64,000 nt of DNA, taken from IMG/VR virus record IMGVR_UViG_3300031933_000215, positions 62,001 to 126,000 of that record. One strand, written 5' to 3'. A program made the translations under genes and the position numbers. Positions 1 to 64,000 of this stretch are shown in pieces (positions within the stretch are counted from its first letter, which is position 1; every line of letters starts with the position of its first letter). The notes under the pieces are model-generated. The model was not told the origin of the DNA. It made no database searches and worked only from the letters and a program-made list of their open reading frames with translations.

Positions 1-161
1 GTTTCCTGTGTTGGGTGGTCGTGGTCTTCAGGCTCGGTGTTCAGAGCCATGTCTTCAGGCTCCGGCTCGCCGAACCGCCCCTGAAACTCTTCGGGAGTGG
101 GTTGGGTATCGGACGACTCGTTGTTGACGTTCGGATTTTCGTTAGAATCGTTCTGATCCAT
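1..161 (-). CDS. 5' part of a conserved phage protein (phiKZ gp77-like by synteny); runs off the window edge
   Basis: ATG at 161 (minus) right after the stop of 164..676; open acidic frame MDQNDSNENPNVNNESSDTQPTPEEF to the edge. Confidence 0.6.
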   Translation of the reverse strand, partial: MDQNDSNENPNVNNESSDTQPTPEEFQGRFGEPEPEDMALNTEPEDHDHPTQE

Positions 162-163
162 TG

Positions 164-676
164 TTAAGCCTCTTCCGTTGCAGGGGTGAGTTCCAGCATG
201 TCACCGTGTTGCTCACGAATGACTTCAATCAGTGAAAGAATCAGCGGGGCAATAACCGTTTCGAAATGCGTTTCCAGGTTACTATATTCCATGCTGATTG
301 AGAACATCACCGGCCAATCTTTCTCAGGCGGTACGCCCGAACGCCCTGCGTGTTTCTGATGGAGCGCGTCCAGGTTTTCTTTGTACTGTTTGATGTCACC
401 AAGCAGTGTGTTGAAGCAACGAGAGAAACCGTCGGGGTCGTCCAGCTTCTCTTTCAGAGTGTCGAGCTGGTTCATGACTGGCAAGGTGAATCCCTGCGTG
501 TGCAGAAGCTTCTTGGCACATTGGTGATACATCTGGTTAAGGACTTCCCAACCGGTTTCCGACTTCAATACAGCGTCGGCAACTACGCGTTGTGTTGCCT
601 CGATATCTTCCTTGGTCAGGTCAACATCTTGTACATCAGCCGGTGCTTCATTAAGGTTCTTTTCGTTGGAAGACAT
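164..676 (-). CDS. hypothetical phage protein, 170 aa
   Basis: ORF with upstream GGAG; protein-like helical composition. Confidence 0.75.
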   Translation of the reverse strand: MSSNEKNLNEAPADVQDVDLTKEDIEATQRVVADAVLKSETGWEVLNQMYHQCAKKLLHTQGFTLPVMNQLDTLKEKLDDPDGFSRCFNTLLGDIKQYKENLDALHQKHAGRSGVPPEKDWPVMFSISMEYSNLETHFETVIAPLILSLIEVIREQHGDMLELTPATEEA

Positions 677-845
677 AAAGCGTTATAACTCCGTTATTAT
701 GAAATCGTGATAAGCCGAGCGGGTGGTGAGACGTCATTCTCGTCATATATTAGCTGCCCCAAGTAGTTTAACCCACATTTAAGTACCACGGGATTTCGTA
801 ACAGTATGTTAAAACTCATTCCCAAACCGACCCGAGGCTGTTGTC

Positions 846-1697
846 ATGTACGAAGAAATACAGGTGGGGCTAGATGGCGTCGTTACGCCCGAACGCATGG
901 ATGTGCTTCTCGAAACTTACCGTCAATTGACCAAATCAGGATTGGACGCATTGAACGATGAGTTGATTGGCATTTTTAACATGCAAGACGGTATCGCCGA
1001 TAACGCCATGTTTGCCAGTCGGGTGGAAGATTGTCTGATGATCGGGGCAATCGAGGTTCTGCGGACACACGGCATTACCGTGAACCCACAAACCGCCGAA
1101 ATGACAACATTGACCGACACGATCCAGACACTGAATGACTTCGAGCACTACATTGTTCCGGAGGTGTTGGTTGGTCTGGTGGGTCCGGATGAAGAACCCG
1201 ACTTGGCACTGGCGTCGGTCGTTGCTTTGTTTACCGACAGCACTGAGGACGACGTGATTAATGCGGTGGACGCGGTGGAGACCTCGGTCATCGAACGAAT
1301 GCGGGCCGTGGCGGAACGCCAAATGGAATACGAGGCGGAGGCGCAGTCGGTCCCGCCAGACCACAACGAACGGATCGGTCACATCAACACATTGATTCGT
1401 CAGTACGAAGGGCGTCACCCAGCGATCGTAATGGAGATGGCCGAACATGGTATCCCCAGTGGTCAGCGACTGAACAACTTGTTTGAGCAGGTCTTTGAAC
1501 AGATCGACGGATACACCCCCAAAGAGCTGGGGGTTGAGTTCCTCGGGCTGGTACTGTACAGCGACACCCCCTTGTCCGACGTGTATGAAGTTGCCAGCGG
1601 GTTGCCCCAAGAATTCACCGACAGTCATTCAGAACAGTACCGCATCGGTCATGCTCTGGATCAGGCGTTCTCGTATATTAAAGGTGGCTCGTTATGA
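846..1697 (+). CDS. conserved phage protein (phiKZ gp79-like by synteny), acidic
   Basis: 283-aa ORF, GAGG upstream, ATGA overlap with the RNAP subunit gene. Confidence 0.75.
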   Translation: MYEEIQVGLDGVVTPERMDVLLETYRQLTKSGLDALNDELIGIFNMQDGIADNAMFASRVEDCLMIGAIEVLRTHGITVNPQTAEMTTLTDTIQTLNDFEHYIVPEVLVGLVGPDEEPDLALASVVALFTDSTEDDVINAVDAVETSVIERMRAVAERQMEYEAEAQSVPPDHNERIGHINTLIRQYEGRHPAIVMEMAEHGIPSGQRLNNLFEQVFEQIDGYTPKELGVEFLGLVLYSDTPLSDVYEVASGLPQEFTDSHSEQYRIGHALDQAFSYIKGGSL

Positions 1698-3016
1698 ACA
1701 AACGGGAATACTTTTTCACCGCCCTGAAAGCCGGGGCCTGCAAAAAGCGGGCCTGGGTGAACAGTGTGTTTGCGGTGGTTGAAGACGAACAGTACCCCAC
1801 ACAACCTTTCCCGTACCAGTTGGTGCGGTTACCGGAACACGACCGGTTGATGTTTGCCGACCCCGAACAAGACATGGACTGGGTAACCATTGAGGACAGC
1901 GATCGGGAGACCGCGCTTTGTGCGTTCAAAGAAAAGGTAACCTTGAACCCGGGCGAGTTGGCCAACTTCCAGGGTGAGGAACCGATCGTTACCGCGTACG
2001 GCAACTTGCTGGTGAACTACCTTTTGTTGGTGATTCCATTCGGCGACGCCATTCCTTTCCAAAACGGCAGTGTGGACATCGGCAAGATCGAGAAAGAAAT
2101 CCTGGAGCGTTTGATCGACGACCCAGAAGACGACGACGGGGTCAGCTTTGCCCCCGACGGTCAGATCTACGTCCGCCAGTATGTGCAGTTCTGTGATTAC
2201 GCGCTGTCCATGGTGGCGTACACGTCACTGGCCGTGGTGTCATCCACCCCGAAAGCCATGCAGTCGCACCCCAAAGCCCGTGAGGTTCGAGAAGCGTTGG
2301 TTGAGCAGTACAAGGACCAACTGACCGACCCGGCGATCGTGGCGAAAATTGCCGACGCTCTGGAAGAGTTGGATCAGGAGTGGTTGGCAGACGACCCCAC
2401 CAAAGACTTCTACGCGGTGAATCCGAAGAAGTCGCGCCCAGCCCGGAAGAAGATGTACTACCTGTTCGGTGGGGAATCGGCATTCCAGGACGGCACCAGT
2501 GTTGAGTTCATTAAGAAATCGCTGGAAGAAGGGATCGACCCCAATCACCTCCCAGCCATGATCAATAGCATCCGGGCCGCTTCGTATAACCGAGGCGCTC
2601 AGACGCAGTTAGGGGGAGAAACCACTAAGACGATCTATCGGATGTTGGGAACCGTCCGTATCGCCGAAGACGACTGCGGTACGAAGTTGGGGATTCCCAT
2701 GCCCATCACCAAACGCAACAAACACCAATACCTTGGTTTTTGGGTCATTGACGGAACCCGAGATATATTGTTGGACAAGGAGAACATTGAGCGTTACGTA
2801 GGTAAATCGCCGTTGCTTCGAGGACCGCTTACCTGTAAGACTGAGGGTAAGAACGTGTGTAAGAAATGCGTGGGTACGAAACTCTCTGAACAACCCAACG
2901 GCATCGCCGCCACTGCTGCTCAGGTGGGTGGTGCCTTCTTGACCGTGTTCTTGAAGAAGATGCACGCGTCCAGCATTTCCACGCATAAGTGGGATTTCAA
3001 ACAGCGCATTGGTTAA
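1694..3016 (+). CDS. virion RNA polymerase beta' subunit, C-terminal part (phiKZ gp80-like)
   Basis: beta' motifs EDDCGT, RGPLTC...VCKKCVG (Zn site) and trigger-loop-like KKMH near the C-terminus; split size typical of phiKZ-like RNAPs. Confidence 0.9.
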   Translation: MNKREYFFTALKAGACKKRAWVNSVFAVVEDEQYPTQPFPYQLVRLPEHDRLMFADPEQDMDWVTIEDSDRETALCAFKEKVTLNPGELANFQGEEPIVTAYGNLLVNYLLLVIPFGDAIPFQNGSVDIGKIEKEILERLIDDPEDDDGVSFAPDGQIYVRQYVQFCDYALSMVAYTSLAVVSSTPKAMQSHPKAREVREALVEQYKDQLTDPAIVAKIADALEELDQEWLADDPTKDFYAVNPKKSRPARKKMYYLFGGESAFQDGTSVEFIKKSLEEGIDPNHLPAMINSIRAASYNRGAQTQLGGETTKTIYRMLGTVRIAEDDCGTKLGIPMPITKRNKHQYLGFWVIDGTRDILLDKENIERYVGKSPLLRGPLTCKTEGKNVCKKCVGTKLSEQPNGIAATAAQVGGAFLTVFLKKMHASSISTHKWDFKQRIG

Positions 3017-3089
3017 GCGCCTGATGGTATGTTTGTCCGTTTGGGACATGGATTACAACTCGTAAACGTGACGTCACAGGAGACCAGTC

Positions 3090-4184
3090 ATGACTGAAGA
3101 AAACCAAACCCCGGAAACTGAGGGTACTGAAACCGCCCCGGAGACTCAAGGTGAAGCGGTTGAGGAAACCACCGATCAGCAGGGGTCTGAAGATCAGGCG
3201 CCTGAGCCTGAAGTTGCCAAGACCGAAAATGGTGTGGTGATCAATGATCCCCAGCGGGCTCAGAAGAAGCTGGCGGACTGGGAAACGGCGGAACTGACCG
3301 CCTACCTTAAGGGCGAACTGGAGAACGTGCCCAAGAACCTGCAGTCCGGTATCGTGAAGGAATACCGTCGCCGGGTGGAACTGCCGGAAGCGTGGTCTGA
3401 GCAGGAAGTGCTGAACTACTTCCGTCAGGACATCCTGCCGGAGAAGACCGAGAGTGGTCTGTGGGTAAACGACGTTACCCGCGCCAACCGTGCCCCGGCC
3501 GACTGGTCCAACGAAGAACTCGAAGCTTGGGTTCACAATGAGATCAAGCCGGTGGGTAAAGCCAATGCCGGCAAGCTGGCCCACGAAGTGGTCAACCGTT
3601 TCGAACTCTCCGCGTCGCCGAACGACATCAACAAGGTGCGTGCGGAATTTGACCACAAGTTCGCCCAAGAAACCGAAGACGACGAATCCACCGAGCAGGC
3701 CACTCCGGAACCTGCCAAACCCACCGCGCCGAAAGTGGCCGAACCAGTTGGAGCCCTGACTGCAATGAACGTCAGTTTCATCGACACTACCCTGGAAAAC
3801 TACGTCCGTGCGGTAAGCCCGAATGCCCAGGTCGGCGAAGAAGAAGGTGGTAAAGCCCAGCGTTCCCTGGAAAGCCTGTTCCAGTACGTACTGCGCCTGG
3901 AAGGTAAAGCCCTGAAGGATGGCCTGAATCGTGTGAATGCGTTCATCAACAAGCACCGTGATGGCGTGTTCTCTCCGAGCAATGCGTACCGCTTCGTTCA
4001 TCACCTGAAAGGCAACCCGAAACACCAGGTCCAGCACGTCAACATGATTGAGTTGTTCCTGATGACCGGCGATGCCAACCAGGCCCGTCGCCAGCAAGTC
4101 GATATGCGCCATATGCTGAAGGAACTCCCCAACGACAAGATCGAGCTGTTGGTGGACTACTTCAAGAACCACGCTCCAGCGTAA
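3090..4184 (+). CDS. conserved phage protein (phiKZ gp81-like) with acidic N-terminus and three W-x-x-x-E-(L/V) repeats
   Basis: 364-aa ORF, SD AGGAG, TATG at 3028, terminator after the stop. Confidence 0.75.
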   Translation: MTEENQTPETEGTETAPETQGEAVEETTDQQGSEDQAPEPEVAKTENGVVINDPQRAQKKLADWETAELTAYLKGELENVPKNLQSGIVKEYRRRVELPEAWSEQEVLNYFRQDILPEKTESGLWVNDVTRANRAPADWSNEELEAWVHNEIKPVGKANAGKLAHEVVNRFELSASPNDINKVRAEFDHKFAQETEDDESTEQATPEPAKPTAPKVAEPVGALTAMNVSFIDTTLENYVRAVSPNAQVGEEEGGKAQRSLESLFQYVLRLEGKALKDGLNRVNAFINKHRDGVFSPSNAYRFVHHLKGNPKHQVQHVNMIELFLMTGDANQARRQQVDMRHMLKELPNDKIELLVDYFKNHAPA

Positions 4185-4187
4185 CAC

Positions 4188-4220
4188 CATAGAGCCCTCC
4201 TACAGGAGGGCTCTATGTCG
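4188..4220 (+). terminator. hairpin followed by TATGTCG
   Basis: CATAGAGCCCTCC-taca-GGAGGGCTCTATG, perfect 13-bp inverted repeat after a stop codon. Confidence 0.75.
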
Positions 4221-4238
4221 ATCGACCAAATTACACAT

Positions 4239-4257
4239 CTATATCACCCAAGTGAAT
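4239..4257 (+). promoter_or_regulatory. putative early (virion RNAP) promoter CTATATCAC-N5-TGAAT
   Basis: Motif recurs at 6536, 34596, 35442, 38324 and 45556, always upstream of accessory genes; resembles the phiKZ early core TATATTAC. Confidence 0.75.
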
Positions 4258-4292
4258 CCCCTACGAAGTAATCACTGTACCGGAGAATAATT

Positions 4293-4877
4293 ATGTTAAC
4301 CATACACACTGGAAAACCACGGTTTGAGATCATGTTCACCAAGACCCACGACAAAGGACACCTGATATGGACGTTAAACTTCCCGTACCTACTGCGGCTA
4401 ATTTATCGCAACCGTCTCATGTTGCTCGACCCGGATACGTTGCCAAAAGCGGTACTGTTTGGACGGGGCGTTACCCTGTTTGACATCGAACTCGGATTAT
4501 TGGGATTTCGCTACAACATCAAATGGCGCGGTCGGAAGTGGGCGAAGACCGTCTCTCTGTTGGACATAATGCTAGGTAAGAAAGAACAACAGGTGTATCC
4601 AGCCAAGAACCCAAAGACCGTACCAATCACCAAATCAAACGGCAATCGGTACCAACTGGTGTGGGGGCGACAGTACACCAAGAGAGCCAGGCTACCGTTT
4701 GGTAGAACCACCAAACGTGGCTGGTTGGTGATCCCCATCAAGGCACCGCATGACCCTGTTTTAAACACGATGGTGTTCGAGGACTCGGTCCATTTTCACG
4801 AGTACCTGAAAACAACCGCCGACTTTAAACAACATTTAGAGCAACTTGCTGAGGAGGGTCGACACGACCACGGTTAG
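4293..4877 (+). CDS. hypothetical basic protein
   Basis: 194-aa ORF, SD GGAG, directly after the early promoter motif. Confidence 0.7.
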   Translation: MLTIHTGKPRFEIMFTKTHDKGHLIWTLNFPYLLRLIYRNRLMLLDPDTLPKAVLFGRGVTLFDIELGLLGFRYNIKWRGRKWAKTVSLLDIMLGKKEQQVYPAKNPKTVPITKSNGNRYQLVWGRQYTKRARLPFGRTTKRGWLVIPIKAPHDPVLNTMVFEDSVHFHEYLKTTADFKQHLEQLAEEGRHDHG

Positions 4878-4981
4878 TCTGGCAGCCGGTAAATCGGATT
4901 GGGACCCGCCGTTCGCACCATCATACACCCCGGATGAGATGTTAGCATCGAAGAACAACAAAAGAAAAAACCACCAACCTT

Positions 4982-5566
4982 GTGAGCCTGATTATGTTTG
5001 ACTACAAAGCGCAACTGGACGACCTTAAAAAGGAACTGGATATGCTCCAGAAACACATAAAAGATAAACTGAACAGCGGCGATGATCCGACGGAGCTGTG
5101 CCGGGACGTACGACATGTTCTGAAGCGGCTTTCGATGGATCGGGACTTCGTGGTTGAGGACTACCTGGGCATGACCGAAGAGGAGTTTCGTGAAACAGTC
5201 CGGACGCTGTTGACGGAAGTCATCGGAGATAACCTGGTGGCAGATAGCGTCATCCAAGACAGCCAGCGGGTCCTTGATGAAGTCGGACTGGAGTGTCCGA
5301 GCTGGCGCGTTGAACCCTGGGATCAACGGGTGGCGCGAGACGCCGCCAAGATGCTGACCGCACAACAGTTCGTTGAGGGTCTGGTATTAAAGGAAGGTGT
5401 GTTCTACCGTGCCCCATGGACTGCTTCCGAAGGTGAGCACCACCGAACGAACAAGAAGATCGCATCGATCTTAACTCAACCCCCAAAACATCGACGAATT
5501 GTATTGACTGGAATCGAAGTCATCGTCGAAGAACTGAAGAAACCTAAACTCATGCGAGGAGACTGA
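4982..5566 (+). CDS. hypothetical protein (start may be ATG 4994)
   Basis: 194-aa ORF abutting the next gene. Confidence 0.65.
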   Translation: MSLIMFDYKAQLDDLKKELDMLQKHIKDKLNSGDDPTELCRDVRHVLKRLSMDRDFVVEDYLGMTEEEFRETVRTLLTEVIGDNLVADSVIQDSQRVLDEVGLECPSWRVEPWDQRVARDAAKMLTAQQFVEGLVLKEGVFYRAPWTASEGEHHRTNKKIASILTQPPKHRRIVLTGIEVIVEELKKPKLMRGD

Positions 5567-5567
5567 C

Positions 5568-5945
5568 ATGCAACGCGAAGACTTTACCAAAGAGATGAAC
5601 ACCAAGATCACCGAACTGGTCAGTGATACCAAAATCCACAGCGACATCATCAGTCGCGGTCAGCAGTTGATCGATGGTCTTGAAGGGACCGTAGACGACG
5701 ACAACGAGTGGGACGGGGAATTCGCCGACCTTTACCTCGGTACCATCGACCGCGATTACCTGTTCCGGGGCGCTGAAGTGATTAACGGCGTGGCGGTACC
5801 TGAAAGCAACCCCACTGATGAAGAGTTGGGCGAGGCGATCGAAATGATCAAGGGGCAGGCCCGCTTAATGCCTAACGCCGCTCGCGTGGTGATGTTTGAA
5901 GCGTCCCGTTCGATCCAGAACGTTCTGGCCGCAAACCCCGCGTAA
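5568..5945 (+). CDS. small acidic protein, paralog of 6599..6982
   Basis: SD GAGGAG; shares RG..L, DD..W..EFA and NPT.EE blocks with 6599..6982. Confidence 0.75.
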   Translation: MQREDFTKEMNTKITELVSDTKIHSDIISRGQQLIDGLEGTVDDDNEWDGEFADLYLGTIDRDYLFRGAEVINGVAVPESNPTDEELGEAIEMIKGQARLMPNAARVVMFEASRSIQNVLAANPA

Positions 5946-5951
5946 ACCACC

Positions 5952-5983
5952 AAAGGACATGGGTCACCGTGTCCTTTATGTCG
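5952..5983 (+). terminator. hairpin followed by TATGTCG
   Basis: AAAGGACATGG-gtca-CCGTGTCCTTT then ATGTCG. Confidence 0.65.
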
Positions 5984-5997
5984 ACATGAGGAACAAC

Positions 5998-6318
5998 ATG
6001 ACAACCGGTATTGCTGTTATCAAGAAAACCACACTGGATAAGGCTTTAGAAAAAGCCAAGCGAAAACCAGGACGGTATGAGGGTGCGTTCATGCCCGGGG
6101 AGTGGGTACGAATGAAAGCCAATGTTGATCGTAATAACGAGATGTTTGTGGACGCTCGAATTGTGAGCGTTACGTGGCTACATAATGCGGATGTTCCTGT
6201 CTATTCAGTTGCTTTACCTATTGAAGGTTGTCCGGAACTGTTAGCTCGGACCGAAGCCCGCATTCCACATCCATGGTTGGTACACAAAGATGCCCCCAAC
6301 CTGAAACTCATCACCTAA
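5998..6318 (+). CDS. hypothetical protein
   Basis: ATG 5998 with GAGGA upstream, inside ORF 5896..6318. Confidence 0.65.
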   Translation: MTTGIAVIKKTTLDKALEKAKRKPGRYEGAFMPGEWVRMKANVDRNNEMFVDARIVSVTWLHNADVPVYSVALPIEGCPELLARTEARIPHPWLVHKDAPNLKLIT

Positions 6319-6334
6319 CATATCGAGGTGACCC

Positions 6335-6511
6335 ATGCCCAGCAAAAGTGAGAAACAGGCCCGTCTGATGCGGGCAGCGGCACACGACAAAGAGTTCGCT
6401 GACCGTGTTGGGATCGATCAAGAAACCGCCAAGGAGTGGGTTGAAGCTGACCAAGCTAAGAAGCGACAAACGACGGGTAACGAAGACCGTCCCCCGTATC
6501 TGGATTGGTAA
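6335..6511 (+). CDS. 58-aa phage protein MPSKSEKQARLMRAAAHDKEFADRVGI...GNEDRPPYLDW (below ORF-track cutoff)
   Basis: Translated by hand; SD GAGGTG; N-terminus resembles a widespread small phage protein family (from memory). Confidence 0.75.
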   Translation: MPSKSEKQARLMRAAAHDKEFADRVGIDQETAKEWVEADQAKKRQTTGNEDRPPYLDW

Positions 6512-6535
6512 TCTTTAATCAATTGCAATTGACGT

Positions 6536-6554
6536 CTATATCACTTAGATGAAT
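6536..6554 (+). promoter_or_regulatory. putative early promoter
   Basis: CTATATCAC-ttaga-TGAAT. Confidence 0.75.
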
Positions 6555-6598
6555 CCAGTACTCACTGGAACTAAAACCCAAGTCGCAGGAGACTTATT

Positions 6599-6982
6599 AT
6601 GAACAAAGAACAATTTTCAATTCTAATGACCCACGATGTTGAAGCCATGTTCGCCGACTACCGTTTTTCTGAAACTTTCATCGAACGTGGCGAGAAGGCA
6701 CTTACTGCGTTGCCTCCGGTAAACGATGACTCCTGGAACGAAGAGTTCGCCGAACATGTGCTCACGAAGCTCAAAGAAGAAGACACCGATCGGTTCTTGA
6801 AATGCACTGTGATCAAAGACAATGTCGTTTATCCAGAGAACGAGAACCCCACCACAGAGGAAATCGAAGACGAAATCCTTCACCTCGCGGCGGCCACCGA
6901 TGGCATTCCAGAGGACTGTGTAGCGGTCCTTGTGGAAATAGCTCAAGTGTTCCAAAACGTCATCACGGATCGAGCGGTCTGA
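6599..6982 (+). CDS. small acidic protein, paralog of 5568..5945
   Basis: SD AGGAG, early promoter upstream, terminator downstream. Confidence 0.8.
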   Translation: MNKEQFSILMTHDVEAMFADYRFSETFIERGEKALTALPPVNDDSWNEEFAEHVLTKLKEEDTDRFLKCTVIKDNVVYPENENPTTEEIEDEILHLAAATDGIPEDCVAVLVEIAQVFQNVITDRAV

Positions 6983-6991
6983 AGCGACAAG

Positions 6992-7034
6992 TGGGCGGTG
7001 CTTCGGCACCGCCCAACTTACCTCTTTTTTTTTT
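6992..7034 (+). terminator. intrinsic terminator with cUUCGg loop
   Basis: TGGGCGGTGC-TTCG-GCACCGCCCA followed by a T-run. Confidence 0.8.
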
Positions 7035-7054
7035 ATTTACTCAGGGTGTAATTA

Positions 7055-7188
7055 TATGTGAAGGTACTTGTGTTGCTCAGGTGCCGACTCAGGGGTCTCC
7101 GGGCGGTCATACTCGGAGTTCTCTTTACGGTTCGATTCCTTTTGTTTTGCAGTTAACATCCCTCCCCGTTTTGGGGAGGGCTTTTTTT
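7055..7188 (+). ncRNA. candidate small structured RNA with tRNA-like remnants
   Basis: Lies between two terminators, starts at TATG, two hairpins, GGTTCGATTCC, own terminator CCCTCCCC/GGGGAGGG+T7; no credible ORF. Confidence 0.45.
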
Positions 7189-7209
7189 ACGTCTAACAGG
7201 GTCAGTGCC

Positions 7210-7698
7210 ATGAATACCAAGTTACCGCTGGAGACCATGATTGTGGGTGAGATCCACACCAGTCAGAAATCGATCAAACGTGTTGTTGAACTCACGGAGA
7301 TGTTCAAACCGGACATCTTGCTCCATGAGTTACTGTACGATGACCTCTGTATGACGCCTGATGTCATTAAGGAACGACTCCGTAAGTGTCGGATGGGATC
7401 ACTATGCGACCCACGATTGAACAAGGACATATACGAGTTGGGACACCGGTTGGAGTTACCGTTGGTGGGTATTGACTTGCCAAGAGGTGGGACGTTTCGA
7501 GAGCGGGAGACCCACATGGTGTCGAAAATTGAAAGCTGGTACCGCAGGCATCGCGTCTTGGTGGTAGTTGGCGATACCCACCTTAGGGACCGACCCATCC
7601 CGCGTGTTCCTCACCGTTCGTTGATCCGGGACCGGTTTGACAACGACCCCAAGGTAACGATCAGTCGTGTCCCACAACACCTTCGGGAGGTTCGATAA
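7210..7698 (+). CDS. minimal TIKI/TraB/ChaN/EreA-superfamily metalloenzyme-like protein
   Basis: Ordered motifs VGEIH, ILLHE, LVGID, RETHM, VVVGDTH; start taken at ATG 7210 after the terminator. Confidence 0.65.
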   Translation: MNTKLPLETMIVGEIHTSQKSIKRVVELTEMFKPDILLHELLYDDLCMTPDVIKERLRKCRMGSLCDPRLNKDIYELGHRLELPLVGIDLPRGGTFRERETHMVSKIESWYRRHRVLVVVGDTHLRDRPIPRVPHRSLIRDRFDNDPKVTISRVPQHLREVR

Positions 7699-7738
7699 AA
7701 CAATGGTATGTTTCTAAACCTACTGGAAGGAAAATGGA

Positions 7739-8656
7739 ATGCGGGATCTACTTGAGAAAAACTTCCCCTTGGGCACCACCGAGACCAGCGCTGCGGACAT
7801 TGAACAGTCAATGACTGTCTCGGCTGAAGGTTTTCGGGATGTGTTTAATAAACTGTTTGGTGGTGGTAAGGTCGCGAAAACCGACGACACCAACGGGAAC
7901 ATGGACTGGTACCGCCAGCACGTTATTGACGGTAAGGTAAAGGATCTACAGCTTCGTTCGGCTGGACACGTTCTGTTTGGACCACGGTTTGCGCCGTTTA
8001 TGGGTCGTGGCACCACCCAGGTCGTGGACTTTGTACGTGAGGCCAAAAAAGACCTGGTAATGTATCAAGGGTTGTTCAATAAGTACCAGCCGAAAGCAGC
8101 GGATAACAACCGCAAGCTGCAGAAGATCGAAACCGAGGCAGCGCAGTTCCTGAAACGGGACACCCACCCTGAGGGGCTGGACGAATTCATCAAACTGATG
8201 GAAAAGTGGGACACTTGGATCACACCTCTCAACGGGTTGTTTCGTGATCCGTCTCACGTGTTCTTGGGTTACGGCAAAACCTCGTTTTTGTCGGAAGGTG
8301 GTATGTTCGCAGGCGGGCCCGGTACCCTCGACAAAAAGAAAACCCTTCAGTCCGTTAAGATGTCGCTGTTGAAGGAAGACGAGGTCAACCCATTGGTGGG
8401 CCTCATTGAACAAGCCGCTCTGTTGATGTATCGGTGTTCCGAGGTAACCGAAGACGCCATGGGGATCGATTTGACCGACCCACCGTTCCGAGGTTACTAC
8501 GCCGAAGCGATCGAGGCTCGGGATGAAGGGTTCAAGGCCCAGTTTGCACACCCGGATTATGAGATGATCAACACCGACCTGTTTGTGGACCTCAATACCC
8601 GTGTGGGTGAGTTGATGAATGCGATGGTGGCGTACCTGAAGCATTCAGCGGTGTAA
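7739..8656 (+). CDS. putative virion head protein with cleavable propeptide
   Basis: TATG at 7707; N-terminal VSAE|GF matches the S/A/G-x-E prohead-protease motif. Confidence 0.6.
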   Translation: MRDLLEKNFPLGTTETSAADIEQSMTVSAEGFRDVFNKLFGGGKVAKTDDTNGNMDWYRQHVIDGKVKDLQLRSAGHVLFGPRFAPFMGRGTTQVVDFVREAKKDLVMYQGLFNKYQPKAADNNRKLQKIETEAAQFLKRDTHPEGLDEFIKLMEKWDTWITPLNGLFRDPSHVFLGYGKTSFLSEGGMFAGGPGTLDKKKTLQSVKMSLLKEDEVNPLVGLIEQAALLMYRCSEVTEDAMGIDLTDPPFRGYYAEAIEARDEGFKAQFAHPDYEMINTDLFVDLNTRVGELMNAMVAYLKHSAV

Positions 8657-8694
8657 CGACATAGCTGCCTCCCCAAGGGGAGGCGTCTATGCCG
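8657..8694. terminator. bidirectional hairpin flanked by CGACATA and TATGCCG
   Basis: GCCTCCCC-aa-GGGGAGGC between convergent genes. Confidence 0.7.
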
Positions 8695-8715
8695 ACGATC
8701 GTTTACTTTTTTTTT

Positions 8716-9642
8716 TTATTTCAGGGTGTCGATCACGAAGTTCATGTGGAAGTTGCGCATCTGTTCGTGACAGTACCCGCGTGTGCCAAACTGGGGCGAC
8801 CATTCAAAGAAGCCCAAGTCGCCAGTCTTGGTCCGATACAGATCAACCGACCCCAACCTGATGTCGAACAATTCGATCAGCGCTTCGATCTGTTCGACCT
8901 CGGTAGTGGTGAACAGGTCTTTATAGTCCAACAGCTCAGCAGGTGCACCCGACAACGGGGTGTTCAAATCGAGATTGGCTTGCCGGTATTCCTTTTCTTG
9001 AATCCCACGTTCGAGGGCGAGACGTTGGTGACCACCCACCAGCAGGCGATACTCCGCAGTAATGCCTTCAACGTACTCGGTGATCAGGATTTTGTCATGG
9101 GTGAATGGGCCGGATGCGCTATCTGGGTAGCGGTCTGTGAACACAACGTCGGGGAACCGTTCTTTTAGCGAGTCCATGGATTCGTCACAACACACCCTCA
9201 AGAAGTTATCCAACTGATGCGTCGGTACCACTGCTTGGTCACACCCACGAGCGCCGTTCTCGCGCTTCACAACGACCTTTCCTTTTAATGGGTGTCCGAA
9301 CTCAGACACACCCATGGCAAAGTGACCACGGCCTTCTGTGTGGTACAGTGTCGGGGTTTCCATGATCTGTTGATCGGCCATCAGTAGTCGAGTCATCTGC
9401 AACGACTTGGCTTCCCGTGTAAACGGGATATAATACTCACCCATCAACAACTGAGCCCGTTTGTTCACCTTACTGCTGAAATCAAAGTACCAATCGCAGT
9501 TTGCTTCCACCACGTCCCCGTCCTGTTCAATCACTGGGTTTTGGTGAATGACGTATCGGGTTTTCCCGTGGTAAAACGACGGCGGAAGGTAATGGATGTT
9601 GTCCACCCCTTTGTTATTAATGCCGATCACTACCGTTTTCAT
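8716..9642 (-). CDS. ATP-grasp ligase (RimK-like)
   Basis: VVVK..NGARG, ITEYVEG...EYRLLV, GSVDLY, FFEWSPQFG match ATP-grasp motif order; SD AAGGA. Confidence 0.75.
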   Translation of the reverse strand: MKTVVIGINNKGVDNIHYLPPSFYHGKTRYVIHQNPVIEQDGDVVEANCDWYFDFSSKVNKRAQLLMGEYYIPFTREAKSLQMTRLLMADQQIMETPTLYHTEGRGHFAMGVSEFGHPLKGKVVVKRENGARGCDQAVVPTHQLDNFLRVCCDESMDSLKERFPDVVFTDRYPDSASGPFTHDKILITEYVEGITAEYRLLVGGHQRLALERGIQEKEYRQANLDLNTPLSGAPAELLDYKDLFTTTEVEQIEALIELFDIRLGSVDLYRTKTGDLGFFEWSPQFGTRGYCHEQMRNFHMNFVIDTLK

Positions 9643-9669
9643 GAAATCGATTCCTTTTTCTTTTATGGG

Positions 9670-10047
9670 TTAGGTTTGGTTCAAAATGTCCGCCAGGGCC
9701 CGGGCCTGACTGATGGGGGTGGTGGCAAACCGATCCGACAGTAAATAGTCGTGGTCTTTGGTCAAACCTCTGAGTTCGTCAATGAGGTGTGGGTTTTCAT
9801 TTGCCCACTGTTCCCACAGAGCCCGATAGGCAAGGTACAATTCCTCGCCTTGCCAGTTTCCTCTCGGAGGTTTGCCTTTCCCAACGCGCCAGTCGTCCAC
9901 ACCGAGCACACCGTAGCCTTTTACAGTCAACTGGTAATGCTCTTCAATGGAGTATCCATCCGACAACCGAGCGACTAAAGCAGAGAAACGTCGGTCGCCT
10001 CGGGTTGAGAGTTCGTATCCGCCGAACCGGGCCCATCGGACTTTTTT
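9670..10047 (-). CDS. NADAR-like phage domain with no start codon for its N-terminal part; possibly reached by -1 frameshift from the polymerase gene
   Basis: Frame is open upstream of the track's TTG (9966): KKVRWARFGGYELSTRGDRRFSALVARLSDGYSIEEHYQLTVKG; FS...DG..S.E..YQ..K resembles the NADAR N-terminal motif. Confidence 0.55.
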   Translation of the reverse strand, partial: KKVRWARFGGYELSTRGDRRFSALVARLSDGYSIEEHYQLTVKGYGVLGVDDWRVGKGKPPRGNWQGEELYLAYRALWEQWANENPHLIDELRGLTKDHDYLLSDRFATTPISQARALADILNQT

Positions 10048-11921
10048 CCATGACTGGCCACAAAATCGGTGAGCAGTTCGTCCAGGGTTGGGGCACCCAA
10101 GATCTTCTGGCAGATCTCAACGGAGTTAACACGCCCTCCTGTGAGGTTGACGCCGACTTCTCGCCGATGATGCTCAGTGATACCCTCCATGCGAGAAAAC
10201 TCCATCACGCACGTCTCACGGGCGATGTTGAGCAACTGTGACACGTTGGGGTACGTGGATACGATGTCCAGGTCGGCTACGTGGGCAAACACCAACGTTT
10301 TATAGTCGGGGAACTCCTGCACGCACTTCAGACCGGTCGGTCCAGCCATGTACGATGGCAACGTCACGATCCAGTCGTCATGTCCGATAACGTGTTTGTC
10401 CAGCTCGTCCACCGGTTCGTCTGAGCTGGTGCCGATCACACACGCCGGTTCCCGGTTGAGGTACCAGAAGTGCATGTCGTCACACAGTCGTTTTGGGTTG
10501 GAGTTGAAGTTCTTGTAATCTGAGTTCTTGGCAAACATGGAGATGCTAGACGCCAAATCGTTGGTCTTTTCGTCCAACAATTCCAGCGCGATACTATCGA
10601 AGACGTTGTAGATACCGTATTCGATCTTGTATTTCTCCTGCATGACTTCGTGCCAGCGCAGACCTGAGAGATGGGAGGTCGGTTCAAACTTCAGCTTACC
10701 AAAGTCCACCGCCAGCTCCAACGTGTCCCCCACGACGGCCCCGGCAATACCTTCGCGATCCACCCGTTTCTTGTTGATGGTGTATTTGGGGGTACCGCCC
10801 GGGTTGGTGACCAGCTTTTCGTCGCACTCTTCCAGAAACTTAGTGATGTCCTCCGGTGCAGCGACTTTCTTACTGACCTTAAAGCTGAGTTCTTTGTCCA
10901 AGATGAAATCGAGGGCGTACGAGCTGTCCTTCCCGTTCGCTACCCGCAGGTTGCGGTAAACGGGCATGGAATCGATCGCCTGAAAACTGGCCGGGTGGGT
11001 CAGCCAGTTCCAACGGTCCTCAATGTTGATGGACATGGTCTTACCGGAGGCGGTGACTTTCTGAGCCGGACCCCGACGGTAGTAGCAGTATTTGTACTTG
11101 TCCGGTACCCGGGGGTCAGAGAACACCTGAGCGGGATCGATAGCCGCATCTTCCAATGCAGCGATCATGCGCGTGATATCGAAGTCCATGTTCCAGAAGG
11201 TGAAGAACTCCGGTTGCCATTCGTGTAGTCGGTTCAGGATGGTGATGACAATGTCCGATGGGTTATCCACCACCAACACTTCCAACTTGGTGTTCCGTTT
11301 CCGAAGCAGTGGACCGATGTACTGTTCGGCAAGTGCGTGGGTTTTACCGATGGGATCATCAACGTCCCCAATCCACGATTTAAGGTAAACCAGGGTCGCG
11401 TTTTCCTTACATGTGGCGGACATGCAAATGATTTCGCCGTCCTTGGAGTGGACGTTGGTCTCAATATCGCCAGCGGCGACTTTGTTGAAGGTGATCAGAT
11501 CTGGCCACCGCTGACGGTAGTCGGCTTTAAACAAACAACTGCTGGAAACGTCGGCCCCGTAGAGGTACGGACTACGGGCCAGTCGTTTCAGTGGCGGGTT
11601 CGGCCCGGCGGAAAAGTCCCTAAGGGTTTGGGCAATCCGACGCGGCAATTCAATTTGGGTACTGGAGTATTTCTGGCAATTACTGACGTACTCGTAGTCT
11701 TTCTTATCGCGGTGGGTTTGCCGTCCGGGTTGGGTTACCCAGAACGGACGTTCGTAATCTTCCTTCAGTCGCAGGTTCGGAACCTTGCGTCCGTCTTTTA
11801 GGTGGATGATCTCTTTGGCAACCAACAAATCGTGGTTACTACCGTCTTGGGCTTTAACGTAGGTAATGTGCTTTGGTTCGATGCCCAAAACATCTTCTTT
11901 GGAAAACGAGTTGTTAGCCAT
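9975..11921 (-). CDS. split family-B DNA polymerase: 3'-5' exonuclease plus motif-A subunit (phiKZ gp82-like), 648 aa
   Basis: ExoI GDIET, ExoII WNMDFD, ExoIII YNVFD, PolB motif A DLDIVSTYPN; motifs B and C absent; start MANNSF at 11921 with SD AAGGAG. Confidence 0.85.
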   Translation of the reverse strand: MANNSFSKEDVLGIEPKHITYVKAQDGSNHDLLVAKEIIHLKDGRKVPNLRLKEDYERPFWVTQPGRQTHRDKKDYEYVSNCQKYSSTQIELPRRIAQTLRDFSAGPNPPLKRLARSPYLYGADVSSSCLFKADYRQRWPDLITFNKVAAGDIETNVHSKDGEIICMSATCKENATLVYLKSWIGDVDDPIGKTHALAEQYIGPLLRKRNTKLEVLVVDNPSDIVITILNRLHEWQPEFFTFWNMDFDITRMIAALEDAAIDPAQVFSDPRVPDKYKYCYYRRGPAQKVTASGKTMSINIEDRWNWLTHPASFQAIDSMPVYRNLRVANGKDSSYALDFILDKELSFKVSKKVAAPEDITKFLEECDEKLVTNPGGTPKYTINKKRVDREGIAGAVVGDTLELAVDFGKLKFEPTSHLSGLRWHEVMQEKYKIEYGIYNVFDSIALELLDEKTNDLASSISMFAKNSDYKNFNSNPKRLCDDMHFWYLNREPACVIGTSSDEPVDELDKHVIGHDDWIVTLPSYMAGPTGLKCVQEFPDYKTLVFAHVADLDIVSTYPNVSQLLNIARETCVMEFSRMEGITEHHRREVGVNLTGGRVNSVEICQKILGAPTLDELLTDFVASHGKKSDGPGSADTNSQPEATDVSLL

Positions 11922-12054
11922 ACGGTCAATTGCTCCTTTTGGTCTCTGTAGCATTGACAGAACCGGTAGAGTTTCCAACGGCCTAGTTCTGGAGCACGCA
12001 TTATTTCTATGATTGTGCTTAAGCCTCAACGACCCACGAACAAGGAGTATACCC

Positions 12055-13359
12055 GTGTCTGAAATTTTACAAGTGTCGCAGGAATTTTTGAAAATCGGCG
12101 GCAACAAACAGCTTGGCGCGTTATTGCTGGCCAAGGTGGAAACCCTGATGGAGCGGTACAAGACCTCCAAGTTTTTGACCCAACCTGAGATGTTCGAACT
12201 GAACGAGATTATCAAGGGCTCTACCAACCTTGATGTTAAAGTGGAATACGTACCAACTCGGGAGTTGGTTTTTGGTATTTTGATACCTGGTTTCAACGGG
12301 CACAGTGGTACCACTGCCCGTCGGGGCGGTGCGCCAATCTCACTGAAAAGTCGTGAGATGCAGGAAAAGGTGTTGAAGTCCACCGTGGATCTGGAAAAGG
12401 CCCAGGTCACTGGAGAATTCACCAAAGTTCCATTTACCATGTTGATTCCGGAAAAGGTGTTCACGGGTCGGTATACGGCCGAGGAAGTTACGGCGGGAAT
12501 CCTTCATGAGATCGGTCACGCGTTCTTCTCACTGGCAACGATCGGCGAGTACACCTGGTTGAACTATTACCTGACCGATGGCATGGAAGTACTACTGGGT
12601 AAGAAACCCAACAAGTACCGGGTGGACATTCTCAACTACGACTACCTAGAAAACCAGATCACCGATCAGAAACAGCGGGAAAAGTTGATCGCCGACCCCA
12701 GTGAGAAGAACCTCCGGCGAGCGATCCTTGAAGTCTGCCACAAGAAACCCCGTAACCACATGACCAACCAGGTCACGCGTGGGGCTTTGAAACGAGACGA
12801 GCAGTTGGCCGACGTCTTTGCCATGCGGATGGGATTCTCGCGCCACCTGGCAACCTTCATTGACAAGATCAGTCGTGAGGGTCCGGAAGGCAAACGGTAC
12901 GCCCGAAAGCGCGGTATGTTCGTTACCATGGAAATCGTCAAGCTACTGAAGAACATCATCGCCGGCACGCTCGGGGCTGTGTTCACGATCCACACACTGG
13001 GCCTCTCAGGGATCTTCGCGTTCTTTTACATCTTCGGTAACAGCGTGGATGGCGACTTCGACAAAGACTACGACAACCCCACAGAGCGGATTGTTAAGAT
13101 GCGCCGGGAGGTGGTGACACAGATCAAAGACGCGGGTACGTCGCCGACTGAAAAGCTGGCACTGGACGAAGACCTCAAGGTGATCGACCAACTGCTGGAC
13201 AAGCGCAACCAGTTCGAGAGCGTCTGGGAGTCTTTGGGATACATGATCGCTCCACGTGCCCGTCGGGAAAAACACCGACTGAAACACGAAGAACTCCTGG
13301 AAAGTTTGCTCGCCAATGATCTGTTCGTGCAAGCCAACCGTTTCAATCAACACACTTAA
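12055..13359 (+). CDS. virion protein with zincin/M48-like metalloprotease motif and a hydrophobic segment
   Basis: GTG start with SD AAGGAG; ILHEIGH, DEQLAD, YDNPTERI; SQE site near the N-terminus. Confidence 0.7.
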   Translation: MSEILQVSQEFLKIGGNKQLGALLLAKVETLMERYKTSKFLTQPEMFELNEIIKGSTNLDVKVEYVPTRELVFGILIPGFNGHSGTTARRGGAPISLKSREMQEKVLKSTVDLEKAQVTGEFTKVPFTMLIPEKVFTGRYTAEEVTAGILHEIGHAFFSLATIGEYTWLNYYLTDGMEVLLGKKPNKYRVDILNYDYLENQITDQKQREKLIADPSEKNLRRAILEVCHKKPRNHMTNQVTRGALKRDEQLADVFAMRMGFSRHLATFIDKISREGPEGKRYARKRGMFVTMEIVKLLKNIIAGTLGAVFTIHTLGLSGIFAFFYIFGNSVDGDFDKDYDNPTERIVKMRREVVTQIKDAGTSPTEKLALDEDLKVIDQLLDKRNQFESVWESLGYMIAPRARREKHRLKHEELLESLLANDLFVQANRFNQHT

Positions 13360-13374
13360 CGATAGGGTACTATC

Positions 13375-13830
13375 ATGAAAGCAGCAACCGCCCTGGCCAA
13401 ACAATTGCGCCAAGCCGATTTTCCGGACTCTCATAAGCGTCAGCTCCGTGCGATGCATGTGGCTCAGGCACTGGCTTACCACTGCAGCATTGAAGGCTGT
13501 GACAACCTGGAAGCGGTTCGGGAAAAATACAACCCGATCATCAAGAAGATGGTCAACGACGTCAACGAGTTCCTGCCGGTTGATACCCGTCTGGTGAACG
13601 AACTGTTTGATCAGATGATCGCCAGCCGTCTGGAACTGCTGTACGGCGTTAAGAAGCCGGCCCTGTTGAACATGGTGCTCAATTCCAGCGCCCTGTCCGA
13701 CCGGGTTTCTGACGACTTCCACACGGTCGTTCGCAGTTACACCACGCAGCCCAACTTCGGGGGCATTCAGCAATCGGTGTGCGAATTGATGGCCAACGAA
13801 CTCACCGTCGAGGCCGGGGACGAGGCATGA
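13375..13830 (+). CDS. putative small head protein (phiKZ gp85-like by synteny)
   Basis: 151-aa ORF in the structural operon. Confidence 0.65.
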   Translation: MKAATALAKQLRQADFPDSHKRQLRAMHVAQALAYHCSIEGCDNLEAVREKYNPIIKKMVNDVNEFLPVDTRLVNELFDQMIASRLELLYGVKKPALLNMVLNSSALSDRVSDDFHTVVRSYTTQPNFGGIQQSVCELMANELTVEAGDEA

Positions 13831-14123
13831 AACGACCACCCGCACCGGTCGGGCGGTTGGGGTATCCACAACTCACCGATGAGTACCTCGAATCTTTGAT
13901 CGTCCATGAAGACCATCATCATTTTCCCCAAACCGGGGTAACGGTGTATTGTCTGGTGGTCAAGAACGGGTACTCGGTCACTGAGGAGGCGGTGTGTGCT
14001 AACACCGCCAACTTCGACCCGGAAGTGGGAAAACGACGCGCTCGCCGAAAGGCCATCGACGCTCTGTTGAAGCTGGAGTATTACCTCCTGCGACAACGGA
14101 TCTACGAAAACGACAAAACTTGA
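13827..14123 (+). CDS. N4 Gp49/Sf6 gp66-family protein (candidate Acb4-like nucleotide sponge)
   Basis: TVYCLVVKNGYSV.E.AVC....NFDPEVG...AR..A...L..LEYYLL; ATGA overlap with the upstream gene, SD GAGG. Confidence 0.75.
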   Translation: MKRPPAPVGRLGYPQLTDEYLESLIVHEDHHHFPQTGVTVYCLVVKNGYSVTEEAVCANTANFDPEVGKRRARRKAIDALLKLEYYLLRQRIYENDKT

Positions 14124-14139
14124 TTGGGAGTCCCTTTCA

Positions 14140-15345
14140 ATGGAACAGACATTTACCGAAGAGCAGGCACGATACCAGTCTGAACTCAAAACCATCAGCA
14201 CGGCCGTTAACTGGCTTCAGGACCTGTACGATCGAATCATCAACGATGGGGTCTCTCGTTACGACATCGAAGCCTTGATGTCCATTCGCAACACCATCAA
14301 CGACGCCGAGGACGTTCAGCTTGACGCAGTCCCGGCACTGGAGAGTTACGGAAGTGGCAGCTTCACCGACGAGCGCTCCAGTGTGAACCTGGACGCCGGC
14401 CTGGAAGGCATTGGTGGAACCATTGTCCAGACCATCAAACGGTGGATCAAGAAGCTGATCGACTACATCCGCAGCATCGTTCGTTGGTTCCGTAAGAACA
14501 TGCGCGATGAGGAATACCTCCAGTCGCGACTAACAATGCACAAGAAGGCCATCGATCGCATGGCCACCGGCAGTAGCGAGATGGCTACCCGTTACGTCAA
14601 GATTGATGAGCGGGAGTTTAAAGTCCAGCTCATGGAGCGTTGGAAGAAACTGCTGGCGGACTCGGGGATGGAATACACCCACGAAAACCTGGCGGTCTTG
14701 GGTCACCCGGACATGGTGAAGGAATTCAACGAACTAGTTCAACACACCAGTGGGTTGACCACCGTGTTCCTGAACATGACCCAAGGTCTCTACCAGTTCT
14801 TGGTTGAAACCGAGACGTCGCCAGATTCGTTTACTGCCGACTTCAACGTGTTTGACGGCATCCATCAGCAGAAGCTGGCGGTGGAGCAACTCAAACAGGT
14901 CCGTCCCGGCAAGACCATCGTGCGACACCATGACGCCAAGCGCAGTTACTTTAACAACGTAACTCCAAGCGGCGGTTTCCGTCTACCTACCGCACTGGTT
15001 GAAATCACCAAGTACGCGTACGTTTACGAAGCCATGGAAAAAGCGTCGGATACCCTGCGTGAGATCGAACGTAAGGTGGACGTGGTGGATGAAACTGGGG
15101 ACGTGGTGCGGATACTGAACAACGCTTCTCAATCGGTCGATGAACTGAACCACGTTGCGGAGTTCTTGTACCAGCACAACAAGGTCAAAATGAAGATGTT
15201 GAAGATGATCGCCGATTACGAGAACTACCGGTTCTCGGTGATCTTCAAGCGGGCCAAGGACAACGCGGTGAACGACTACCAAGAACGGTCGTTGGGTAAG
15301 ATCCGTAAAGAAGTGGAGAAGTTTCTGCGTGAGATCATGCAGTAA
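14140..15345 (+). CDS. virion head protein (phiKZ gp86-like), paralog of the next gene
   Basis: PALESY and AGLEGI cleavage motifs; colinear similarity with 15375..16622. Confidence 0.7.
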   Translation: MEQTFTEEQARYQSELKTISTAVNWLQDLYDRIINDGVSRYDIEALMSIRNTINDAEDVQLDAVPALESYGSGSFTDERSSVNLDAGLEGIGGTIVQTIKRWIKKLIDYIRSIVRWFRKNMRDEEYLQSRLTMHKKAIDRMATGSSEMATRYVKIDEREFKVQLMERWKKLLADSGMEYTHENLAVLGHPDMVKEFNELVQHTSGLTTVFLNMTQGLYQFLVETETSPDSFTADFNVFDGIHQQKLAVEQLKQVRPGKTIVRHHDAKRSYFNNVTPSGGFRLPTALVEITKYAYVYEAMEKASDTLREIERKVDVVDETGDVVRILNNASQSVDELNHVAEFLYQHNKVKMKMLKMIADYENYRFSVIFKRAKDNAVNDYQERSLGKIRKEVEKFLREIMQ

Positions 15346-15374
15346 CCACTGTTCCGGACATTGTGAGGTAGTGT

Positions 15375-16622
15375 ATGAATACTACAGATGAACAGTCGGT
15401 GTTGCTTCCCAATGAGTACGCAACGACACAAAAGTCGTTGGTGGCGGCGTTGGAATGGTTTTCTGATTTACACCAACAGGTGAGCGATCACGGTGTCAGT
15501 CAGGAGGAGGTGCGTGCTTTGGGTGATATGCTCGGGCACGTACAAAAGCTGCCGGCCCCAGAAATCACCGAAGACGACTTTGAGTTTACGCGCACGGTGC
15601 CTTGGGCCACCCCGGCGCTGGAGGCGTACCCGATCAAGAGCTTTACCTCGGAGCGCACCACGCTCAATCAGGAGGTGGCGCTCGAAGGGATTGCGCAGGC
15701 CATGGTACAGACGCTTCAAAAGCTGTTGCGGACGTTGTCGGCGGTGGTCGGCACCACTATGGATTACCTGAAGAAGGCGATTCGCAGTGAGACCATCAGT
15801 GGGTTCAAGTTGAAGAATCTGTACAACGCAGTACTCAAGGCAGCGGAAGGGGCGACCCAAATTGAAACGAAGTACCTGCACGACACATCGAGGATTGAAA
15901 AGGAATTGGTGAAGTATCGCCACAAGATCCTGGACGACTCCCCGGTCAAACGGACTCCGTTTCAGTTAGCTGCCTTTGGTGATCGTGAGTTTGCTCCGAA
16001 AGTCGAAATGACCATCAAGCAGATCCACGATTCAGCGCCTGCACTGGAACGCTACTTGACCCAGGTCAAACAAGTCCTGGGCCAACGTAACGCAACCAAC
16101 ACCGAGGCGTTATCAAACCACCCGGTGTTTCGCAAGCTGAAGGAACTGCGGTGGGACGTGGAGAACCTCTCGGAGAAATCCTCCAGTAAAGATTACGTCA
16201 GTACTCGACGGGGGTTGACGTATCTGACCGACGGACCCAAGCCCCGGGCTCGGTTCCCAGAGAAAGCAGGTAAGCTGGTGCAGTATAAGAAACAACTGTC
16301 CATGTTCGAACAGTTGGATCGACAACTCAACCAGATCTGGAAACAGAACCTGGTGGGGGACGGTGAGGATTTGAAACCGGTCTTGGAAGGTTTGCGAAAA
16401 GCCTCCCGGGCGGTGGAAAACCTTCAATCTGTAACGGAGTTCCTGTTCCGTTACAACCAAGCAAAACGCTCAGCACTGAAGGTGGCCTACAAACTGGAGA
16501 ACAAACGGTTTTCCATGATGTACGGTGCCGCTAAGGAAGCGGCGATTACCGAGCCTCAGAAAGAAGGGCTCCGTGAACTCAAAGACGAGTACACGCAGGT
16601 GATTGCAACGCTGTTGAGTTAA
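15375..16622 (+). CDS. virion head protein, paralog of the previous gene
   Basis: PALEAY...SFT.ER...N..VALEGI; FLF.YN..K and EN.RFS shared with 14140..15345. Confidence 0.7.
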   Translation: MNTTDEQSVLLPNEYATTQKSLVAALEWFSDLHQQVSDHGVSQEEVRALGDMLGHVQKLPAPEITEDDFEFTRTVPWATPALEAYPIKSFTSERTTLNQEVALEGIAQAMVQTLQKLLRTLSAVVGTTMDYLKKAIRSETISGFKLKNLYNAVLKAAEGATQIETKYLHDTSRIEKELVKYRHKILDDSPVKRTPFQLAAFGDREFAPKVEMTIKQIHDSAPALERYLTQVKQVLGQRNATNTEALSNHPVFRKLKELRWDVENLSEKSSSKDYVSTRRGLTYLTDGPKPRARFPEKAGKLVQYKKQLSMFEQLDRQLNQIWKQNLVGDGEDLKPVLEGLRKASRAVENLQSVTEFLFRYNQAKRSALKVAYKLENKRFSMMYGAAKEAAITEPQKEGLRELKDEYTQVIATLLS

Positions 16623-16661
16623 GGCATAACTGGCGGCCCCGAAGGGCCGCCACTATGTCCG
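16623..16661. terminator. bidirectional hairpin flanked by GGCATA and TATGTCC
   Basis: TGGCGGCCC-cgaa-GGGCCGCCA between convergent genes. Confidence 0.75.
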
Positions 16662-19559
16662 TTACTTGGTGTGTTTCATGAACCCGATGTCGATGTCGTC
16701 CTGTACCGTCAACAACTGGTTGGAGAGGATGGTCAACCGTTTACGCAGTGACATCCGAACCGCGTCGTCCTGTATGGTTACCACACTGAACTCGCCGTTC
16801 TTGTTCCCCAAACCACCCGCTTCGATGTTGATCACATCGTCACCGGCGTTGGCTTTCAGTCGGGCAATGATGTCCGACACTGCCACGGTCTTACGGCCCA
16901 ACATCTCGTTGACAATGGTTCGGGTGCTGCGACTGAGCGCGTCACGCAAACTGGCATTGCCAAACGCCGAGTCCCGGAGGTAGTAGTTCACGTAGAACTT
17001 CTGTTCCAACGGGATGGTGGTTTCGTCGCCGTCACGTACCAGGGCCAGCGTATCACCCAGGGTTACCGTTGGGTGCAGGTACAGTTCACTCTGTTCCAGC
17101 AGACGGTCTCGGATGGTGTCCAAATCGTTCCGCAGCCACCCGACGATCTGAAGCGGCACTTCTTCACGGTACGCCAAGGTCTGTTGTTCTTCAGCAAAGT
17201 AATACTTTCCGTCAAACAACAACAGGGTGAACTCCCGAAGAATCTTTCGGGGCGCAACCAGTTCCGGATGACCGTCACTACCCAAGACCACGTCGCCTTT
17301 GACGTGACGATAAACCACGTTACCGTCGCTGTCGTACTTGACGTCACCCACCGCGTGTTCCACCTCGTACGTGATGTTGCCATCGGCGTCCTGACCCAGA
17401 ATCAACTGGCCGTTCTCATCACGTTTGTAGACAGTTTGCTGGTAAGTGTACGGTACGTTGCTGTTGTAACGCTTGTAGCTGGCCTCGCTGATCAAGCTTC
17501 GGTTCCGACGCCACAATCCAGACAGGTCATAGCCCAAACGCAAACGCAGACGTTCACGGCCGACGACCATGAAGTTTTCCGGCAGTAGGTGAGTCTGCAC
17601 CAACGCGTCCAACTCACCGTGTTGGTAGCCTACGGTGGCGCGACTGCTGGCAATGAAGCTGATGTCGAAGTCGGCTTCCAGTGGGACAAAGAACTCATTC
17701 TGGACTTCGTTGTACATGGTGAAGTTCTCAGTACGCAACTCACCCCGTTCATTGATGTCGTAATTGGTTTCGATGTCAAACTGGTAAACCCGCTCGTCAC
17801 CATCCTTACCTACCAGCGTCCCGTTCAAGCTGGCGTAGTTGTTCTCACCTCCCGGCCGGTAACCCAACTGAATGTGGACCTTATCATCCTTGATTTCTTT
17901 GAACTGGTCACTGGAGACCAATTTCACCAACAGCCGGTAACCGGTTGCCGTGCGTTCCAGTCGGTGTTGATCCACTGAGACCTGCATTGCCGAGGTTTCG
18001 TTTTCACCGACAAACACCTTGCGAAGCACTTCGGGCTGGTCCAGGTAATACGGGCGCACGTCGAACCGTTCGTCGGTAGCTTCCAGAACGTAATGGAACG
18101 GGGTATAGAGGAACCGCCGCTCGTTGATCTGACGGGTTTTGATATCGCCCTGAACGGTGTTCAGCTGGTTCAGATCGTAGTCCGAGACCACCGACACCAC
18201 CCCGTCCTTGTACTCGTACAGCAGGTCGGGCGTCAGCGTGATGCGTTGGCCGTTGTCGTACACGTACTGAGACTTGCCCAGTTGTTCCAGGGTTTGCTGA
18301 ACCTGACCCATGGTGCAGCCAATCGCACTGGCGGTGAGGTTGTTGTTCGTAGTCGGCAAATTACGCGACGCCAGGAACTGTCGGTTGGTGATGTTGTCGA
18401 TGTTGGTCACGACCGAGAACCCAAGCGTTTGCAGTTCGGTCTCCAGCTGCGCGTGTGTGATGGGCACACGCATACCACCAAGGCTGTTATTGATCACCCG
18501 GTCACGCAGGGTTTCGAAACTCACCGCCGGACTGCCACCACTGAACCGTTCCGGGCTGATCGCCTGCAGTCGGTTAAACGTGTGCAGCGGTGCGGTGAAC
18601 CGATCATCGTTGTCCAACTCACTCATCTGCATGACAAACTGACTGGCTTGGTAACTACCCAGGTCCATCTCCAGTCGACCCTTGGTCGTGTAGATATCGA
18701 CTCGAACCTCACCGTCGATACTGCCAGTGGTGTTGTAAATCAACGGCAGTTTCACTTTTAGTGTGTTACCAACGACCTGTAGTACCGCCGTCAACTGCGT
18801 GGGATCGTACACCTGTTCAGTGTGGGTCGTTTTGATTTCCTGCCAGGTTCCGTCGTCTTGCGAGACATACACCCGGGCGTAATAGAACGAGTCTTGGAAA
18901 CTGTATTCGGAGGAGTACCCCGATGTGGCGTTGAGCGTTTCGGTGAACGTTTCGATTTTGAATTGCCCCACCGGCACGCGGAGCACCAGCAGCTCATCGC
19001 GGTCGATGTTAACCACGTCCCAATCCACGATGTTCGATTCCAACGTTTGCACCGGAGATGGCCGATCGACGTCGTACACAATTTGCAGACCACCATGGGA
19101 CATCACCCGCAGTTCGATGGGGTACTGCATGGTGAACGTCGTTTCGGCAACGGTAAAGCTGGTGGCGCGTGGGATGGTCAGTTTCCGAACACCGTGACCC
19201 ACACCGGTCGTGACGGCCTTGGCCATCACTTCGGCTTTACTCAGGTAAATCTCAAAGGTGGTCCAAGCCGGGCTGGCAAACCGCCCGAGGTAATCGACGT
19301 CGGCCATGTGCAGGTACAGCTCGTCAGGGGTCAGCGCCATGCTCGGGTAAATGCGACGCAGCAATGCCTCGCCCTCGGTAATGGCCATGCTGGTATTCAA
19401 GATGCCGGCTTCCATCAAAAATGGAAACGGACTGCTGGCGTCAGGAACGTCGTAATCGCCCTGACCACTCAGCTGCGATTCAAGCTCTCCATAAACAACG
19501 TCCTGCATCAAACTGGGGTTGAAGCGAACGTCCTGAAGACGCTTCTTAAAATCACTCAT
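16662..19559 (-). CDS. virion structural protein, probable baseplate wedge (phiKZ gp87-like)
   Basis: 965 aa; baseplate-J-like GGS....ETLRDRVI and YTTKG motifs; synteny. Confidence 0.75.
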   Translation of the reverse strand: MSDFKKRLQDVRFNPSLMQDVVYGELESQLSGQGDYDVPDASSPFPFLMEAGILNTSMAITEGEALLRRIYPSMALTPDELYLHMADVDYLGRFASPAWTTFEIYLSKAEVMAKAVTTGVGHGVRKLTIPRATSFTVAETTFTMQYPIELRVMSHGGLQIVYDVDRPSPVQTLESNIVDWDVVNIDRDELLVLRVPVGQFKIETFTETLNATSGYSSEYSFQDSFYYARVYVSQDDGTWQEIKTTHTEQVYDPTQLTAVLQVVGNTLKVKLPLIYNTTGSIDGEVRVDIYTTKGRLEMDLGSYQASQFVMQMSELDNDDRFTAPLHTFNRLQAISPERFSGGSPAVSFETLRDRVINNSLGGMRVPITHAQLETELQTLGFSVVTNIDNITNRQFLASRNLPTTNNNLTASAIGCTMGQVQQTLEQLGKSQYVYDNGQRITLTPDLLYEYKDGVVSVVSDYDLNQLNTVQGDIKTRQINERRFLYTPFHYVLEATDERFDVRPYYLDQPEVLRKVFVGENETSAMQVSVDQHRLERTATGYRLLVKLVSSDQFKEIKDDKVHIQLGYRPGGENNYASLNGTLVGKDGDERVYQFDIETNYDINERGELRTENFTMYNEVQNEFFVPLEADFDISFIASSRATVGYQHGELDALVQTHLLPENFMVVGRERLRLRLGYDLSGLWRRNRSLISEASYKRYNSNVPYTYQQTVYKRDENGQLILGQDADGNITYEVEHAVGDVKYDSDGNVVYRHVKGDVVLGSDGHPELVAPRKILREFTLLLFDGKYYFAEEQQTLAYREEVPLQIVGWLRNDLDTIRDRLLEQSELYLHPTVTLGDTLALVRDGDETTIPLEQKFYVNYYLRDSAFGNASLRDALSRSTRTIVNEMLGRKTVAVSDIIARLKANAGDDVINIEAGGLGNKNGEFSVVTIQDDAVRMSLRKRLTILSNQLLTVQDDIDIGFMKHTK

Positions 19560-19586
19560 CGGAACGGTCCTTTTGGTTTAATGTGC

Positions 19587-20627
19587 TCAGTCTCGTGGAA
19601 TCGTGCTATTGCGAATGATGTTGTCGCGTTCGTCTTCGTACACGTGTTTAAACACCCACCATTCGAGTTCCATGGTCATCTCGTTAATCCGGGGATACGC
19701 GTGGTAATTGAAGAACTCTTTCTCAAACGGGGAGAGCTTGTGCATCTTTTCCTCTCGGAGCTCTTCTCGCATGTTTGGGTTGCGCATTTCACCCAAGGTG
19801 TTGAACTCGTAAATCAAAATGTGATCGTAATAGGTGAAGCCCATGCATTGGAAGGACATGGAAATCTGATCGTTCACGGTGGTAAACGGTGACTCCGCCC
19901 CATCCCCTTCGAAGTTGAAGATGTTACCGATGGGGGCCACCACGGGGAACGACGCACCGGTGGCACCGATGCGTGTCACGTACGTTCGCGATTTGTCCAT
20001 GATCAAACGGTAGATCCGGGTCTGGTAATCGATCTCATTGTTCATGACCATTTCCGGGTAGGGCATGATCCGACCTTCGTACACCAGCCCCATATACCAA
20101 CCCCACATCAAAAACATGAATGATATAGGGTCTCCCAAGATATTGCGGAAATTCGCTTGCAGGCTATACACCTCGTAGTTGTAAGGAACATCGTCAATGT
20201 ACGAGTAGGATTCCCGGTACAAACCTGGCGCCGTGCTCTGAGTTTGCAGGGTAAAATCCGGCCAGCCGGACAGCGACACCAAGTTGTTGGACAACAGTGG
20301 AATGAATGGATTCATGTTATCCACGCCGGGGGATTCGATCCCTTCTTTCTCCAACCACGGGTCCAGGTACAAACGGATCATCCGTTGGACACTGTATCGG
20401 TTTTCCTGTAAGAGGTTTGACAGTACTCGGTCCACCACCAAGTTATCGTATGACATATTCATGGCAGGTCGAGTGAAGAACGTGTACCCGTGGTTCTCGG
20501 TATTGCCTGGAATCGGGGCATTACGTCCGACAATGTTCAGACCGTAAAACGAATTGGATATGGACTGATCCATGGGCATCTGCCCAATGTTTCGAGTTAT
20601 CCGCGATATGTAATCATCAACTGCCAT
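19587..20627 (-). CDS. virion structural protein (phiKZ gp88-like, tail/baseplate)
   Basis: 346 aa, GYTFFTRP motif, SD GGAG, synteny. Confidence 0.7.
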   Translation of the reverse strand: MAVDDYISRITRNIGQMPMDQSISNSFYGLNIVGRNAPIPGNTENHGYTFFTRPAMNMSYDNLVVDRVLSNLLQENRYSVQRMIRLYLDPWLEKEGIESPGVDNMNPFIPLLSNNLVSLSGWPDFTLQTQSTAPGLYRESYSYIDDVPYNYEVYSLQANFRNILGDPISFMFLMWGWYMGLVYEGRIMPYPEMVMNNEIDYQTRIYRLIMDKSRTYVTRIGATGASFPVVAPIGNIFNFEGDGAESPFTTVNDQISMSFQCMGFTYYDHILIYEFNTLGEMRNPNMREELREEKMHKLSPFEKEFFNYHAYPRINEMTMELEWWVFKHVYEDERDNIIRNSTIPRD

Positions 20628-20663
20628 ACATGCTCCAGAAACTTTAGAAAAGGAAGTGTTACC

Positions 20664-21809
20664 ATGCCTATAATGACACCAGCTGCCGTCACTGCTGCAG
20701 TAACCGGTGCAGCAGTAAAACTCGGCAGTACGCTGCTGGGAAAACTTGCCAAAGCTGTGACTAAAGGACAGAAAGTATCATCGCTGTCCGACCTGGCTCG
20801 TCCTGCGCGAGTCGAGCCTTTGGTGATCATTGACAAACCATTGGCCGAACAACCGTACATGGAAGACGTCATGAAGATGGCTCTCACCACGTTTGCAGGT
20901 TATTACATGCAGGCGGTGGCCATGGTACTGAACGTTGGACGTGTTGAAACACTGAAAGTTCTTGACTCGTTGAACCCCCACCGCAGCCAGGGGGACCTCG
21001 GTGACGTGAAGAATGCGGTGTGGTCAAAAGAGAGTTACGCGCAGGGTCTTCCATCGATGGAATCGTTTAACCAGCCCATGGAAAAGAACTTGATCGTTTC
21101 TATGGAGGCCGGTGAGGTTGATCGTAGCGACCAGAGCCTGGCCGTAACCGACGAATCGGTTAAGAAACTGTACGAGGTAGAAAACCTGGCGGTTGGTAAA
21201 TTGATCAACGTTGAACTCAAGGATGGTGAGAACCAAGCCAAAATGCCGATCCTGCTGCGTCTGATCCCCACGAAGGTGGCCCCGCAGGTATTGACTCATA
21301 TCTTTACCGCAACCGCTAAAAATTCCACGTGGAAAGAACGCTATCACCTGTGGCGTGCCGGTCAAATCCGTCTGGTGCGGGACCTGATTTTCTCGGTTGA
21401 TCTGATCGATGAGCATCGTAAGGCGTTGGTGAACGACACCAGCAACGTTTACATGACCATGAACGATCGTCGTCGCAACAACAGCATGAAGGCGGCTTAT
21501 ACCGACGTGCCCAGCATGGCGGACGCTTCCAACATTGCGGTGATCTCCAAGGAAACCGCCAAGGACATTGGTCGGGCCATGCACGGCAAGATCGAGAGCG
21601 CGAAGGTTCGGAAGAAACTGTTCGACGCATCTTACCTCATCCTGTTGGTCGTGGTTGACGAACAATGGGAACGGGTGACCGTGTACCATCGTGGCCTGGA
21701 GATGCCGACCGAAATGAGCTTCCGGGAAATCAAAGCTCAGGAAAAAGGCAAAGGTCCGGACATCACCGAGATCCTCAAAGCCTACCAGCTCGGCTCCACA
21801 CCCATTTAA
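20664..21809 (+). CDS. inner-body/head protein (phiKZ gp89-like)
   Basis: ATG 20664 with AAGGA; RVEPL motif; SKE and two SME cleavage motifs; divergent from the gp88-like gene. Confidence 0.75.
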   Translation: MPIMTPAAVTAAVTGAAVKLGSTLLGKLAKAVTKGQKVSSLSDLARPARVEPLVIIDKPLAEQPYMEDVMKMALTTFAGYYMQAVAMVLNVGRVETLKVLDSLNPHRSQGDLGDVKNAVWSKESYAQGLPSMESFNQPMEKNLIVSMEAGEVDRSDQSLAVTDESVKKLYEVENLAVGKLINVELKDGENQAKMPILLRLIPTKVAPQVLTHIFTATAKNSTWKERYHLWRAGQIRLVRDLIFSVDLIDEHRKALVNDTSNVYMTMNDRRRNNSMKAAYTDVPSMADASNIAVISKETAKDIGRAMHGKIESAKVRKKLFDASYLILLVVVDEQWERVTVYHRGLEMPTEMSFREIKAQEKGKGPDITEILKAYQLGSTPI

Positions 21810-21875
21810 CTTCGAATGGTGGGCACGCCCCACCGTTCCTTTCATTTTTTGTCGCAACGTCGTGAGGTTTCCTTC

Positions 21876-22772
21876 ATGAACATTTTGAACTATGTGCGGT
21901 CGCTGGCGCCAGTATACGAGCGCAAGGAACTGCTTTCCACGGTGAGCCAACTCCAGGAAGAACTTCGGGACTACACCCTGCCGGTAGCCCGAGACATCCA
22001 GGAAGTCTTTGCCGACCAAACCCTGAAGTCTCGTTACGCTGGGGAACTGACCAAGGCCCTGCGTAAGCGGATCATGTTTCAGGGCAATGGCATTGATATC
22101 CTGATCCAGTCGCTGGAGCAGTTGGACAACAACATCCCGCTGATCGAGAAAGAAATCAAACGTCTGTTCTCGTTCCAGTTCACGCCGGAGAAACTGACGT
22201 ACAACCGCGCCAACCTGATGCGGTACATTGAGTCCGCCAGCTTCTACGTAAGGTACTTCCGCAAAATGTCCCTACGGTTGGTGGCCGAAGAAGCCCTGGC
22301 CCGTGGCAGTGCTACCCCGATGAGCTGGGCCCGTGCTGAGCGGGAGTGGTTGGACGAAGGCCTGCGCAGTTTTGTAGGTCTGTACAAGTCCATTGCCCAA
22401 TCCGAAAGCAACCTCAAGCAAATGCTGGCGAAAACCTCCAGTGCTGAGATTGACGAAGAAACGCATGAAATGGCCGAGAAGTCCATTGGTCTGAGCAAAC
22501 TCGACCCGATGAGCTTCAGTCAATTCGCACCGAATCGCAACCCACTGTTCTCCCTGGGCAAAGCCATGGCCGAGATGAAGGTCAAGCGGTTCCAGGCCAG
22601 TAAGGAAGAGCATCAGGCTCTGCAATTGCGCCTGCAAGAAATGCGGGAGATGGAACAGGAAGGTAAAACCAACCCGAAACTCCAGAAGCTGATCAAGCAC
22701 ACCGAACAGCGGATCGAGCAGTTGGATTACCGGATCACCAAGATCGAAGAAGAAAACCAGATGGATTATTAA
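21876..22772 (+). CDS. inner-body/head protein (phiKZ gp90-like)
   Basis: ATG 21876 with GAGG; C-terminal coiled coil; synteny. Confidence 0.75.
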   Translation: MNILNYVRSLAPVYERKELLSTVSQLQEELRDYTLPVARDIQEVFADQTLKSRYAGELTKALRKRIMFQGNGIDILIQSLEQLDNNIPLIEKEIKRLFSFQFTPEKLTYNRANLMRYIESASFYVRYFRKMSLRLVAEEALARGSATPMSWARAEREWLDEGLRSFVGLYKSIAQSESNLKQMLAKTSSAEIDEETHEMAEKSIGLSKLDPMSFSQFAPNRNPLFSLGKAMAEMKVKRFQASKEEHQALQLRLQEMREMEQEGKTNPKLQKLIKHTEQRIEQLDYRITKIEEENQMDY

Positions 22773-22782
22773 GGAGACCACC

Positions 22783-23316
22783 ATGGCAATGCCAAATCGT
22801 GTGAAGGTCTTCCCACGAGGCTACAGCGGTGGTCAATCCACACGCCCGGACAAACACAAGAACCGTTCGGGCGATGAGGAAATCAACGCACTGTGGGAAA
22901 AGTACAACGAGCCGGTGAACCAGTCCACGGCTTGGTCGTTCCGCAAGCAGGTCATCCAGGCCGCGAAACGGTTGCTGGGCGGTCGCCCCAACTGGTTCAT
23001 GGCACAGGATCACAACCCGCTGTTGTTTGAGTACAACTATCAGTTCGTCATCGACACCCTGCGGTTCATCGCTACCGGTAAACGTCGCGTCAGCATTCAC
23101 GCGTGGCCCGACCTGGTAACGAACTACCCCGAGGGTGAACTCAGCGACGTCAGCACCCGGCATGACGTCGCGGACCTTTTTGAGTCCTACGCCATGTCCA
23201 CGTCGGTGGATCGTTTGATTCAGTTGTGGTGTCAACGGCACGGCGGGTTCGACGACATGATATGTACCTTGTATATCCTCTTCGGGGATATCCCGTTGAA
23301 AATCGAAAACCGCTGA
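22783..23316 (+). CDS. conserved virion-region protein (phiKZ gp91-like)
   Basis: 177 aa, SD AAGGAG. Confidence 0.7.
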   Translation: MAMPNRVKVFPRGYSGGQSTRPDKHKNRSGDEEINALWEKYNEPVNQSTAWSFRKQVIQAAKRLLGGRPNWFMAQDHNPLLFEYNYQFVIDTLRFIATGKRRVSIHAWPDLVTNYPEGELSDVSTRHDVADLFESYAMSTSVDRLIQLWCQRHGGFDDMICTLYILFGDIPLKIENR

Positions 23317-23357
23317 TCCGGTTATCCCTTTCTACCCAGCACATGGAGTAATAACAC

Positions 23358-24737
23358 ATGTCTAAAGCACATCTTAAAGAATTCCTGGCTCAGTCCGGTG
23401 CCCTGAGCACAGGAATGGAAGAGTTCAGCGATGGCGAACAGAAACTGGACGTTGTGACTTCCAGCGAACCCAGTGTGGATCACGAAGTCGCTGAAATGGT
23501 GGAGTCCAAGATCGAACAGGACGAAATCAGCCGCGACACCGATACCCTGGTTGAAGCTCAGGAATCCCTCGAAGCCTACATGGACCTATTGTCCGAAGGC
23601 ATGGAAAACGGTGGCATCTCTGCTCAGTCCGCCGCGTTCATGCGCTTGGGCATGGAGCGGTTCGAAGAAATGTTCGGTCTGGAGCAGCCCCTGACCCCGT
23701 CCGTGGAAGCCTTCGGCGGCAGCGCCTCTCAGATGCATTCTACGACCGTTTCCCTGGAAGCCCTGTCTGACACACTGAAGAAGGGTTGGGAGGCGCTCAA
23801 GCGTGCCCTGAACGCTCTGATCAAAGCCGTGCAGGACGTTTACGCCAAAGCCACCAAGGCCAGCGCCAAACTCGAAGACCGCGCTTCCAAGATTCGCAGC
23901 GCCGCCAGTGGCCTGGCCGGTAAGAAGCCGTCCAGCGACACCATCGAAATCAAAGGCGCCAAGCGTCTGTTCGCCGACGGCGAGTGGGTTGGTGAGAACG
24001 TGGACCTGGTTCGCGGTCTGATGGAAATGATGTCCAAGAAGTACCCCGAAGCGGTACTGCGTTACGTCAACGACGTGGCCAACGCGGTGTCCAAGTTCGA
24101 CCCCACCGCTGAGAACGCCGACGCTCAGATCCAAACCATCCTGGATTTGGACGGCGTGTTCAATCAGTTCCCGGGTAGCAACATCCCATCCAACGACACC
24201 CGTTTCGGTGGCAAGGTTGACGCCAAGCGCACCAAGATCATGCCGGGTAACCAGGCCCTGTACATCGCTCGTCCCAACCTGACCGAGAAGGGTGACCTGG
24301 AAGGCCTGAAGAGCCTGAATGGTAAGCTGATCGTGGCGCTGATGGAAGCACCGGATGCGAAGAAAGCACCGGAGTCCTACGAACTGAAAGTGGGCAAGCC
24401 CCTGGACCTGGTTCAGAGCGCCTCCAAGATCGCCTCCTGTGCGGCCCTCATCGGTAAGATGGGTAAAGACCGTGAGAAGATCGACAAGGCCATTGACGAG
24501 CTGCTCAAAGCCGGCGATGCTCTGAAAGAGAAAGCCGACAAGGCCGAACTCAACGAAGAGCAGAAGAAGACTGTCAATGCCATGCTGCGCGGTCTGGTGG
24601 CGGTTCAGAAGCTCCTGGGTACTGGCCTGAACGGTGCGGTGTCTTACGGTGTCTCTACGCTCAACGCTCAGTTGACTGTGGTTGAACGTCAAATCGCGGC
24701 GTACGGTGAGAGCAAGTCCGACGACGACGGTGAGTAA
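23358..24737 (+). CDS. abundant internal head protein (phiKZ gp93-type paralog family)
   Basis: Acidic propeptide with GME, SLE, SVE, VSLE|A sites; strong codon bias; terminator after. Confidence 0.8.
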   Translation: MSKAHLKEFLAQSGALSTGMEEFSDGEQKLDVVTSSEPSVDHEVAEMVESKIEQDEISRDTDTLVEAQESLEAYMDLLSEGMENGGISAQSAAFMRLGMERFEEMFGLEQPLTPSVEAFGGSASQMHSTTVSLEALSDTLKKGWEALKRALNALIKAVQDVYAKATKASAKLEDRASKIRSAASGLAGKKPSSDTIEIKGAKRLFADGEWVGENVDLVRGLMEMMSKKYPEAVLRYVNDVANAVSKFDPTAENADAQIQTILDLDGVFNQFPGSNIPSNDTRFGGKVDAKRTKIMPGNQALYIARPNLTEKGDLEGLKSLNGKLIVALMEAPDAKKAPESYELKVGKPLDLVQSASKIASCAALIGKMGKDREKIDKAIDELLKAGDALKEKADKAELNEEQKKTVNAMLRGLVAVQKLLGTGLNGAVSYGVSTLNAQLTVVERQIAAYGESKSDDDGE

Positions 24738-24756
24738 ACACCTTTCGACCATCACA

Positions 24757-24788
24757 CAAAAGGAGCCCTTTGGGGCTCCTTTTATTTT
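24757..24788 (+). terminator. intrinsic terminator
   Basis: AAAAGGAGCCC-tttg-GGGCTCCTTTT-ATTTT. Confidence 0.8.
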
Positions 24789-24799
24789 GGAGTACGATC

Positions 24800-25963
24800 A
24801 TGGGTAGACTTAAAGAATTCTTCCATGACCAGATCGAAACCGAGGTTGAGGCCGGGGATGCACCGCAGACCGAACCTGAATGGCTGGCGGAACAGTTGGA
24901 AGGGGATACCGACGAGGTCCAAAAAGCGTTGATGTTGATGGACGGTACTGAAACCTTCTCGATACCGGAACCGGACATGGACGAGGGCTACCTACTTCCA
25001 CGTGTGTCAACGGAAGGGTTTGGGGAACGCTTGGATCAGATCTGGCGAACCATTCAGCGGTTCATTCGGTACTTGGTGGAATCTTTCACCAACGATAACA
25101 AGGCTGCATTGGTGGCTTGTCGCGTACTGTCCTTCCAAGCGGAAAACCTGAAGATGGAAGCCCGGGGGGCGTTGATGAAACCCAGACGCAAAAACGATCG
25201 TTTGGTGATTCAGTCCCACATCACGGCACTGTCGGTCTTTTATCGTCCACCGGGTAAAATCGGTGACATCATTGCCGGTATGAAAACGTTGGAGTCCATA
25301 CTGAACGATTACTACAGTTACGTGGACCGTACCCTGACCCCCGGACTGGGACGCATCACCACCATGGTGCGCAGCATTGACCCAACCGCCGAAAGCTTCC
25401 AAGAGGACGCCCTGCGGATCGGTCAGGAACTTCAACGACTGTCGCCGACCACGGTACTGAATCGGTACATGGAAGGCAACAACCCGAAAAACCTATTGGG
25501 TCCGCACATTCTGGGGAACCAACGGTTAGCGGGTGTGGGGGTGCCCAACAACCCAACGTTGAATGAGATCACACAGAGTCGTCTGACGCTGCGTCATTCG
25601 GAGCTCACCCCACGTCGGATGCCGAATCAGATCTACTTGCCCCGGTTTAACATGCTGAACACGGATCAGTGCATCGATCAGGTTCTGCGTATGACCAAAA
25701 CGATCAAGGCAACCCTGGAGGGTAGTGCCGCCGCCAAACGCGAACGGGCATTGAGCGACCTGACCACGGCGGTGAATCGGTTTGTCGAACGGGCAGGTGA
25801 GTTGGAAGACGGTCAACGGCAGGAGAAAGAAGACGCTCAGGCCATTGCTCAGATGGTTCGGGTGGCCGGTCAGTGGATGCATAACCCCTACCACGGTTTA
25901 ACAACGAACGCACTGCGCTCCATGCGCGGGGCAATCATGGTTTGTCGTAAAAACATTGAATGA
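24800..25963 (+). CDS. internal head protein (phiKZ gp92-97 block)
   Basis: ATG 24800 with GGAG; VSTE|GF cleavage motif after an acidic propeptide. Confidence 0.75.
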   Translation: MGRLKEFFHDQIETEVEAGDAPQTEPEWLAEQLEGDTDEVQKALMLMDGTETFSIPEPDMDEGYLLPRVSTEGFGERLDQIWRTIQRFIRYLVESFTNDNKAALVACRVLSFQAENLKMEARGALMKPRRKNDRLVIQSHITALSVFYRPPGKIGDIIAGMKTLESILNDYYSYVDRTLTPGLGRITTMVRSIDPTAESFQEDALRIGQELQRLSPTTVLNRYMEGNNPKNLLGPHILGNQRLAGVGVPNNPTLNEITQSRLTLRHSELTPRRMPNQIYLPRFNMLNTDQCIDQVLRMTKTIKATLEGSAAAKRERALSDLTTAVNRFVERAGELEDGQRQEKEDAQAIAQMVRVAGQWMHNPYHGLTTNALRSMRGAIMVCRKNIE

Positions 25964-25977
25964 GGAGTAACCTTGCC

Positions 25978-27291
25978 ATGCGGCATTTGAAACATATTTT
26001 GGGAATGGAAGGGATTGACACGGTGTCCGACGAGCCGGTGAGTCCCGAACAGGAAGCCGAAGCGGAAGCGGTGCTGGAGGAAGAGCACCTGCAAGATGAC
26101 GCGGACTACCAGAAACAGCAGGCCGAGTTTGACGACAGTCAGGCCGCTCGGGAAGAAGCGGAAGCGCTGGAAGATTTCTGTGGCATTCTGGGTCACGGTT
26201 TGGAAACACAAGACTATCAGCCACAGCTGGCCGCTGCGGTCAACGCCTACGCCCGCCGGTATGGGAACCTAGGATTGGAAGGCAGTGACCAACTGTCTCT
26301 GGAACATTACGATCCGGCCGATCTGGAGCAGTTCTACACGGTGTCCCAGGAGTTCTTTGGGAAGGTGTGGCAGAAGATGAAGAAAGGGTTCAAAGACCGT
26401 TTCGAGCTGTCGGTGTCGAATTACCGGGAAGCCGATCGGGACGACCGTCGTCAAGCACGTGCCCGTGCGATGAAAACCAAAGCCACGGCGTTGCAGCAGC
26501 GCCTGAACGAATTGCCGAACGGTAAGGTCACCATCGAACTGGGCGATGCTTTCCGGGTGTTTACGTCTCAAGGTTCCTTGGTCAAGAACATGGACAAGGC
26601 CCTGGAACGCGACGCCAAATCTGTGGAGTTCATTCTTCGCAATTACGTGCCGTCCACTTTGAAGTGGTTGGAAGGCATGCGGGCAGTGTCGGTTCAGGCG
26701 CTGGGCGCAGCATCGATCTCCAGTGACGGCAGCATTGGTCAGGCCAAAGAAGAAGTGGAGAAGTTCTTCAAGAACCGTCCGTACCCAGGCACGTTACTCA
26801 CCCGCGAACTCCTCGACGGTAGCGGCTTTGTCAACAACGAGCGTATGCGTTACGATCCGGAGCCTCGCCGTGGGTCGGATACCGCTGACATCATCAACAG
26901 TCAGGTTAACACTATCCCGCCGTACATGGGCGACTGCGCAGTCAAGGCGCCGAAGAAAGGAACCGTCACGGTCACTAAGGCGGAACTGTCGGGCATGTTG
27001 AAAGTGATCCACCAGTACGCCAAGCTGTTGTCCCTGTCCAGCTCCGAGACCCGGGGTGTGATGAAGAACCTGCAGGCGGATGTCAAGCTCCATTACCCGG
27101 AAGGTCAGAACGCACCTTGGATGGGTGCCGATCAGTACGTGGTTGAACGTCTGTTGAGTCTGCTCATGTTTGCGCCAGAGTTCATCGATTACGCCATGAC
27201 AGGCACCTATCGCCACATCGGTAAAGTCACCGATGGGGTCTTCTGTGCGGTCGAATGTGCGTTGGCGCAAGTCAACTCCGACGAAGAGTAA
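25978..27291 (+). CDS. internal head protein, paralog of 27385..28746
   Basis: SD GAGGAG; propeptide shares LE.F..IL.HGLE...Y.PQ.AA.V and FYTV(S/A)xE with the next gene. Confidence 0.75.
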   Translation: MRHLKHILGMEGIDTVSDEPVSPEQEAEAEAVLEEEHLQDDADYQKQQAEFDDSQAAREEAEALEDFCGILGHGLETQDYQPQLAAAVNAYARRYGNLGLEGSDQLSLEHYDPADLEQFYTVSQEFFGKVWQKMKKGFKDRFELSVSNYREADRDDRRQARARAMKTKATALQQRLNELPNGKVTIELGDAFRVFTSQGSLVKNMDKALERDAKSVEFILRNYVPSTLKWLEGMRAVSVQALGAASISSDGSIGQAKEEVEKFFKNRPYPGTLLTRELLDGSGFVNNERMRYDPEPRRGSDTADIINSQVNTIPPYMGDCAVKAPKKGTVTVTKAELSGMLKVIHQYAKLLSLSSSETRGVMKNLQADVKLHYPEGQNAPWMGADQYVVERLLSLLMFAPEFIDYAMTGTYRHIGKVTDGVFCAVECALAQVNSDEE

Positions 27292-27384
27292 TCCCAACAA
27301 CCCGGAAACAGTGCTTTACACTATGAGCAGAAATTCCGGGTTTTTGCTGCCCTTTAACAATCACGTGATTTTGGAGTAACACTC

Positions 27385-28746
27385 ATGAGTCTACTGAAAC
27401 AATACCTGTCCATGGAACAGCACAGCGAAGCGCCGGCGGACAGCGAAGACCAGCCCATCGAAGTTCCTGAAGTGGAGCCGGTGACTGAAGAAGAAGAGTA
27501 CGAGGCGGAAGAAGTGCTCGAAGAAGTCGAACATGATCAGCGTACTGAAGATCATGAAAGCAGTCGTCGTGAAGCGTTCATTGAGGAAGCCGAAGAGGCA
27601 ATGGAATCTCTGGAAAACTTCCACGACATTCTGAGTCATGGTCTGGAGAACAACCAGTATTCCCCGCAATTTGCGGCCGTGGTCAGTTCTTCTTTGGAAA
27701 GCTACAAGGATGTTCTGGGCCTTGAACATTTTGAACTCGGTCTGGAAAACTACAACAGTGGTAACTTGGAAGAGTTTTACACCGTGGCGCTGGAAGCAAC
27801 CACCGAAGCGGCGTACCGCATCGGCCATGCCCCCGAGCAGATTATCAGTGCGCTGGTCGACAAGTTCATGGGCGACAAGGCCATCAACAAACGCCGGAAC
27901 GCTGCCAAAGCGATCAACAAGAAAGCTGACGCGGTCTTGGAGAAACTGTCCGGCGCCGGTTCTTCTGAGACAGTAACTATCTCAATCAAAGGGGTTAATA
28001 AGAAATTGTCTCAAGGCGGTTCCTTCCCCGGGAACCTGGTCAACGCAGTTAAGCAAGACCAGAAGTCCGTTGAATTCCTCCTGGGTAAGTATGCACCCGC
28101 CTCCATTACTCGCCAGCAGGAAATCGTCAAAGCGATGATGGAAGGGGTTAAAGACATCCGTTCCAAGAAGGGCGAAGAAGCATCCAAGCGCGCGTCGAAA
28201 TTTGCAACCGAACCAACTCCTGAGTCGAAGATCCCGGCTGGTATTAAGGACGGTTCCACATTGTTGGGTGGCGTCAAGCTTGCAGTTCCGTCGGTCGAGA
28301 AAGGCGAAGATACCGCTGCGACACTTCTTGCCGAAGCCAAAGCAGGCAAGATCAAGTTTGAAAGCATCGGTAAGGTCGGCGATCTCCCTACGGAAGTTGA
28401 GCTGAAGGTGAGTGAAGTCCGGACCCTCCTCACTACCGCCAAGGCGTACGCGGTTATTATTGAGAAATCCGGAGATGATCTCGGTGCGAAACTGAAATCT
28501 GGTGTTAAAGCCAGCTCCATGCAAAAGCGCTACACCAAGCATGAGGGTGACTGGTTCGTCAAGGTGTTCCGTAAGAACAAGGACATCCAGGCACTCCGTA
28601 AACTATCGATCAGCTACGGCAAGGTCGGCATCGGTGTGGCTAACGAGACGTTCGGTCACGCACATGACGTGGCCAAGTCACTCATCAAAATTGGTGAACG
28701 GGCTGCCAAGAAAGCGGGTAAGAAAGAAGAGAAGTCTGAAGATTAA
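27385..28746 (+). CDS. internal head protein, paralog of 25978..27291
   Basis: Multiple SME/SLE/GLE/ALE sites; TATG at 27322; SD GGAG. Confidence 0.8.
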   Translation: MSLLKQYLSMEQHSEAPADSEDQPIEVPEVEPVTEEEEYEAEEVLEEVEHDQRTEDHESSRREAFIEEAEEAMESLENFHDILSHGLENNQYSPQFAAVVSSSLESYKDVLGLEHFELGLENYNSGNLEEFYTVALEATTEAAYRIGHAPEQIISALVDKFMGDKAINKRRNAAKAINKKADAVLEKLSGAGSSETVTISIKGVNKKLSQGGSFPGNLVNAVKQDQKSVEFLLGKYAPASITRQQEIVKAMMEGVKDIRSKKGEEASKRASKFATEPTPESKIPAGIKDGSTLLGGVKLAVPSVEKGEDTAATLLAEAKAGKIKFESIGKVGDLPTEVELKVSEVRTLLTTAKAYAVIIEKSGDDLGAKLKSGVKASSMQKRYTKHEGDWFVKVFRKNKDIQALRKLSISYGKVGIGVANETFGHAHDVAKSLIKIGERAAKKAGKKEEKSED

Positions 28747-28770
28747 TCGACTTTCTTGAACGCTGATTAG

Positions 28771-28798
28771 AGGGCGCCTTCGGGCGCCCTTTATGACG
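28771..28798 (+). terminator. hairpin (cUUCGg) followed by TTATGACG
   Basis: AGGGCGCC-TTCG-GGCGCCCT. Confidence 0.8.
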
Positions 28799-28845
28799 CG
28801 TCTGGCCGATGGTATGATTAAACTCACCAGCCAATGAGGTGGCCC

Positions 28846-30540
28846 ATGCCCCACGCATTGATCGCAATCCCAGACGTGTACGAATCGGTCACCCGGCGGG
28901 TGGCGGTCGCCGTCACCGAACAACTCGCACGCATTATGCGCCTTCCTGGGGAGACTCAGGTTTATTTACCCGGCAACACCGAATCGGTTCCGATGAACGG
29001 CGGTAGCTTTGGGAACTGCACCGACACGGGGGTTCGTTTCCCAGCCGAATCGCGACTGGTGGTTCGGTTTAATGAAGAGGTGGACGAAAACACCACGCTC
29101 TTGACGCAAGTGAACAAACCCGAGTACCCGCCCCTGTTTCACGACCAAGAACGAGACATTGTGTTCCGACCGGTGTATCGGTACGTGTCGCTGATCGTGT
29201 CATTGGAGTACAACGCCCCGAACGTGACGTTGGCTCAGCGGTGGGTGGATGAGATGCGTTCCCGGATCTCCATGGGACGCGCTGAGCTCTATCAGGACCT
29301 CGAATACCACTACGCCTTCCCAGTCCCCGTCTTGCACCTGTTATCCCACCTACACGAGACGAGAGAGACGTCTGAGGTACCCACCGGACAATCGTTCGAG
29401 GATTACCTTAAAGAACACCTGATGGTGCCCACGACCGTGGCGGACACACTGACCAATACCTCGCCGACTCGGGTGGTTCAGGAACACCAGCACGAAGTGT
29501 TGGGGTGGTTCGATTTCACCACCACTCCACCAACGCCTGAAGCGCAAGAACAGGGAAACTACCAAAGCACGATCACCTACACCTTACAGTACAACCGTCC
29601 CATGCAGGTGTACTGCCGATGGCCCATGCTGGTACACAACAAGGCCATCGGGAAAAAGTACCGCCCGGAAGTGCCGTACCAAACGTTCCGTCGGTTGGAT
29701 CGGAAAGTCAGTACCACCAAAGGCAGTTTCGATGGCCTGCTGGACTTGATTCGTCGAGACAACATTCCGTACATTCAGTATCCGGAAATCGATGACTGGG
29801 TGCCGGCAACCCAACCCAAGGGCCGACTGACGTTCTTTACCGGGCTGCTGCAATTGAAGAAGAAAGACCGGACGACGTTGTTGGATTTGTCCAACATGGG
29901 GAACATGGCGTTCACGCCGTACTTCCTGGAGTACTTCTACCACATGGGCGATCGCCTGTTCGAGCGGAATCAGGTGTTTGAGTTCCGACTGTACGAAAAC
30001 CACCGCTGGCGGACCGACGTTCAACTGAAGATGAAACCCGGCACGGTTACAATTGAAACCGACCGACCGCTGGACTTGGAAAAGTATTACCACATCCAGA
30101 TCTCCATTGTAAGAAATTGGCTGCTATTGCCGTACGAAAACATCGAACATCTGAGAAGATACCCTACTGTCCTGTACAATACGTTGAAGGCACTTGGGGT
30201 TCCATTGGCGAATCGGGAGTATGACAAACTCCCGGTGGTCGGCAGTGGGTCCAAGCGGTATGACAACCCCGACTACCCTGGCGAAGGCACCACCCTGAAA
30301 GACCCGTCCGAAGGGGGTGAATGGCCATGGCCGTGGCTGAACACTGAGTGGGGTGAGATTCCGTGGGAAGGTGGTGACTGGGAAAGCCCATACCACACCG
30401 GGGTCGTCAAGACCAACGACCTGCGTGATGCGGTTGAGTTGACCGATAACCGGGCGGGTGAACCGATCGACCGGGAGCGTATTGGCCCACTGACGGTTCT
30501 CTACGGTGAGATACTGGCATTAAAAGCGAACAAGAGGTAA
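28846..30540 (+). CDS. virion structural protein (phiKZ gp98-like)
   Basis: ATG 28846 with GAGGTG; TATG at 28813; synteny. Confidence 0.7.
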   Translation: MPHALIAIPDVYESVTRRVAVAVTEQLARIMRLPGETQVYLPGNTESVPMNGGSFGNCTDTGVRFPAESRLVVRFNEEVDENTTLLTQVNKPEYPPLFHDQERDIVFRPVYRYVSLIVSLEYNAPNVTLAQRWVDEMRSRISMGRAELYQDLEYHYAFPVPVLHLLSHLHETRETSEVPTGQSFEDYLKEHLMVPTTVADTLTNTSPTRVVQEHQHEVLGWFDFTTTPPTPEAQEQGNYQSTITYTLQYNRPMQVYCRWPMLVHNKAIGKKYRPEVPYQTFRRLDRKVSTTKGSFDGLLDLIRRDNIPYIQYPEIDDWVPATQPKGRLTFFTGLLQLKKKDRTTLLDLSNMGNMAFTPYFLEYFYHMGDRLFERNQVFEFRLYENHRWRTDVQLKMKPGTVTIETDRPLDLEKYYHIQISIVRNWLLLPYENIEHLRRYPTVLYNTLKALGVPLANREYDKLPVVGSGSKRYDNPDYPGEGTTLKDPSEGGEWPWPWLNTEWGEIPWEGGDWESPYHTGVVKTNDLRDAVELTDNRAGEPIDRERIGPLTVLYGEILALKANKR

Positions 30541-30546
30541 TGACCC

Positions 30547-31947
30547 ATGGCATTGTTTGATGACGAGCAGGAGCCATCGACTCCGGCTCCACCACCAACC
30601 GTGAAACCCAAGATCGAGCCCAAGACGTTCGATGGGATCACGGTGGATACCAAGTACACACCCAGCTCAGCCCTGTTGACGTGGGTGGAAGGGTCCAACT
30701 GGACCGTGGATTATTTCTCACAGGTACTGGGGGCGGACAACGAACCGACCGCTCAGGACCTGCATCGTGAACCGATCTACCAACAGTACCGTCGCCTCAA
30801 AGCGATGGACCTGAAGGTCACCACCCCCTTGAGTTTCAGTCAAGACCCCAGCCTGAAAACTATGGACGTGCGGGGCAGTGGTATCACCTACCCGTTCTTG
30901 GTTCCGAACAAAGGGGACATGTTCGTTGCGGACATTGGTGATGGACGCATTGGTGCGTTCACGGTCACCGAAGCGACCCGCGCCACCATCTTGAAAGACT
31001 CGGTGTACAACATCGAGTACGCCTTGGTGGCTGAACTGGACAACCAGCGACTGGCGGATCTGGAACGCAAAACCATTGAGACGTACCACTACTCACAGGC
31101 GTCGTTGATCAGTGGGTGCGGACCGTTCGTTACGGGGGAAGAGAAAGCCCGGTCAGAACGGTACCATGAAATTTACCGGGAGTTGATCAAGCGGTATTTG
31201 ACGGATTTCTTCAGCACTGAACACAGTACTTTGTTGGTTCCTGACCAGTTGCGTAAGACGTACGACCACTTTGTCACCCGGGCGGTGTTGCAGTCCGTGG
31301 ACACGTCACTGGATTCTCGCCTGCGTCGAGTACGGGAGATGAACGTCTCAGCTGAGCCGGTGATGAAACAACCCACGGTGTGGGATGCGATCCTGCGCAT
31401 GGACGACACCCGTTTGTACGGCGCTACCCAGAAGGCCGACCTGGTCACCACCACGTACTTTAAAGGCCGTCCGACGCTACAGGCGTTGGGGTACACGGGC
31501 ATTGATCGACTGGTCTTCCCGATTGACGTGGCCACCGACGTGGACACGCAGTACGACACCCGATACGAAGACCGCGCGGGGTTGCCGTTCCGGGAAGGCC
31601 GTCCCCGTCGTCCGTTACCGGGTGAGCCCAAGACGCAAGCGGAACGCAAGCTACGGTACTTTGAACCCACCCCCATGATGGAAGGCGTGGACCCGTGGCG
31701 CTTACCGCCGGATATTCACCCGGTGGTGAAAGACGAGTACTACGTATTCAGTGAAGCCTTCTACGAGGACGATCGGGACCAACAATCCAAATTGGAACTG
31801 TTGGTTGGTCAGGCGATCCGACGCGAGGCCCTCAACCTCGAAGCCTTGGATGGTCTACTGACCCACATTTACGATTGGGACAACCTGGAACGGTTCTACT
31901 ACTACCCGGCGGTGTGGTGTCTACTGAAACGCGCGGGAGCGAGGTAA
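30547..31947 (+). CDS. virion structural protein (phiKZ gp99-like)
   Basis: 466 aa; EGS.W.VDYF, PNKGDMFVADIGDG; synteny. Confidence 0.7.
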   Translation: MALFDDEQEPSTPAPPPTVKPKIEPKTFDGITVDTKYTPSSALLTWVEGSNWTVDYFSQVLGADNEPTAQDLHREPIYQQYRRLKAMDLKVTTPLSFSQDPSLKTMDVRGSGITYPFLVPNKGDMFVADIGDGRIGAFTVTEATRATILKDSVYNIEYALVAELDNQRLADLERKTIETYHYSQASLISGCGPFVTGEEKARSERYHEIYRELIKRYLTDFFSTEHSTLLVPDQLRKTYDHFVTRAVLQSVDTSLDSRLRRVREMNVSAEPVMKQPTVWDAILRMDDTRLYGATQKADLVTTTYFKGRPTLQALGYTGIDRLVFPIDVATDVDTQYDTRYEDRAGLPFREGRPRRPLPGEPKTQAERKLRYFEPTPMMEGVDPWRLPPDIHPVVKDEYYVFSEAFYEDDRDQQSKLELLVGQAIRREALNLEALDGLLTHIYDWDNLERFYYYPAVWCLLKRAGAR

Positions 31948-31950
31948 ACT

Positions 31951-32538
31951 ATGGCACGGGAAAAGAAACCCAAGACGGCCGCGTACCGGCTGTTCCATTT
32001 CAAATACGAAATGCGGATTCCGCAGATCTTCATGTACGGCATGGATTACCTGGAGAAGAACGGGTACCATGTCAGTGGGGACGTGGCGCTGGACCGACAA
32101 CGGTTGATGGAGCCGTCGGTGATGCGCCAAACCGCCGCTGGTTTGGCCATGTTGCACGACGAAGGGGCACCCATCGACTTTGTGAATGAGCGGGACGCAG
32201 TGGATGTGTACGAAGACATTCAGGAGCACCTACATGACTGGGAGCGGGTCGCGGTTCAGGGCATTCACCCGGACGACGCGCCATCCATTGAAGAATTCCG
32301 CCAGCTCGAAGCGGTGGCCTCGGCGTTGTACACCACGTCCAAGTTCTACGAGCCGGACGAGTCTTCCGGTGACCCGCTGCGCGATCGTTTGATGATGATG
32401 AACCGCCGACGCAACCCGGTCCGCACCGAGCGGTACCTTCGTGACAAGATCACCACGGAGAAAGGGGAATTGAAACCCTACGTCTCGATCGTGGATCGAA
32501 TTGAGCGGGCCTTGGTGGAGAATAACCCATGGGCGTAG
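31951..32538 (+). CDS. conserved protein (phiKZ gp100-like)
   Basis: 195 aa, SD GAGGT, coupled to neighbours. Confidence 0.7.
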   Translation: MAREKKPKTAAYRLFHFKYEMRIPQIFMYGMDYLEKNGYHVSGDVALDRQRLMEPSVMRQTAAGLAMLHDEGAPIDFVNERDAVDVYEDIQEHLHDWERVAVQGIHPDDAPSIEEFRQLEAVASALYTTSKFYEPDESSGDPLRDRLMMMNRRRNPVRTERYLRDKITTEKGELKPYVSIVDRIERALVENNPWA

Positions 32539-33887
32539 ATGCAACCTTATTGATGCGGGAGGTTCAGGCCATTGCCGATAAGGGCGATGGCTTGCAACAC
32601 TACCGACTGACCTGTCGGATTCGGGCGGGGAACCATTGGATGTCCCCCATGCGACTGACACATTTCTCACTGGAACGGGACTACGAGTCCGCCAATGGCG
32701 ACGGTGTCAGTTTGGAACTCCAAATGGGTCGCGGGGAATACACGTACCGTATCGTGCCTAACCGGGACGAGCTGTGGGTGGATCTGACCGCCACACCCCT
32801 GTACGAGAACTCCGACATTCAGCGTGGTGATAAAGGCAGTAACACCCGCCGCTACCGAGCGATTCTCGTGGACCAAGAAGACGACGCCGTGACGGGTCGC
32901 TCGCCTCAAGCCGGCTCGGAGGAAGACCTCAATCGATCCAGCCCTAAGGTAGTCCACTTGCAGTTGATGGACGAAGGGTTCTACCAATCACGTATGGTGA
33001 GTGTGGGTCGGAACTACCGGAAGATTCCACCGGCACAGGCACTCCGTTCATTGTTGACCGAAACCCGGAGTCTGGTGACTGGGAAGGACCAGCAAAAGAT
33101 CCGAGGGGCGGATCTGGTGGAGGGGTTCAACACCAAACCCCGAGAACAGATCGTCATACCCCATGGGACGCCGCTGCTGAAGGTTCCCAAGTTACTGCAA
33201 GAAGAGGAAGGGGGTATCTACCCCACTGGGTTGGGGTGTTATCTACAGGACGGTCTGTGGTACATCTACCCGTTGTATAACCTGGAACGGCATAAGAAGG
33301 ACCCCCGGGTCCTGACGGTGTTGAATGTCCCTCCCAACCGGTACCACGGTGCCGAGCGAACCTTTCGGAAAACCAAGAACCAAGTGGTGGTGGTGGCTAC
33401 TGGGAACATGGCGGGCTACGACACAGGTCTGTACGGTCAGTTGAACGAAGGCAACGCCATGCGGTTCATGGACGCGGACCAGCTACTGAACCCGGTGGAG
33501 CATGGCGACAACAAAGCCATTGCTCGTCGTCAGGACAACATGTTCGAATTCGAAGGGGCAAAGCTGAAGTCCGGTTTCTCCAACGCGCGTTGGGCACCGG
33601 AGCGGGCGACCTCCAACCCGTTCAAGTACTACAGCAAACTGGCCCACCGGAAAGGTCGTTACGTGTTGGTTCAGTGGCAGCACGGGGATTCGTCGCTGTT
33701 GTACCCTGGAATGCCTGTGAAATTTTTAACTAACGCCAACAATGAGTTGAAGACACTCCACGGTGTGTTGGTTGGGGTCCATGAACAACGGATGGCCCAA
33801 GAGCCCGGTCCGGTCAACAGTCGGTACCCGGCGATCATCACGCTGAAACTCTTTTTGGAACGCGAGGAAACGCGACCACAACAGTAA
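32529..33887 (+). CDS. virion structural protein, probable baseplate hub (phiKZ gp101-like)
   Basis: 452 aa; GGIYPTGLGCY.Q...WYIYPLY, LLYPGMPVK; synteny. Confidence 0.7.
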   Translation: MGVDATLLMREVQAIADKGDGLQHYRLTCRIRAGNHWMSPMRLTHFSLERDYESANGDGVSLELQMGRGEYTYRIVPNRDELWVDLTATPLYENSDIQRGDKGSNTRRYRAILVDQEDDAVTGRSPQAGSEEDLNRSSPKVVHLQLMDEGFYQSRMVSVGRNYRKIPPAQALRSLLTETRSLVTGKDQQKIRGADLVEGFNTKPREQIVIPHGTPLLKVPKLLQEEEGGIYPTGLGCYLQDGLWYIYPLYNLERHKKDPRVLTVLNVPPNRYHGAERTFRKTKNQVVVVATGNMAGYDTGLYGQLNEGNAMRFMDADQLLNPVEHGDNKAIARRQDNMFEFEGAKLKSGFSNARWAPERATSNPFKYYSKLAHRKGRYVLVQWQHGDSSLLYPGMPVKFLTNANNELKTLHGVLVGVHEQRMAQEPGPVNSRYPAIITLKLFLEREETRPQQ

Positions 33888-33897
33888 GGTGCGGTAG

Positions 33898-34170
33898 ATG
33901 TTCAATAAAAAACAACGAATCATTGACCAGCTTCGGATGGAGCTGTCCATGTCCGAACAGTCCTTGAGTGCCCTGCGGGAGCAACGGGACAAAATGGTAG
34001 CGGAGATGTTCCAGAAAGATAAGAAAGTGGAATACCTGCAAGGCGAGTTGGTCAGTGCTCGGCGTGACGTGGATTCCCTGCGTGGCCGCATTGGTCAACT
34101 GCAGGACCGTCGTTGGTTCAAGAAACCCCAGTTGTCCGGATTGAAACGGTTGATCGGTCGTCAACACTAA
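33898..34170 (+). CDS. small coiled-coil protein
   Basis: 90 aa heptad pattern. Confidence 0.65.
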   Translation: MFNKKQRIIDQLRMELSMSEQSLSALREQRDKMVAEMFQKDKKVEYLQGELVSARRDVDSLRGRIGQLQDRRWFKKPQLSGLKRLIGRQH

Positions 34171-34179
34171 GGAGGGTGC

Positions 34180-34545
34180 ATGCGTTGCTTCATTGCCAAC
34201 GAACGCACCGCCTTGGACGACATGTGGCAACGGCTTTCTAAGGACTACTACATCGACCCCGACTTGACCCTCATGCTGGTGGAGTCACTCGGGTCGTATT
34301 TGTACATCCGGTGGTATTTGGAACAACGCAACGAGGCGCACCACATCGACGTCTATCTGGACGACCTGATGGAAGCGGCGTTGTTGACTCATATTCCAAG
34401 GAATCAGATCCTGGCGTGTTGGGACCAAATCTACCGAGCGGTTCATTCGTCATTGTGGGAGTTCCACCAGAAAGCGGGAACGATACGTGGCGTGAACCCC
34501 CTCTTGGAAAACCACCACTTGTTGGGGTTAATGGTGTTCTCATAG
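34180..34545 (+). CDS. hypothetical protein, possibly a distant paralog of the next two genes
   Basis: SD AAGGAGG; similar length and layout (MR.F(F/I)...W...L). Confidence 0.7.
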   Translation: MRCFIANERTALDDMWQRLSKDYYIDPDLTLMLVESLGSYLYIRWYLEQRNEAHHIDVYLDDLMEAALLTHIPRNQILACWDQIYRAVHSSLWEFHQKAGTIRGVNPLLENHHLLGLMVFS

Positions 34546-34576
34546 ATGGGGTCCCCAAGGGACCTCGTTTATGACG
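34541..34576 (+). terminator. hairpin followed by TTATGACG
   Basis: CATAGATGGGGTCCC-caa-GGGACCTCGTTTATG (with G-U pairs). Confidence 0.65.
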
Positions 34577-34595
34577 AATCCAGTGTCCGTTACAT

Positions 34596-34614
34596 CTATA
34601 TCACCCTAATGAAT
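34596..34614 (+). promoter_or_regulatory. putative early promoter
   Basis: CTATATCAC-cctaa-TGAAT. Confidence 0.75.
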
Positions 34615-34636
34615 CGACCCACAGTAAGGCAGAGTC

Positions 34637-35035
34637 ATGCGCACGTTTTTCATTCATGTTGATCCAGTCATGTGGACCAACCACTTCCTTCCGGCGTTTT
34701 GTGAACAACTGGAGGATGCTCCGGATACCGTGGACTGTTTGATCGGGATCGTCCGGGAATACGTCTTGTTCCGTCACGAGACCACCAACAACATCTTAGA
34801 GGGCGTTGTCGATGGGGCTCAGGAAACGCCCGAGGAAATCACAACGTTGGTCTTGGACAACGAGAACATCACGTACGTGGACATCCCACATTTCGCCACA
34901 CTGTTGGAAGATCTGTATCGATCCATTTACACATCCCTGGCACAGGCTGGCCCTGCGGAAGGTTTCCGGAACTTCCAGACCCATCAAAGCGACACGGTCT
35001 TGACGGGGTTCAGCGGGTGTCAGGTATTACAGTGA
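34637..35035 (+). CDS. acidic hypothetical protein, paralog of 35045..35458
   Basis: FFIH.D...W..H.LP.F...LE..PD..DC shared. Confidence 0.75.
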   Translation: MRTFFIHVDPVMWTNHFLPAFCEQLEDAPDTVDCLIGIVREYVLFRHETTNNILEGVVDGAQETPEEITTLVLDNENITYVDIPHFATLLEDLYRSIYTSLAQAGPAEGFRNFQTHQSDTVLTGFSGCQVLQ

Positions 35036-35044
35036 GGTAACCCC

Positions 35045-35458
35045 ATGAATCGGTTTTTCATTCACGCCGACCGGCGGTTGTGGGAGGATCATTTGCTCCC
35101 CGGCTTCTTCACCCATTTGGAGTTGTCTCCGGATTTCATTGATTGTGTCATGGCGGCAATCGAGCATTACATCAACTTCCGGTTTTCACCGGACAATCTG
35201 GACATCATCGACAACCCCGAAGTCCGACACGCGTTGGTGTGTTCGATTCTCAACGACGAAGGTCTGATCGACGTGGACACTCACACGTTCACGGACCTGA
35301 TGGAATTGTTGTACTGCTCCATCCACCCCGATTTGAAAGACGTCCAACAGCGACACAATGTGTACTTTGTGGAGACTGAGTACGCAGGGACATCCTTGAT
35401 TGGATTCACCGGGGAAATCTTCAATAGAACCCAAATGACACCTATATCACCTACATGA
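35045..35458 (+). CDS. acidic hypothetical protein, paralog of 34637..35035
   Basis: SD GAGGT; shared motifs including LY.SI...L and L.GF.G. Confidence 0.75.
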   Translation: MNRFFIHADRRLWEDHLLPGFFTHLELSPDFIDCVMAAIEHYINFRFSPDNLDIIDNPEVRHALVCSILNDEGLIDVDTHTFTDLMELLYCSIHPDLKDVQQRHNVYFVETEYAGTSLIGFTGEIFNRTQMTPISPT

Positions 35459-35460
35459 AC
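35442..35460 (+). promoter_or_regulatory. putative early promoter
   Basis: CTATATCAC-ctaca-TGAAC. Confidence 0.7.
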
Positions 35461-35492
35461 AAAGCCACCTATATCCGAAGGAGGGTATCATC

Positions 35493-35912
35493 ATGGCTGC
35501 TTTCTTAATAGTACTGTTCATCTTTGTCATCATCGCCTTAGGGATGGCCAAACTGGTCGCGCCGTTCATGCGCCGACCGGAAGCCAAACCCAAAGCCGAA
35601 AAGCTCCCCACGAACCCTGAGATGCGGGCGTTGATTCTAACGCTGCGCAACGAAGGGTATTACGGTCGAACCCGGATGCGGGATGAAGACATCATCTACG
35701 TGGATAACCCGATCATCACCGAGATGCTTGAGGAGTTGGCCACCAAGTACGATCTACGGTGGAAACTTCCCATGTACCGACTCCGTGTACGGAAAGTGGG
35801 TAAACACATGCCTGAGTGGATCACAGAGCGTTTCACGCACGTTCTGATGACCCCCACCCATGCCATTGGCTTTACCCCAAAACCCAAAGAAGAAGAACCG
35901 GTCTATAGCTAG
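35493..35912 (+). CDS. protein with N-terminal membrane anchor
   Basis: SD AAGGAGG; AAFLIVLFIFVIIALGM hydrophobic stretch. Confidence 0.75.
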   Translation: MAAFLIVLFIFVIIALGMAKLVAPFMRRPEAKPKAEKLPTNPEMRALILTLRNEGYYGRTRMRDEDIIYVDNPIITEMLEELATKYDLRWKLPMYRLRVRKVGKHMPEWITERFTHVLMTPTHAIGFTPKPKEEEPVYS

Positions 35913-35936
35913 TGGGGCAAACGCCCCACTATGCCG
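35910..35936 (+). terminator. hairpin followed by TATGCCG
   Basis: TAGTGGGGC-aaac-GCCCCACTA then TGCCG; no U-tract. Confidence 0.65.
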
Positions 35937-35971
35937 TCTGCATAAATCGAAAGAATAACGAGGAAAGAACC

Positions 35972-36391
35972 ATGTTGACTATTCAAACTACCGACACCGC
36001 CAAGACCCTTGTTGAAGCCATGAAAAACGGTCGGTTCATGGACTGGGCGTTCAGCAAAGAAATCGAATTCTCCGGCATCACCGTCGAGGTGGATCACGAT
36101 ACCTTCTCGGGCGAGTACAAGCTCAAGCTGGTTAAGATGAACCGCCAGCGCATTCGTCCAGACGCGGACTTTATCCGCTCCAATGAAAGTCTGGTCGCAG
36201 CAACCATGATGTACCTGGAAATCCCAATCATGAAAGTGGGCCGGGAAATGGTGGTGTTGAACGAATCAACTCAAGAGCCGCGTTCCGAGGACGTAATCCA
36301 TAGCGGTCATCGCGAACGCGATTTCCGCTTTGTCTTCTCATTTGGTAAGAAGACCCCATGGCAGAATCTGGCCGACGAACTGACACAATAA
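35972..36391 (+). CDS. hypothetical protein
   Basis: ATG 35972 with GAGGA. Confidence 0.7.
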   Translation: MLTIQTTDTAKTLVEAMKNGRFMDWAFSKEIEFSGITVEVDHDTFSGEYKLKLVKMNRQRIRPDADFIRSNESLVAATMMYLEIPIMKVGREMVVLNESTQEPRSEDVIHSGHRERDFRFVFSFGKKTPWQNLADELTQ

Positions 36392-36428
36392 ACTAAAAAA
36401 AAACGAAAGAACGAAAAAGGAAAGGACG

Positions 36429-37649
36429 ATGAACAAGCAACGCAATGACGACAAACGAGAACTGTCCCCCAACGAATTGTTGCACCGCTTTGAACGCAGT
36501 AAGGTGGTGAAACAGTTGACCGAACGACTGGTGGTTAATGGCCTTTATTCTTCGGACGCTAAGGACCCAAAAAACCGGAGGGTCGTGGACATCACCCAGT
36601 TGGCGAAAGCTGGCGAAGACGTCGATCACGAAGTCTTGGGTAAAGAACTTCGCCACGTGTTTAATAACAACGATCGCATACGGCGGTTGGCGCGGGTCGG
36701 GATCGTTTACTTCAGACACTCCGACAAGATCGTCACCCCGGGAGCGTTCATACATTTAAAACCAGCCGGTGCTACCGTGCACACCACACTTGGCCTGATG
36801 ACGCGAATCAAAGAAACCGGTGAGGACGGATTCACCCATGCATTTTTGATGGAGCAGTTCTCCAAGATACCGAAGACCCAGACGGTGATCAGTTTCATCG
36901 TCAATAACAACCTGTACCACCTGGAATACCCAGGTGATCGGAAACTCATTCGACTCACAAACCTACAGTCAATCAGCTCGACGCGGTTTGCCCACGAAGA
37001 ACTGGTCGATGAGCTGAAGAATACGTTTGGAGATACTTACTACCGCGAATGTTTGGAAGCGGTTGGTATCACCTACTGTTCTGAAACCGGTTGGTTAACC
37101 ACCCCGGGCTGGCACATTGATTGTGAGGAACACCTGCTGGGTAAAACGACGTCGGAAAAACAGGCGGAACAAACGTCAGACGACGAGTCGTCAGAGCCCA
37201 CCGTCATGGATCTTCTCTCAAATAAAGGCGGTTACATTCAACGCCGCTGGGGCACCCGCCGTGTGTTCGCCCCCAACCGGGATGCACAGTCCTCCTTGGA
37301 TGACTCGACGCCCGCATCGATCGAACATACCGACACGTGTGCTCAATTCATTCGTGACATGATGCTTAAGAAATGGAAAATAAAATACGGTTCGGCGAAC
37401 GTGTACACACAGTGTTACCCTTTGGACGGCCCTCACCATGACTTAGTGCTGAGTGATCTACTGGAACAATTTTCCACCTTTCCAAACTATGCCCACACAT
37501 TGCTCGATTACGACATTGTTATTGGGTATGGTGGTCGAGCTGATGGTGGTGCGTATCGACTCATTGCTACCCTGATGTGCCCTGAAGGGAACGTCCAAGC
37601 CGAGTTCACTGCCAGCACGGTCTCGGCGTACGACCTCGACGCCCTGTAA
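36429..37649 (+). CDS. hypothetical protein, 406 aa
   Basis: Long ORF with AAGGA; no motif recognised. Confidence 0.7.
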   Translation: MNKQRNDDKRELSPNELLHRFERSKVVKQLTERLVVNGLYSSDAKDPKNRRVVDITQLAKAGEDVDHEVLGKELRHVFNNNDRIRRLARVGIVYFRHSDKIVTPGAFIHLKPAGATVHTTLGLMTRIKETGEDGFTHAFLMEQFSKIPKTQTVISFIVNNNLYHLEYPGDRKLIRLTNLQSISSTRFAHEELVDELKNTFGDTYYRECLEAVGITYCSETGWLTTPGWHIDCEEHLLGKTTSEKQAEQTSDDESSEPTVMDLLSNKGGYIQRRWGTRRVFAPNRDAQSSLDDSTPASIEHTDTCAQFIRDMMLKKWKIKYGSANVYTQCYPLDGPHHDLVLSDLLEQFSTFPNYAHTLLDYDIVIGYGGRADGGAYRLIATLMCPEGNVQAEFTASTVSAYDLDAL

Positions 37650-37690
37650 CACACCAACCCCATAAATTGAAAGAATAAAAGGTGACCATT

Positions 37691-38305
37691 ATGACCCTCA
37701 TTGTTGTAGATCAATTTCGTACCACAGTTGATTCCCACGCCCTCGTTACCGACGAACGAACCGGTGATAAGAGCCACGAACCTTACATGAAACTCCGTCG
37801 TCTGGTGGCCCCGATCCGCCATGAGTTTGGACGCACGTTCCAGACCATCACCGTGGCGGGCGATGCCGGTGGGTTTGAGTTGTTCCTGCACAAACTCAAC
37901 AAGGAACTGACGATGGCGGAAGAAGCCGATAGTGGTGTAACTGACACGGACCTGGTGCGTATTGCCAGCGAAGTGAAAAGCCCTCGGCCGACGATCGCCA
38001 TCATTCCATCCCCTTGCGCTGTTCTGGTGGTGACGTTTGGTGGTGGCAAACCGGTGGAAGTGGAATACCGTCCAGGTGCGGTTCACGGGTTTGGGTCGGA
38101 TTACGAACCCATTCCCGGTGAGGAAGAGGAAACCCGAGCATGGTTCTCCATCTTCATCGATGCCAAGCGGGCGGGTAAACTCAAAGACGACACCATCCAC
38201 TTCATGGCCCATGACAGCGACACCGTACACACGGACACGTTGAAACCGGCCCACAAAGCGAAGAAATTTCGCAGTCGGTTTCCGTTCCGTCGCCGTTTGG
38301 GTTGA
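37691..38305 (+). CDS. Ntn-hydrolase (HslV/proteasome-beta)-like protein
   Basis: M-T-L-I-V-V start, VDS, later K, VAG and FGS in the expected order. Confidence 0.5.
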   Translation: MTLIVVDQFRTTVDSHALVTDERTGDKSHEPYMKLRRLVAPIRHEFGRTFQTITVAGDAGGFELFLHKLNKELTMAEEADSGVTDTDLVRIASEVKSPRPTIAIIPSPCAVLVVTFGGGKPVEVEYRPGAVHGFGSDYEPIPGEEEETRAWFSIFIDAKRAGKLKDDTIHFMAHDSDTVHTDTLKPAHKAKKFRSRFPFRRRLG

Positions 38306-38323
38306 TTGAAACAAATTTGAAGA

Positions 38324-38342
38324 CTATATAACCCTTGTGAGT
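38324..38342 (+). promoter_or_regulatory. putative early promoter (variant)
   Basis: CTATATAAC-ccttg-TGAGT. Confidence 0.6.
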
Positions 38343-38397
38343 AAACCCAAGAAAGGTTGCTCACATCAACATAAACTGAAAGAAGAAGGTGATTATC

Positions 38398-38640
38398 ATG
38401 ACCGAAGCAAACAACACTCAGGCTACCGAAGTTGCAAACAAGAACATCAACACTGAAGAATCTAAAGTAAAAGGATTCTTCCGTCGCCACGGTAAGAAGA
38501 TGGCGATCGGTTTTGGTGTTGGGCTCGTCGGCGGTGGTGTCTACGCTGGTGTTCGTCGCTATATGGAAGGTGGTGTCGGCACCGCCAGCGAAGCTGTTGG
38601 CGACAAGGTCGAAGAAGTCATCAGCAACCTGATGAAGTAA
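38398..38640 (+). CDS. small single-pass membrane protein
   Basis: SD AAGGTG; basic patch then AIGFGVGLVGGGVYAGV. Confidence 0.7.
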   Translation: MTEANNTQATEVANKNINTEESKVKGFFRRHGKKMAIGFGVGLVGGGVYAGVRRYMEGGVGTASEAVGDKVEEVISNLMK

Positions 38641-38648
38641 TCGACCGA

Positions 38649-38686
38649 CTGGGGGAGTATTGCTCCCCCAGATCTTTATTTTTTAT
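38649..38686 (+). terminator. intrinsic terminator
   Basis: CTGGGGGAG-tattg-CTCCCCCAG then T-rich tract. Confidence 0.75.
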
Positions 38687-38715
38687 TCCCCATACTGTCC
38701 GAAGGAGGACTGAGC

Positions 38716-39159
38716 ATGACCATCGTTAACAAAGCAGCGGACCTGAACGAATACACCAAGGCGTTCGACGCCCACATGACCAAAGCCCAGCAGCAACATT
38801 TCGGCACCCCCGAGCGAGTGATTGAAGTCGTGGAAGGTCGCATCGGCGAGCGTCGCTTTGGGAACTTCGGCGTCTACCACGCGGTCCTGACCGCCGAAGA
38901 CCATCGTTACATCATCGTTGGCGGCGTTCATGGAACAGTCGTGTTCGACGAAGATGGTAACATCCACGTCAACGGTGGTTTCGCTGACCCAGAAAGCGAC
39001 GCCTTCCGGCCGGAGTACCATCACGCGTTGATGAAACTCTTTCTGGGCGGCTACCCCATGCATCTGTTGATTGATGTCATGGATTACGACCACGCCTGCC
39101 AACCGCTCCCAACTCGGGAATTCGCGGATCGGTTCATTGCCCTGGTGGGAGAACTGTGA
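38716..39159 (+). CDS. hypothetical protein
   Basis: SD AAGGAGG. Confidence 0.75.
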   Translation: MTIVNKAADLNEYTKAFDAHMTKAQQQHFGTPERVIEVVEGRIGERRFGNFGVYHAVLTAEDHRYIIVGGVHGTVVFDEDGNIHVNGGFADPESDAFRPEYHHALMKLFLGGYPMHLLIDVMDYDHACQPLPTREFADRFIALVGEL

Positions 39160-39167
39160 GGTGTCCA

Positions 39168-39569
39168 ATGTCTAATGAAAGACCTGAAGGTGATTGGTAC
39201 GAAGACTTCTGGTCGGACGGTACCCGGACGTTCCACGCGCATGAAGGTACTGTCTTCATTCGCAAGGCACACAACAGCGATCAGTACTACATCGACATTG
39301 AAACCGATCGCGGGTTGTACGAAGACGTCCGGGCCGGTGTGATGGGAATTGAGACCAATGCATTCTCAAACGCGCTGGTGCGTCGTAAGGGTCGCGCTGA
39401 GGGGTTCTTCACAGGCTACGTGTATTACCCCCTTCCCCTGATCTTCGCCTCACCAGAGGAGCGTAGGATCGCCGCAGAAGCTCTTGGTAAACGTCCTCCA
39501 CCGGAACGCTGGGCACGGCGTCGTCGGGAGGAGATCGAAAAACTATTCAATATGAAAAAGCGAGCGTAA
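39168..39569 (+). CDS. hypothetical protein
   Basis: ATG 39168 with GAGGTG. Confidence 0.7.
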   Translation: MSNERPEGDWYEDFWSDGTRTFHAHEGTVFIRKAHNSDQYYIDIETDRGLYEDVRAGVMGIETNAFSNALVRRKGRAEGFFTGYVYYPLPLIFASPEERRIAAEALGKRPPPERWARRRREEIEKLFNMKKRA

Positions 39570-39571
39570 TC

Positions 39572-39745
39572 ATGACCGAAGAAACTAAGAATCAGGAACC
39601 CCAACCGAAGATGTTTAAAACCTCATGCTTCAAACGTGTTGTTAGTGCTGCATGTGCCGGGGCATCAGTGGGGATTGTATCCGGGTTAATGGTTGGCGCA
39701 ACCGTAGTTGTGTCCCGTGCACTCACCGGTCAAATAAGAGGGTAA
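39572..39745 (+). CDS. 57-aa single-pass membrane protein (below track cutoff)
   Basis: MTEETKNQEPQPKMFKTSCFKRVVSAACAGASVGIVSGLMVGATVVVSRALTGQIRG, translated by hand. Confidence 0.6.
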   Translation: MTEETKNQEPQPKMFKTSCFKRVVSAACAGASVGIVSGLMVGATVVVSRALTGQIRG

Positions 39746-39749
39746 GTCC

Positions 39750-39872
39750 ATGTGTGAAGAAATCAAGAAAGCCGAACGTAAAGAACAAATTTGTCACCGC
39801 GTATGTGTTGGAGCATTCTTCGGCACCATGGTCGCCACCTACGTGTGGGTGGTCAGTCGCTGCACTAAGTAA
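39750..39872 (+). CDS. 40-aa single-pass membrane protein (below track cutoff)
   Basis: MCEEIKKAERKEQICHRVCVGAFFGTMVATYVWVVSRCTK; SD GAGGG; ends at terminator. Confidence 0.6.
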   Translation: MCEEIKKAERKEQICHRVCVGAFFGTMVATYVWVVSRCTK

Positions 39873-39876
39873 CGAC

Positions 39877-39914
39877 GACATAAAGCCCTCCCACACGGGA
39901 GGGCTTTTTATTCC
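39877..39914. terminator. bidirectional terminator flanked by CGACATA
   Basis: AAAGCCCTCCC-acac-GGGAGGGCTTT between convergent genes. Confidence 0.8.
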
Positions 39915-39927
39915 GCTTCTTTTTTTT

Positions 39928-41466
39928 TTATTCGGCCCACCATGCCACTTCGTTATCGCTGCCCAGCGGACCACCGCCTGGCATTGCCAGCGAGATCTCT
40001 TCGTCTTTATCGACGTCCCATGGGATGGTGCCCACTTCTTTAAAGGGTAGGCAAACGTAGAGGTCTTTCTCGGGCGTTACCGTGTTCCGGTGTTTACCAC
40101 GCTGGACCGTCAGGTAACTGGCGCCATTGACTTTGAGAATGTGAATGAAGATCTCCAAGTCAGGCTCCTGACCCAGACGACGACAACCGTCGTAGTAACC
40201 TTTGTTGGCCACCACCTTAACGAAGTCCTCGACGTTCTCCCGAGTCAACTGCAACGCATCCGAGGAGAGCTGGTGTGGGGTGATGCACGCAATACCGCGC
40301 GGTGCACAGTAGTTACGGACGCGACGGAACAACAGACGAATGTCATCACCGGCCACCTTAGCATCAATGCCAGACTTGGACATCATGTTCAGGTAGTCGA
40401 TGAACAGACCAACGATCTCATACCCATCGGCGTAGATACCATCCAAGAACCCGATCAACGACGCCACGGTAAAATCACTGGGGTCAAACCGATGCATTCG
40501 AACTTCGAACCCGGTTTCACGCAGACGCTCGGAGACATACGCGGATGCTTCTTCGACGTTGACCTCAGAGACCACCACCGGTTCGCCCGTATCGTTCTCC
40601 TTCAGATACTGGTAGATCCACATCAGGTTGTCTGGGATCTCGTTTTCGTAGGTGATGAACAACAGCAGTGGCGTTCGGGTCTCATCGCGCAGTTGCGGTT
40701 TATTGAACAGGGCAGCTTGAGTGAACAGAGACAGCATAAAGCCGGACTTAAAGTTGTGTTGCAAACCACCGACGGTACAAAATTCACCACGACGTACCGC
40801 GCCAACTTTACCCAGCATCCGGTTGAACCCTTTCCAACCGAACTTCAACGCACCCTCGGTGGACAACGCCACCTTGACGTCTTTAAAGTGTTGCGTCAGT
40901 CCTTCCGGATCGCCAAAATCCATGGACCCCATCATCGCTGGGTGTTTTTGTTTGGTCCGGGCTTCCAGATACGGTTCCAGCTTGGAACCCATCTCCGTCA
41001 CCTCGGCGGCAATGTCGTGAATGGCGTTGCGTTTGAACGTGAACTTGTGACTGTATTCTTTCAGGATAGAGAGGATGCGTTCGTCGTTCAGGTGTTGGTT
41101 CAGATTGGCCCGGTACGATTGGATGACCTTGACGACACTTTTCACGTCCGGATACTTTTCCATCAGTGCGTTCATCAACGCTTCGTACAAGAAGTTCTCT
41201 TCCCGACACGCGACTTGGATCTGTTGCAACACCTCAGCATCGGTGGGGAAGTTATCTTCGGTGCGGGTGTTCAACCACATGACCGCCGAGCGTAATTCCA
41301 GGAACGTTTGACGACCATGGTCGTGATCAATGGTGGACTCGGGAATCGGAAGACTGTTTAGGATGTTCGACACCAGCTCGTTGGAAGGAGACGTCGCAAC
41401 ACCCTCACGGTGCTCCAAACACAAGAGAGTCGCACAGTTGATCAGCAGTTGTTTGGGTGAAAACAT
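39928..41466 (-). CDS. dnaB: replicative DnaB-like (SF4) helicase (phiKZ gp118-like)
   Basis: Walker A variant GGLQHNFKS, ITYEN, Walker B FIDYL, TPHQLS, RGKHR arginine finger. Confidence 0.9.
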   Translation of the reverse strand: MFSPKQLLINCATLLCLEHREGVATSPSNELVSNILNSLPIPESTIDHDHGRQTFLELRSAVMWLNTRTEDNFPTDAEVLQQIQVACREENFLYEALMNALMEKYPDVKSVVKVIQSYRANLNQHLNDERILSILKEYSHKFTFKRNAIHDIAAEVTEMGSKLEPYLEARTKQKHPAMMGSMDFGDPEGLTQHFKDVKVALSTEGALKFGWKGFNRMLGKVGAVRRGEFCTVGGLQHNFKSGFMLSLFTQAALFNKPQLRDETRTPLLLFITYENEIPDNLMWIYQYLKENDTGEPVVVSEVNVEEASAYVSERLRETGFEVRMHRFDPSDFTVASLIGFLDGIYADGYEIVGLFIDYLNMMSKSGIDAKVAGDDIRLLFRRVRNYCAPRGIACITPHQLSSDALQLTRENVEDFVKVVANKGYYDGCRRLGQEPDLEIFIHILKVNGASYLTVQRGKHRNTVTPEKDLYVCLPFKEVGTIPWDVDKDEEISLAMPGGGPLGSDNEVAWWAE

Positions 41467-41588
41467 GGTTGAGTATCCTAAGCGCATTTATGAAATTGTC
41501 GTATTATCTTATCATTGCGTAGTTTTTGGTGTCCCTATTTCTATGAGACTCACCGTATTCCCTTTCTTTCATGCTATAGGTAATCGCT

Positions 41589-42119
41589 ATGCCAGTCTTG
41601 TATGTGACGTCACCGGAGACGGTGGCCATGCTGGAAGCCGAAGGGTTGTCGCTGAAAACACTCGCCGATACCGATACTATGGCTCAACAGCTTTCGCCGT
41701 TGGACCTAGCGGAAATGGAGCGAGCGTTTCACGCCTTCCCTTTCAAAATGGATGCCGATCTCGGGATTGAATTGGCACCACCCCCATTGCAGCGCCTTGC
41801 TGTGAGCGGGGAACATGAAGATGTAATGTCCCGTGTTCGTGAGCGTGTGGAGACCGAAAAACTCAAGGAGTCGGTCGATGGAGGAAAGTTTACTCCTGTA
41901 TACACCCTCAATCCTGTAGACGAGAATACTTGGGTCGCGGTGCAGCAGAGGTTGCACGATTCTGGTACCGATCCTTCAAACTCGCTGCTCTCGTCTAATC
42001 AGGGTTTCTTTGATTCCCTGATTGCCCAAGCGTTGCACGCACACTCCTTTGAAAAGGTAAGTGCCAGCAACATTTTCCGTTATTATCTGGAATCACTCCC
42101 GCAGCGTAAGTCTGCGTGA
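41589..42119 (+). CDS. conserved virion protein (phiKZ gp119-like)
   Basis: 176 aa between helicase and capsid genes; TATG at 41542. Confidence 0.7.
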   Translation: MPVLYVTSPETVAMLEAEGLSLKTLADTDTMAQQLSPLDLAEMERAFHAFPFKMDADLGIELAPPPLQRLAVSGEHEDVMSRVRERVETEKLKESVDGGKFTPVYTLNPVDENTWVAVQQRLHDSGTDPSNSLLSSNQGFFDSLIAQALHAHSFEKVSASNIFRYYLESLPQRKSA

Positions 42120-42183
42120 GTGTGTACCTGATGATATGCTTACATAGCAACCAATTCCGTTTCTCCTACGTAGGGTATTTCAA

Positions 42184-44463
42184 ATGGATAATCTGAAGAA
42201 ACTGTTTTCCGATCGCCACGACGCAATGAAAGGCGATTTCGAACTGACTGAATTTGTGGCCTCCCTGGAATCTGCTGGCGACGTCGTCGGTGGTCCCATG
42301 GCCGTATCTCGTGAGCTGGCTGCTCGTGTTTCCACCGAGTCTTTCGGTGAGATGGACCAGGAGTCCATGCACAGCTGTCGCGAACTGTACTCTTCTCTGG
42401 AAGACACCCTGGAGCGTCTGGGCTTTGAAAGCTTCAACGCCAAGCGCGGTGCCGACGCTTCCCGTATCGGCGAGAACCAGGTTCTGGCGGCAACCGTTGC
42501 CAACATCGCTTCCGGCGACGAAGTTCGCTACAAGAAAGCCCTGCGCGGCATGACCAGCGCTCCTCAGTCCAACAACCCGAACGTGGTTAACTTCAACCCG
42601 ATGGTTGAAGGTCCCAACGGTAACATGCCGGTACTGGCCGAAGGTCAAGGCCTGGAAAACTACAACGAGAAGTCCCAGCGTGATTTCCGTGTGGTTTCCG
42701 TTGCCTACAACCTGGCTGCTGCTCGTCAGGACGCGTTTGGCGAAGCCATCTACCCGACTGTGGTTGTGAACCCGACTGAAGGTGGTGTTACCCAGAACCT
42801 GACCTACGCTGCCGTTCTGAAGGACGTGTTCCACGAAGTTACTGGTGCCCTGTTCGACACCCGTGAAGTGAACATGGTTGAAGCCTTCCGTGACCCGGCC
42901 GTTCTGGAAGACGCCAGCACCAAGCTGGTTCCGGTAGTTGACGAGAAAGGCACCAACTCTGACGTATTCGTTGCCGACACCATTGTGGCTCCGAAGACCA
43001 TCGAACTGGACCGTGGCGGTTCTGTTGAAACTGCACCGCTGAAAGTGGGCCACAAGTTCGACCTGATCGGCGTTTCCAACCGTCAGCAGCTGATCGCTGG
43101 CAACCTGCTGGACAGCTCCGACACCATCGATCCGGCCATGCGTCTGAAGAACCTGTACGTTCAGACTGGCGGCACCAACAAGAAGGTTATCCGCTTCACT
43201 GTTGAGCGCATGCCGACTGCTGTGTTCCAGCCGAGCCTGACCAACGACACCCGTATCGCTCAGCTGAACTTCACCACCGAAGACATGGTTGTGAAGGCCG
43301 GCACCAAGGCGGTTGACGGTTCCACTGGCGCTGAGCTGGACGAAATCGCTTCCCGCGAATGGACCCTGCGCCTGAGCGTTGGCGTATCCGGTTCCGTGAG
43401 CCTGTCCAAAGGTGACACCTGGATCAACGCTACTCCGGTAGTGGTTGAGAAAGTACTGGACGCTGAAGGTACTGCTCTGAGCAAGAAAGACGGCGACGTT
43501 GCCACTCTGCTGAACGCCCTGGGCGATCTGACTGTTGTGGGTTACGACCTCGACGCACGCTTCACCAACACCAACCGTCGTGAGCGCGGCCAGCTGGTAC
43601 AGACTCGTACCCTGCAGTTCCGCTACCCGGTTCCGATGCACAGCCCGATCACTCTGCCGATGTCCACCATGGACGAGAACGGCCCGGGCGACGTGGTGAA
43701 GACGCTGACTGTTGCGACCAACATCCGCAACTCCAACAACGCTGTAACTCGCCTGCTGAACTACCTGTCTCAGCTGCGTGAAGTGACTTCTTCCGGTTAC
43801 GACCGTCCGAAGTTCGGTGCTGTTGAAGGTGCTCTGTCTGCCCTGATCCGTCCGACGTACCGTCACGCCAACCTGGACCTGCGTGAAGTCATCGACTCCA
43901 CTCGCAGCGGCGAGCGTTGGGAAGACGTGTGCCAGGCCATCCTGAACACTGTGAAGAGCATGCTGTTCCCGGCCTACCGCGACTCCAACATCGAAGCGGC
44001 TTACCAGACTGTAACTGGTAACGCAGATGAGCGTCCGAAGTTCATCATCGCGACCGACAAGGAAATCGCGCACTACCTGATGCTGAAAGGCGACGACCGG
44101 ACTCTGGGTGCTTACCTGAAGTACGACATCGTCTCCACCAACAACGAGCGTTTCGATGGCAAGATCGTCATCATCCCGACTCGTGAGAACCCGGTTGAGA
44201 ACGACATCCTCAACTTCGGTCAGTTCTACTACGTACCGACCATCGTTGCGGACCTACCGATCAGCCGTAACGGCCAGATCTCTCGTGAGATCGCTGCCGT
44301 ACCGTTCAACCTGCACGTTAACAACATTCCGTTTGCGATCGAAATCGACGTATCCGGTCTGCGTGACGTCATGGGTGAGTCTGTATTCATCAACAAGATC
44401 GGCTCTGCGGCCGACGCTGGTGATACTACAGCTGACAGCGGTGGCACCACTACTACTCCGTAA
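42184..44463 (+). CDS. major capsid protein (phiKZ gp120-like)
   Basis: 759 aa; propeptide ending near GLE|NYNE; YNL.AARQD.FGE..YPT, N.NRR.RG motifs; strong codon bias; strong terminator. Confidence 0.92.
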   Translation: MDNLKKLFSDRHDAMKGDFELTEFVASLESAGDVVGGPMAVSRELAARVSTESFGEMDQESMHSCRELYSSLEDTLERLGFESFNAKRGADASRIGENQVLAATVANIASGDEVRYKKALRGMTSAPQSNNPNVVNFNPMVEGPNGNMPVLAEGQGLENYNEKSQRDFRVVSVAYNLAAARQDAFGEAIYPTVVVNPTEGGVTQNLTYAAVLKDVFHEVTGALFDTREVNMVEAFRDPAVLEDASTKLVPVVDEKGTNSDVFVADTIVAPKTIELDRGGSVETAPLKVGHKFDLIGVSNRQQLIAGNLLDSSDTIDPAMRLKNLYVQTGGTNKKVIRFTVERMPTAVFQPSLTNDTRIAQLNFTTEDMVVKAGTKAVDGSTGAELDEIASREWTLRLSVGVSGSVSLSKGDTWINATPVVVEKVLDAEGTALSKKDGDVATLLNALGDLTVVGYDLDARFTNTNRRERGQLVQTRTLQFRYPVPMHSPITLPMSTMDENGPGDVVKTLTVATNIRNSNNAVTRLLNYLSQLREVTSSGYDRPKFGAVEGALSALIRPTYRHANLDLREVIDSTRSGERWEDVCQAILNTVKSMLFPAYRDSNIEAAYQTVTGNADERPKFIIATDKEIAHYLMLKGDDRTLGAYLKYDIVSTNNERFDGKIVIIPTRENPVENDILNFGQFYYVPTIVADLPISRNGQISREIAAVPFNLHVNNIPFAIEIDVSGLRDVMGESVFINKIGSAADAGDTTADSGGTTTTP

Positions 44464-44489
44464 GCTTTGACTTACCGTAGCTAGTGCAC

Positions 44490-44524
44490 AAAAAGGCGCC
44501 CTTCGGGGCGCCTTTTTTATGTCG
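44490..44524 (+). terminator. intrinsic terminator followed by TATGTCG
   Basis: AAAAAGGCGCCC-TTCG-GGGCGCCTTTTT. Confidence 0.9.
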
Positions 44525-44583
44525 TTCAAGGAATTACTCATGGTGGTGATACTATACACCCAAGCAAACACAAGGAACGAATC

Positions 44584-45234
44584 ATGACCGAACAAGATTG
44601 TACTGTTGAAGCCCATGTCCCGACTTTGAAAGAACGCTTCAGTGATTGGTGCCGCCGTACCTTCTCCCGACGGGACAATGACTCCGAAATGACGTCCCAC
44701 GCCATGCGGGAATTGACCCAAGCAGGCTTCTTTGATATCGACAGCGACTACGTTGGCATGTTGGGTCCTGCGGTACTGCGTTTGATCCAAACTCACGCCA
44801 AAGAGAACCACAGTGGTTTCTCCTCGTCGATTGCAGTGTCGCTGTTTGACCGGCTGGTGCAAGGTGAACCACTGTCGCCCCTAACGGGTGAAGAGAAAGA
44901 ATGGAGCGAATGGTACGAGGGCGAACTCCGACAAAACCTGCGTTGCAGTAAGATCTTCCAACGTAAAGATGGAACCGCCTACACGCTGGATGCGGTGATC
45001 TTCATTGACCCCAATGGCGCGTCGTTTACTTCCAAGGACAGTATTCGTGACATCCAGTTCCCGTACATGCCTCCGGCTCGACCGGAGTACCAACACAACC
45101 CACCCAAGGAAGTGATTCCGGAGAATCCGGTTAAAGGTACCGAGTTCATGTATAAAGGAGAACACTGGATCTACGATGGCGAATACTGGGTCGATGCTGA
45201 CGACTACCACGGACCCACGGTGATCAGGAGTTAA
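44584..45234 (+). CDS. conserved phage hypothetical protein
   Basis: A.REL, HSGFS, PLSPLTGE..EW, QN.R.S.IF motifs seen in many phage hypotheticals (from memory); C-terminal P.NP.KG...W.YDG..W module. Confidence 0.75.
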   Translation: MTEQDCTVEAHVPTLKERFSDWCRRTFSRRDNDSEMTSHAMRELTQAGFFDIDSDYVGMLGPAVLRLIQTHAKENHSGFSSSIAVSLFDRLVQGEPLSPLTGEEKEWSEWYEGELRQNLRCSKIFQRKDGTAYTLDAVIFIDPNGASFTSKDSIRDIQFPYMPPARPEYQHNPPKEVIPENPVKGTEFMYKGEHWIYDGEYWVDADDYHGPTVIRS

Positions 45235-45255
45235 CTTTTACTCGGTGGGTTATAG

Positions 45256-45530
45256 TATGCCAGTAACGGGTTTGCCTGCCCTGCATCGTTGACCTCGCCC
45301 GTTACTGAGACCCCTGTGATCCAGTCACAGCTTTACGACAAACGGTGGAAGCACTGGAGTACCACCAAAAGGCAATGTTGGCTTTTCATAAATGTCCTCT
45401 TCACTATAGGACTGCCGATAACTGCCCCGTGAGTTGGGAGCCTGACCCAATGCCTTCGAGCAATCGAAGTGCAAACCCTGCACGGGGCAACCTATTCCAA
45501 ACTCCCCTCCCCAAGTGGGAGGGGTTTATG
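45256..45530 (+). ncRNA. candidate ~270-nt structured non-coding RNA
   Basis: Starts at TATG, ends at terminator hairpin; six or more helices, loop-loop complementarity, multibranch 3' domain with GCAA tetraloop. Confidence 0.6.
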
Positions 45531-45555
45531 TTTCCCATCCCACGCAATTTAACCT

Positions 45556-45574
45556 CTATATCACTTAGTTGAAT
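45556..45574 (+). promoter_or_regulatory. putative early promoter
   Basis: CTATATCAC-ttagt-TGAAT. Confidence 0.75.
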
Positions 45575-45607
45575 CAAACCAACCCAATCCAACAAAAGGA
45601 TGACACA

Positions 45608-46057
45608 ATGATCAAAGTTACTTCAGTTGACCCAGTGATCGGTACCAACGAACTGACCAAAGACGACATCATGTACGTCGATACACATTGGTCAGAAATC
45701 GACGGCATTCGCTTCGTGGGCAATCGGTCCGATCTTGAACGGGCCAGTCTGCCTGTTCTGGAGCCGGTAAAGGTCGGCGATCGGTTCTACGGTGTGACAG
45801 TGCAGGTCCATTGGTCCGGTATGGTCGAATTCTGGTTCCATGCGGCGGATAAAGAAAACACACTGCATCTGGCCAAAGCCCTGGCGACTCAAAAGAAGTT
45901 GATTACAACGGTCACACACTTGGCCCGCATCTTGGTCCGTTTCGACCGTGACGGTTCAAGAGTGGGTGAAGTCGATACCTTGGATCGGTTCTATGAGAAC
46001 TTGGACCCGAAACAGCTCGACTACTCCACGTTCACTGGTGATATGATTCCGACATAG
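45608..46057 (+). CDS. hypothetical early protein
   Basis: ATG 45608 with AAGGA; own promoter and terminator. Confidence 0.75.
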   Translation: MIKVTSVDPVIGTNELTKDDIMYVDTHWSEIDGIRFVGNRSDLERASLPVLEPVKVGDRFYGVTVQVHWSGMVEFWFHAADKENTLHLAKALATQKKLITTVTHLARILVRFDRDGSRVGEVDTLDRFYENLDPKQLDYSTFTGDMIPT

Positions 46058-46067
46058 TCGGAATACC

Positions 46068-46099
46068 GGGGAGGGCTACGGCCCTCCCTTTTTTTTTTT
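46068..46099 (+). terminator. intrinsic terminator
   Basis: GGGAGGGC-tacg-GCCCTCCC + long T-run. Confidence 0.85.
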
Positions 46100-46148
46100 C
46101 ATCCCATTTTATTTCAAATCTACATTATAAAGGAGAGTAACGACCCAC

Positions 46149-46805
46149 GTGGAGTACCTCCTTATGTTTGACATCGAAGAGTTGGGCCGACGGGCCTACC
46201 TTCAGGAGCTTCAGTTTCCTGAAGTGCATCGTAAAACCAAAACCAAACGCAGTGGTCGGTATGTTGTAACTACGACCACCTACACCGCAACGTTCAACGA
46301 TCACGAGACCGCCGACATTCTGGTGGACAACATGCCCGACGTTCCGGACTGGGTGAAAGAAGACTGGTTCAGTCAAGACCATCCGGTCCGGGTGGCTGTG
46401 AAGGTCGAAGAAGAAGTAGCCGAAGGCGAGGAGATGCTCGCCCTCTTAGACCAAATGAAAAGCGGTGGTGCCGCTGATCTACTCTTGGGCTTTTACAGTC
46501 ACCGAAACGTGCAGTGTACGCACGAAGACAAAGGCGACAATCCAGAGGTCACGGCACTTCGAAAGGCATTGCAGGACGCCATGGCACCAAAAGGAGCGCC
46601 CCGACAAAAATTGTCCCGGCGGGCAGGGAGTGAAGCAACCCCCAAAGCCTGTCCGCCGGAGCAACACCATTCGGGGGGAACGCAGTGTCAACGGAAAGGT
46701 CCGGAGAACCGGACGTCAAAAAGGTCGGGTGGTCATACGCCCGGGAAAGCGATACCACACGTGAGTCTGAGTGTGGTGTCGGTGGAGACTCAATCAATGC
46801 AATAG
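46149..46805 (+). CDS. hypothetical protein (start may be ATG 46164); last ~75 codons overlap a structured RNA region
   Basis: 218-aa ORF; N-terminal 145 aa protein-like, C-terminus disordered-looking. Confidence 0.6.
   Translation: MEYLLMFDIEELGRRAYLQELQFPEVHRKTKTKRSGRYVVTTTTYTATFNDHETADILVDNMPDVPDWVKEDWFSQDHPVRVAVKVEEEVAEGEEMLALLDQMKSGGAADLLLGFYSHRNVQCTHEDKGDNPEVTALRKALQDAMAPKGAPRQKLSRRAGSEATPKACPPEQHHSGGTQCQRKGPENRTSKRSGGHTPGKAIPHVSLSVVSVETQSMQ
46599..46792 (+). ncRNA. candidate structured leader of the gp122-gp124-like operon
   Basis: Five helices and a possible H-type pseudoknot ending 22 nt before ATG 46815. Confidence 0.45.
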
Positions 46806-46814
46806 GGGATAAGA

Positions 46815-48029
46815 ATGGGACGGTTGAACCACATCTTCCCGTCGCTAGTGTCAGATGTGGTGCCACGACCAGCCACAACCAAGCCTGGGTTGAAGCATAC
46901 CTGTGTGCAGTACAGCATGCATAGTACCATGCGCTCGCCGATCTTCTGGCGGAACGCACTAGGGATTGTGGTATGCGAACCCGGAGCCTTATCGACAACA
47001 GCGGACGAGTATTTTTACATTACGATCGAGTACGAATTCGACCCCGGTGTAAAAATTGACTCGCGGGAGTTATTGTCTGAGTTAGAATTGCCGGACGATC
47101 ACGTTGAGCGAAAAGGTATTGTCGATGCGCTATCCACATTGGAGCGCGAACCTACCTGGTATAACCAGCGTAAATTCTCCTACACTCTGGGCATCTCCAG
47201 AGAGACGCTGGAACACATGGGTGGGGTTGTATACCTAAACGACGTAGACTTGGTGGTTGGGTTCGAGAAGCACCGAGACGCCGCAATCCATCCCTTCAGT
47301 CAACCGGGTCAGCGACAGCGCTTGAACGAAACGTTCCAAATGAACGACGGTTTAACGCAACGCTACCTCATGGTGGACAACTCGGGGATCAATGGAACAC
47401 GTTGGGTGAACACTGGATACGGTGTATTTGAGATACACAGTGTGCAGGACCCCCAATTGCGAGACGGTGTTTATGTCACTACCCGAAACACAGCAAACGC
47501 GGAACCGGAAACGGTTTTCTACGACTTCACCAATGCTGATAAAGCATTGGGCTTATACCGCAACCGCACGGAGGCGGAATCGTTCGGATCACCGGACGCA
47601 CGATTCAAGGCTGAGCTGAAAGAAGCTGAGCAGGATCTGACGCGAGAAAAGATGGATCTTCAACGCAACAAACAGGAGATCGAACGTGAACAACACGAAC
47701 TGGACCTCGAACGCCGCCGTTGGGACGACTACTACAAAGAAGAAGAAGCCCGACGAAAACGAGAACAAGATCAGCTAGACCTGGAAGTAAAACGACACAA
47801 AGAGGACATGGATAGACAGCGCGAGCGACTGAAGATGGAACGTGACCGCATGGAGTTTGAACGACAGACGTACTCGGAACGTCAGAAGTTTGAATACGAC
47901 ATGCGCAGCCGCGATCGGAAGGACCAAACCGATCAGTGGAAGTCCGCCGTCGAAGTTGGCAAGTTGTTTATTAGTGTCGTAGGGGTCGGTCTAGGCTTAG
48001 CGGCCTTGATCGTAAAACGACAAAAGTAG
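46815..48029 (+). CDS. conserved protein with long charged coiled coil and C-terminal membrane helix (phiKZ gp122-like)
   Basis: E/R/K-rich heptads then LFISVVGVGLGLAALIV; synteny. Confidence 0.75.
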   Translation: MGRLNHIFPSLVSDVVPRPATTKPGLKHTCVQYSMHSTMRSPIFWRNALGIVVCEPGALSTTADEYFYITIEYEFDPGVKIDSRELLSELELPDDHVERKGIVDALSTLEREPTWYNQRKFSYTLGISRETLEHMGGVVYLNDVDLVVGFEKHRDAAIHPFSQPGQRQRLNETFQMNDGLTQRYLMVDNSGINGTRWVNTGYGVFEIHSVQDPQLRDGVYVTTRNTANAEPETVFYDFTNADKALGLYRNRTEAESFGSPDARFKAELKEAEQDLTREKMDLQRNKQEIEREQHELDLERRRWDDYYKEEEARRKREQDQLDLEVKRHKEDMDRQRERLKMERDRMEFERQTYSERQKFEYDMRSRDRKDQTDQWKSAVEVGKLFISVVGVGLGLAALIVKRQK

Positions 48030-48075
48030 TCAATGACTCTGGTGTAAGTCATTGGCGGCAACAGCGAGAGTTTGG

Positions 48076-49701
48076 ATGGATAACGTACTGTTAGAGAGGA
48101 TCAAAGAGCGAACGCCTGCGTTCAACCGCACGATCACCAACGGTCTGGCGGTGGAACACATGATGTCAGTCAACTCCGATACCGGGGTGAACAGCACCAT
48201 GGCGTACATCGATCGACTGATCCGCATCAACCAGGAGTTGTTCCCGGAAGGGTTGACCTACGATGGCAGTCAGGTGTGCTCTCCAGTAAAACATTTTGAA
48301 GAGCTGACACGCGAGTACAACTCAAAAAGAATAGCCAACATCGCACAGTTCGATACTTACCTGGTCAAGTACCAGTTCTCGTACCATGGCGAAGCATTAA
48401 TGCCACGTTTCATTCAGCTACCGTTCGTACGGGATGGTGGGTTGATGACACTCAATGGCGCGACCTACAACGTCTCCCCGGTATTGACCGACGTGGGGTT
48501 CTCAGTGCTGAACGGTGGGATCTTCATCCCATTCCGACGGACTCGATTGAACTTCAAACGCACGGACCATCACTTCCTGGCCAACGGCCATCGGTGCATT
48601 GTGTACGTGATCTGGTCGATGATCCATAACGAGATGAGTAATCGCGGCAACCGTGATCTGGACAACCGCAAACCCATCCACTCGTCCTTGGCGCAATACT
48701 TCTTCTGCCGTTTCGGGGTGACCGGAACGTTTGAGAAGTGGGCCAATACGAAGGTGTGGTTGAAGTGGCGTGGCGAGGTGAACAAGAAGGAGTTCCCCAG
48801 CAACCAGTTCACGATCTTCGAATCGTTGACCCTGAAAGGAAAACACCCCACAGGCGACCTGTGCCTGATTGTCCCCAAAGAAGCCGACACGGACTTTGTG
48901 CGGATGCTGGTGGGTGGTTTCTTTTACGTGGTTGACACTTTCCCCGACCGTTTCCAGGAGGTGAGTTACGCCGATGACATCAGCCAATGGCGCATCATCC
49001 TTGGACACATGGTGTTCGGGGATTACGAACACGCCGGCAAGGTCTTGGAGAACATTGACACGCACATGCGTTCGCAAGAAGTGTCGCTGGATGAGATGAC
49101 CCGGGAGGAGCTGCGTTCGCGGCAAATCTACGTGGACAACATCTGGGACCTGTTCCACAAGATCATGACAGACCTCTCCCATCACTTCTACCAAACCAAC
49201 ACCGAAGAGACTTCGATGTACAACAAGAAGCTGATGGTCCTGCGCTACATCACTGAGGAATTCAACTCAGCGATCTCATTGTTTGGTTACGGCTTCCAGA
49301 GCCGGCATGACAAGCAGTGGACCGCCGACGAGTTGAACGACGCACTGAAGCGCTTGTTTAAACTCAATACCTGCACCAAACGCCTGACCGTGGATCACGG
49401 TGAGGTGAACACCGTCAGCTACCCCGGTGATAACAAGATCTTCCGGATCACTTCCATGTTGATCCCACAAGACAAAGCCCGGCGCGGACGTGGTTTTGGT
49501 AAAGGTCTCATTTCCGATACCAGTCGATTGCTGCACGCATCGATTGCGGAAGTTGGTCAGTTCAACAACCAACCGAAGAACAACCCGGATGGTCGAGCGC
49601 GAATCAATCCCAACATTCGCACTGAGGTCGATGGAACCATTCATCGCAACCCCGAACGGGAAGAACTGATCGATCGGACGCAAGCACGGTATCAACGTTA
49701 A
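48076..49701 (+). CDS. non-virion RNA polymerase beta subunit, N-terminal part (phiKZ gp123-like)
   Basis: LPFV..GG....NG, LHASIAEVG, PDGR.R.NP motifs; about 540 aa; position downstream of the capsid gene. Confidence 0.85.
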   Translation: MDNVLLERIKERTPAFNRTITNGLAVEHMMSVNSDTGVNSTMAYIDRLIRINQELFPEGLTYDGSQVCSPVKHFEELTREYNSKRIANIAQFDTYLVKYQFSYHGEALMPRFIQLPFVRDGGLMTLNGATYNVSPVLTDVGFSVLNGGIFIPFRRTRLNFKRTDHHFLANGHRCIVYVIWSMIHNEMSNRGNRDLDNRKPIHSSLAQYFFCRFGVTGTFEKWANTKVWLKWRGEVNKKEFPSNQFTIFESLTLKGKHPTGDLCLIVPKEADTDFVRMLVGGFFYVVDTFPDRFQEVSYADDISQWRIILGHMVFGDYEHAGKVLENIDTHMRSQEVSLDEMTREELRSRQIYVDNIWDLFHKIMTDLSHHFYQTNTEETSMYNKKLMVLRYITEEFNSAISLFGYGFQSRHDKQWTADELNDALKRLFKLNTCTKRLTVDHGEVNTVSYPGDNKIFRITSMLIPQDKARRGRGFGKGLISDTSRLLHASIAEVGQFNNQPKNNPDGRARINPNIRTEVDGTIHRNPEREELIDRTQARYQR

Positions 49702-49728
49702 ATCGAACCCAAAAGAAGGACGAAGGTT

Positions 49729-51855
49729 ATGTATCAATCCCAGGCCCAACAACCCCCAGTACCTTTTGATCAAGTTGATCAGAACACGTTCAACCACAAC
49801 CTCCCACAAGGCAACGACGTTTGGCCCCAATTGAACGTCCCTCAGCCGCTGGGTGGTCCAATCGTCGGACGGATCATCAGTGAGTTCCGTGCCTTGGCTC
49901 AAAGCCGAGTGATGACACACAATGCCACACCCTTGCACATGCTGGCTTACAACTTGATGAGCCAGAACTACTTCAACAACCAGCTGTTCTCTGATTGGTG
50001 TCAGCGTGCAGTGGACTTTGCCGAGTTCTTGGTTGTCGTGCAGCGCAACTCCCCGGATGTTGCCGTGCAGAAAGCGGTGATGAAGATCTACCGCAGCTTT
50101 CTAGCGGTGACTGCGGCCGAATACACCGTGGTGGCCCAACAGCTGGATCAGCGCACGTACAACGATCTGCTGGAAGCGAGTCGTGAGTTCCAAGACATCA
50201 TGAACGACATCAAGGCGTTCCACGCGAACGGTCGTCAAGCGCAACCGCCGGGTTACGGTGGTGGTCAGCCGTATGGCGGCGGTTACGGCGGCCAACCCGC
50301 CCAACCGTATGGCATGCCTCAGGGCGGTGGCTACGGCATGGGCGGTGGCTACGGTCAAGGTGGTGCCGGTCAACTCCCACCCGTCGGTGCCGCACCACGG
50401 CCCGCTCCGGCCCCGGCACCTGCGCCAGCCGGTTACGGTCAAACCGGTCAGACCGTTCAGCCTGGTACCGTAGGACGTGGCAGTCCGTCTGCCGGTCGTT
50501 ACGTTGACGACGTGGAACCGGTCAAGCCTCAGTCCTGGTCGTCTGGCACAGGTATGGGCCAAGGTCATACCCCAACCCAAACAACCGCGCCGGCTCAGCC
50601 AGAACCGGTTGTGCAGGACGAACCGGAAGGTATCCCACCGGCGAACTTGGATGCCGTGGTCATGGACCCGTACGCGTTCGTGCCCAAAGGGAAAACCATC
50701 GACCGCGAACGTCCGTACGATCACTTCTACAACCCAGGCGGTGTGGAAATCGTACCGGCTCACCTGTCGAAGTGGAAGCGGACCAAAGGCTCTGAGACAC
50801 CGTACGCCATTGGACACGATCCAGAGGAGTACGTGTTGTTCCACGTCCGTTGGCCCGATGGGGTGGTGCAGGAAAAAATCGTCACATGGGACATTGAAAT
50901 GGATTACCTCAAACACGAAATCAACGACAAACTGCGTGGACTGAAGATCAAGCCGGAAGGTAAGGTCATCGCCAGTCAGCACATGATCACTGACTACGAC
51001 GCACTGGATACCACCACGGAAGTGTTGGAAACGAAAGTGGAAGGCCCGCTCGACGTTCAGTCCGAACTGAACCCGGTTCAGATTGCCACGTTGTTCAGTG
51101 CCTCCAGTGATCTGGAAAACGAGCTGATGGCACGCAGTCAGCTGATCGAAGACCTGGAACTGCCGGCCGACACCAAGAAGCTCCCAGCGTACGAGTACAC
51201 CAGCGGTTGTCTGTTCCCCATCGACCTGCCCAAAGAGGTCGAGCAGAAACTGTTTGCGGTGACTGAGTCCAAGGGCATGGTGGGTGTTGCCAAACGCCTG
51301 CAGAACTTGGTTGAGTCCGGTGAACTCCCAGTGCGGTACTACCGCTTCTTCAATGAACGACTGACCAAAGCACTGAACACCGTGCTGGCCGACAACCTGG
51401 CACTCCCGAATCTGAAGATGGACAGCTTTGTGGACGACGTGGAAGAACTCTACGACGTGTTCAAGCACAGCAGCAAATACGATTCGGATCTGGTGACGGT
51501 ACTGGACAGCCAAACCCCGATGTTCTTGAAGCGCTGGTTCAACCTGGCGTACGAGCAAACGGAAGGGGACGGCGACGGTCAGCTGAGCCTGTTCGAGGAA
51601 GTGGTGAACCTTCAGACCCGTTGGGCCACTGAGGAAATCGCTTCGCTGAACCTCACGCCGGAGCAGCCGGTGCTGATCAGTCAAACCACTCACGCCAAAC
51701 TCTACGAGGTACTGCTTAGCATGGTTCGTCGGAACACCGATAAAGGTAATCTGCCGAACTGTCGCCTGCGCATCGTCTCGTCCGACGGTCACTACTACGA
51801 AGTGATTCGCGGTTGGCTCGTTGAAGGCTCCATCCTGTTGAAGGATCTGGGGTAA
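49729..51855 (+). CDS. conserved protein (phiKZ gp124-like) with G/Y/Q/P-rich low-complexity region
   Basis: 708 aa; GYGGGQPYGGGYGGQ... linker; MDY..HE motif; synteny. Confidence 0.75.
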   Translation: MYQSQAQQPPVPFDQVDQNTFNHNLPQGNDVWPQLNVPQPLGGPIVGRIISEFRALAQSRVMTHNATPLHMLAYNLMSQNYFNNQLFSDWCQRAVDFAEFLVVVQRNSPDVAVQKAVMKIYRSFLAVTAAEYTVVAQQLDQRTYNDLLEASREFQDIMNDIKAFHANGRQAQPPGYGGGQPYGGGYGGQPAQPYGMPQGGGYGMGGGYGQGGAGQLPPVGAAPRPAPAPAPAPAGYGQTGQTVQPGTVGRGSPSAGRYVDDVEPVKPQSWSSGTGMGQGHTPTQTTAPAQPEPVVQDEPEGIPPANLDAVVMDPYAFVPKGKTIDRERPYDHFYNPGGVEIVPAHLSKWKRTKGSETPYAIGHDPEEYVLFHVRWPDGVVQEKIVTWDIEMDYLKHEINDKLRGLKIKPEGKVIASQHMITDYDALDTTTEVLETKVEGPLDVQSELNPVQIATLFSASSDLENELMARSQLIEDLELPADTKKLPAYEYTSGCLFPIDLPKEVEQKLFAVTESKGMVGVAKRLQNLVESGELPVRYYRFFNERLTKALNTVLADNLALPNLKMDSFVDDVEELYDVFKHSSKYDSDLVTVLDSQTPMFLKRWFNLAYEQTEGDGDGQLSLFEEVVNLQTRWATEEIASLNLTPEQPVLISQTTHAKLYEVLLSMVRRNTDKGNLPNCRLRIVSSDGHYYEVIRGWLVEGSILLKDLG

Positions 51856-51859
51856 CAAA

Positions 51860-52013
51860 CACCCTTGGGGTAGGACTGGCCTGGGACTGCCCCAAGCTGG
51901 CCGGACCTGTAGGGTGTGAACCCTGTAGACCTACGGCACGCCTCTGGGTACTTTGCCCAGAGGTTCTTTCTTACAACAACGATAATGGTCACGCATAGTG
52001 TCGACCAATCGTT
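51860..52013 (+). ncRNA. candidate structured 3' UTR or ncRNA
   Basis: Four helices including a GTGA tetraloop hairpin and pseudoknot potential, between stop 51855 and the terminator. Confidence 0.45.
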
Positions 52014-52023
52014 TCGCAACCAG

Positions 52024-52063
52024 CGGCATAAGACAGCTCCCTTCGGGGAGCTGCTTTATGTCG
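52024..52063. terminator. bidirectional terminator flanked by CGGCATA and TATGTCG
   Basis: CAGCTCCC-TTCG-GGGAGCTG between convergent genes. Confidence 0.85.
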
Positions 52064-52077
52064 TCTTTCTTTTTTTT

Positions 52078-52518
52078 TTATCCCCGGTAGTATAGCCGGG
52101 TTTCTCCAAACACCGCCAGAGAGCCTGTGGTGGCCCTGAAGACCAATCGATTGTCACCCGCCCCGATGGGTAGGTTAACGACGTCACTGGTGGTCAGAGG
52201 CAACTTGAAGTGCTCTATCAGGACCGTCAGTGCCTCGTGGGTGTTGCGGTACTGTCCGATCACGCCCGGGACGGTCAATCGGTACAACAACTTTTCGATG
52301 TCCCAGCGATTGTACTTCACCCGCACGGAACCTGAGTGAACGGGATGACTCTGGGAAACCAGTATGTCAACTTCGGTGTTGTGGTCCGGGTCGGTGGCTC
52401 GTGCTTGAGGCAGCCCGAAGGCTACCTCATCGGGTTGGAGGGGTGGTTGTAAGTCTGGGTTTTCTGAGTTCAGTGCTTTCACCAACTGAACTTCGGGACG
52501 CTCGTAAAACATAACCAT
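52078..52518 (-). CDS. virion structural protein related to the N-terminal domain of the tail paralog family
   Basis: L..ALN..N, NTEV, GSV.V.YNR.D shared with genes at 58908-63913. Confidence 0.7.
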   Translation of the reverse strand: MVMFYERPEVQLVKALNSENPDLQPPLQPDEVAFGLPQARATDPDHNTEVDILVSQSHPVHSGSVRVKYNRWDIEKLLYRLTVPGVIGQYRNTHEALTVLIEHFKLPLTTSDVVNLPIGAGDNRLVFRATTGSLAVFGETRLYYRG

Positions 52519-52524
52519 GCCTTG

Positions 52525-53409
52525 TTAGTTGTAATGTAACAGCACCATGCCGGAAAGGTTCAAGCAGTATTCTGGGGACAATGCCAACACCAAGACATAC
52601 CGCTTATCCTTGACCGGCGTCCACTCGCTCTTAACGCGACCGTTATAGAGCACCTTGTACAAGGGATAGACCACCCCAGTGTCGTTGCTGACAACCTCCC
52701 ACGTAAGGTTGAACACCGAAGGCGTGTTGGTCATCTGCCAACTGGCTTGGTGATTCCGACGGAGAATGTCCACCAATCGATCGACTGGCAAGCGGTCGTC
52801 GTCGCGCTCCAACCAGATCAAATCGTCCCGGTCACCGGTGAAGTCCACGTCCATCAGTTGGTACGCAGCGATGTTCTTAGGCGAGTCAGACAACCACAAC
52901 GCAGGCAGCTCTGTCTGAACAATGGAATCGGCGATATCGGCTTTGTTGTGATCGAAGGAAACCACAAAGCTACCAGCCCACCGCAAAGACAGTGGGTGGG
53001 CCCGGACCACGTAGGTGTTGTCCGATCGGTAGTCGGTCCAATACATGGGTTCGATATCGTCGTGTGTCAAATGAATGCCTGTGCTCTCGGAGATGTGATG
53101 TAGGAAGTCGTCAGCTGAGAACGGCGGCGTTAGGCTTTTGACCAAGAACGGCCCGGACGCATTGAGGTAGTCCGCCAGCCACAGACGTTGTAGGGTGAAC
53201 GCTTTACGGCTGGGTTCTTCGAGTCGGTTTTGGTCACTGCTGCTGATGTGGGTTTTCAGACGGAGATTAATCCGTGTTGGGTCAGTGTCGTCGATTTCCA
53301 GATGGTCCAACTGGGTCCGTTGGGGGTGGTAGTCGAACGAGTATTGGGCGTTGATCGCTTGCAATATCCCCTCGAAAGGGGACAGGTGCAGGTAGTCACT
53401 CAGTGTCAT
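52525..53409 (-). CDS. virion structural protein (phiKZ gp127-like), distant tail-family paralog
   Basis: SLRW.G and C-terminal G...LHYN as in the tail paralogs. Confidence 0.7.
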   Translation of the reverse strand: MTLSDYLHLSPFEGILQAINAQYSFDYHPQRTQLDHLEIDDTDPTRINLRLKTHISSSDQNRLEEPSRKAFTLQRLWLADYLNASGPFLVKSLTPPFSADDFLHHISESTGIHLTHDDIEPMYWTDYRSDNTYVVRAHPLSLRWAGSFVVSFDHNKADIADSIVQTELPALWLSDSPKNIAAYQLMDVDFTGDRDDLIWLERDDDRLPVDRLVDILRRNHQASWQMTNTPSVFNLTWEVVSNDTGVVYPLYKVLYNGRVKSEWTPVKDKRYVLVLALSPEYCLNLSGMVLLHYN

Positions 53410-53429
53410 GTGTAATCACCTAGGTCTGT

Positions 53430-55553
53430 TTACGTGACGTTACCGTCCGTTGGTGGGGTATTGTCGAGCTCAACCGAAACCTTCTGAACACGAACCGTTG
53501 CCATATCCACCGGAACGTACGCGATGGTTTGCGGTTTAATCGCAACGCCGACATTGACCGGGATGTGTAAACGCACTTTCTCACGAACGTCCACGTCCAC
53601 CGGTGGGTTGTGGTGTGTCTTATCAATCAGGTAGTTGATCCGATCCTTTCCATGAATATGTAGGATGGTGGTTCGGCCTTGATTGATCGTCATACCGTCC
53701 CGAGATTCACCGCCGATGTCGCCCAAACGAATGGCGGGGGTGCCAACGTAGACGAAGTCCGAGTTGTTGATGGTTCTCAGATACTGAACGCTGTACGAAC
53801 TCATTTGTTGCATGAGTTGGAGCATCGCCTTCTGGATCTCAGCAAACGACATCTGGTTCTTCAGATTGATACCAGTGGCGGCGTTCACACAGTCCAGCAT
53901 CAATTGCTCCTGGTCCAACGTGGACATCTGGGCCATGTCCAGTCCAAAGTCGTCCATCCACTCGTCGTATGTGGTTGGTTCGTCCGTCAATGAACACCAG
54001 TCGTGCTTGAAGTGCCGACGCACAACCTGTTCGGTCATGCCACGAGTGAGGTAATTTTCCTGGAACGAGTACAGCTCCCACAACTTCAGGTACTCGCGGT
54101 GCAGGTTGCCACAGGCGTTGTTGAACCGCTCCACCGTGATGTACTCGCCTAGCGGTGAGATGCGATCCATCACGGCCGTGATCAGTCGATCCGGAACGTA
54201 GCGAGAATCAACGATGCTTTGCAGTTCGTTGAAATTCGGTAACCGTTCCCGCAGTACTGTGTACACTAAGACGCGGGGTATTTCGACGACTTCCAGTCCC
54301 CGAGCTTTATGGAACAAATAGTAGGCCAAAATGAACGCGTCTTTCACTGACAGGCTGATGAGTTCGTCTGTGACTGGATGTGTGACTGTAATGTACGACC
54401 GGTACCGACCCGTACTCGCCATGTGTACCCATTGGTTTAAGAGAACATTCATCAATGAGCGGACGGAAGCGTTGCTTCGGTCCACGACTGTCGACTCCAG
54501 GACTTTTGTGGGCAACTGACTGTACTGACCACTTTTCACCGCGTCCGTTACTGCAATTTCGGTTTCGCGCTCTACCGTATAGTTATCCCGGGCGATCCCA
54601 CGTTCTTTCTCAAGTATCGTATGAACAGTGCTGTAGTCCCGCTCCACCTGTGCCAACGGGTGGTTTACTGGGTATTGCACCGCATCCACGTCCGGGTAGA
54701 TCTCGTTGGGGAGTTCGCTATTGTTATGCTCCAGCTTATACCAGTTGAGCGGTATCCCTCGGGGCGTGAGCAGTTTGCCGACGAGCGTATCGAAAATGGC
54801 CTGCTTGCCCAGGTTCCGCTTCATGTACCGAAGGTTGCGATACAAGAACAGCTGCTGTTCTTTCGTCAGGTACGGCAGGAACTCGTCCAACGCCCCGTTT
54901 GAAGCCAGATACTCACGTACATGGAAACTATGTGCTTCGGGGGTTTTCACCCGACGGAGTCGAAGGTTCTGGATCACCAACGGAAGCTGTAGGTACAGGG
55001 TACCTAAGAAGCTGGATAGGTAAAGGTCATCGGTCAGTAGATACTGTGAGTTGTGCCAGCGGGCAAAAAACGCAGTTAACCAATACTGTAGATCATTGAC
55101 AAGTGACAACTCGTTGCTTTCAATGTGGTTGTGGTCGTAATACAACAACGTACCGTCTTCCGCATCGATGGCCGTTTGTTTGTCAACGGGGAACAGAATC
55201 CCACGAATGAGTGGTGTTTTGTCAGGATGGGCGTTCATGAGGGAATCATGAAAGACCCCACCAGGTTTGTACTCACGAGCAGTGGCCCGGTGAATGGCCA
55301 GGTTTTCTTTGGTGAAGGCAATGTCTTCGAGGGTATCGAGCGACCGAACGTAGATCAACTCGTCCGTTTCGTGATACTCCCCGGCCAGGTTCATGTAATA
55401 CTTCCAAGTGTCAGGTCGATCTGGATTGACGGGCACACCACGCGCCGAGAGTTCGTGGTTGATTGTTTCGGCAACGCCTGCACATTTGATGACTAGGGTT
55501 TTGGCAAACACCAAAACACTATCGCGATAAAGTTTGTAATAGACGTTACTCAT
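53430..55553 (-). CDS. virion structural protein, probable baseplate (phiKZ gp128-like)
   Basis: 707 aa; WKYY.NLAGEYH..D, HSFHVREYLAS, SSYSVQY; divergent from portal. Confidence 0.75.
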   Translation of the reverse strand: MSNVYYKLYRDSVLVFAKTLVIKCAGVAETINHELSARGVPVNPDRPDTWKYYMNLAGEYHETDELIYVRSLDTLEDIAFTKENLAIHRATAREYKPGGVFHDSLMNAHPDKTPLIRGILFPVDKQTAIDAEDGTLLYYDHNHIESNELSLVNDLQYWLTAFFARWHNSQYLLTDDLYLSSFLGTLYLQLPLVIQNLRLRRVKTPEAHSFHVREYLASNGALDEFLPYLTKEQQLFLYRNLRYMKRNLGKQAIFDTLVGKLLTPRGIPLNWYKLEHNNSELPNEIYPDVDAVQYPVNHPLAQVERDYSTVHTILEKERGIARDNYTVERETEIAVTDAVKSGQYSQLPTKVLESTVVDRSNASVRSLMNVLLNQWVHMASTGRYRSYITVTHPVTDELISLSVKDAFILAYYLFHKARGLEVVEIPRVLVYTVLRERLPNFNELQSIVDSRYVPDRLITAVMDRISPLGEYITVERFNNACGNLHREYLKLWELYSFQENYLTRGMTEQVVRRHFKHDWCSLTDEPTTYDEWMDDFGLDMAQMSTLDQEQLMLDCVNAATGINLKNQMSFAEIQKAMLQLMQQMSSYSVQYLRTINNSDFVYVGTPAIRLGDIGGESRDGMTINQGRTTILHIHGKDRINYLIDKTHHNPPVDVDVREKVRLHIPVNVGVAIKPQTIAYVPVDMATVRVQKVSVELDNTPPTDGNVT

Positions 55554-55606
55554 TGTTTGACCTTCTATTGTTTACTGTTTAACACACCTAAAAAGGAGGG
55601 CGGCCC

Positions 55607-58330
55607 ATGGCTGTTCAAGACGGGAATCGACGATACCCGAAGTTGGCGTACACGCGGAACGCGTCCGATTCGGTCAACGCAATACTGTCCAAGCTGGTCC
55701 GTGACCAGAGTCAAGTTGGGGATCGCCCCAGTGATCCACGTAACATCACGGTCTCACGTGATCTGTTTGAACAAATCTCACAGGCCACCAGTCAGGATGC
55801 CATCGATGCCGATTCGGTGTTCCAACTGCTGCCAGATGTGGAGTTGACCGAGCAGATTCTGGTTGGCAGTATCTTGTCACCCAAAGACATGTCATCGGTG
55901 GACCTGAACTTCACCGTCGATGAACGGTTATTCGACAGTGAGCTGGCCCGCCCACTCCTAGGTGTGATCCAGGATTATTTCAAAAACGACTATAAGATTG
56001 ACGACCGCTTGGACGGCATGCTCGAAGAGATGCTGTTTACCAAGGGCGCTCACATTCTGGCGGTCCTACCCGAAAACAACCTGGACATGATCATCAATGG
56101 CGAAGAACGCCTGTCCATGGAAAGTTACAACCGGGTGGTGCAGCGCATCAACCAAGGTCGACCCATGGGCTTTTTGGGACACCCACGTGAGCCCCGGGTA
56201 TCCATGGAAACCTTCCGAGGCGGTCTGGAACAAGCCACGGGCATCCACGGTGAAATCAATGACGATCGCGGTCGGAAGAAGCCACTGTCCGTCCCAGGCG
56301 TTACCGTGACCGATAACTTCGACGTTCTGAAGAACACCGGTGTGCGTCATCGGGGGCGTCAGCTGAAGATCAACTCCCTGTTGAACCGTCATAAGGTGTC
56401 CATGGAGGCGGCCAGCCAAGGGCTGTCGCCGGAAGACATTGACGCGCTGTATAACAAGCGCGGTCAACAGCCGGCGCAACACACGCAGGTGCTCCCCACT
56501 CAGGAATACATGAATCGTCCTTCCAAAGGTCATCCTTTGGTGATGAAGCTGCCGGTGGAAAGCGTGATCCCGGTCCACGTTCCGGGACAACCGGAAGAGC
56601 ACGTTGGGTATTTCGTCATGATCGACCAGAACGGTCGTCCGGTTGTTCGTGAGGAAGGGAAGGATTATTACGGCGAACTGCGCAGTAATTTCAAAGGCAA
56701 TACCAAGGACAACACCTCTGAGCTGGTCAAGCGCACCAAAGAAGCCATGGGCATGGCCAGCAACGAAAACGGGTTGGAGTTTGATCAAATCCAACAAGCC
56801 TACACTGGGATCATTGAAAACGACCTGGTGAACCGTTTGCGCAATGGCCTGTACGGCGAGGAATTCGAACTGGGTGCAGCCACTGACATCTATCGGATCA
56901 TGTTGTACCGGTCACTGAAGAACCAGAACACTCAACTGCTGTACATCCCCTCCGAACTGGTGGTGTATATGGCGTTCGATTACAACAAGCACGGCATTGG
57001 CCAAACCCTGTTGACGCAGTCGAAGATCCTGTCTTCCATGCGCAGTGTGTTGTTGTTTGCTGAGACCATGTCGGGAGTGCGCAATGCGGTCGGTCGGAAA
57101 CGGGCCAACATCAGTGTCGATCCCGAAGACCCCGATCCGGAGAAAACCATCTCGGACGTTCAGGCGGCCATTCTGGAAAGTTCCCACCGAGGGTTCCCTC
57201 TGGCCTCACCCGATCCCGGTCAGACGCTGGACTACCTCAACCGGGCTGGGTTTGATTTCTCCATCAACGTTGAGTCGGACAACTACCCCACCACCAAGGT
57301 GGAATTTGACGACTACAATAGCAACGTTCAGGCGGGCAGTCCCGAACTGCAAGACCGTCTGCGTCGGATGCACATCTCTGGTTTTGGGATGAACCCCGAA
57401 TTGGTGGACCCGCAATCCAGTCCTGATTTTGCTACCAGTGTGGTGAACAACAACCTGATCATGACCCGTCGGGTCATTCGGTATCAGAAACGGTTCACTC
57501 GGATGGTGTCCAAGTTCACGCAGTTGGTGTCCAATCACTCGGCCAATATCCGTGCCAAATTGGCGGAGGTTATGGAAGAACAGAAGGCCAAACTGACCAC
57601 GGAACAGAAGCGGGAAGATACCGAGGCGCTCATCGACCAATTCGTCGAGGCGATCACGGTCACACTGCCCGCGCCGGACACCACTCGCATTGACCAACAG
57701 CTGCAAGCGTACGACCAGTACTCACAATTGTTGGAGCGGGCATTGGAAGCGTACATCACCCAAGACCTGTTCCCGCCCGAGGTACTGGCTCGGGAACCGA
57801 ACACGGTCGATCACGTGATTGCGGTCATCAAAGCGTACTACCAGCGGATGTGGTTGGATCGCAACAACGTCATGCCGGAACTGGACAAACTGACGGAGAT
57901 GGAGGACGACAAACACGCCTTCAATCTGTTCGATGTCCAAGAAGGTCAGATCTCGTCGCTGGGTAAGGCCATTCAGGAATACCTGGATCAGATCGAAGAT
58001 CACCGTAAGGTCTGGGAAGAGCGCAACCAACCCGACGAGGAAGAGGAAGAATCCACAGACGGTGGTGACGAATACGGCGCGGACGAGACTGGCGGTGACG
58101 ACACCGGCGGTGAGGAAACCGAGACCGGTGGGGATGACGACCTCGACTTCGGTTTAGACGAAGAGGAGTCTGAAAGCACGGAAGAAGAGGAGGAAGCCTC
58201 TGAGGACACTGAGACCGAAGAAGAGGTTGAGGAAGAGCCTGAGGAGGAAGAAGAAACCCCTGAGGAAGAGGAAGAACCGGAAGAGGAGGAAGAGCCCGGT
58301 GAGGAAGATGAGGACGAGAACAAGTCTTAA
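55607..58330 (+). CDS. portal protein (phiKZ gp129-like) with long acidic C-terminal tail
   Basis: 907 aa; QLLPD.EL..QILV.SILSP.D, GHPLV..LP.ESVIPV..PG.P..H.GYF; three SME sites; SD AAGGAGG. Confidence 0.8.
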   Translation: MAVQDGNRRYPKLAYTRNASDSVNAILSKLVRDQSQVGDRPSDPRNITVSRDLFEQISQATSQDAIDADSVFQLLPDVELTEQILVGSILSPKDMSSVDLNFTVDERLFDSELARPLLGVIQDYFKNDYKIDDRLDGMLEEMLFTKGAHILAVLPENNLDMIINGEERLSMESYNRVVQRINQGRPMGFLGHPREPRVSMETFRGGLEQATGIHGEINDDRGRKKPLSVPGVTVTDNFDVLKNTGVRHRGRQLKINSLLNRHKVSMEAASQGLSPEDIDALYNKRGQQPAQHTQVLPTQEYMNRPSKGHPLVMKLPVESVIPVHVPGQPEEHVGYFVMIDQNGRPVVREEGKDYYGELRSNFKGNTKDNTSELVKRTKEAMGMASNENGLEFDQIQQAYTGIIENDLVNRLRNGLYGEEFELGAATDIYRIMLYRSLKNQNTQLLYIPSELVVYMAFDYNKHGIGQTLLTQSKILSSMRSVLLFAETMSGVRNAVGRKRANISVDPEDPDPEKTISDVQAAILESSHRGFPLASPDPGQTLDYLNRAGFDFSINVESDNYPTTKVEFDDYNSNVQAGSPELQDRLRRMHISGFGMNPELVDPQSSPDFATSVVNNNLIMTRRVIRYQKRFTRMVSKFTQLVSNHSANIRAKLAEVMEEQKAKLTTEQKREDTEALIDQFVEAITVTLPAPDTTRIDQQLQAYDQYSQLLERALEAYITQDLFPPEVLAREPNTVDHVIAVIKAYYQRMWLDRNNVMPELDKLTEMEDDKHAFNLFDVQEGQISSLGKAIQEYLDQIEDHRKVWEERNQPDEEEEESTDGGDEYGADETGGDDTGGEETETGGDDDLDFGLDEEESESTEEEEEASEDTETEEEVEEEPEEEEETPEEEEEPEEEEEPGEEDEDENKS

Positions 58331-58342
58331 TCGGAGCTTGGT

Positions 58343-58789
58343 ATGATCGTGGAGTACTGCGGCAATTTGTTGGACAGTCGCCAACAAACGTTGGTTTGCA
58401 CCACCAATTGTCGCGGTGCCATGGGTGCGGGTCTGGCACTGGCGTTTAAAAAACGCTACCCAGACACGTACCGCGCCTACCGAGAGTTTTACCGGAACGA
58501 ATGGTTGGCGGTGGATCGACTTTTGACCGCGCCGCTGAACGACGGGTCGGGTCGACAGGTGCTGTTCTTTCCCACCAAAGACGACTGGCGTCAACCCAGT
58601 CGAATGGAATGGGTGGAACACAACTTACACACACTGGCCAGTCAGTACCATCAGTTGGACATCACCAGTTTGGCCTTGCCCATGTTGGGAACCCTGAATG
58701 GGAAATTGCCGAGCGAGCCGGTGTATCAGTTGATCCATAAAACCTTCGCCAACCATCCCCTTTACGTGGAACTTTACGTGCCTTTCTAA
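58343..58789 (+). CDS. macrodomain ADP-ribosyl hydrolase, DarG/TARG1(Poa1p)-like
   Basis: GNLLD, N..GAMGAGLA..FK.RYP, FPTK.DWR.PSRMEWV, SLALP.LG..NG.L. Confidence 0.85.
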   Translation: MIVEYCGNLLDSRQQTLVCTTNCRGAMGAGLALAFKKRYPDTYRAYREFYRNEWLAVDRLLTAPLNDGSGRQVLFFPTKDDWRQPSRMEWVEHNLHTLASQYHQLDITSLALPMLGTLNGKLPSEPVYQLIHKTFANHPLYVELYVPF

Positions 58790-58790
58790 C

Positions 58791-58819
58791 GGTGCCCTTC
58801 GGGGCACCTTTTATGTCGA
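58791..58819 (+). terminator. intrinsic terminator followed by TATGTCG
   Basis: GGTGCCC-TTCG-GGGCACC-TTTTATGTCG. Confidence 0.85.
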
Positions 58820-58907
58820 TAAACGGCGCCGGCCTCGTAATTCTATGTACTTTCGGGACGAGACAACCCCAAAGGTGCATCCTCAAAGACAGTTGGAGAA
58901 CCCCAAA

Positions 58908-59447
58908 ATGGCTTACGATATTTCCATGACATCCAAGGACCAGGTCCTTGAGTTGTTGAACCAGAGCGCTGGGTTGTCGCTGACGTGGGAACAGATTGAG
59001 TTCGACGTTCCGGCGATTAACACCAACCCGGCTTACGACCGGAACACCGAACTGGTCATCACCGGTATTCCAGATTTCGGTTACAAAGGCACTGCGTCCA
59101 TTTACTACAACCGGATCGATCTGGCGGAGTTTGTCAACATTGCCCGTAACCCGTTTGTGGTTCAGGTGGATGTGGACCCGGACACCGGTACCTTGACCCT
59201 CCAGGACATCCTGGACGGTTTCAATAACTACTTCGGTTCGGCCCTGGCCCTCGAAGACATCGCCGACTCCTACGTACTGCCCACCAACTGGGCGGACGGT
59301 GAGTCGTTCACCATGGAAGCCAACGCTTGGTCCTACGCGTACCGGGGCAACGTGAGCTTCATCGTACGTCCGTTGGACGTTGACATTGACGTTGCGGTTG
59401 AGAACAAACTCCTCGACGGCCTGGTACTGACTGAACCGACACCTTAA
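58908..59447 (+). CDS. tail/baseplate protein (phiKZ gp130-like)
   Basis: ATG 58908 with GGAG; RNTEL...G....GY.G...IYYNRIDL. Confidence 0.75.
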   Translation: MAYDISMTSKDQVLELLNQSAGLSLTWEQIEFDVPAINTNPAYDRNTELVITGIPDFGYKGTASIYYNRIDLAEFVNIARNPFVVQVDVDPDTGTLTLQDILDGFNNYFGSALALEDIADSYVLPTNWADGESFTMEANAWSYAYRGNVSFIVRPLDVDIDVAVENKLLDGLVLTEPTP

Positions 59448-59465
59448 TAAATCGGGATATTCATT

Positions 59466-60302
59466 ATGGATGCGTTTTACAAAGACACCAAAAAACAGTT
59501 ACTGGATACAATCAACGCCCTGAATGACCTACCCATTCCGCTGGGAGAAGAAACTGTTCTTTTGGGCAGCGCAACCCCTAATGAAGAAACCGGTTTGGTG
59601 GAAGTGGGTGTGCGTGGCGTGCATGGACAGGGGTACCGTAAGGACCCCGTCCGTGTCTCGTACAGTCGGCTGGAATTGGGACGTCTGTTCGGCGGGGTAG
59701 CTAATCCCTCGATCCGGACTCTGAGTCAATCGACGTTACATCGACTACTGCCCCGGCTCAACAAGATCCTGGGGACACGTTTTACCGTGGATGACGTTGA
59801 GGACGTGGATTTCAGTGTTCACGGTCAAGACGCCACCGTAGAGTTCATCGTGGCGGCTAAGCCCGACTCCCGATTCTATTCCGGTTCGTTCACTCTGACG
59901 TTCAATCGTCACTGGTTGCTGCTGGAAGAGGTGGTCGATCCCTTGGTCGCGGCGTTTGTGCACCCCGACCCCTTGCTGGAAAACAAAACTTCAGCGGGGA
60001 TGTTGACGTGGGGGTTGGACTTTACCCCAATCGCTCATCTTTTGACGATCGACCCCACCGCTGCGGATTACCGAGGGGACTACACTAACGTGGGTGCGTT
60101 ACAGCAAGCGTTGGCGGATCAGTACCGCATTGACCTGTGGCCGTCCAATGCCGAGGCCTTGGTCACCACCGCGTCGGTGAAGGATTACCCCACCTCCGAG
60201 GTGGAACGAGCCAACCGTGACTTCCAACGGGTGGTGGTGCAGACCAACATCGACGCACGGGGCTACATTGGCACCGCCTACTTCCATTACAATCTGACGT
60301 AA
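59466..60302 (+). CDS. tail fibre-associated paralog 1 (phiKZ gp131-135-type family)
   Basis: Y.RL.L..LF, TWG.DFT, C-terminal YFHYN. Confidence 0.75.
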   Translation: MDAFYKDTKKQLLDTINALNDLPIPLGEETVLLGSATPNEETGLVEVGVRGVHGQGYRKDPVRVSYSRLELGRLFGGVANPSIRTLSQSTLHRLLPRLNKILGTRFTVDDVEDVDFSVHGQDATVEFIVAAKPDSRFYSGSFTLTFNRHWLLLEEVVDPLVAAFVHPDPLLENKTSAGMLTWGLDFTPIAHLLTIDPTAADYRGDYTNVGALQQALADQYRIDLWPSNAEALVTTASVKDYPTSEVERANRDFQRVVVQTNIDARGYIGTAYFHYNLT

Positions 60303-60311
60303 GAGGTCAAC

Positions 60312-61163
60312 ATGTCACTGTATAAAGACCCCCGACTTACCTTGCTGGGCTTGGTCGAGTCGGAAAACAACATTCAGCTGGACCCGGCTGACTACGACTT
60401 TGAAAACCCAACACCTGCCACGCCGCCGGAAGGGTCAACGGCCAGCTACAACACCAAGGTGACACTCAAGGCCAATAACCCTGCCGCGCCCTACGTCGGG
60501 TCTGTGGACATCTTCTACAACCGACTCAACGTGGCGGATTTGGATGTGTTGGCCGACATCTACGTCCAGACCCCTGCACTGACCACCACCCATGACGTCA
60601 TTGATTCCCTGAACCGTCGGTACGGGTTGAACTTTGAAACCACCGATCTGGTGAACCACCCCACGGTGGATCACGGCACGTATAAGACGGTGACGCTGGA
60701 AGCCGAACCGACCAGTTTGGGCTGGATTGGTACGTTGGACATCAGTGCCACCGAAGGCGACTTGGTGTTGGAAGAGCATGTCCTGAACACCGGTTTGGGT
60801 GGGTTGAATTACCCGACCGAATCCACGGATCGGACGTTCGCCCACTTCTACAGCTATTGGCGGGATTTCAGCGACCACCACGATACCCTGAAGACCCTCA
60901 GTGCCGGTGACGCCATTGGACTGGAGTTGGTGACTATTCTGGACACCGTCACCGGCGACCCATGGCAAGGCTCTGGGGTGTCGGACTACTCACTGGGGAA
61001 CGCGGAGATCATCTACGCCGGCCCCACCGACGGGTACCCGAACACCAACGACGACTACGACATGGTCATGATCGTCCGTTTGGACCCCACACAGTGTTTG
61101 GCGCTCGATGGGGACTTGGTGATCCACCACGGTCCGGACGCACTCGCGACACTGGGCTTTTAA
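60312..61163 (+). CDS. tail fibre-associated paralog 2
   Basis: YNT, Y.GSV..FYNRL, SLGW.G, GLNYP, Y..DFS. Confidence 0.75.
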   Translation: MSLYKDPRLTLLGLVESENNIQLDPADYDFENPTPATPPEGSTASYNTKVTLKANNPAAPYVGSVDIFYNRLNVADLDVLADIYVQTPALTTTHDVIDSLNRRYGLNFETTDLVNHPTVDHGTYKTVTLEAEPTSLGWIGTLDISATEGDLVLEEHVLNTGLGGLNYPTESTDRTFAHFYSYWRDFSDHHDTLKTLSAGDAIGLELVTILDTVTGDPWQGSGVSDYSLGNAEIIYAGPTDGYPNTNDDYDMVMIVRLDPTQCLALDGDLVIHHGPDALATLGF

Positions 61164-61175
61164 GGGAGGTGAGCG

Positions 61176-61994
61176 ATGATTAATGGCTTGGACGAATTGA
61201 TCGACCTGGTCAATACGCAAAACGACCTGCCCCGGGTAATCACCGAAGAGAACGTGGTCTTTGAATACCCACGCACGCTTTTGCCGTACAGCGTGGCCGA
61301 TCAAGGCAGTCGGAACACGGCGGTGACGTTGAAGGGGATTCCCTACAAAGGCTACGACGGTCAAACGGATGTGTATTACAAGCGGGGTGATCTGAACAGC
61401 CTGTTTGAGGGGATGAACCCCAACATCCGGGAAAACGACCTGACCGTGGAGAAGGTCTTGGCGGCGGTGAATCGCAAGTACGGGTTAAAGCTCGAACTGC
61501 GGGACGTGGACCCCATTGACCTGAGTGTGTTCGATGACGCGTCACTGGAAACCACCGAGCCGGTGGAGTTGCGGGTGATTGATAACTCCTACCGCTGGCT
61601 GGGGACAGTGTCCATCGCCACCACGTACGGTAACCCACTGCTGACCAGCATTGTGTTTGTGCAACTCTTACCACTGTTGGAACACCCGGACGACGTAGAG
61701 CTTCTCAACGGCCGTCTGTCGGGCAAAATGCAGACCTGGGGGGTTGACTTCACTGCGTGGAAAGATCGCCTTCAGATCGATCCTGACAGCGGTGAGTGGC
61801 GCAACTTCGCCGACGTCCAGAACATCGGTCAGGACGTAGCAGGTCTGTCGTATTGGTACAACTCCACCGTGGTGGATCTCCCCACCGATTCGGTTCCCGG
61901 TGCGAACCCCGCGTTTGAACGCGTGATGGTGCAGAATACCCCCCTGGGGACGGTCAAAGGTCCGTTGTATTTCCATTACGACGTCAACTGGTAA
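61176..61994 (+). CDS. tail fibre-associated paralog 3
   Basis: RNT, GY.G..DVYYKR.DL, TWGVDFT, LYFHY. Confidence 0.75.
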   Translation: MINGLDELIDLVNTQNDLPRVITEENVVFEYPRTLLPYSVADQGSRNTAVTLKGIPYKGYDGQTDVYYKRGDLNSLFEGMNPNIRENDLTVEKVLAAVNRKYGLKLELRDVDPIDLSVFDDASLETTEPVELRVIDNSYRWLGTVSIATTYGNPLLTSIVFVQLLPLLEHPDDVELLNGRLSGKMQTWGVDFTAWKDRLQIDPDSGEWRNFADVQNIGQDVAGLSYWYNSTVVDLPTDSVPGANPAFERVMVQNTPLGTVKGPLYFHYDVNW

Positions 61995-62015
61995 TTCTTT
62001 AACGAAGGACATGAC

Positions 62016-62978
62016 ATGTTTTTCTACGACAAAACACCCAAGCAAATGCTCGTTGACTTGATCAACGAAGCAAACCCGGATCTGCCGTTCCCGATCAATG
62101 TGACGGACTACGAGTTCCTCGATCCGGTCACCATCGAAGAAACCCCGGAAGGTCACAACACCCAGATCCGTCTGTACGCCCATCCCGAGGCCCCGTACTT
62201 TGGTAACATCGTTCTGACGTACCGTCGGTTGGACCTGGCCCGCCTGTTCTGGGGCATTACCCCGCGCATTCAGAAGTGGTTCCCAGGCAGTGATGACGTT
62301 GGGGACAACGGCGAGGTCATCGCCACCCTGTACGATATTCTTCCGTTGTTCTCGAAACAGTACGGTCTGTTATTGGACTCGTCCCAGATTCAGAACCAGA
62401 ACATGACTGCGTACTACGGTGCCGAGGAAGGGCGTCTGTACACCATGCGGGCCCGTACGGACTCGTACATTTACGTGGGCAGTGTGAACTACAACTGGAT
62501 GTCCGGTCGTCGGGGTCTGGAAGACGTGGTGACCAACGATGAAACCGTGGGCATTTACTACCCTGGCGGGAACGACTTCACCGACCCGGCAGCGCGTAAG
62601 CGTTACCTAACTCCACTGACGTACGACTACGATTTCTCCCTGATGTATTTCAACAACTCGTATGAGTGGGATCAGACGTACCGTTACTATATCGGTCATA
62701 GTTCCGAAGACGACCATCACCGGAACTTCGTGGAACAAATTGCCGATGTGATCGAAGCTGCCACCGGTATTCGCCCACCCCAGGTGATTTACAGCAACGG
62801 TACTGAATACCGAAACACCGAATTCAGTCTGAACGGTTTCGACATCACACATACCTCACTGCCGAATGCGGCCTTCCCAGAAGCCAACGCGGAGTTCTTC
62901 AACCGCGCCATCATTCTGGAATGTCCGGCAGATTGCCCATGGGGTGTTGGTAACCTCTACTTCCACTACAACAAGTAA
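62016..62978 (+). CDS. tail fibre-associated paralog 4
   Basis: HNT, Y.G....TYRRLDL..LF, Y.YDFS, LYFHYN. Confidence 0.75.
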   Translation: MFFYDKTPKQMLVDLINEANPDLPFPINVTDYEFLDPVTIEETPEGHNTQIRLYAHPEAPYFGNIVLTYRRLDLARLFWGITPRIQKWFPGSDDVGDNGEVIATLYDILPLFSKQYGLLLDSSQIQNQNMTAYYGAEEGRLYTMRARTDSYIYVGSVNYNWMSGRRGLEDVVTNDETVGIYYPGGNDFTDPAARKRYLTPLTYDYDFSLMYFNNSYEWDQTYRYYIGHSSEDDHHRNFVEQIADVIEAATGIRPPQVIYSNGTEYRNTEFSLNGFDITHTSLPNAAFPEANAEFFNRAIILECPADCPWGVGNLYFHYNK

Positions 62979-62989
62979 CAGGTGCATTC

Positions 62990-63913
62990 ATGAACCTTGA
63001 TCAGTTTACAAACTTGGCTGCGCTTCATCGGACCTCGCACGAAGCGCTGGTGGAATTCATTGCGCAGACCAACAACGTGGCCTTGAACCCCGACTACGTG
63101 TTCTTCTCGCCCCCGGCGCGGGTGGAGGACACTTGGCGGGCCGGGACCACCGATAAGAACACCATTATTCGGATGACCACCACCGAAGACAACCCAGACT
63201 ACCAAGGGACTGTCATCGTTGTTTACGACCGACTGAACTTAGCCGACCTGGGCAAGTTGGTGGAACCGGTGTTGGAGGTCTACCAACCCCAAACGACCCA
63301 CGATCTGATTCGCCCGTTTTTCTTGAAGTACGGCATTGTGTTGGATCAGGCCGATCTGGTGGACGAGCCGCTGGTGCGCATCAATGACAACGAGCTGGAA
63401 GACCCGATCTACGAGATCAACGCAGCTCCTACCTCTCTGCGATGGTACGGTACTTTGCAGGTGACGCACAAAGAAGGTCGAGGTGAGTTTAAGGATTACA
63501 TGACCGAAGACGTCCTGCCAGGCCTGAACTACCCGGTTGAGAACGATGACGGTACTCGGGGCTCGGCCATCGTGTACATGTACTCTCTGGATTTCACCGA
63601 CGTGAAAGACGTACTGGAGACCTACCCGGTAGAGTATGTGGTGGACGAAACCGACACGGCCCTGCTGGACGCGATTCAACAGATCGACACTGGCAACGGT
63701 AAGATGCTCTGGAACCTGGACCCGGCGGCGACCGCGTGGAGTCTGCATGGTGCTGAGATCATCGCCAGTGGTATCAACGACGAATCACTGCCGACCAACA
63801 AGTCGTACAAATATGTGTTGGGTATCCGCCTGCGGGCTGACGTGGACACCCCACCGGGTGACATGTACCTGCATTACAACGACGTGTTCGATCCGACGAA
63901 GTTGGTTCAGTAA
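62990..63913 (+). CDS. tail fibre-associated paralog 5
   Basis: KNT, YQG....YDRL.L, SLRW.G, GLNYP, MYLHYN. Confidence 0.75.
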   Translation: MNLDQFTNLAALHRTSHEALVEFIAQTNNVALNPDYVFFSPPARVEDTWRAGTTDKNTIIRMTTTEDNPDYQGTVIVVYDRLNLADLGKLVEPVLEVYQPQTTHDLIRPFFLKYGIVLDQADLVDEPLVRINDNELEDPIYEINAAPTSLRWYGTLQVTHKEGRGEFKDYMTEDVLPGLNYPVENDDGTRGSAIVYMYSLDFTDVKDVLETYPVEYVVDETDTALLDAIQQIDTGNGKMLWNLDPAATAWSLHGAEIIASGINDESLPTNKSYKYVLGIRLRADVDTPPGDMYLHYNDVFDPTKLVQ

Positions 63914-63961
63914 TTCACACGGGGGTGGGTCACCACCCCCATGAATGCAAGGGTATTAGGC

Positions 63962-64000
63962 ATGGCCTTTTATGAAAAGAAACCCAATCAACTGTTGATC
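63962..64000 (+). CDS. start of another tail paralog (truncated by window edge)
   Basis: MAFYEKKPNQLLI resembles MFFYDKTPKQMLV of 62016. Confidence 0.55.
   Translation, partial: MAFYEKKPNQLLI

What the first reader, a model, noticed from the sequence alone, without database searches (positions are those of the whole stretch)
9670..11921. dnaX-type -1 slippery site could fuse the DNA polymerase subunit to a start-less NADAR-like domain
Seen: 22 codons before its stop, the minus-strand polymerase gene reads CAT GGA AAA AAG TCC, placing A_AAA_AAG (plus-strand CTTTTTT, 10041-10047) in the correct phase. The -1 frame continues KKVRWARFGGYELSTRGDRRFSALVARLSDGYSIEEHYQLTVKG to 9670 and has no ATG/GTG/TTG between its upstream TGA and 9966. 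Established: A_AAA_AAG is the efficient bacterial -1 signal used by dnaX and IS3-family elements; NADAR enzymes remove ADP-ribose from guanine in DNA (DarT1 antitoxins). Inference: the WAR..GYE.S..GD.RFSAL block looks like the real N-terminus of a phage family I recall, and FS...DG..S.E..YQ..K resembles NADAR. Frameshifting would give a 750-aa Pol-NADAR fusion alongside the 648-aa subunit, tethering a DNA-adduct eraser to the replisome. Caveats: no strong 3' stimulator or internal SD is visible, and removing one A gives an ordinary start (ATG GAA AAA GTC, MEKVRWAR), so a homopolymer error or recent mutation is a real alternative.
Basis: partly seen in the sequence, partly recalled or inferred. 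Interest (0 to 1): 0.8.

Follow-up and report, generated by a model that had tools for sequence, protein, structure and literature searches.

The report
Frameshift site extending a phage polymerase subunit
A giant phage related to phiKZ almost certainly uses a ribosomal slip at the end of its DNA polymerase gene to add an extra 123-residue accessory domain to some polymerase molecules; the signal is conserved in phiKZ itself and I found no description of it.

Summary
A_AAA_AAG (10047-10041, minus strand) lies in phase near the end of the polymerase gene, and the -1 frame runs open to 9670 with no start codon or Shine-Dalgarno sequence.

The six-A run is not a sequencing error. Two IMG/VR assemblies and contigs from four runs in at least three studies show it without gaps.

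The gene is the homologue of phiKZ gp82, the N-terminal subunit (DNAP-N) of a split B-family polymerase.

In a census of 70 distinct polymerase 3' ends:
- All 17 with the downstream domain in the -1 frame carry an in-phase X_XXA_AAG heptamer (A_AAA_AAG, C_CCA_AAG or G_GGA_AAG). phiKZ is among them; there the domain is annotated only as a fragment.
- None of the 53 others carries one.

Two lineages place the domain in frame behind a single TAG. A distant relative encodes a seamless polymerase-domain fusion. Another fuses the domain to Rhc, the polymerase's RNase H-clamp partner.

The NADAR assignment is not established. Pfam, profile-profile comparison and Foldseek against the PDB all fail. Only weak structural hits and the domain's fusion partners point that way.

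Verdict: a conserved -1 frameshift that I found described nowhere. The domain's function is unknown; a role in ADP-ribose processing is possible.

The parts
9975..11921 (-). Zero-frame gene for the N-terminal subunit (DNAP-N) of a split B-family DNA polymerase; 648 aa, TAG stop at 9977-9975
   Evidence: phrog_3011 'DNA polymerase', E 2e-220. It is 55% identical to phiKZ gp82 over aa 7-624. gp82 is DNAP-N according to bioRxiv 10.64898/2026.09.30.755723. The exonuclease residues D152/E154 and motif A D550 are invariant in alignment A6.
11933..11938 (-). AAGGAG Shine-Dalgarno sequence in front of the polymerase ATG (11921-11919)
   Evidence: Read directly. It shows that genes of this operon have ordinary initiation signals, which the downstream domain lacks.
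10041..10047 (-). Slippery heptamer A_AAA_AAG in the polymerase phase (codons G625-K626-K627)
   Evidence: Homology to phiKZ gp82 ends at H624, one codon before it. The same class of heptamer is present in 17 of 17 relatives with the domain in the -1 frame and in 0 of 53 others.
9670..10041 (-). The -1 frame coding for the accessory domain 'X' (123 aa after the slip, VRWARFGGYE... to TAA 9672-9670); no start codon and no Shine-Dalgarno sequence of its own
   Evidence: phrog_9995, E 1e-43, profile positions 2-121 of 124. 843 representative clusters match at E<=1e-3. All family-invariant residues are kept. AlphaFold2 model with mean pLDDT 97.
9975..10040 (-). Overlap zone: a non-conserved 21-codon zero-frame tail of the polymerase lies over the conserved N-terminal block of X
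   Evidence: Against the 86%-identical relative L102 there are 5 differences. Four are synonymous in the -1 frame and one in the zero frame. The zero-frame tail lies beyond the polymerase family profile, which ends at aa 627.
10049..10051 (-). ATG in the +1 frame (it comes from CAT GGA); a chance look-alike of a start codon
   Evidence: No Shine-Dalgarno sequence precedes it, and no equivalent ATG exists in the other A_AAA_AAG lineages.
9964..9966 (-). First canonical start (TTG) in the -1 frame; it would give a 98-aa product lacking 10 invariant N-terminal residues
   Evidence: for the ORF, for the invariant residues. No Shine-Dalgarno sequence is visible upstream.
10010..10028 (-). Weak 6-bp hairpin starting 12 nt after the heptamer; not a convincing stimulator
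   Evidence: the 80 nt after the site fold at -24.6 kcal/mol, z = +0.38 against shuffles. No Rfam match.

Best explanation
What it is. The window comes from a phiKZ-like (chimallivirus-type) jumbo phage. The gene at 11921..9975 encodes DNAP-N. [quoted passage not shown]

How it works. Most ribosomes finish in the zero frame and make the 648-aa subunit. A minority slip back one base on A_AAA_AAG, where both lysine tRNAs re-pair with AAA. Those ribosomes read on in the -1 frame and make a 750-aa DNAP-N-X fusion. X is a compact 123-residue alpha/beta domain of family phrog_9995 and has no initiation signal of its own. The slip therefore sets a fixed, probably low, ratio of polymerase molecules that carry X. 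Because DNAP-N is a stable part of the polymerase core, X is delivered to the replisome.

What is shown: the site, the open start-less frame, the conservation of the site together with the -1 arrangement, and natural fusions of X to replisome proteins.

What is inferred: that the slip takes place, and that its efficiency is low.

What is speculative: the function of X. Its partners elsewhere are DUF4326, SLOG domains and giant multi-domain phage proteins, and it weakly resembles NADAR. This suggests an enzyme acting on ADP-ribose derivatives or adducts. A close relative has deleted it, so it is an accessory module.
For: 1. In-phase heptamer with an open -1 frame that has no start and no Shine-Dalgarno sequence. 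The polymerase gene and the next gene both have AAGGAG/AAGGA plus ATG.
2. The family profile of X aligns from residue 2, directly after the heptamer. Homology to gp82 stops one codon before the heptamer.
3. Census through X: 26 distinct junctions. All 16 with X in the -1 frame have X_XXA_AAG where that frame is open, and 13 of the 16 lack any canonical start.
4. Independent census through the polymerase: 17 of 17 with X in the -1 frame carry the heptamer. It is absent from all 53 others: 44 without X, 7 with X in the +1 frame, 2 with X in frame.
5. The heptamer changes identity but stays slippery: A_AAA_AAG, C_CCA_AAG, G_GGA_AAG. The C and G types sit 0-3 nt before the stop codon.
6. Two lineages nested in the A_AAA_AAG clade have X in frame behind a single TAG followed by C.
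7. P0344 is a seamless 698-aa DNAP-N-X protein in a contig that carries a phiKZ-type capsid gene.
8. P0274 is X fused to a full-length homologue of Rhc, the RNase H-clamp subunit of the polymerase.
9. Substitutions in the overlap zone are mostly synonymous in the -1 frame.
10. The A6 run is confirmed in independent assemblies.
Against: - There is no direct evidence for a trans-frame protein.
- No stimulatory hairpin, pseudoknot or upstream Shine-Dalgarno-like element is found in the window, so efficiency may be only a few percent.
- Three -1 lineages (PhiPA3, 201phi2-1, Viktualia) also have ATG or GTG at the domain's first codon, so X can probably also be made on its own in some phages.
- Eight junctions have X in the +1 frame with no recognised shift site.
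- No seamless fusion is found among the 120 closest polymerase homologues.
- X is free-standing in many other phages.
Confidence: 0.8

Rival explanations
1. X is made as a free protein by initiation or termination-reinitiation at a non-canonical codon, coupled to translation of the polymerase gene. The heptamer is then incidental.
For: PhiPA3 has TAATG, and 201phi2-1 and Viktualia have GTG, at the first codon of X. phiKZ has the near-cognate ATA there. X is free-standing in many phages.
Against: - In the window and five other A_AAA_AAG lineages there is no ATG, GTG, TTG or near-cognate codon at the N-terminus, and the polymerase stop lies 24-96 nt downstream of the heptamer and of the start of X. 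Ribosomes would have to move backwards and start without a start codon.
- Phabio, L076, L083 and L049 have GTA, ACA or GTT at that codon.
- This rival does not explain why the heptamer occurs in 17 of 17 junctions with X in the -1 frame and in 0 of 53 others.
Confidence: 0.08
2. RNA polymerase slips on the A6 run, so that a fraction of mRNAs carry one A fewer or two more. Standard translation of those mRNAs then fuses the frames.
For: The window has a run of six A. Transcriptional slippage at A or T runs is known in bacteria and in IS elements (established knowledge).
Against: Six A is shorter than the runs that usually slip efficiently. Sister lineages achieve the same arrangement with C_CCA_AAG or G_GGA_AAG, which contain only three A in a row. 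That points to a mechanism at the ribosome, common to all.
Confidence: 0.04
3. Only a truncated 98-aa protein is made, from the TTG at 9966. The upstream -1 frame sequence is not translated.
For: It is the only canonical start in the frame, and gene callers choose it.
Against: The 26 residues upstream hold 10 family-invariant positions (R6, Y10, E11, S13, G16, D17, R19-A22). These are kept intact and evolve synonymously in the -1 frame. No Shine-Dalgarno sequence precedes the TTG. The Atlas model of the truncated form is poor (pLDDT 0.46), against 97 for the full domain.
Confidence: 0.03
4. The junction is a sequencing or assembly error, or a recent one-base insertion that has made X a pseudogene.
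For: Removing one A would create ATG GAA AAA GTC, giving MEKVRWAR.
Against: The junction is identical in two IMG/VR assemblies and in contigs of four runs from at least three studies, one at 95x word depth. X keeps every invariant residue. Relatives show the same start-less -1 arrangement without any nearby ATG.
Confidence: 0.02

Closest known systems
E. coli dnaX tau/gamma programmed -1 frameshift
   Same: The same heptamer, A_AAA_AAG, in a replication gene. The slip of tRNA-Lys from AAG to AAA is the core event. It gives two products from one gene in a fixed ratio.
   Different: dnaX has an upstream Shine-Dalgarno-like element and a strong 3' hairpin, and the slip meets a stop almost at once, giving the shorter gamma. 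Here no stimulators are found, and the slip adds a whole 123-residue domain.
Phage lambda G/GT tail assembly chaperone and IS3-family OrfAB transposase (-1 frameshift fusions)
   Same: A -1 slip near the end of an upstream ORF attaches a downstream domain that has no start of its own. The fusion is the minor product. The arrangement is conserved where the sequence is not.
   Different: The gene context differs: here it is a DNA polymerase subunit. The appended part also exists as a free protein and as a module of giant proteins in other phages.
Retroviral Gag-Pol, where different lineages use a -1 frameshift or stop-codon readthrough
   Same: Related genomes reach the same fusion by different recoding arrangements. 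Here these are a -1 heptamer (17 lineages), an in-frame TAG followed by C (2 lineages) and a seamless fusion (P0344).
   Different: Readthrough of the TAG is inferred, not shown. A third arrangement, with X in the +1 frame, has no recognised signal.
phiKZ split DNA polymerase DNAP-N (gp82) + DNAP-C (gp50) + Rhc (gp155) (bioRxiv 10.64898/2026.09.30.755723)
   Same: The window gene is the gp82 homologue (55% identity). Residues 589-638 of gp82 are part of the palm-insertion domain, so X would hang from that domain.
   Different: The paper expressed the annotated gp82 coding sequence only and does not contain the word frameshift. X is not part of the described complex.
NADAR (PF08719; YbiA, antitoxin of DarT1 systems)
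   Same: A small alpha+beta domain of about five helices with small beta elements. The order of motifs is similar: F-S-x, D-G, S/T-x-E-x-x-x-Q-x-x-x-K, L-x-D/E, and a C-terminal helix. X is fused to DUF4326 and SLOG domains, the partners reported for NADAR and Macro domains (PMC9503650).
   Different: There is no significant sequence, profile or structure match. X is about 40 residues shorter and lacks the invariant D-x-x-W-G and G-x-N-x-L-G motifs of NADAR.

Membership tests
Programmed -1 ribosomal frameshift site (X_XXY_YYZ class) | Slippery heptamer in the zero-frame phase | tested here: met
   A_AAA_AAG at 10047-10041, read as GGA AAA AAG.
Programmed -1 ribosomal frameshift site (X_XXY_YYZ class) | The -1 frame is open across the site and encodes a conserved product with no initiation signal of its own | tested here: met
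   Open from 10116 to 9670, with the first canonical start at 9966. phrog_9995, E 1e-43, aligns from residue 2.
Programmed -1 ribosomal frameshift site (X_XXY_YYZ class) | The site is conserved among relatives and tied to the -1 arrangement | tested here: met
   17 of 17 against 0 of 53. 16 of 16 in the first census. Background frequency 2.8e-4 per codon.
Programmed -1 ribosomal frameshift site (X_XXY_YYZ class) | Stimulatory element: 3' hairpin or pseudoknot, or an upstream Shine-Dalgarno-like sequence as in dnaX | tested here: not met
   The 80 nt after the site fold no better than shuffles (z = +0.38), with only a 6-bp hairpin 12 nt away. No Rfam match. No Shine-Dalgarno-like sequence is visible upstream. 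In the C and G-type lineages the adjacent stop codon could serve, and some have hairpins (z -2.2 to -5.7).
Programmed -1 ribosomal frameshift site (X_XXY_YYZ class) | A trans-frame protein is detected | not testable with these tools
   No proteomic or ribosome-profiling data were available. The sequencing runs found are DNA, kept as contigs.
NADAR (PF08719) | Match to the family HMM | tested here: not met
   No NADAR hit for the window domain or any of 60 family members at E<=1.
NADAR (PF08719) | Profile-profile similarity to bona fide NADAR proteins | tested here: not met
   hhalign of A4 against the NADAR alignment A5 (YbiA plus 7 phage NADARs) gives probability 0.6%, E 0.09. Against YbiA alone it gives probability 0.2%.
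NADAR (PF08719) | Shared fold with NADAR structures | tested here: inconclusive
   Foldseek against the PDB gives no match. Against BFVD, four predicted NADAR proteins appear: three with TM by query 0.55-0.62 and one at 0.30, all with E>1 (1.4-7.6) and probability at or below 0.35.
NADAR (PF08719) | ADP-ribosyl or N-glycosidase activity | not testable with these tools
   This needs a biochemical assay.
phrog_9995 (uncharacterised phage protein family) | Full-length match to the family profile | tested here: met
   E 1.1e-43, residues 2-123 on profile positions 2-121 of 124.
Chimallivirus DNAP-N (phiKZ gp82 family) | Full-length homology to gp82 with the exonuclease and motif A acidic residues | tested here: met
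   55% identity over aa 7-624. D152, E154 and D550 are invariant in A6 and correspond to phiKZ D151, E153 and D562.

The most novel reading that the evidence does not exclude
X is a miniature NADAR-like hydrolase that removes ADP-ribose, or a related adduct, from DNA bases.

Chimalliviruses tether it to their replicative polymerase in several ways: a frameshift, readthrough, or direct fusion to DNAP-N or to the Rhc clamp subunit. A fixed fraction of replisomes would then carry their own lesion eraser into the phage nucleus, as a built-in counter to DarT-type defence.
Probability: 0.2. Interest if true: 0.85.

Novelty: new member of a known kind. Interest (0 to 1): 0.68.

Why it matters
phiKZ and its relatives are the model nucleus-forming phages, and the structure of their polymerase has only just been described.

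- If the frameshift is real, the current gene lists of phiKZ, Noxifer, Phabio, Psa21, Viktualia and many metagenomic relatives miss or truncate a conserved protein domain.
- A fraction of the polymerase core would carry an extra, probably enzymatic, module.
- That would give a testable link between replication and a domain otherwise found in phage conflict proteins.
- It would also be a clear natural case in which related viruses reach the same fusion by a -1 slip, an in-frame stop or a direct fusion.

Tried and rejected
- Near-identity DNA search against GenBank phages found nothing. Relatives were reached through protein searches instead.
- Homopolymer error is rejected.
- A dnaX-like RNA stimulator was looked for. 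Folding of the 80 nt after the site in 12 lineages gave no common structure, because the heptamer sits 0-12 codons from the conserved start of X and nothing can be positionally conserved. Rfam was negative.
- No phage tRNA gene lies in the window.
- Function of X: Pfam, NCBIfam and PADLOC were all negative. The PDB profile search gave only chance hits. Two ESM Atlas searches were uninformative.
- The NADAR comparison needed an alignment built from YbiA and phage NADARs. It came out not significant.
- A search for seamless fusions among the 120 closest polymerase homologues found none; the longest is 727 aa. The one seamless fusion came from the profile search with X.
I removed those rows and did not send them elsewhere.
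- My first scripts overshot the polymerase stop wherever tblastn ran through it. This was corrected.
- I considered a link between X and the 'little finger' insert of DNAP-N. I dropped it because several polymerases that carry X appear, from match lengths, to lack that insert. This was not examined properly.
Full report
**1. The observation.**
On the minus strand the 648-aa ORF 11921..9975 reads CAT GGA AAA AAG TCC. This puts A_AAA_AAG (10047-10041) in phase, with 21 more codons and a TAG behind it. The -1 frame reads K-K-V-R-W-A-R-F-G-G-Y-E... and is open to the TAA at 9672-9670. Its first ATG/GTG/TTG after the upstream TGA is the TTG at 9966. A slip gives 627 + 123 = 750 residues.

**2. Not a sequencing error.**
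- Two IMG/VR contigs from different metagenomes are identical at the junction.
- Logan contigs of four runs from at least three studies cover 9870-10159 with no gap and no other letter. The samples are gas well, subsurface, oil facility (95x word depth) and marine. Some of these may be the source sample.
- The oil-facility strain is distinct. It has 11 differences in polymerase exon 1 and an intron that the window lacks, yet its junction is identical.

**3. What the genes are.**
- The window belongs to a phiKZ-like jumbo phage. The ORF matches phrog_3011 'DNA polymerase' (E 2e-220) and is 55% identical to phiKZ gp82 over residues 7-624.
[quoted passage not shown] It forms a 1:1 core with gp50 (DNAP-C) and binds the RNase H-clamp protein Rhc (gp155). 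gp82 residues 589-638 are part of a palm-insertion domain (bioRxiv 10.64898/2026.09.30.755723). That paper does not contain the word frameshift.
- Homology between the window protein and gp82 stops at H624, one codon before the heptamer.
- The -1 frame product, called X here, matches phrog_9995 (unknown function) at E 1e-43, from its residue 2 to its end. The family N-terminus therefore starts directly after the heptamer.
- X has no Pfam, NCBIfam or PADLOC match.
- The polymerase gene has AAGGAG and an ATG. The next gene (9642..8716) has AAGGA and an ATG. X has neither.

**4. Comparative test.**
- First look at annotated relatives:
  - Noxifer has GCA AAA AAG in the polymerase phase, X in the -1 frame and no start. 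Its annotation begins at an internal TTG.
  - phiKZ ends its polymerase with AAC CCA AAG TAA, which contains the heptamer C_CCA_AAG. X follows in the -1 frame with ATA where PhiPA3 has ATG. RefSeq annotates only a 39-codon fragment, PHIKZ082.1.
- Census through X (phage records plus IMG/VR): 26 distinct junctions between the polymerase gene and X.
  - All 16 with X in the -1 frame have an in-phase X_XXA_AAG heptamer where the -1 frame is open: 7 A_AAA_AAG, 8 C_CCA_AAG and 1 G_GGA_AAG.
  - 13 of the 16 have no canonical start codon.
  - The C and G types lie 0-3 nt before the polymerase stop, the classic 'shifty stop' layout.
- Second census, sampled through the polymerase and so independent of X: 70 distinct 3' ends.
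  - X absent: 44, none with such a heptamer in the last 40 codons.
  - X in the -1 frame: 17, all with it.
  - X in the +1 frame: 7, none.
  - X in frame behind a TAG: 2, none.
- The background frequency of in-phase X_XXA_AAG in long ORFs of these loci is 2.8e-4 per codon.
- The ATG that makes the 'one A fewer' reading possible exists only in the window lineage. The heptamer is present in all of them.

**5. Other routes to the same fusion.**
- In a tree of X, the A_AAA_AAG lineages form one supported clade. It contains two lineages (L016/L017 and L020) in which X is in frame with the polymerase behind a single TAG followed by C. L016 is sister to the window lineage (support 95/85). Their polymerase exons contain no other in-frame TAG, so the code is standard.
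- A profile search with X found 843 representative clusters. Two are informative:
  - P0344 is a 698-aa protein whose residues 16-536 are a distant DNAP-N (23% identity, E 2e-41) and whose residues 558-678 are X with all invariant residues. Its contig has a phiKZ-type major capsid gene next to it.
  - P0274 is X followed by an RNase H domain and a C-terminal part. Together these align over 98-99% of their length with the approximately 449-aa 'ribonuclease H' of phiKZ-group phages, that is Rhc.
- X is thus fused, in separate lineages, to two different subunits of the same polymerase machine.

**6. Selection in the overlap.**
Against the relative L102 (polymerase 86% identical) the stretch from the heptamer to the polymerase stop has five differences. 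Four are synonymous in the -1 frame and one in the zero frame. The polymerase as a whole shows 227 synonymous and 85 non-synonymous codon differences. The numbers are small, but they agree with the -1 frame being the frame under selection right after the heptamer.

L102 has since lost the rest of X and the following gene. X is therefore dispensable, an accessory module.

**7. What argues against.**
- No stimulator is found in the window. The 80 nt after the site fold no better than shuffles (z +0.38), and Rfam is negative. A bare A_AAA_AAG gives only low-level shifting in E. coli (established knowledge), so I expect the fusion to be a minor product.
- PhiPA3, 201phi2-1 and Viktualia have ATG or GTG at the first codon of X as well as the heptamer. 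A free X may be made there too.
- The first residue of X is usually hydrophobic (I, V, L, M or T). NTG codons at that place may therefore be coding accidents rather than starts.
- Eight junctions (the Psa21 and D6 group, plus L040) have X in the +1 frame. All share GAA AAG AAG. Only four have TTG or GTG at codon 1; the rest have CTG, ACG or CGG. I cannot say whether these initiate or shift.
- No seamless fusion exists among the 120 closest polymerase homologues. This fits a need for both forms, but it is not proof.

**8. What X is.**
- AlphaFold2 with 60 sequences gives a confident model: pLDDT 97, with helices at 33-41, 66-83, 85-96 and 113-123 plus short strands.
- Foldseek against the PDB finds nothing. 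Against BFVD it finds X's own family, then four weak NADAR hits (three with TM 0.55-0.62, one 0.30, all E>1) and weak DUF4326 hits (TM 0.30-0.34, E>0.5).
- hhalign of the X alignment against a NADAR alignment built here gives probability 0.6%.
- By eye the order of motifs and of secondary-structure elements resembles NADAR, but X lacks NADAR's invariant D-x-x-W-G and G-x-N-x-L-G.
- Context:
  - X occurs in two-domain DUF4326-X proteins and in a DUF4326-X-SLOG (YAcAr) protein.
  - It also occurs next to a cpYpsA SLOG domain, and inside giant proteins of 2,000-6,000 residues.
  - X is also an early-region gene in N4-like Achromobacter phages.
- My reading: X is probably an enzyme of the ADP-ribose-processing network and possibly a very divergent NADAR relative. 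Membership is not shown.

**9. Known or new.**
Full-text searches found no description of this frameshift. The terms covered phiKZ or Chimalliviridae with frameshift, jumbo phage with ribosomal frameshifting and DNA polymerase, gp82, and PHIKZ082.1. The library does not cover most subscription journals. The mechanism is a known kind. The gene context and the several routes to the same fusion are new.

**10. Verdict.**
- The frameshift interpretation is well supported (about 0.8).
- The NADAR label is unproven (about 0.3 for superfamily membership).
- The error and pseudogene alternative is rejected.

Noticed in passing
window 10367-10369 (polymerase codon 518); L184:4554-5956, L185: Strains in two other samples (SRR25046491, DRR873022) carry a 1403-nt insertion here. 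It is a group I intron (RF00028, 75.8 bits) that holds a 366-aa HNH_3 homing endonuclease gene. The window strain has no intron. Gene callers split the polymerase into pieces of 523 and 124 aa.
   Followed up: yes
L002:2417-2765 (PhiPA3); L016 about 1800-2170: Other relatives have an intron-like interruption of the polymerase gene exactly at motif A (..HVADLD | IVSTYPNVSQ..). This is a different site from the one above.
   Followed up: partly
L102:1880-2015: A relative whose polymerase is 86% identical keeps the heptamer and the first 28 codons of X. It has lost the rest of X and the next gene, and a GC-rich hairpin follows the deletion point. X and the ATP-grasp gene therefore behave as a dispensable cassette.
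   Followed up: partly
window 8716-9642 (minus strand): The 308-aa gene directly after X has no Pfam, PHROG, NCBIfam or PADLOC hit. In the ESM Atlas it is a RimK-like ATP-grasp protein (feature score 0.97, TM 0.65-0.69). It has its own AAGGA and ATG.
   Followed up: partly
L010, L012, L040, L048, L061, L078, L082, L088 (junction about 2480-2520): In the Psa21 and D6 group X lies in the +1 frame relative to the polymerase. All eight share GAA AAG AAG just upstream. Codon 1 of X is TTG or GTG in four, CTG in two, ACG in one and CGG in one. Whether X is made here by initiation or by a -2/+1 shift on GA_AAA_G is unresolved.
   Followed up: partly
L016/L017:2489-2500; L020:2495-2500: Two lineages have X in the same frame as the polymerase, separated by a single TAG followed by C. 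There is no start codon and no heptamer. This suggests stop-codon readthrough or a suppressor tRNA.
   Followed up: partly
L008:2747-2863 (phiKZ); L001:3064 (Noxifer); L010, L011, L013: Public annotations of X are fragments or begin at internal starts: PHIKZ082.1 is 39 codons, Noxifer gp082 starts at an internal TTG, and Viktualia has three small ORFs. Automatic gene callers cannot see the start-less N-terminus.
   Followed up: yes
P0274 / L187:5001-6812: In another phage contig X is fused to the N-terminus of a full-length homologue of Rhc, the RNase H-clamp subunit of the phiKZ polymerase.
   Followed up: partly
L032, L039, L051, L056, L072, L081 (whole loci); P0275, P0360 and others: X is also an internal module of very large proteins, up to 6,146 aa. 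In one of them DUF7831 is the only other domain recognised. These look like the 'polyvalent' conflict proteins of phages and conjugative elements.
   Followed up: partly

Follow-up and report, generated by a model that had tools for sequence, protein, structure and literature searches.

Several described RNAs resemble the element reported here in part. The packaging RNA of phi29 (pRNA, Rfam RF00044) is a phage-encoded, non-coding RNA built around a three-way junction, with two loops whose complementarity is kept by covariation. GOLLD and ROOL are large, elaborately folded RNAs of unknown function that are often phage-borne and located beside tRNA genes. The purine and lysine riboswitch aptamers combine a helical junction with a loop-loop interaction between neighbouring hairpins. 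Among phiKZ-like jumbo phages, a conserved small RNA is known as sRNA005 of 201phi2-1 and the gp182-upstream sRNA of phiKZ, where it is defined by a start site followed closely by a terminator (PMC11512511).

Here we characterize a structured non-coding RNA of about 270 bases from a phiKZ-like (Chimalliviridae) jumbo phage. The window, the 64,000-nt stretch analysed, comprises bases 62001-126000 of the 231.8-kb IMG/VR contig IMGVR_UViG_3300031933_000215, which carries direct terminal repeats. The RNA occupies window positions 45259 to about 45530 on the + strand, between a conserved TATG and an intrinsic terminator, and is the smallest member of an undescribed family of jumbo-phage RNAs. This assignment rests on folding and comparative evidence rather than on expression data. 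It upholds the core of the sequence-only reading, which proposed a stand-alone structured RNA of unknown class downstream of the capsid operon, and every pairing listed in that reading is present in the sequence. That reading could not see that this copy is the minimal form of a wider family, nor that it lies behind an anti-defence gene rather than directly behind the capsid gene.

Comparison with the described systems shows both parallels and differences. The element shares with pRNA a three-way junction and covarying complementary loops, but this is a resemblance in design only. It does not match the pRNA model, its host virus is a phiKZ-like myovirus rather than a phi29-like podovirus, and nothing here shows that the loops pair between molecules. 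The family is also patchy among related phages, so it cannot be an essential packaging part. The larger forms of the family, described below, recall GOLLD and ROOL in size and, only loosely in the Ralstonia form, in their proximity to tRNA genes, but no sequence or structure match to those models was found, the carriers are Gram-negative jumbo phages, and the window's copy is only ~270 nt in a genome without a tRNA gene. In contrast to the purine and lysine aptamers, the two kissing hairpins are not closed into the junction, and downstream genes are not conserved and have their own promoter-like motif. The RNA of 201phi2-1 and phiKZ is a 5'-UTR-derived sRNA in front of a tail gene, and our junction model finds nothing in 201phi2-1 or PhiPA3.

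No Rfam 15 family reached its gathering score anywhere in the window, and permissive scans of 45100-45700 gave only chance-level hits (E 1.6-8.4). The larger forms likewise matched nothing, although the same scans detected tRNAs and a group I intron in related loci, which serves as a positive control. ARAGORN identified no tRNA or tmRNA in the window or in the whole 231.8-kb genome. The P6 motif described below did not appear in the papers examined, and literature searches linking jumbo phages with structured RNAs, GOLLD or ROOL found nothing relevant.

The genomic setting is a late-gene neighbourhood. ORF 41589-42119 matches the phiKZ gp119 vertex protein family, and ORF 42184-44463 is the major capsid protein, which is 52-77% identical at DNA level over parts of its length to those of Pseudomonas jumbo phages. 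The capsid gene has its own terminator, followed at once by a TATG near 44487-44516. ORF 44584-45234 comes next and matches Pfam Tad3 (E 5e-31), a type I Thoeris inhibitor; Tad3 proteins bind the ThsB sensor (PMC13728456). The RNA lies in the 373-nt gap 45235-45607, between this gene and an orphan 149-aa ORF (ATG 45608).

The + strand of the element folds to -95.1 kcal/mol, against -78.5 +/- 4.9 for 200 dinucleotide shuffles (z -3.40), with no shuffle as good. The opposite strand gives z -1.34, and homologues show the same strand asymmetry. DNA contigs aligned to the stretch were identical to the window, apart from one short unrelated piece, and gave no variants.

Searches by blastn with the intergenic region and with the junction against 50,697 GenBank phages returned no match, even at E 10. 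By contrast, nhmmer on loci collected through the capsid protein revealed the element downstream of the capsid gene in four other uncultured phages, designated L008 and L004 (93% capsid identity), L005 (81%) and L006/L012 (79%). A scan of IMG/VR for the most conserved 21-23 nt, GAGTTGGG-N-G-(N)-CTGA-(N)-CCYAATG, added two records, one of which is Ralstonia phage RP12. By blastn, the RP12 region is also present in RP31, FLC1-1B and FLC4-3B, where the motif lies inside gaps of about 0.9-1.0 kb between annotated genes. Scans of metagenome and bacterial genome collections returned only the same phages plus chance hits inside coding DNA, most of which spell an ankyrin-like ELGADP(N/M) peptide. P6 is therefore not an exact copy of a common host RNA motif. 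Apart from the P6 motif and a CGAAACC heptamer, the window clade and the Ralstonia clade share no sequence.

All eight sequences examined, five from the window clade and three from the Ralstonia clade, have the same order of core elements. P2 (CTGTG/CACAG, 45314-18/45326-30) carries a 7-nt loop, L2 (ATCCAGT), and retains 5/5 pairs in all eight members, with compensatory changes in L004 and in the Ralstonia clade. A linker (45331-45343; 10-17 nt in the family) that always ends in AAC leads to P3 (GGTGG/CCACC, 45344-48/45362-66), which has a 13-nt loop, L3, in this phage. P3 also retains 5/5 pairs in all eight members through three different stem sequences, GGUGG/CCACC, AUGCG/CG(U/C)AU and ACCGC/GCGGU. 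The complementarity of L2 and L3 (TCCAGT 45320-25 with ACTGGA 45353-58), proposed as kissing loops in the sequence-only reading, is the best-covarying tertiary feature. It is kept through six sequence versions, UCCAGU/ACUGGA, UUCCAAC/GUUGGAG, UCCAAU/AUUGGA, UUCCAG/CUGGAG, CCGAG/CUCGG and CCAAG/CUUGG, and on the MAFFT alignment 96% of cells are paired against 27-49% when slid. An A-rich linker (45367-45376, AAAAGGC...), conserved as A(A/C)AA(A/G)GC, follows; the near-identical strain L003/L035 has a single change here (AAAGGGC).

P4 (45377-45419) is a variable hairpin. Its base, GTTGGC/GCCGAT (45377-82/45414-19), shows compensatory changes in L008 and L004, whereas its tip, GTCCT/AGGAC (45394-98/45408-12), is real in this phage but has other sequences in relatives. 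P4 is absent from L006 and is replaced by a 9-bp hairpin in Ralstonia phages. Two minor pairings of the sequence-only reading are not conserved: AAAAG/CTTTT is not kept in L004 or L005, and the long-range TTGCCT/AGGCAA pairing is present here but not in L008 or L004. RNAalifold offers an alternative in which the 5' end UGCC pairs with GGCA 45486-89 and P4 is extended at the expense of P5. This alternative has one compensatory change (UGUC/GACA in L004), which the longer P5 explains as well, and the choice between them is unresolved.

The three-way junction (45424-45488) is formed by P5 (GCCCCGTG/CACGGGGC, 45424-31/45481-88), an AG linker, P6 (TTGGG/CCCAA, 45434-38/45446-50), a short linker, P7 (CTTCGA-GCAA-TCGAAG, 45454-69) and a return linker (45470-80). 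The linker between P6 and P7 is UGC in four of the five window-clade copies and 1-4 nt in the family. P7 carries a GNRA tetraloop (GCAA or GUAA) in the window clade but not in the Ralstonia clade. The P6 hairpin, GAGUUGGGAG(C)CUGACCCAAUG, forms with its flanks an invariant element, GAGTTGGG-AGCCTGA-CCCAATG (45431-45452). This element is identical across the two distant clades except for the first base of the loop (A or C), the loop length (6-8 nt) and one C-to-U change that makes a G-U pair. Because P6 never otherwise varies, its hairpin form is supported only by that G-U change and by the tolerated differences in loop length.

Covariation supports this architecture. On an unfitted MAFFT alignment of the five window-clade sequences, 97.9% of junction cells are paired and 11 of 19 pairs have changes on both sides, whereas sliding the 3' partners by 1-3 columns reduces pairing to 21-44%, with 0-3 compensatory pairs. 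With the three Ralstonia-clade sequences added, in an alignment fitted by the model, 97.9% of cells are paired, 12 of 19 pairs are compensatory, with 33 compensatory cells, slid controls reach 19-46%, and none of 500 shuffles attains any measure. For the three full-length short forms on plain MAFFT, 58 pairs give 90% paired and 14 compensatory pairs, against 39-49% and at most 4 when slid. A hand-segmented comparison, checked by script, shows the core helices fully paired in every member except for two cells of P5 in L005, and 13 G-U pairs against one A-C fix the + strand as the folded one. As only eight sequences from two clades are available, phylogenetic relatedness inflates some of these statistics.

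The family occurs in three forms. The short form (window, L008 and L004) starts at the conserved TATG and has a form-specific P1 hairpin, the core and a terminator. In the window, P1 is a 10-bp hairpin (CAGTAACGGG/CCCGTTACTG, 45261-70/45298-307) with a 27-nt apical region; L008 has CAGTAAACGC/GCGTTTACTG and L004 has GATAAT-GTCCTG/CAGGACGTTATTG, and the apical motif YTG..CGTTGR.C is conserved. The long form (L005 and L006) measures about 730-810 nt, begins right after a tRNA-Leu and carries a ~420-nt 5' extension that is itself structured, with 31 compensatory pairs between the two sequences. This extension is absent from the window's genome. L006 additionally has a 3' extension. In the Ralstonia form, an upstream gene's terminator and a conserved TATG precede about 780 nt of structure (31 compensatory pairs among three sequences) and a terminator, with the core in the middle; tRNAs lie 1.1-1.5 kb upstream.

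The window's copy has the motifs of a late transcription unit. In phiKZ, late promoters are a TATG whose G is the start site, and the motif is necessary for transcription by the non-virion RNA polymerase in vitro (PMC4666361). The TATG at 45256-59, with a predicted start at G45259, is kept at the same alignment columns in L008 and L004. TATG is under-represented in the window (98 against 203 expected) and, by a crude estimate, about four times denser in intergenic than in coding DNA of this genome. The 3' boundary is an intrinsic terminator, an 8-bp GC-rich stem at 45504-24 followed by TTTATGTTT (to 45533), and every family member ends in a comparable hairpin plus T-run. There is no terminator between the Tad3 stop (45234) and the RNA, so the RNA is probably also the 3' end of the Tad3 late message. 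Beyond the terminator lies a promoter-like motif for the next gene, TCTATATCAC-N5-TGAAT (45555-45576), which is conserved at this position in L008, L004, L005 and L006. Its core, TCTA[TC]AT[CT]A[CT], recurs ten times on the + strand of the genome, and four of those copies carry the full motif. Late expression by the non-virion RNA polymerase is inferred only, from the TATG and the late-gene neighbourhood.

The element is accessory. Among 31 whole Chimalliviridae records, the junction model found it only in the window and Ralstonia clades and found nothing in 22 other records; it is missing from the complete 231-kb relative L028 (78% capsid identity), PhiPA3, 201phi2-1, Phabio, Psa21, PA7 and Noxifer. 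A wider capsid-profile search gave only three new genomes, all negative. Relatives without the RNA (L028, L007 and L009) have a compact capsid / 150-180 aa / 405 aa / 545 aa arrangement. In the window clade, a variable cargo plus the RNA is inserted between the capsid gene and the 218-250-aa and 404-aa genes, the cargo being Tad3, or other ORFs and a tRNA. No G000 ORF is shared with both Ralstonia phages yet missing from three RNA-less relatives; the co-occurrence analysis gave two single-clade hits without Pfam domains and no consistent candidate. P6-like hairpins, sought as a repeated operator, do not recur elsewhere in these genomes.

Our preferred, though tentative, explanation is that the RNA acts in trans as a compact folded particle, in which P2, the kissing helix and P3 stack into one rod beside the junction. 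Intramolecular kissing is itself inferred; the 10-17-nt linker can span such a coaxial stack. The invariant P6 hairpin would be the contact surface for a partner common to phages of different hosts, either a conserved host factor or a core phage protein, and the RNA would therefore be a decoy or scaffold made in bulk late in infection. Its position in an accessory insertion shared with an anti-Thoeris gene or a tRNA points to host take-over or counter-defence rather than virion assembly. However, this role rests on anatomy and context only, with no partner identified, and the anti-defence link is weak because the Tad3 neighbour is present in only three of the five window-clade phages.

Of the alternatives, all of which we consider unlikely, self-assembly survives best. 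The L2 and L3 loops could pair between molecules to form dimers, rings or cages, as phi29 pRNA does and as GOLLD and ROOL are reported to do. The covarying loops, the ROOL/GOLLD-like size and tRNA proximity of the long forms, and a palindromic GUGGUACCAC element in L005 and L006 are consistent with this possibility. In contrast, the P2-P3 linker is long enough for intramolecular kissing, and no homology to the pRNA, GOLLD or ROOL models was detected. Slightly less likely is a cis-acting element that stabilizes, processes or terminates the late Tad3 or capsid-region transcript without functioning as a free RNA. The absence of a terminator after Tad3 and the co-transcription with a tRNA in L005 and L006 agree with this view. 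However, the Ralstonia form follows an upstream terminator and has its own TATG, so it is a free-standing unit, upstream genes differ between phages (Tad3, tRNA, others), and a plain terminator hairpin would suffice for 3' protection without an invariant hairpin or covarying kissing loops.

A ligand-binding role, as a sponge for a small molecule such as an immune signalling nucleotide or NAD-derived product or as a riboswitch acting on its own terminator, is also doubtful. The junction and loop-loop architecture, the invariant junction-proximal sequence, the terminator about 15 nt after the junction and the anti-Thoeris neighbour are compatible with it. Against it, no riboswitch model matches, downstream genes differ (a 149-aa orphan here, 250 aa in L008, others elsewhere) and are preceded by their own promoter-like motif, no conserved antiterminator pairing was found in the alignments, and the Ralstonia form has about 250 nt between the junction and the terminator. 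A self-cleaving or trans-cleaving ribozyme is improbable. The compact pseudoknotted fold has invariant nucleotides near a junction, but no Rfam 15 ribozyme family matches even at E 10, and the invariant nucleotides lie in a hairpin rather than in junction strands. A DNA-level element or a small protein gene is the least likely, although P6 is an inverted repeat in DNA and ORFs of 47-75 aa overlap the region, since the 13 G-U pairs would be A-C mismatches on the other strand, the P6 spacer varies from 6 to 8 nt, substitutions in the 75-aa ORF (45345-45572) fall evenly on codon positions (27/20/19 and 19/21/20), indels of 1, 2, 4 and 7 nt break every frame, and no ribosome-binding site precedes the GTG, which lies inside P3.

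The family represents a new, covariation-supported RNA fold with a small core of about 130-190 nt and natural size variants, which suits structural work, and four of its carriers (RP12, RP31, FLC1-1B and FLC4-3B) are cultured phages. It also shows that gaps of about 0.9-1.0 kb between annotated genes in deposited jumbo-phage genomes hold unannotated RNA genes. A more far-reaching reading, which we regard as less likely than not, is that the window RNA, as the minimal core of a new class of ornate jumbo-phage RNAs, works as RNA alone. It would do so either as a bulk late decoy that disarms a conserved host RNA-binding or RNA-sensing defence or housekeeping factor through P6, or as a self-assembling particle built through its kissing loops, and in either case it would be an RNA-based accessory weapon of nucleus-forming phages. 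Such phages shield their DNA from host defences, so their RNA is what remains exposed in the host cytoplasm. Conserved, intricately folded, probably abundant late in infection and carried in an accessory island next to an anti-Thoeris gene or a tRNA, this RNA is a candidate for an RNA-level player in that conflict.

The 216-aa ORF at 44584-45234 (+), situated just upstream of the RNA, matches the Pfam family Tad3 (PF25185, type I Thoeris inhibitor; E 5e-31, residues 34-151). Its tblastn relatives are found in unrelated phages of Rhizobium, Xanthomonas, Erwinia and Vibrio, and not in other phiKZ-like phages. This gene looks like a horizontally acquired anti-defence gene.

The capsid gene is followed, at ~44487-44516, by a strong terminator hairpin (GGCGCCC-TTCG-GGGCGCC plus a T-run), whose T-run merges into a TATG. 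This terminator was missed by the consensus scan. The same terminator-then-TATG layout follows the RNA (45525-45530) and the Ralstonia RNA. A recurring motif, TCTATATCAC-N5-TGAAT, with variants such as TCTACATTAT, lies upstream of genes on the + strand. It is located at 45555-45576, 46119-46128 and eight other sites of the phage genome (G000), and probably represents a phage promoter class. The uncultured phiKZ-like relative L008 carries TCTATATTAC at the equivalent place.

The RNA differs in form and context between phages. In two relatives (L034:7497-8312 and L006:~7421-8317), it is a ~730-810-nt form that starts directly after a tRNA-Leu(UAA)-like gene, with an extra 5′ domain that includes a palindromic GUGGUACCAC hairpin. 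L006 lacks the variable hairpin P4 and possesses a 3′ extension. Deposited Ralstonia jumbo-phage genomes feature gaps of about 0.9-1.0 kb between annotated genes, situated about 1.1-1.5 kb downstream of their tRNA genes (L042:3890-4806 in RP12, L043:2897-3936 in FLC1-1B, and L040:~520-1345 on the - strand). Each gap holds a ~780-nt structured RNA with its own TATG and terminator. A near-identical strain (IMGVR_UViG_3300009194_000004; L035/L003) differs from the window's RNA by a single base, in the A-rich linker J3/4, where AAAAGGC becomes AAAGGGC. In the contig of a further close relative, the L004 phage, a group I intron (Rfam RF00028, 72.6 bits) lies on the strand opposite to the capsid gene (L037:8212-8557 (+)).

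The DNA motif of the P6 hairpin coincides with codons for an ankyrin-like ELGADP(N/M) peptide. Exact-pattern scans therefore pick up unrelated protein genes, as observed at loci L044, L045, L050, L052, L054, L055, L057 and L071-L075, which is a trap for motif searches.

Outside the window, two ORFs of G000 (16345-16899 and 185245-185898; 184 and 217 aa, respectively), neither with a Pfam domain, are shared with only one Ralstonia phage each and are absent from closer relatives that lack the RNA. This suggests isolated gene exchange between the clades.

What the first reader, a model, noticed from the sequence alone, without database searches (positions are those of the whole stretch)
46599..46815. 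Helix-dense leader with a possible H-type pseudoknot just before the gp122/nvRNAP-beta/gp124 operon
Seen: CCCCGA/TCGGGG enclosing the 12-bp CCGGCGGGCAGG/CCTGTCCGCCGG (46616-27/46648-59); GTCCGG-agaa-CCGGAC; TCGGGTG-gtcata-CGCCCGG; and the 11-bp CGATACCACAC/GTGTGGTGTCG whose loop TGAGTCT (46762-68) matches AGACTCA (46786-92). Two reading frames stay open across most of it and neither looks like a folded protein. Established analogy: the T4 gene 32 leader pseudoknot nucleates translational autorepression. Inference: a cis-regulatory RNA that sets the level of non-virion RNAP, or a processed ncRNA embedded in a gene end. The 4-nt linker is short for the full pseudoknot.
Basis: partly seen in the sequence, partly recalled or inferred. 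Interest (0 to 1): 0.6.

Follow-up and report, generated by a model that had tools for sequence, protein, structure and literature searches.

The report
Frameshift-type signal inside jumbo-phage gene
The "structured leader" is really the two-frame 3' end of a phage gene, and its one conserved hairpin sits in a classic ribosome-frameshift layout that probably yields two versions of the protein just upstream of the phage RNA-polymerase genes.

Summary
It is not a leader. It lies inside a 213-codon gene (46164-46805), the first gene after a terminator, followed by the gp122-like, nvRNAP-beta-like and gp124-like genes of a phiKZ-like jumbo phage.

Comparison with 14 related lineages shows three things:
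- Only hairpin 1 (46616-27/46648-59) is conserved, with compensatory changes. Of 160 cells, 89% pair, against 78% in shuffles and 38-45% in slid controls.
- Hairpin 1 always lies 5-8 nt after an in-phase A-run (xAA AAA, 46606-10). A Shine-Dalgarno-like GGAG lies about 10 nt before the Lys codon. This is the three-part layout of the E. coli dnaX frameshift site.
- The +1 frame stays open to 46764 and ends in a basic peptide (GRxxΦR). That peptide shows a coding-type substitution pattern and, in six lineages, has no usable start upstream of the A-run.

The zero frame also ends in a conserved motif. Hairpins 2-4 and the proposed pseudoknot are not kept outside the closest relatives.

Best reading: a programmed frameshift, net +1 and probably a -2 slip of tRNA-Lys, that gives two C-terminal isoforms. 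This rests on comparison only. An independently started overlapping ORF remains a serious rival.

The parts
46068..46099 (+). Intrinsic terminator after the preceding gene (9-bp GC stem plus T10). It marks the upstream end of the transcription unit that holds the finding.
46104..46163 (+). True leader of the operon. It holds the AT-rich motif TTTTATTTCAAATCTACATTATAA, identical in L004 and L005 and recognisable in L021, L010 and L007. It also holds the SD (GGAG 46151-54) for the ATG at 46164.
   Evidence: Promoter function is inferred.
46164..46805 (+). Frame A (zero-frame) gene of 213 codons (P0004). The N-terminal domain is folded; the tail from about residue 141 is disordered. The conserved C-terminal motif IPHVSLSVVSVE lies at 46752-46787. 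The stop TAG 46803-05 overlaps the SD of the gp122-like gene.
   Evidence: (46 synonymous: 17 non-synonymous codon changes against L004 upstream of 46598)
46591..46596 (+). Internal Shine-Dalgarno-like AAGGAG, 11 nt before the Lys codon of the slip site.
   Evidence: within the top 1-4% of background in 12 of 14 lineages, always at 9-11 nt
46606..46610 (+). A-run (A5), in phase as CAA AAA (Lys codon 46608-10). This is the proposed slip site.
   Evidence: xAA AAA in all lineages (A4 in Noxifer), although AAA and CAA make up only 45% and 41% of their codon families
46616..46659 (+). Hairpin 1: a 12-bp stem (46616-27 with 46648-59) and a 20-nt loop, 5 nt after the A-run. It is the only conserved structure. 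The G-U pair shows that the sense-strand RNA is what folds.
   Evidence: It lies in a 69-nt run identical to L004, against 14% divergence over the whole gene.
46631..46633 (+). TGA stop of the -1 frame (frame C), in the loop of hairpin 1. A -1 slip would give a product truncated 7 codons after the slip.
46609..46764 (+). Frame B (+1 relative to frame A), open from the slip site to TGA 46762-64. It encodes 51 residues ending NGKVRRTGRQKGRVVIRPGKRYHT. The conserved basic block lies at 46690-46761.
46699..46781 (+). They are real in this phage but not conserved beyond its closest relatives. They overlap Arg/Gly codons of frame B and the C-terminal motif of frame A.
46803..46817 (+). SD (AGGGGA 46803-08) and ATG (46815) of the gp122-like gene (46815-48029). 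They lie 9 nt after the frame A stop and 50 nt after the frame B stop.

Best explanation
Region 46599-46815 is the 3' part of the first gene of the operon and is read in two frames. Ribosomes translating frame A (46164-46805) meet a three-part recoding signal:
- an internal SD-like AAGGAG (46591-96);
- an A-run in phase CAA AAA (46605-10);
- after a 5-nt spacer, a stable 12-bp hairpin (46616-59).

A fraction of ribosomes slips backwards on the A-run. tRNA-Lys can re-pair perfectly 2 nt upstream. These ribosomes continue in the +1 frame to the TGA at 46762-64. The product carries the folded N-terminal domain fused to an arginine-rich tail of about 51 residues ending in a conserved GRxxΦR motif. 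Ribosomes that do not slip make the 213-residue protein, with a disordered linker and a conserved hydrophobic C-terminal strand motif. They terminate 9 nt before the gp122-like start, in a position for translational coupling.

Shown:
- the coding signature of frame A up to the slip site and at its C-terminus;
- the coding-type substitution pattern and motif conservation of frame B;
- covariation of hairpin 1;
- the fixed spacing of SD-like element, A-run and hairpin in 15 lineages.

Inferred:
- that frame B is reached by ribosomal slippage;
- the size of the slip (-2 rather than +1);
- any regulatory consequence for gp122 and nvRNAP.
For: 1. Hairpin 1 is conserved with compensatory changes. 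89.4% of 160 cells pair, against 78% in shuffles (0/500). Seven of 12 pairs have changes on both sides (0/500). Slid controls pair at 38-45%. G-U at pair 43/79 in 9 lineages fits sense-strand RNA only.

2. All 14 lineages, plus L046, have the same layout: GGAG-like, then 9-11 nt, then xAA AAA, then 5-8 nt, then a 10-13-bp stem. The SD-like element ranks in the top 1-4% of background in 12 of 14 lineages.

3. The A-run is kept at two synonymous sites, although AAA and CAA are minority codons.

4. In frame B, pN/pS is 0.08-0.74, while frames A and C are at about 1 or above over the same bases. Differences per codon position are 0.29, 0.27 and 0.63.

5. Frame B stays open 44-108 codons after the slip in every lineage (codon-shuffle Fisher p = 0.0017). 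Frame C behaves as chance (p = 0.57).

6. Frame B has no ATG, GTG or TTG between its last upstream stop and the A-run in L021, L023, L025, L026 and L030. In L023 and L025 that stop lies only 5-6 codons upstream. In the window only two GTGs lie far upstream, without an SD. L026 has no SD-backed start anywhere in frame B.

7. The 69 nt over slip site and hairpin are identical between the window and L004, which differ at 14% of sites elsewhere in the gene.

8. Published rules fit (PMC5009743). An SD 9-14 nt upstream stimulates backward shifts, whereas 3 nt is the distance for +1. Structures start 5-9 nt downstream. Short spacers raise the ratio of -2 to -1. Phage Mu uses -2.
Against: - A canonical -1 slip at this cassette leads to frame C, not to the conserved frame B. 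Reaching B needs a -2 or +1 event, which is rarer.
- The A-run is only A5 (A4 in Noxifer, where -2 re-pairing is imperfect). It is not a classical heptamer.
- Eight lineages carry an ATG in frame B at 11-14 codons upstream of the slip, more than chance predicts. Four of them have a fair SD, for example AAGGAG-7 nt-ATG in L014. Frame B may therefore be started independently there.
- The openness of frame B is only moderately significant once the T-poor composition is kept.
- The SD-like element overlaps semi-conserved Gly/Glu-x-Pro codons, so peptide constraint may contribute to it.
- There are no RNA, ribosome-profiling or proteomic data.
- The lineages are related, so the combined p-values are optimistic.
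Confidence: 0.5

Rival explanations
1. Frame B is an independent overlapping (overprinted) small gene for a basic peptide. It is started at its own codon: about 12 codons upstream of the A-run, or internally about 25-30 codons before its stop. Hairpin 1 then has another role in the mRNA, such as ribosome pausing, stability or processing.
For: - ATG in frame B at -11 to -14 codons in L004, L024, L009, L010, L014, L028, L031 and L046. That is 8 of 12 upstream ATGs falling in a 4-codon window.
- Fair to strong SDs in L014, L009, L010 and L031.
- SD-backed GTG or ATG about 25-30 codons before the frame B stop in L004, L021, L023 and L024.
Against: - No such start exists in the window itself: it has ACG where L004 has ATG, and GTC where L004 has GTG.
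- L026 has none, and L023, L025 and L030 have none upstream of the slip. Yet the frame B motif is conserved in all of them.
- This reading does not explain the invariant in-phase A-run or the fixed spacing of SD-like element and hairpin.
Confidence: 0.22
2. The cassette drives a dnaX-type -1 frameshift (frame A to frame C). The short out-of-frame extension yields a truncated protein without the disordered tail and C-terminal motif. Conservation of frame B is unrelated to the cassette.
For: - 'A AAA' allows perfect -1 re-pairing of tRNA-Lys in all lineages, Noxifer included.
- The SD distance (9-11 nt) and spacer (5-8 nt) are those of -1 sites.
- Frame C stops within 10 codons in 9 of 15 lineages, often at the first loop codons: window TGA 46631-33.
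Against: - Frame C length is as expected by chance (p = 0.57). It runs 53-82 codons in L010, L014 and L030, with no conserved sequence.
- This reading leaves the maintained frame B, which lacks a start in several lineages, unexplained.
Confidence: 0.13
3. One reading: a structured leader or H-type pseudoknot that acts as a translational operator or processed ncRNA and sets the level of gp122, nvRNAP-beta and gp124, as the T4 gene 32 leader does.
For: - The stretch folds well (z = -3.7).
- Hairpin 4 shows one compensatory change in L021 and one in L004.
- The frame A stop lies next to the gp122 start, so events in this region could influence downstream translation.
Against: - The region is coding in two frames.
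- Hairpins 2-4 and the pseudoknot are lost in L023, L024, L028 and all more distant lineages, while the peptides are kept.
- The pseudoknot loop changes in L004 without compensation.
- Rfam gives no match.
- The real leader lies at 46100-46163.
Confidence: 0.05
4. The helices are by-products of composition: Arg, Gly and Pro codons (CGG, GGC, CCG) in a T-poor, dual-coding stretch. They have no RNA-level function.
For: - Hairpins 2 and 3 coincide with GR…RP and TG codons of frame B and shift register in L021.
- T content is only 12-19% in the tails of all lineages but Noxifer (21%).
Against: - Hairpin 1 keeps pairing through changes on both sides that alter the peptide (Cys to Arg, Pro to Leu, Arg to Gln).
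- L026 has a 12-bp stem of largely different sequence at the same place.
Confidence: 0.05

Closest known systems
E. coli dnaX programmed -1 frameshift cassette (tau/gamma; Rfam RF00382)
   Same: It has the same three parts in the same order and spacing. An internal Shine-Dalgarno-like element lies about 10 nt upstream, a lysine A-run is the slip site, and a stable stem-loop starts 5-8 nt downstream. One gene gives two products that differ at the C-terminus (spacing rules: PMC5009743).
   Different: - The slip site is xAA AAA T (A5), not A AAA AAG.
- The conserved alternative frame is +1 (reached by -2 or +1), not -1.
- Rfam gives no match.
- The gene is a jumbo-phage protein of unknown function, not a clamp-loader subunit.
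Programmed -2 frameshifting in phage Mu tail-assembly genes, and the G/GT-type frameshifts of tailed phages
   Same: A tailed-phage gene gives two proteins with a common N-terminus and different C-termini by a backward slip into the +1 frame. Such an arrangement is usually found by comparative analysis, as here (PMC5009743).
   Different: The gene lies between the major capsid gene and the nvRNAP-beta operon, not upstream of a tape-measure gene. No similarity to tail chaperones was found. Here the zero-frame product is the longer one.
Overprinted phage genes such as lambda Rz/Rz1 (a +1-frame gene embedded in another gene)
   Same: A second conserved ORF lies in the +1 frame inside a disordered part of a longer gene. 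Some lineages have their own SD and ATG for it.
   Different: The window and several other lineages have no start codon for the embedded frame. An invariant slip-site-plus-hairpin cassette marks its upstream end.
T4 gene 32 leader pseudoknot
   Same: It is a structured mRNA segment upstream of a phage gene whose dosage matters.
   Different: This element is not in an untranslated leader. The pseudoknot is not conserved. No adjacent unstructured operator is present, and no autoregulatory single-strand-binding protein is encoded here.

Membership tests
dnaX-type -1 PRF cassette (RF00382) | Slippery heptamer A AAA AAG (X XXY YYZ) in the zero frame | tested here: not met
   The zero frame reads CAA AAA TTG. 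The run is only five A's, and the base before it is C or G in all 15 lineages.
dnaX-type -1 PRF cassette (RF00382) | Internal Shine-Dalgarno-like sequence 9-14 nt upstream of the shift site | tested here: met
   AAGGAG 46591-96. The best anti-SD duplex lies at 9-11 nt in all 14 lineages and is within the top 1-4% of background in 12.
dnaX-type -1 PRF cassette (RF00382) | Stable stem-loop 5-9 nt downstream of the shift site | tested here: met
   10-13-bp stem, 5-8 nt after the A-run, with covariation.
dnaX-type -1 PRF cassette (RF00382) | The -1 frame gives a defined, conserved (truncated) product | tested here: not met
   Frame C ends after 0-82 codons, which is no different from chance.
dnaX-type -1 PRF cassette (RF00382) | Match to the Rfam covariance model | tested here: not met
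   No frameshift-element family matched at E <= 1 in 45000-48500.
Programmed frameshift into the +1 frame (-2 or +1) giving two C-terminal isoforms | Conserved ORF in the +1 frame overlapping the zero-frame ORF, with a coding signature | tested here: met
   Frame B is open 44-108 codons in all lineages (Fisher p = 0.0017). pN/pS is 0.08-0.74. The third codon position varies about twice as much as the first two. A GRxxΦR motif lies near its end.
Programmed frameshift into the +1 frame (-2 or +1) giving two C-terminal isoforms | The alternative frame lacks its own initiation signal | tested here: inconclusive
   No usable start in the window, L021, L023, L025, L026 or L030. Eight other lineages have an ATG at -11 to -14 codons, four of them with a fair SD.
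Programmed frameshift into the +1 frame (-2 or +1) giving two C-terminal isoforms | Shift site that allows re-pairing in the new frame | tested here: met
   tRNA-Lys on AAA (46608-10) re-pairs perfectly at 46606-08 (-2) in the 14 lineages with A5. In Noxifer (GA AAA) re-pairing is imperfect.
Programmed frameshift into the +1 frame (-2 or +1) giving two C-terminal isoforms | Trans-frame protein detected | not testable with these tools
   No RNA or proteome data for this phage or its relatives.
Translational operator / leader pseudoknot of the T4 gene 32 type | Located in the untranslated leader of the regulated gene | tested here: not met
   It lies inside a gene with a coding signature in two frames. 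The real leader is at 46100-46163.
Translational operator / leader pseudoknot of the T4 gene 32 type | Conserved H-type pseudoknot | tested here: not met
   The proposed loop-to-downstream pairing holds in 65% of cells. It is lost outside the closest relatives, and the loop changes in L004 without compensation.
Intrinsic (rho-independent) terminator | GC-rich hairpin immediately followed by a U-run on the transcribed strand | tested here: not met
   No U-run follows hairpin 1 on the + strand. On the - strand the T5 run lies 5-8 nt from the stem, the G-U pairs would become C-A mismatches, and no - strand gene converges here.

The most novel reading that the evidence does not exclude
A dnaX-style cassette (SD-like element, A-run, hairpin) drives an efficient -2 frameshift in a family of jumbo phages and acts as a ribosome switch for the operon. 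Ribosomes that stay in frame terminate on the gp122 start and pass on to gp122, nvRNAP-beta and gp124 by coupling. Shifted ribosomes terminate 50-85 nt upstream and make an arginine-rich-tailed isoform that may bind nucleic acid, possibly its own structured mRNA. Frameshift efficiency would then set both the isoform ratio and the dose of non-virion RNA polymerase.
Probability: 0.1. Interest if true: 0.75.

Novelty: new member of a known kind. Interest (0 to 1): 0.5.

Why it matters
I found no report of programmed frameshifting in phiKZ-like jumbo phages; one full-text search for 'jumbo phage' with 'programmed ribosomal frameshift' returned only two unrelated papers. If confirmed, this would add a recoding site with dnaX-like stimulators that leads into the +1 frame, a rare combination. 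It would also reveal a hidden protein isoform encoded directly upstream of the non-virion RNA polymerase genes. Current annotation pipelines miss it, because every gene caller listed only the zero-frame ORF. The cultured relative Noxifer, which infects Pseudomonas fluorescens SBW25, carries a version of the cassette, so the idea can be tested directly. The work also gives a cautionary point for genome scans: dense hairpins in a T-poor, Arg/Gly-rich dual-coding stretch are mostly by-products, and only comparison separates the functional helix from the rest.

Tried and rejected
- Nucleotide and tblastn searches of the phage collection with the region and with P0001 found nothing. Only the gp122-like protein finds named phages, and Noxifer is the nearest at 37% identity.
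- Rfam gave no relevant family.
- Pfam and PHROGs gave nothing for the frame A protein or for the frame B peptides. The ESM Atlas gave nothing above noise for a frame B peptide.
- The AlphaFold2 model of frame A gave no Foldseek match in BFVD or PDB at E <= 0.001, so the protein's function stays unknown.
- L001 is the same phage at 99.97% identity and was useless for covariation.
- The covariance model R1 found no second copy in the 232-kb genome.
- R1 found no copy in RsoM3USA, Xoo-sp14, FLC9 or PhiEaH1, where the gp122-like gene follows the capsid gene after a non-coding gap.
- A pattern scan of IMG/VR returned 27 loci, of which only 3 were true cassettes and one was new (L046).
- No RNA sequencing run holds the region. 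Laying DNA contigs showed only identity.
- Internal initiation at the SD-like AAGGAG was considered and rejected, because no start codon follows at a workable distance in any frame in most lineages.
- A minus-strand terminator, a DNA cruciform, transcriptional slippage (the A5 run is too short and would need neither SD nor hairpin) and gene-60-type bypassing (no matched take-off and landing codons) were also rejected.
- The outer CCCCGA/TCGGGG helix is altered in L004 and absent in other lineages.
- In one search six 57-nt rows were copied by hand from the output into a script.
Full report
**1. Where the finding lies**

The window is part of a 231.8-kb virus record with terminal repeats. It encodes a PhiKZ-type major capsid protein at 42184-44463 (PF25620, E = 3e-218) and a Tad3-like protein. 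It also encodes a gp122-like protein (46815-48029, phrog_7727), a polymerase/nvRNAP-beta-like protein (48052-49701, phrog_2943) and a gp124-like protein.

The stretch 46599-46815 is not intergenic. It lies inside an ORF running from the ATG at 46164 to the TAG at 46803-05, 213 codons long. A strong intrinsic terminator (46068-46099) precedes this gene. Between the terminator and the gene lies an AT-rich motif that is identical in close relatives and recognisable in distant ones. The real leader of the transcription unit is therefore at about 46100-46163.

**2. The observation**

The stretch folds at -87.4 kcal/mol, against -70.0 +/- 4.7 for shuffles (z = -3.68). Two frames are open. Rfam has no match. 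Independent freshwater metagenome contigs carry 46547-46900 without a single difference or indel, so the frames are not an assembly artefact.

**3. Relatives**

The named phage collection holds nothing close; Noxifer is the nearest, with 37% identity in gp122. Protein word searches, contig look-ups and collection scans gave 14 further lineages. Their gp122-like proteins are 37-87% identical to the window's. In all of them a gene of the same family lies directly upstream of the gp122-like gene (alignment A7).

**4. Which helices are conserved**

- Hairpin 1 (46616-27 with 46648-59) is present at the same place in every lineage as a 10-13-bp stem.
- On a 14-sequence alignment, 89.4% of cells pair, against 78% in shuffles (0/500). 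Seven of 12 pairs show changes on both sides (0/500). Slid controls pair at 38-45%.
- The compensatory changes alter the encoded peptide. Examples are TGT to CGT with GCA to GCG, and CGG to CAG with CCG to CTG in L021. L026 has a 12-bp stem of largely different sequence. The helix is therefore selected as RNA.
- The frequent G-U pair shows that the sense strand is what folds.
- Hairpins 2, 3 and 4 and the proposed pseudoknot pair in only 79, 48, 65 and 65% of cells on a 7-sequence alignment. They break in L023, L024 and L028, and are not found in more distant lineages.

**5. The context of hairpin 1**

- In all lineages the hairpin starts 5-8 nt after an A-run in fixed phase, xAA AAA. The run is A5 in 14 lineages and A4 in Noxifer.
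- AAA and CAA make up only 45% and 41% of their codon families in this phage. In-phase xAA AAA occurs once in 2641 other codons.
- A Shine-Dalgarno-like GGAG lies 9-11 nt before the Lys codon. It ranks in the top 1-4% of background in 12 of 14 lineages, while the peptide over it varies (KGAP, GENP, EETP, RGID).
- Between the window and L004 the gene differs at 14% of sites, but the 69 nt covering slip site and hairpin are identical (P about 2e-5 for a run of that length at a given place).
- SD-like element, lysine A-run, spacer and stem-loop make up the anatomy of the E. coli dnaX frameshift site. An SD 9-14 nt upstream favours backward shifts, while 3 nt is the distance for +1. Structures normally start 5-9 nt downstream (PMC5009743).

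**6. The frames**

*Frame A.*
- Upstream of the slip site, frame A carries the coding signature: 46 synonymous against 17 non-synonymous changed codons versus L004.
- Its C-terminus, IPHVSLSVVSVE, is conserved as a peptide across lineages. Third-position changes and a switch of serine codon family (AGT to TCG) show this.
- Frame A is therefore translated to its stop, which lies within about 12 nt of the gp122-like start in nearly all lineages.

*Frame B (+1).*
- Between the hairpin and the frame A C-terminal motif, frame A has no conserved sequence and AlphaFold2 models it as disordered.
- Over the same bases, frame B is open for 44-108 codons in every lineage.
- It ends 47-85 nt before the gp122-like start in most lineages. 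The exceptions are L025, where gp122 was probably called too far downstream, and L046, where frame B ends about 155 nt before the frame A stop and the gp122-like start was not mapped.
- It carries a basic motif, …TG(R/K)QxGRxxΦR… or …GRxFR….
- Its pN/pS is 0.08-0.74, while frames A and C are at about 1 or above. Substitutions per codon position are 0.29, 0.27 and 0.63.
- Against a conservative codon-shuffle null that keeps the T-poor composition, the openness of frame B gives a Fisher p of 0.0017.

*Frame C (-1).*
- Frame C behaves as chance (p = 0.57).
- It stops after 7 codons in the window (TGA 46631-33), but runs for up to 82-83 codons elsewhere.

**7. How frame B is reached**

In L021, L023, L025, L026 and L030 there is no ATG, GTG or TTG in frame B between its last upstream stop and the A-run. 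In L023 and L025 that stop lies only 5-6 codons upstream. The window has only two distant GTGs without an SD, and L026 has no SD-backed start anywhere in frame B. The conserved cassette is therefore the obvious entry point.

tRNA-Lys on AAA (46608-10) can re-pair perfectly 2 nt upstream. The SD distance argues for a backward slip. Short spacers are known to raise -2 relative to -1, and phage Mu uses -2. I therefore favour a -2 frameshift, which gives a product of about 200 residues. The +1 version is P0044, 199 residues.

**8. What does not fit**

- A standard -1 event leads to frame C, not to frame B.
- The A-run is short, and it is only A4 in Noxifer.
- Eight lineages have an ATG in frame B at 11-14 codons upstream of the slip, which is more than chance predicts. 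Four of them have a fair SD. Several lineages also have an SD-backed GTG or ATG about 25-30 codons before the frame B stop.
- Frame B may therefore be started independently in some lineages. The window itself has neither of these starts: it has ACG and GTC where its 87%-identical relative L004 has ATG and GTG.
- All evidence is comparative, and no RNA or protein data exist.

**9. Function**

The frame A protein has no Pfam, PHROG or structural match. The frame B peptides have none either.

The following points are inference only:
- The two isoforms would share a folded N-terminal domain. One would end in a short hydrophobic strand motif, perhaps a docking motif. The other would end in an arginine-rich tail, perhaps nucleic-acid binding.
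- Only unshifted ribosomes terminate at the gp122-like start, so the shift could also tune coupled translation of the downstream nvRNAP-beta operon.

**10. Verdict**

The best explanation, at about 0.5, is a programmed frameshift cassette in a dual-coding gene end. It is a new member of a known kind and can be tested in phage Noxifer.

Noticed in passing
window 44584-45234 (+): The ORF matches Pfam PF25185, the Type I Thoeris inhibitor Tad3 (E = 5e-31). This is an anti-defence gene between the capsid gene and the operon studied. L004 and L005 have it too.
   Followed up: no
window 45504-45534 and 46068-46099 (+); 46104-46130: There are two strong intrinsic terminators on the + strand. After the second lies an AT-rich motif (…TTTCAAATCTACATTATAA) that is conserved upstream of the homologous gene in L004, L005, L021, L010 and L007. 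Similar TATATTAC- or TATATCAT-like motifs precede the gp122-like gene in FLC9, PhiEaH1, RsoM3USA and Noxifer. This may be a phage-specific, early-type promoter. The motif occurs only once in this window.
   Followed up: partly
L004, L024, L009, L010, L014, L028, L031 and L046: 11-14 codons upstream of the A-run, frame +1: An ATG recurs in the +1 frame at a nearly fixed distance from the slip site. The frame A residues that produce it differ (D-A, N-E, H-V, H-G, Y-D, D-V). The window has ACG at this place. This is unexplained. It may be an independent start for the +1-frame peptide.
   Followed up: partly
window 46815-48029 (+), protein P0002: The gp122-like protein has a folded-looking N-terminal half. 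It is followed by about 110 residues of highly charged Glu/Arg/Lys-rich sequence that looks like coiled coil, and by a C-terminal hydrophobic helix (LFISVVGVGLGLAALIV) that looks like a membrane anchor.
   Followed up: no
window, five large genes (42184-51855): In-phase xAA AAA occurs once in 2641 codons, against about 4 expected from codon frequencies. This may be avoidance of slippery lysine runs elsewhere in the phage, but the numbers are small.
   Followed up: partly
L035-L038 (RsoM3USA, Xoo-sp14, FLC9, PhiEaH1): In these cultured jumbo phages the gp122-like gene follows the capsid gene directly, after a 230-430-nt non-coding gap with terminator hairpins. The gene family that carries the cassette is missing there. 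It is therefore an accessory of the Noxifer-like and metagenomic clade.
   Followed up: partly
The change preserves both reading frames but shortens the helix.
   Followed up: yes
whole region: The same phage sequence is held by gas-well, rock and subsurface metagenomes, which may be the source, and by three freshwater metagenomes from other studies. No RNA run holds it.
   Followed up: partly
window 42166-44073 (-): A 635-codon open frame runs antisense to the major capsid gene. It is probably a compositional artefact of the capsid gene's codon usage.
   Followed up: no
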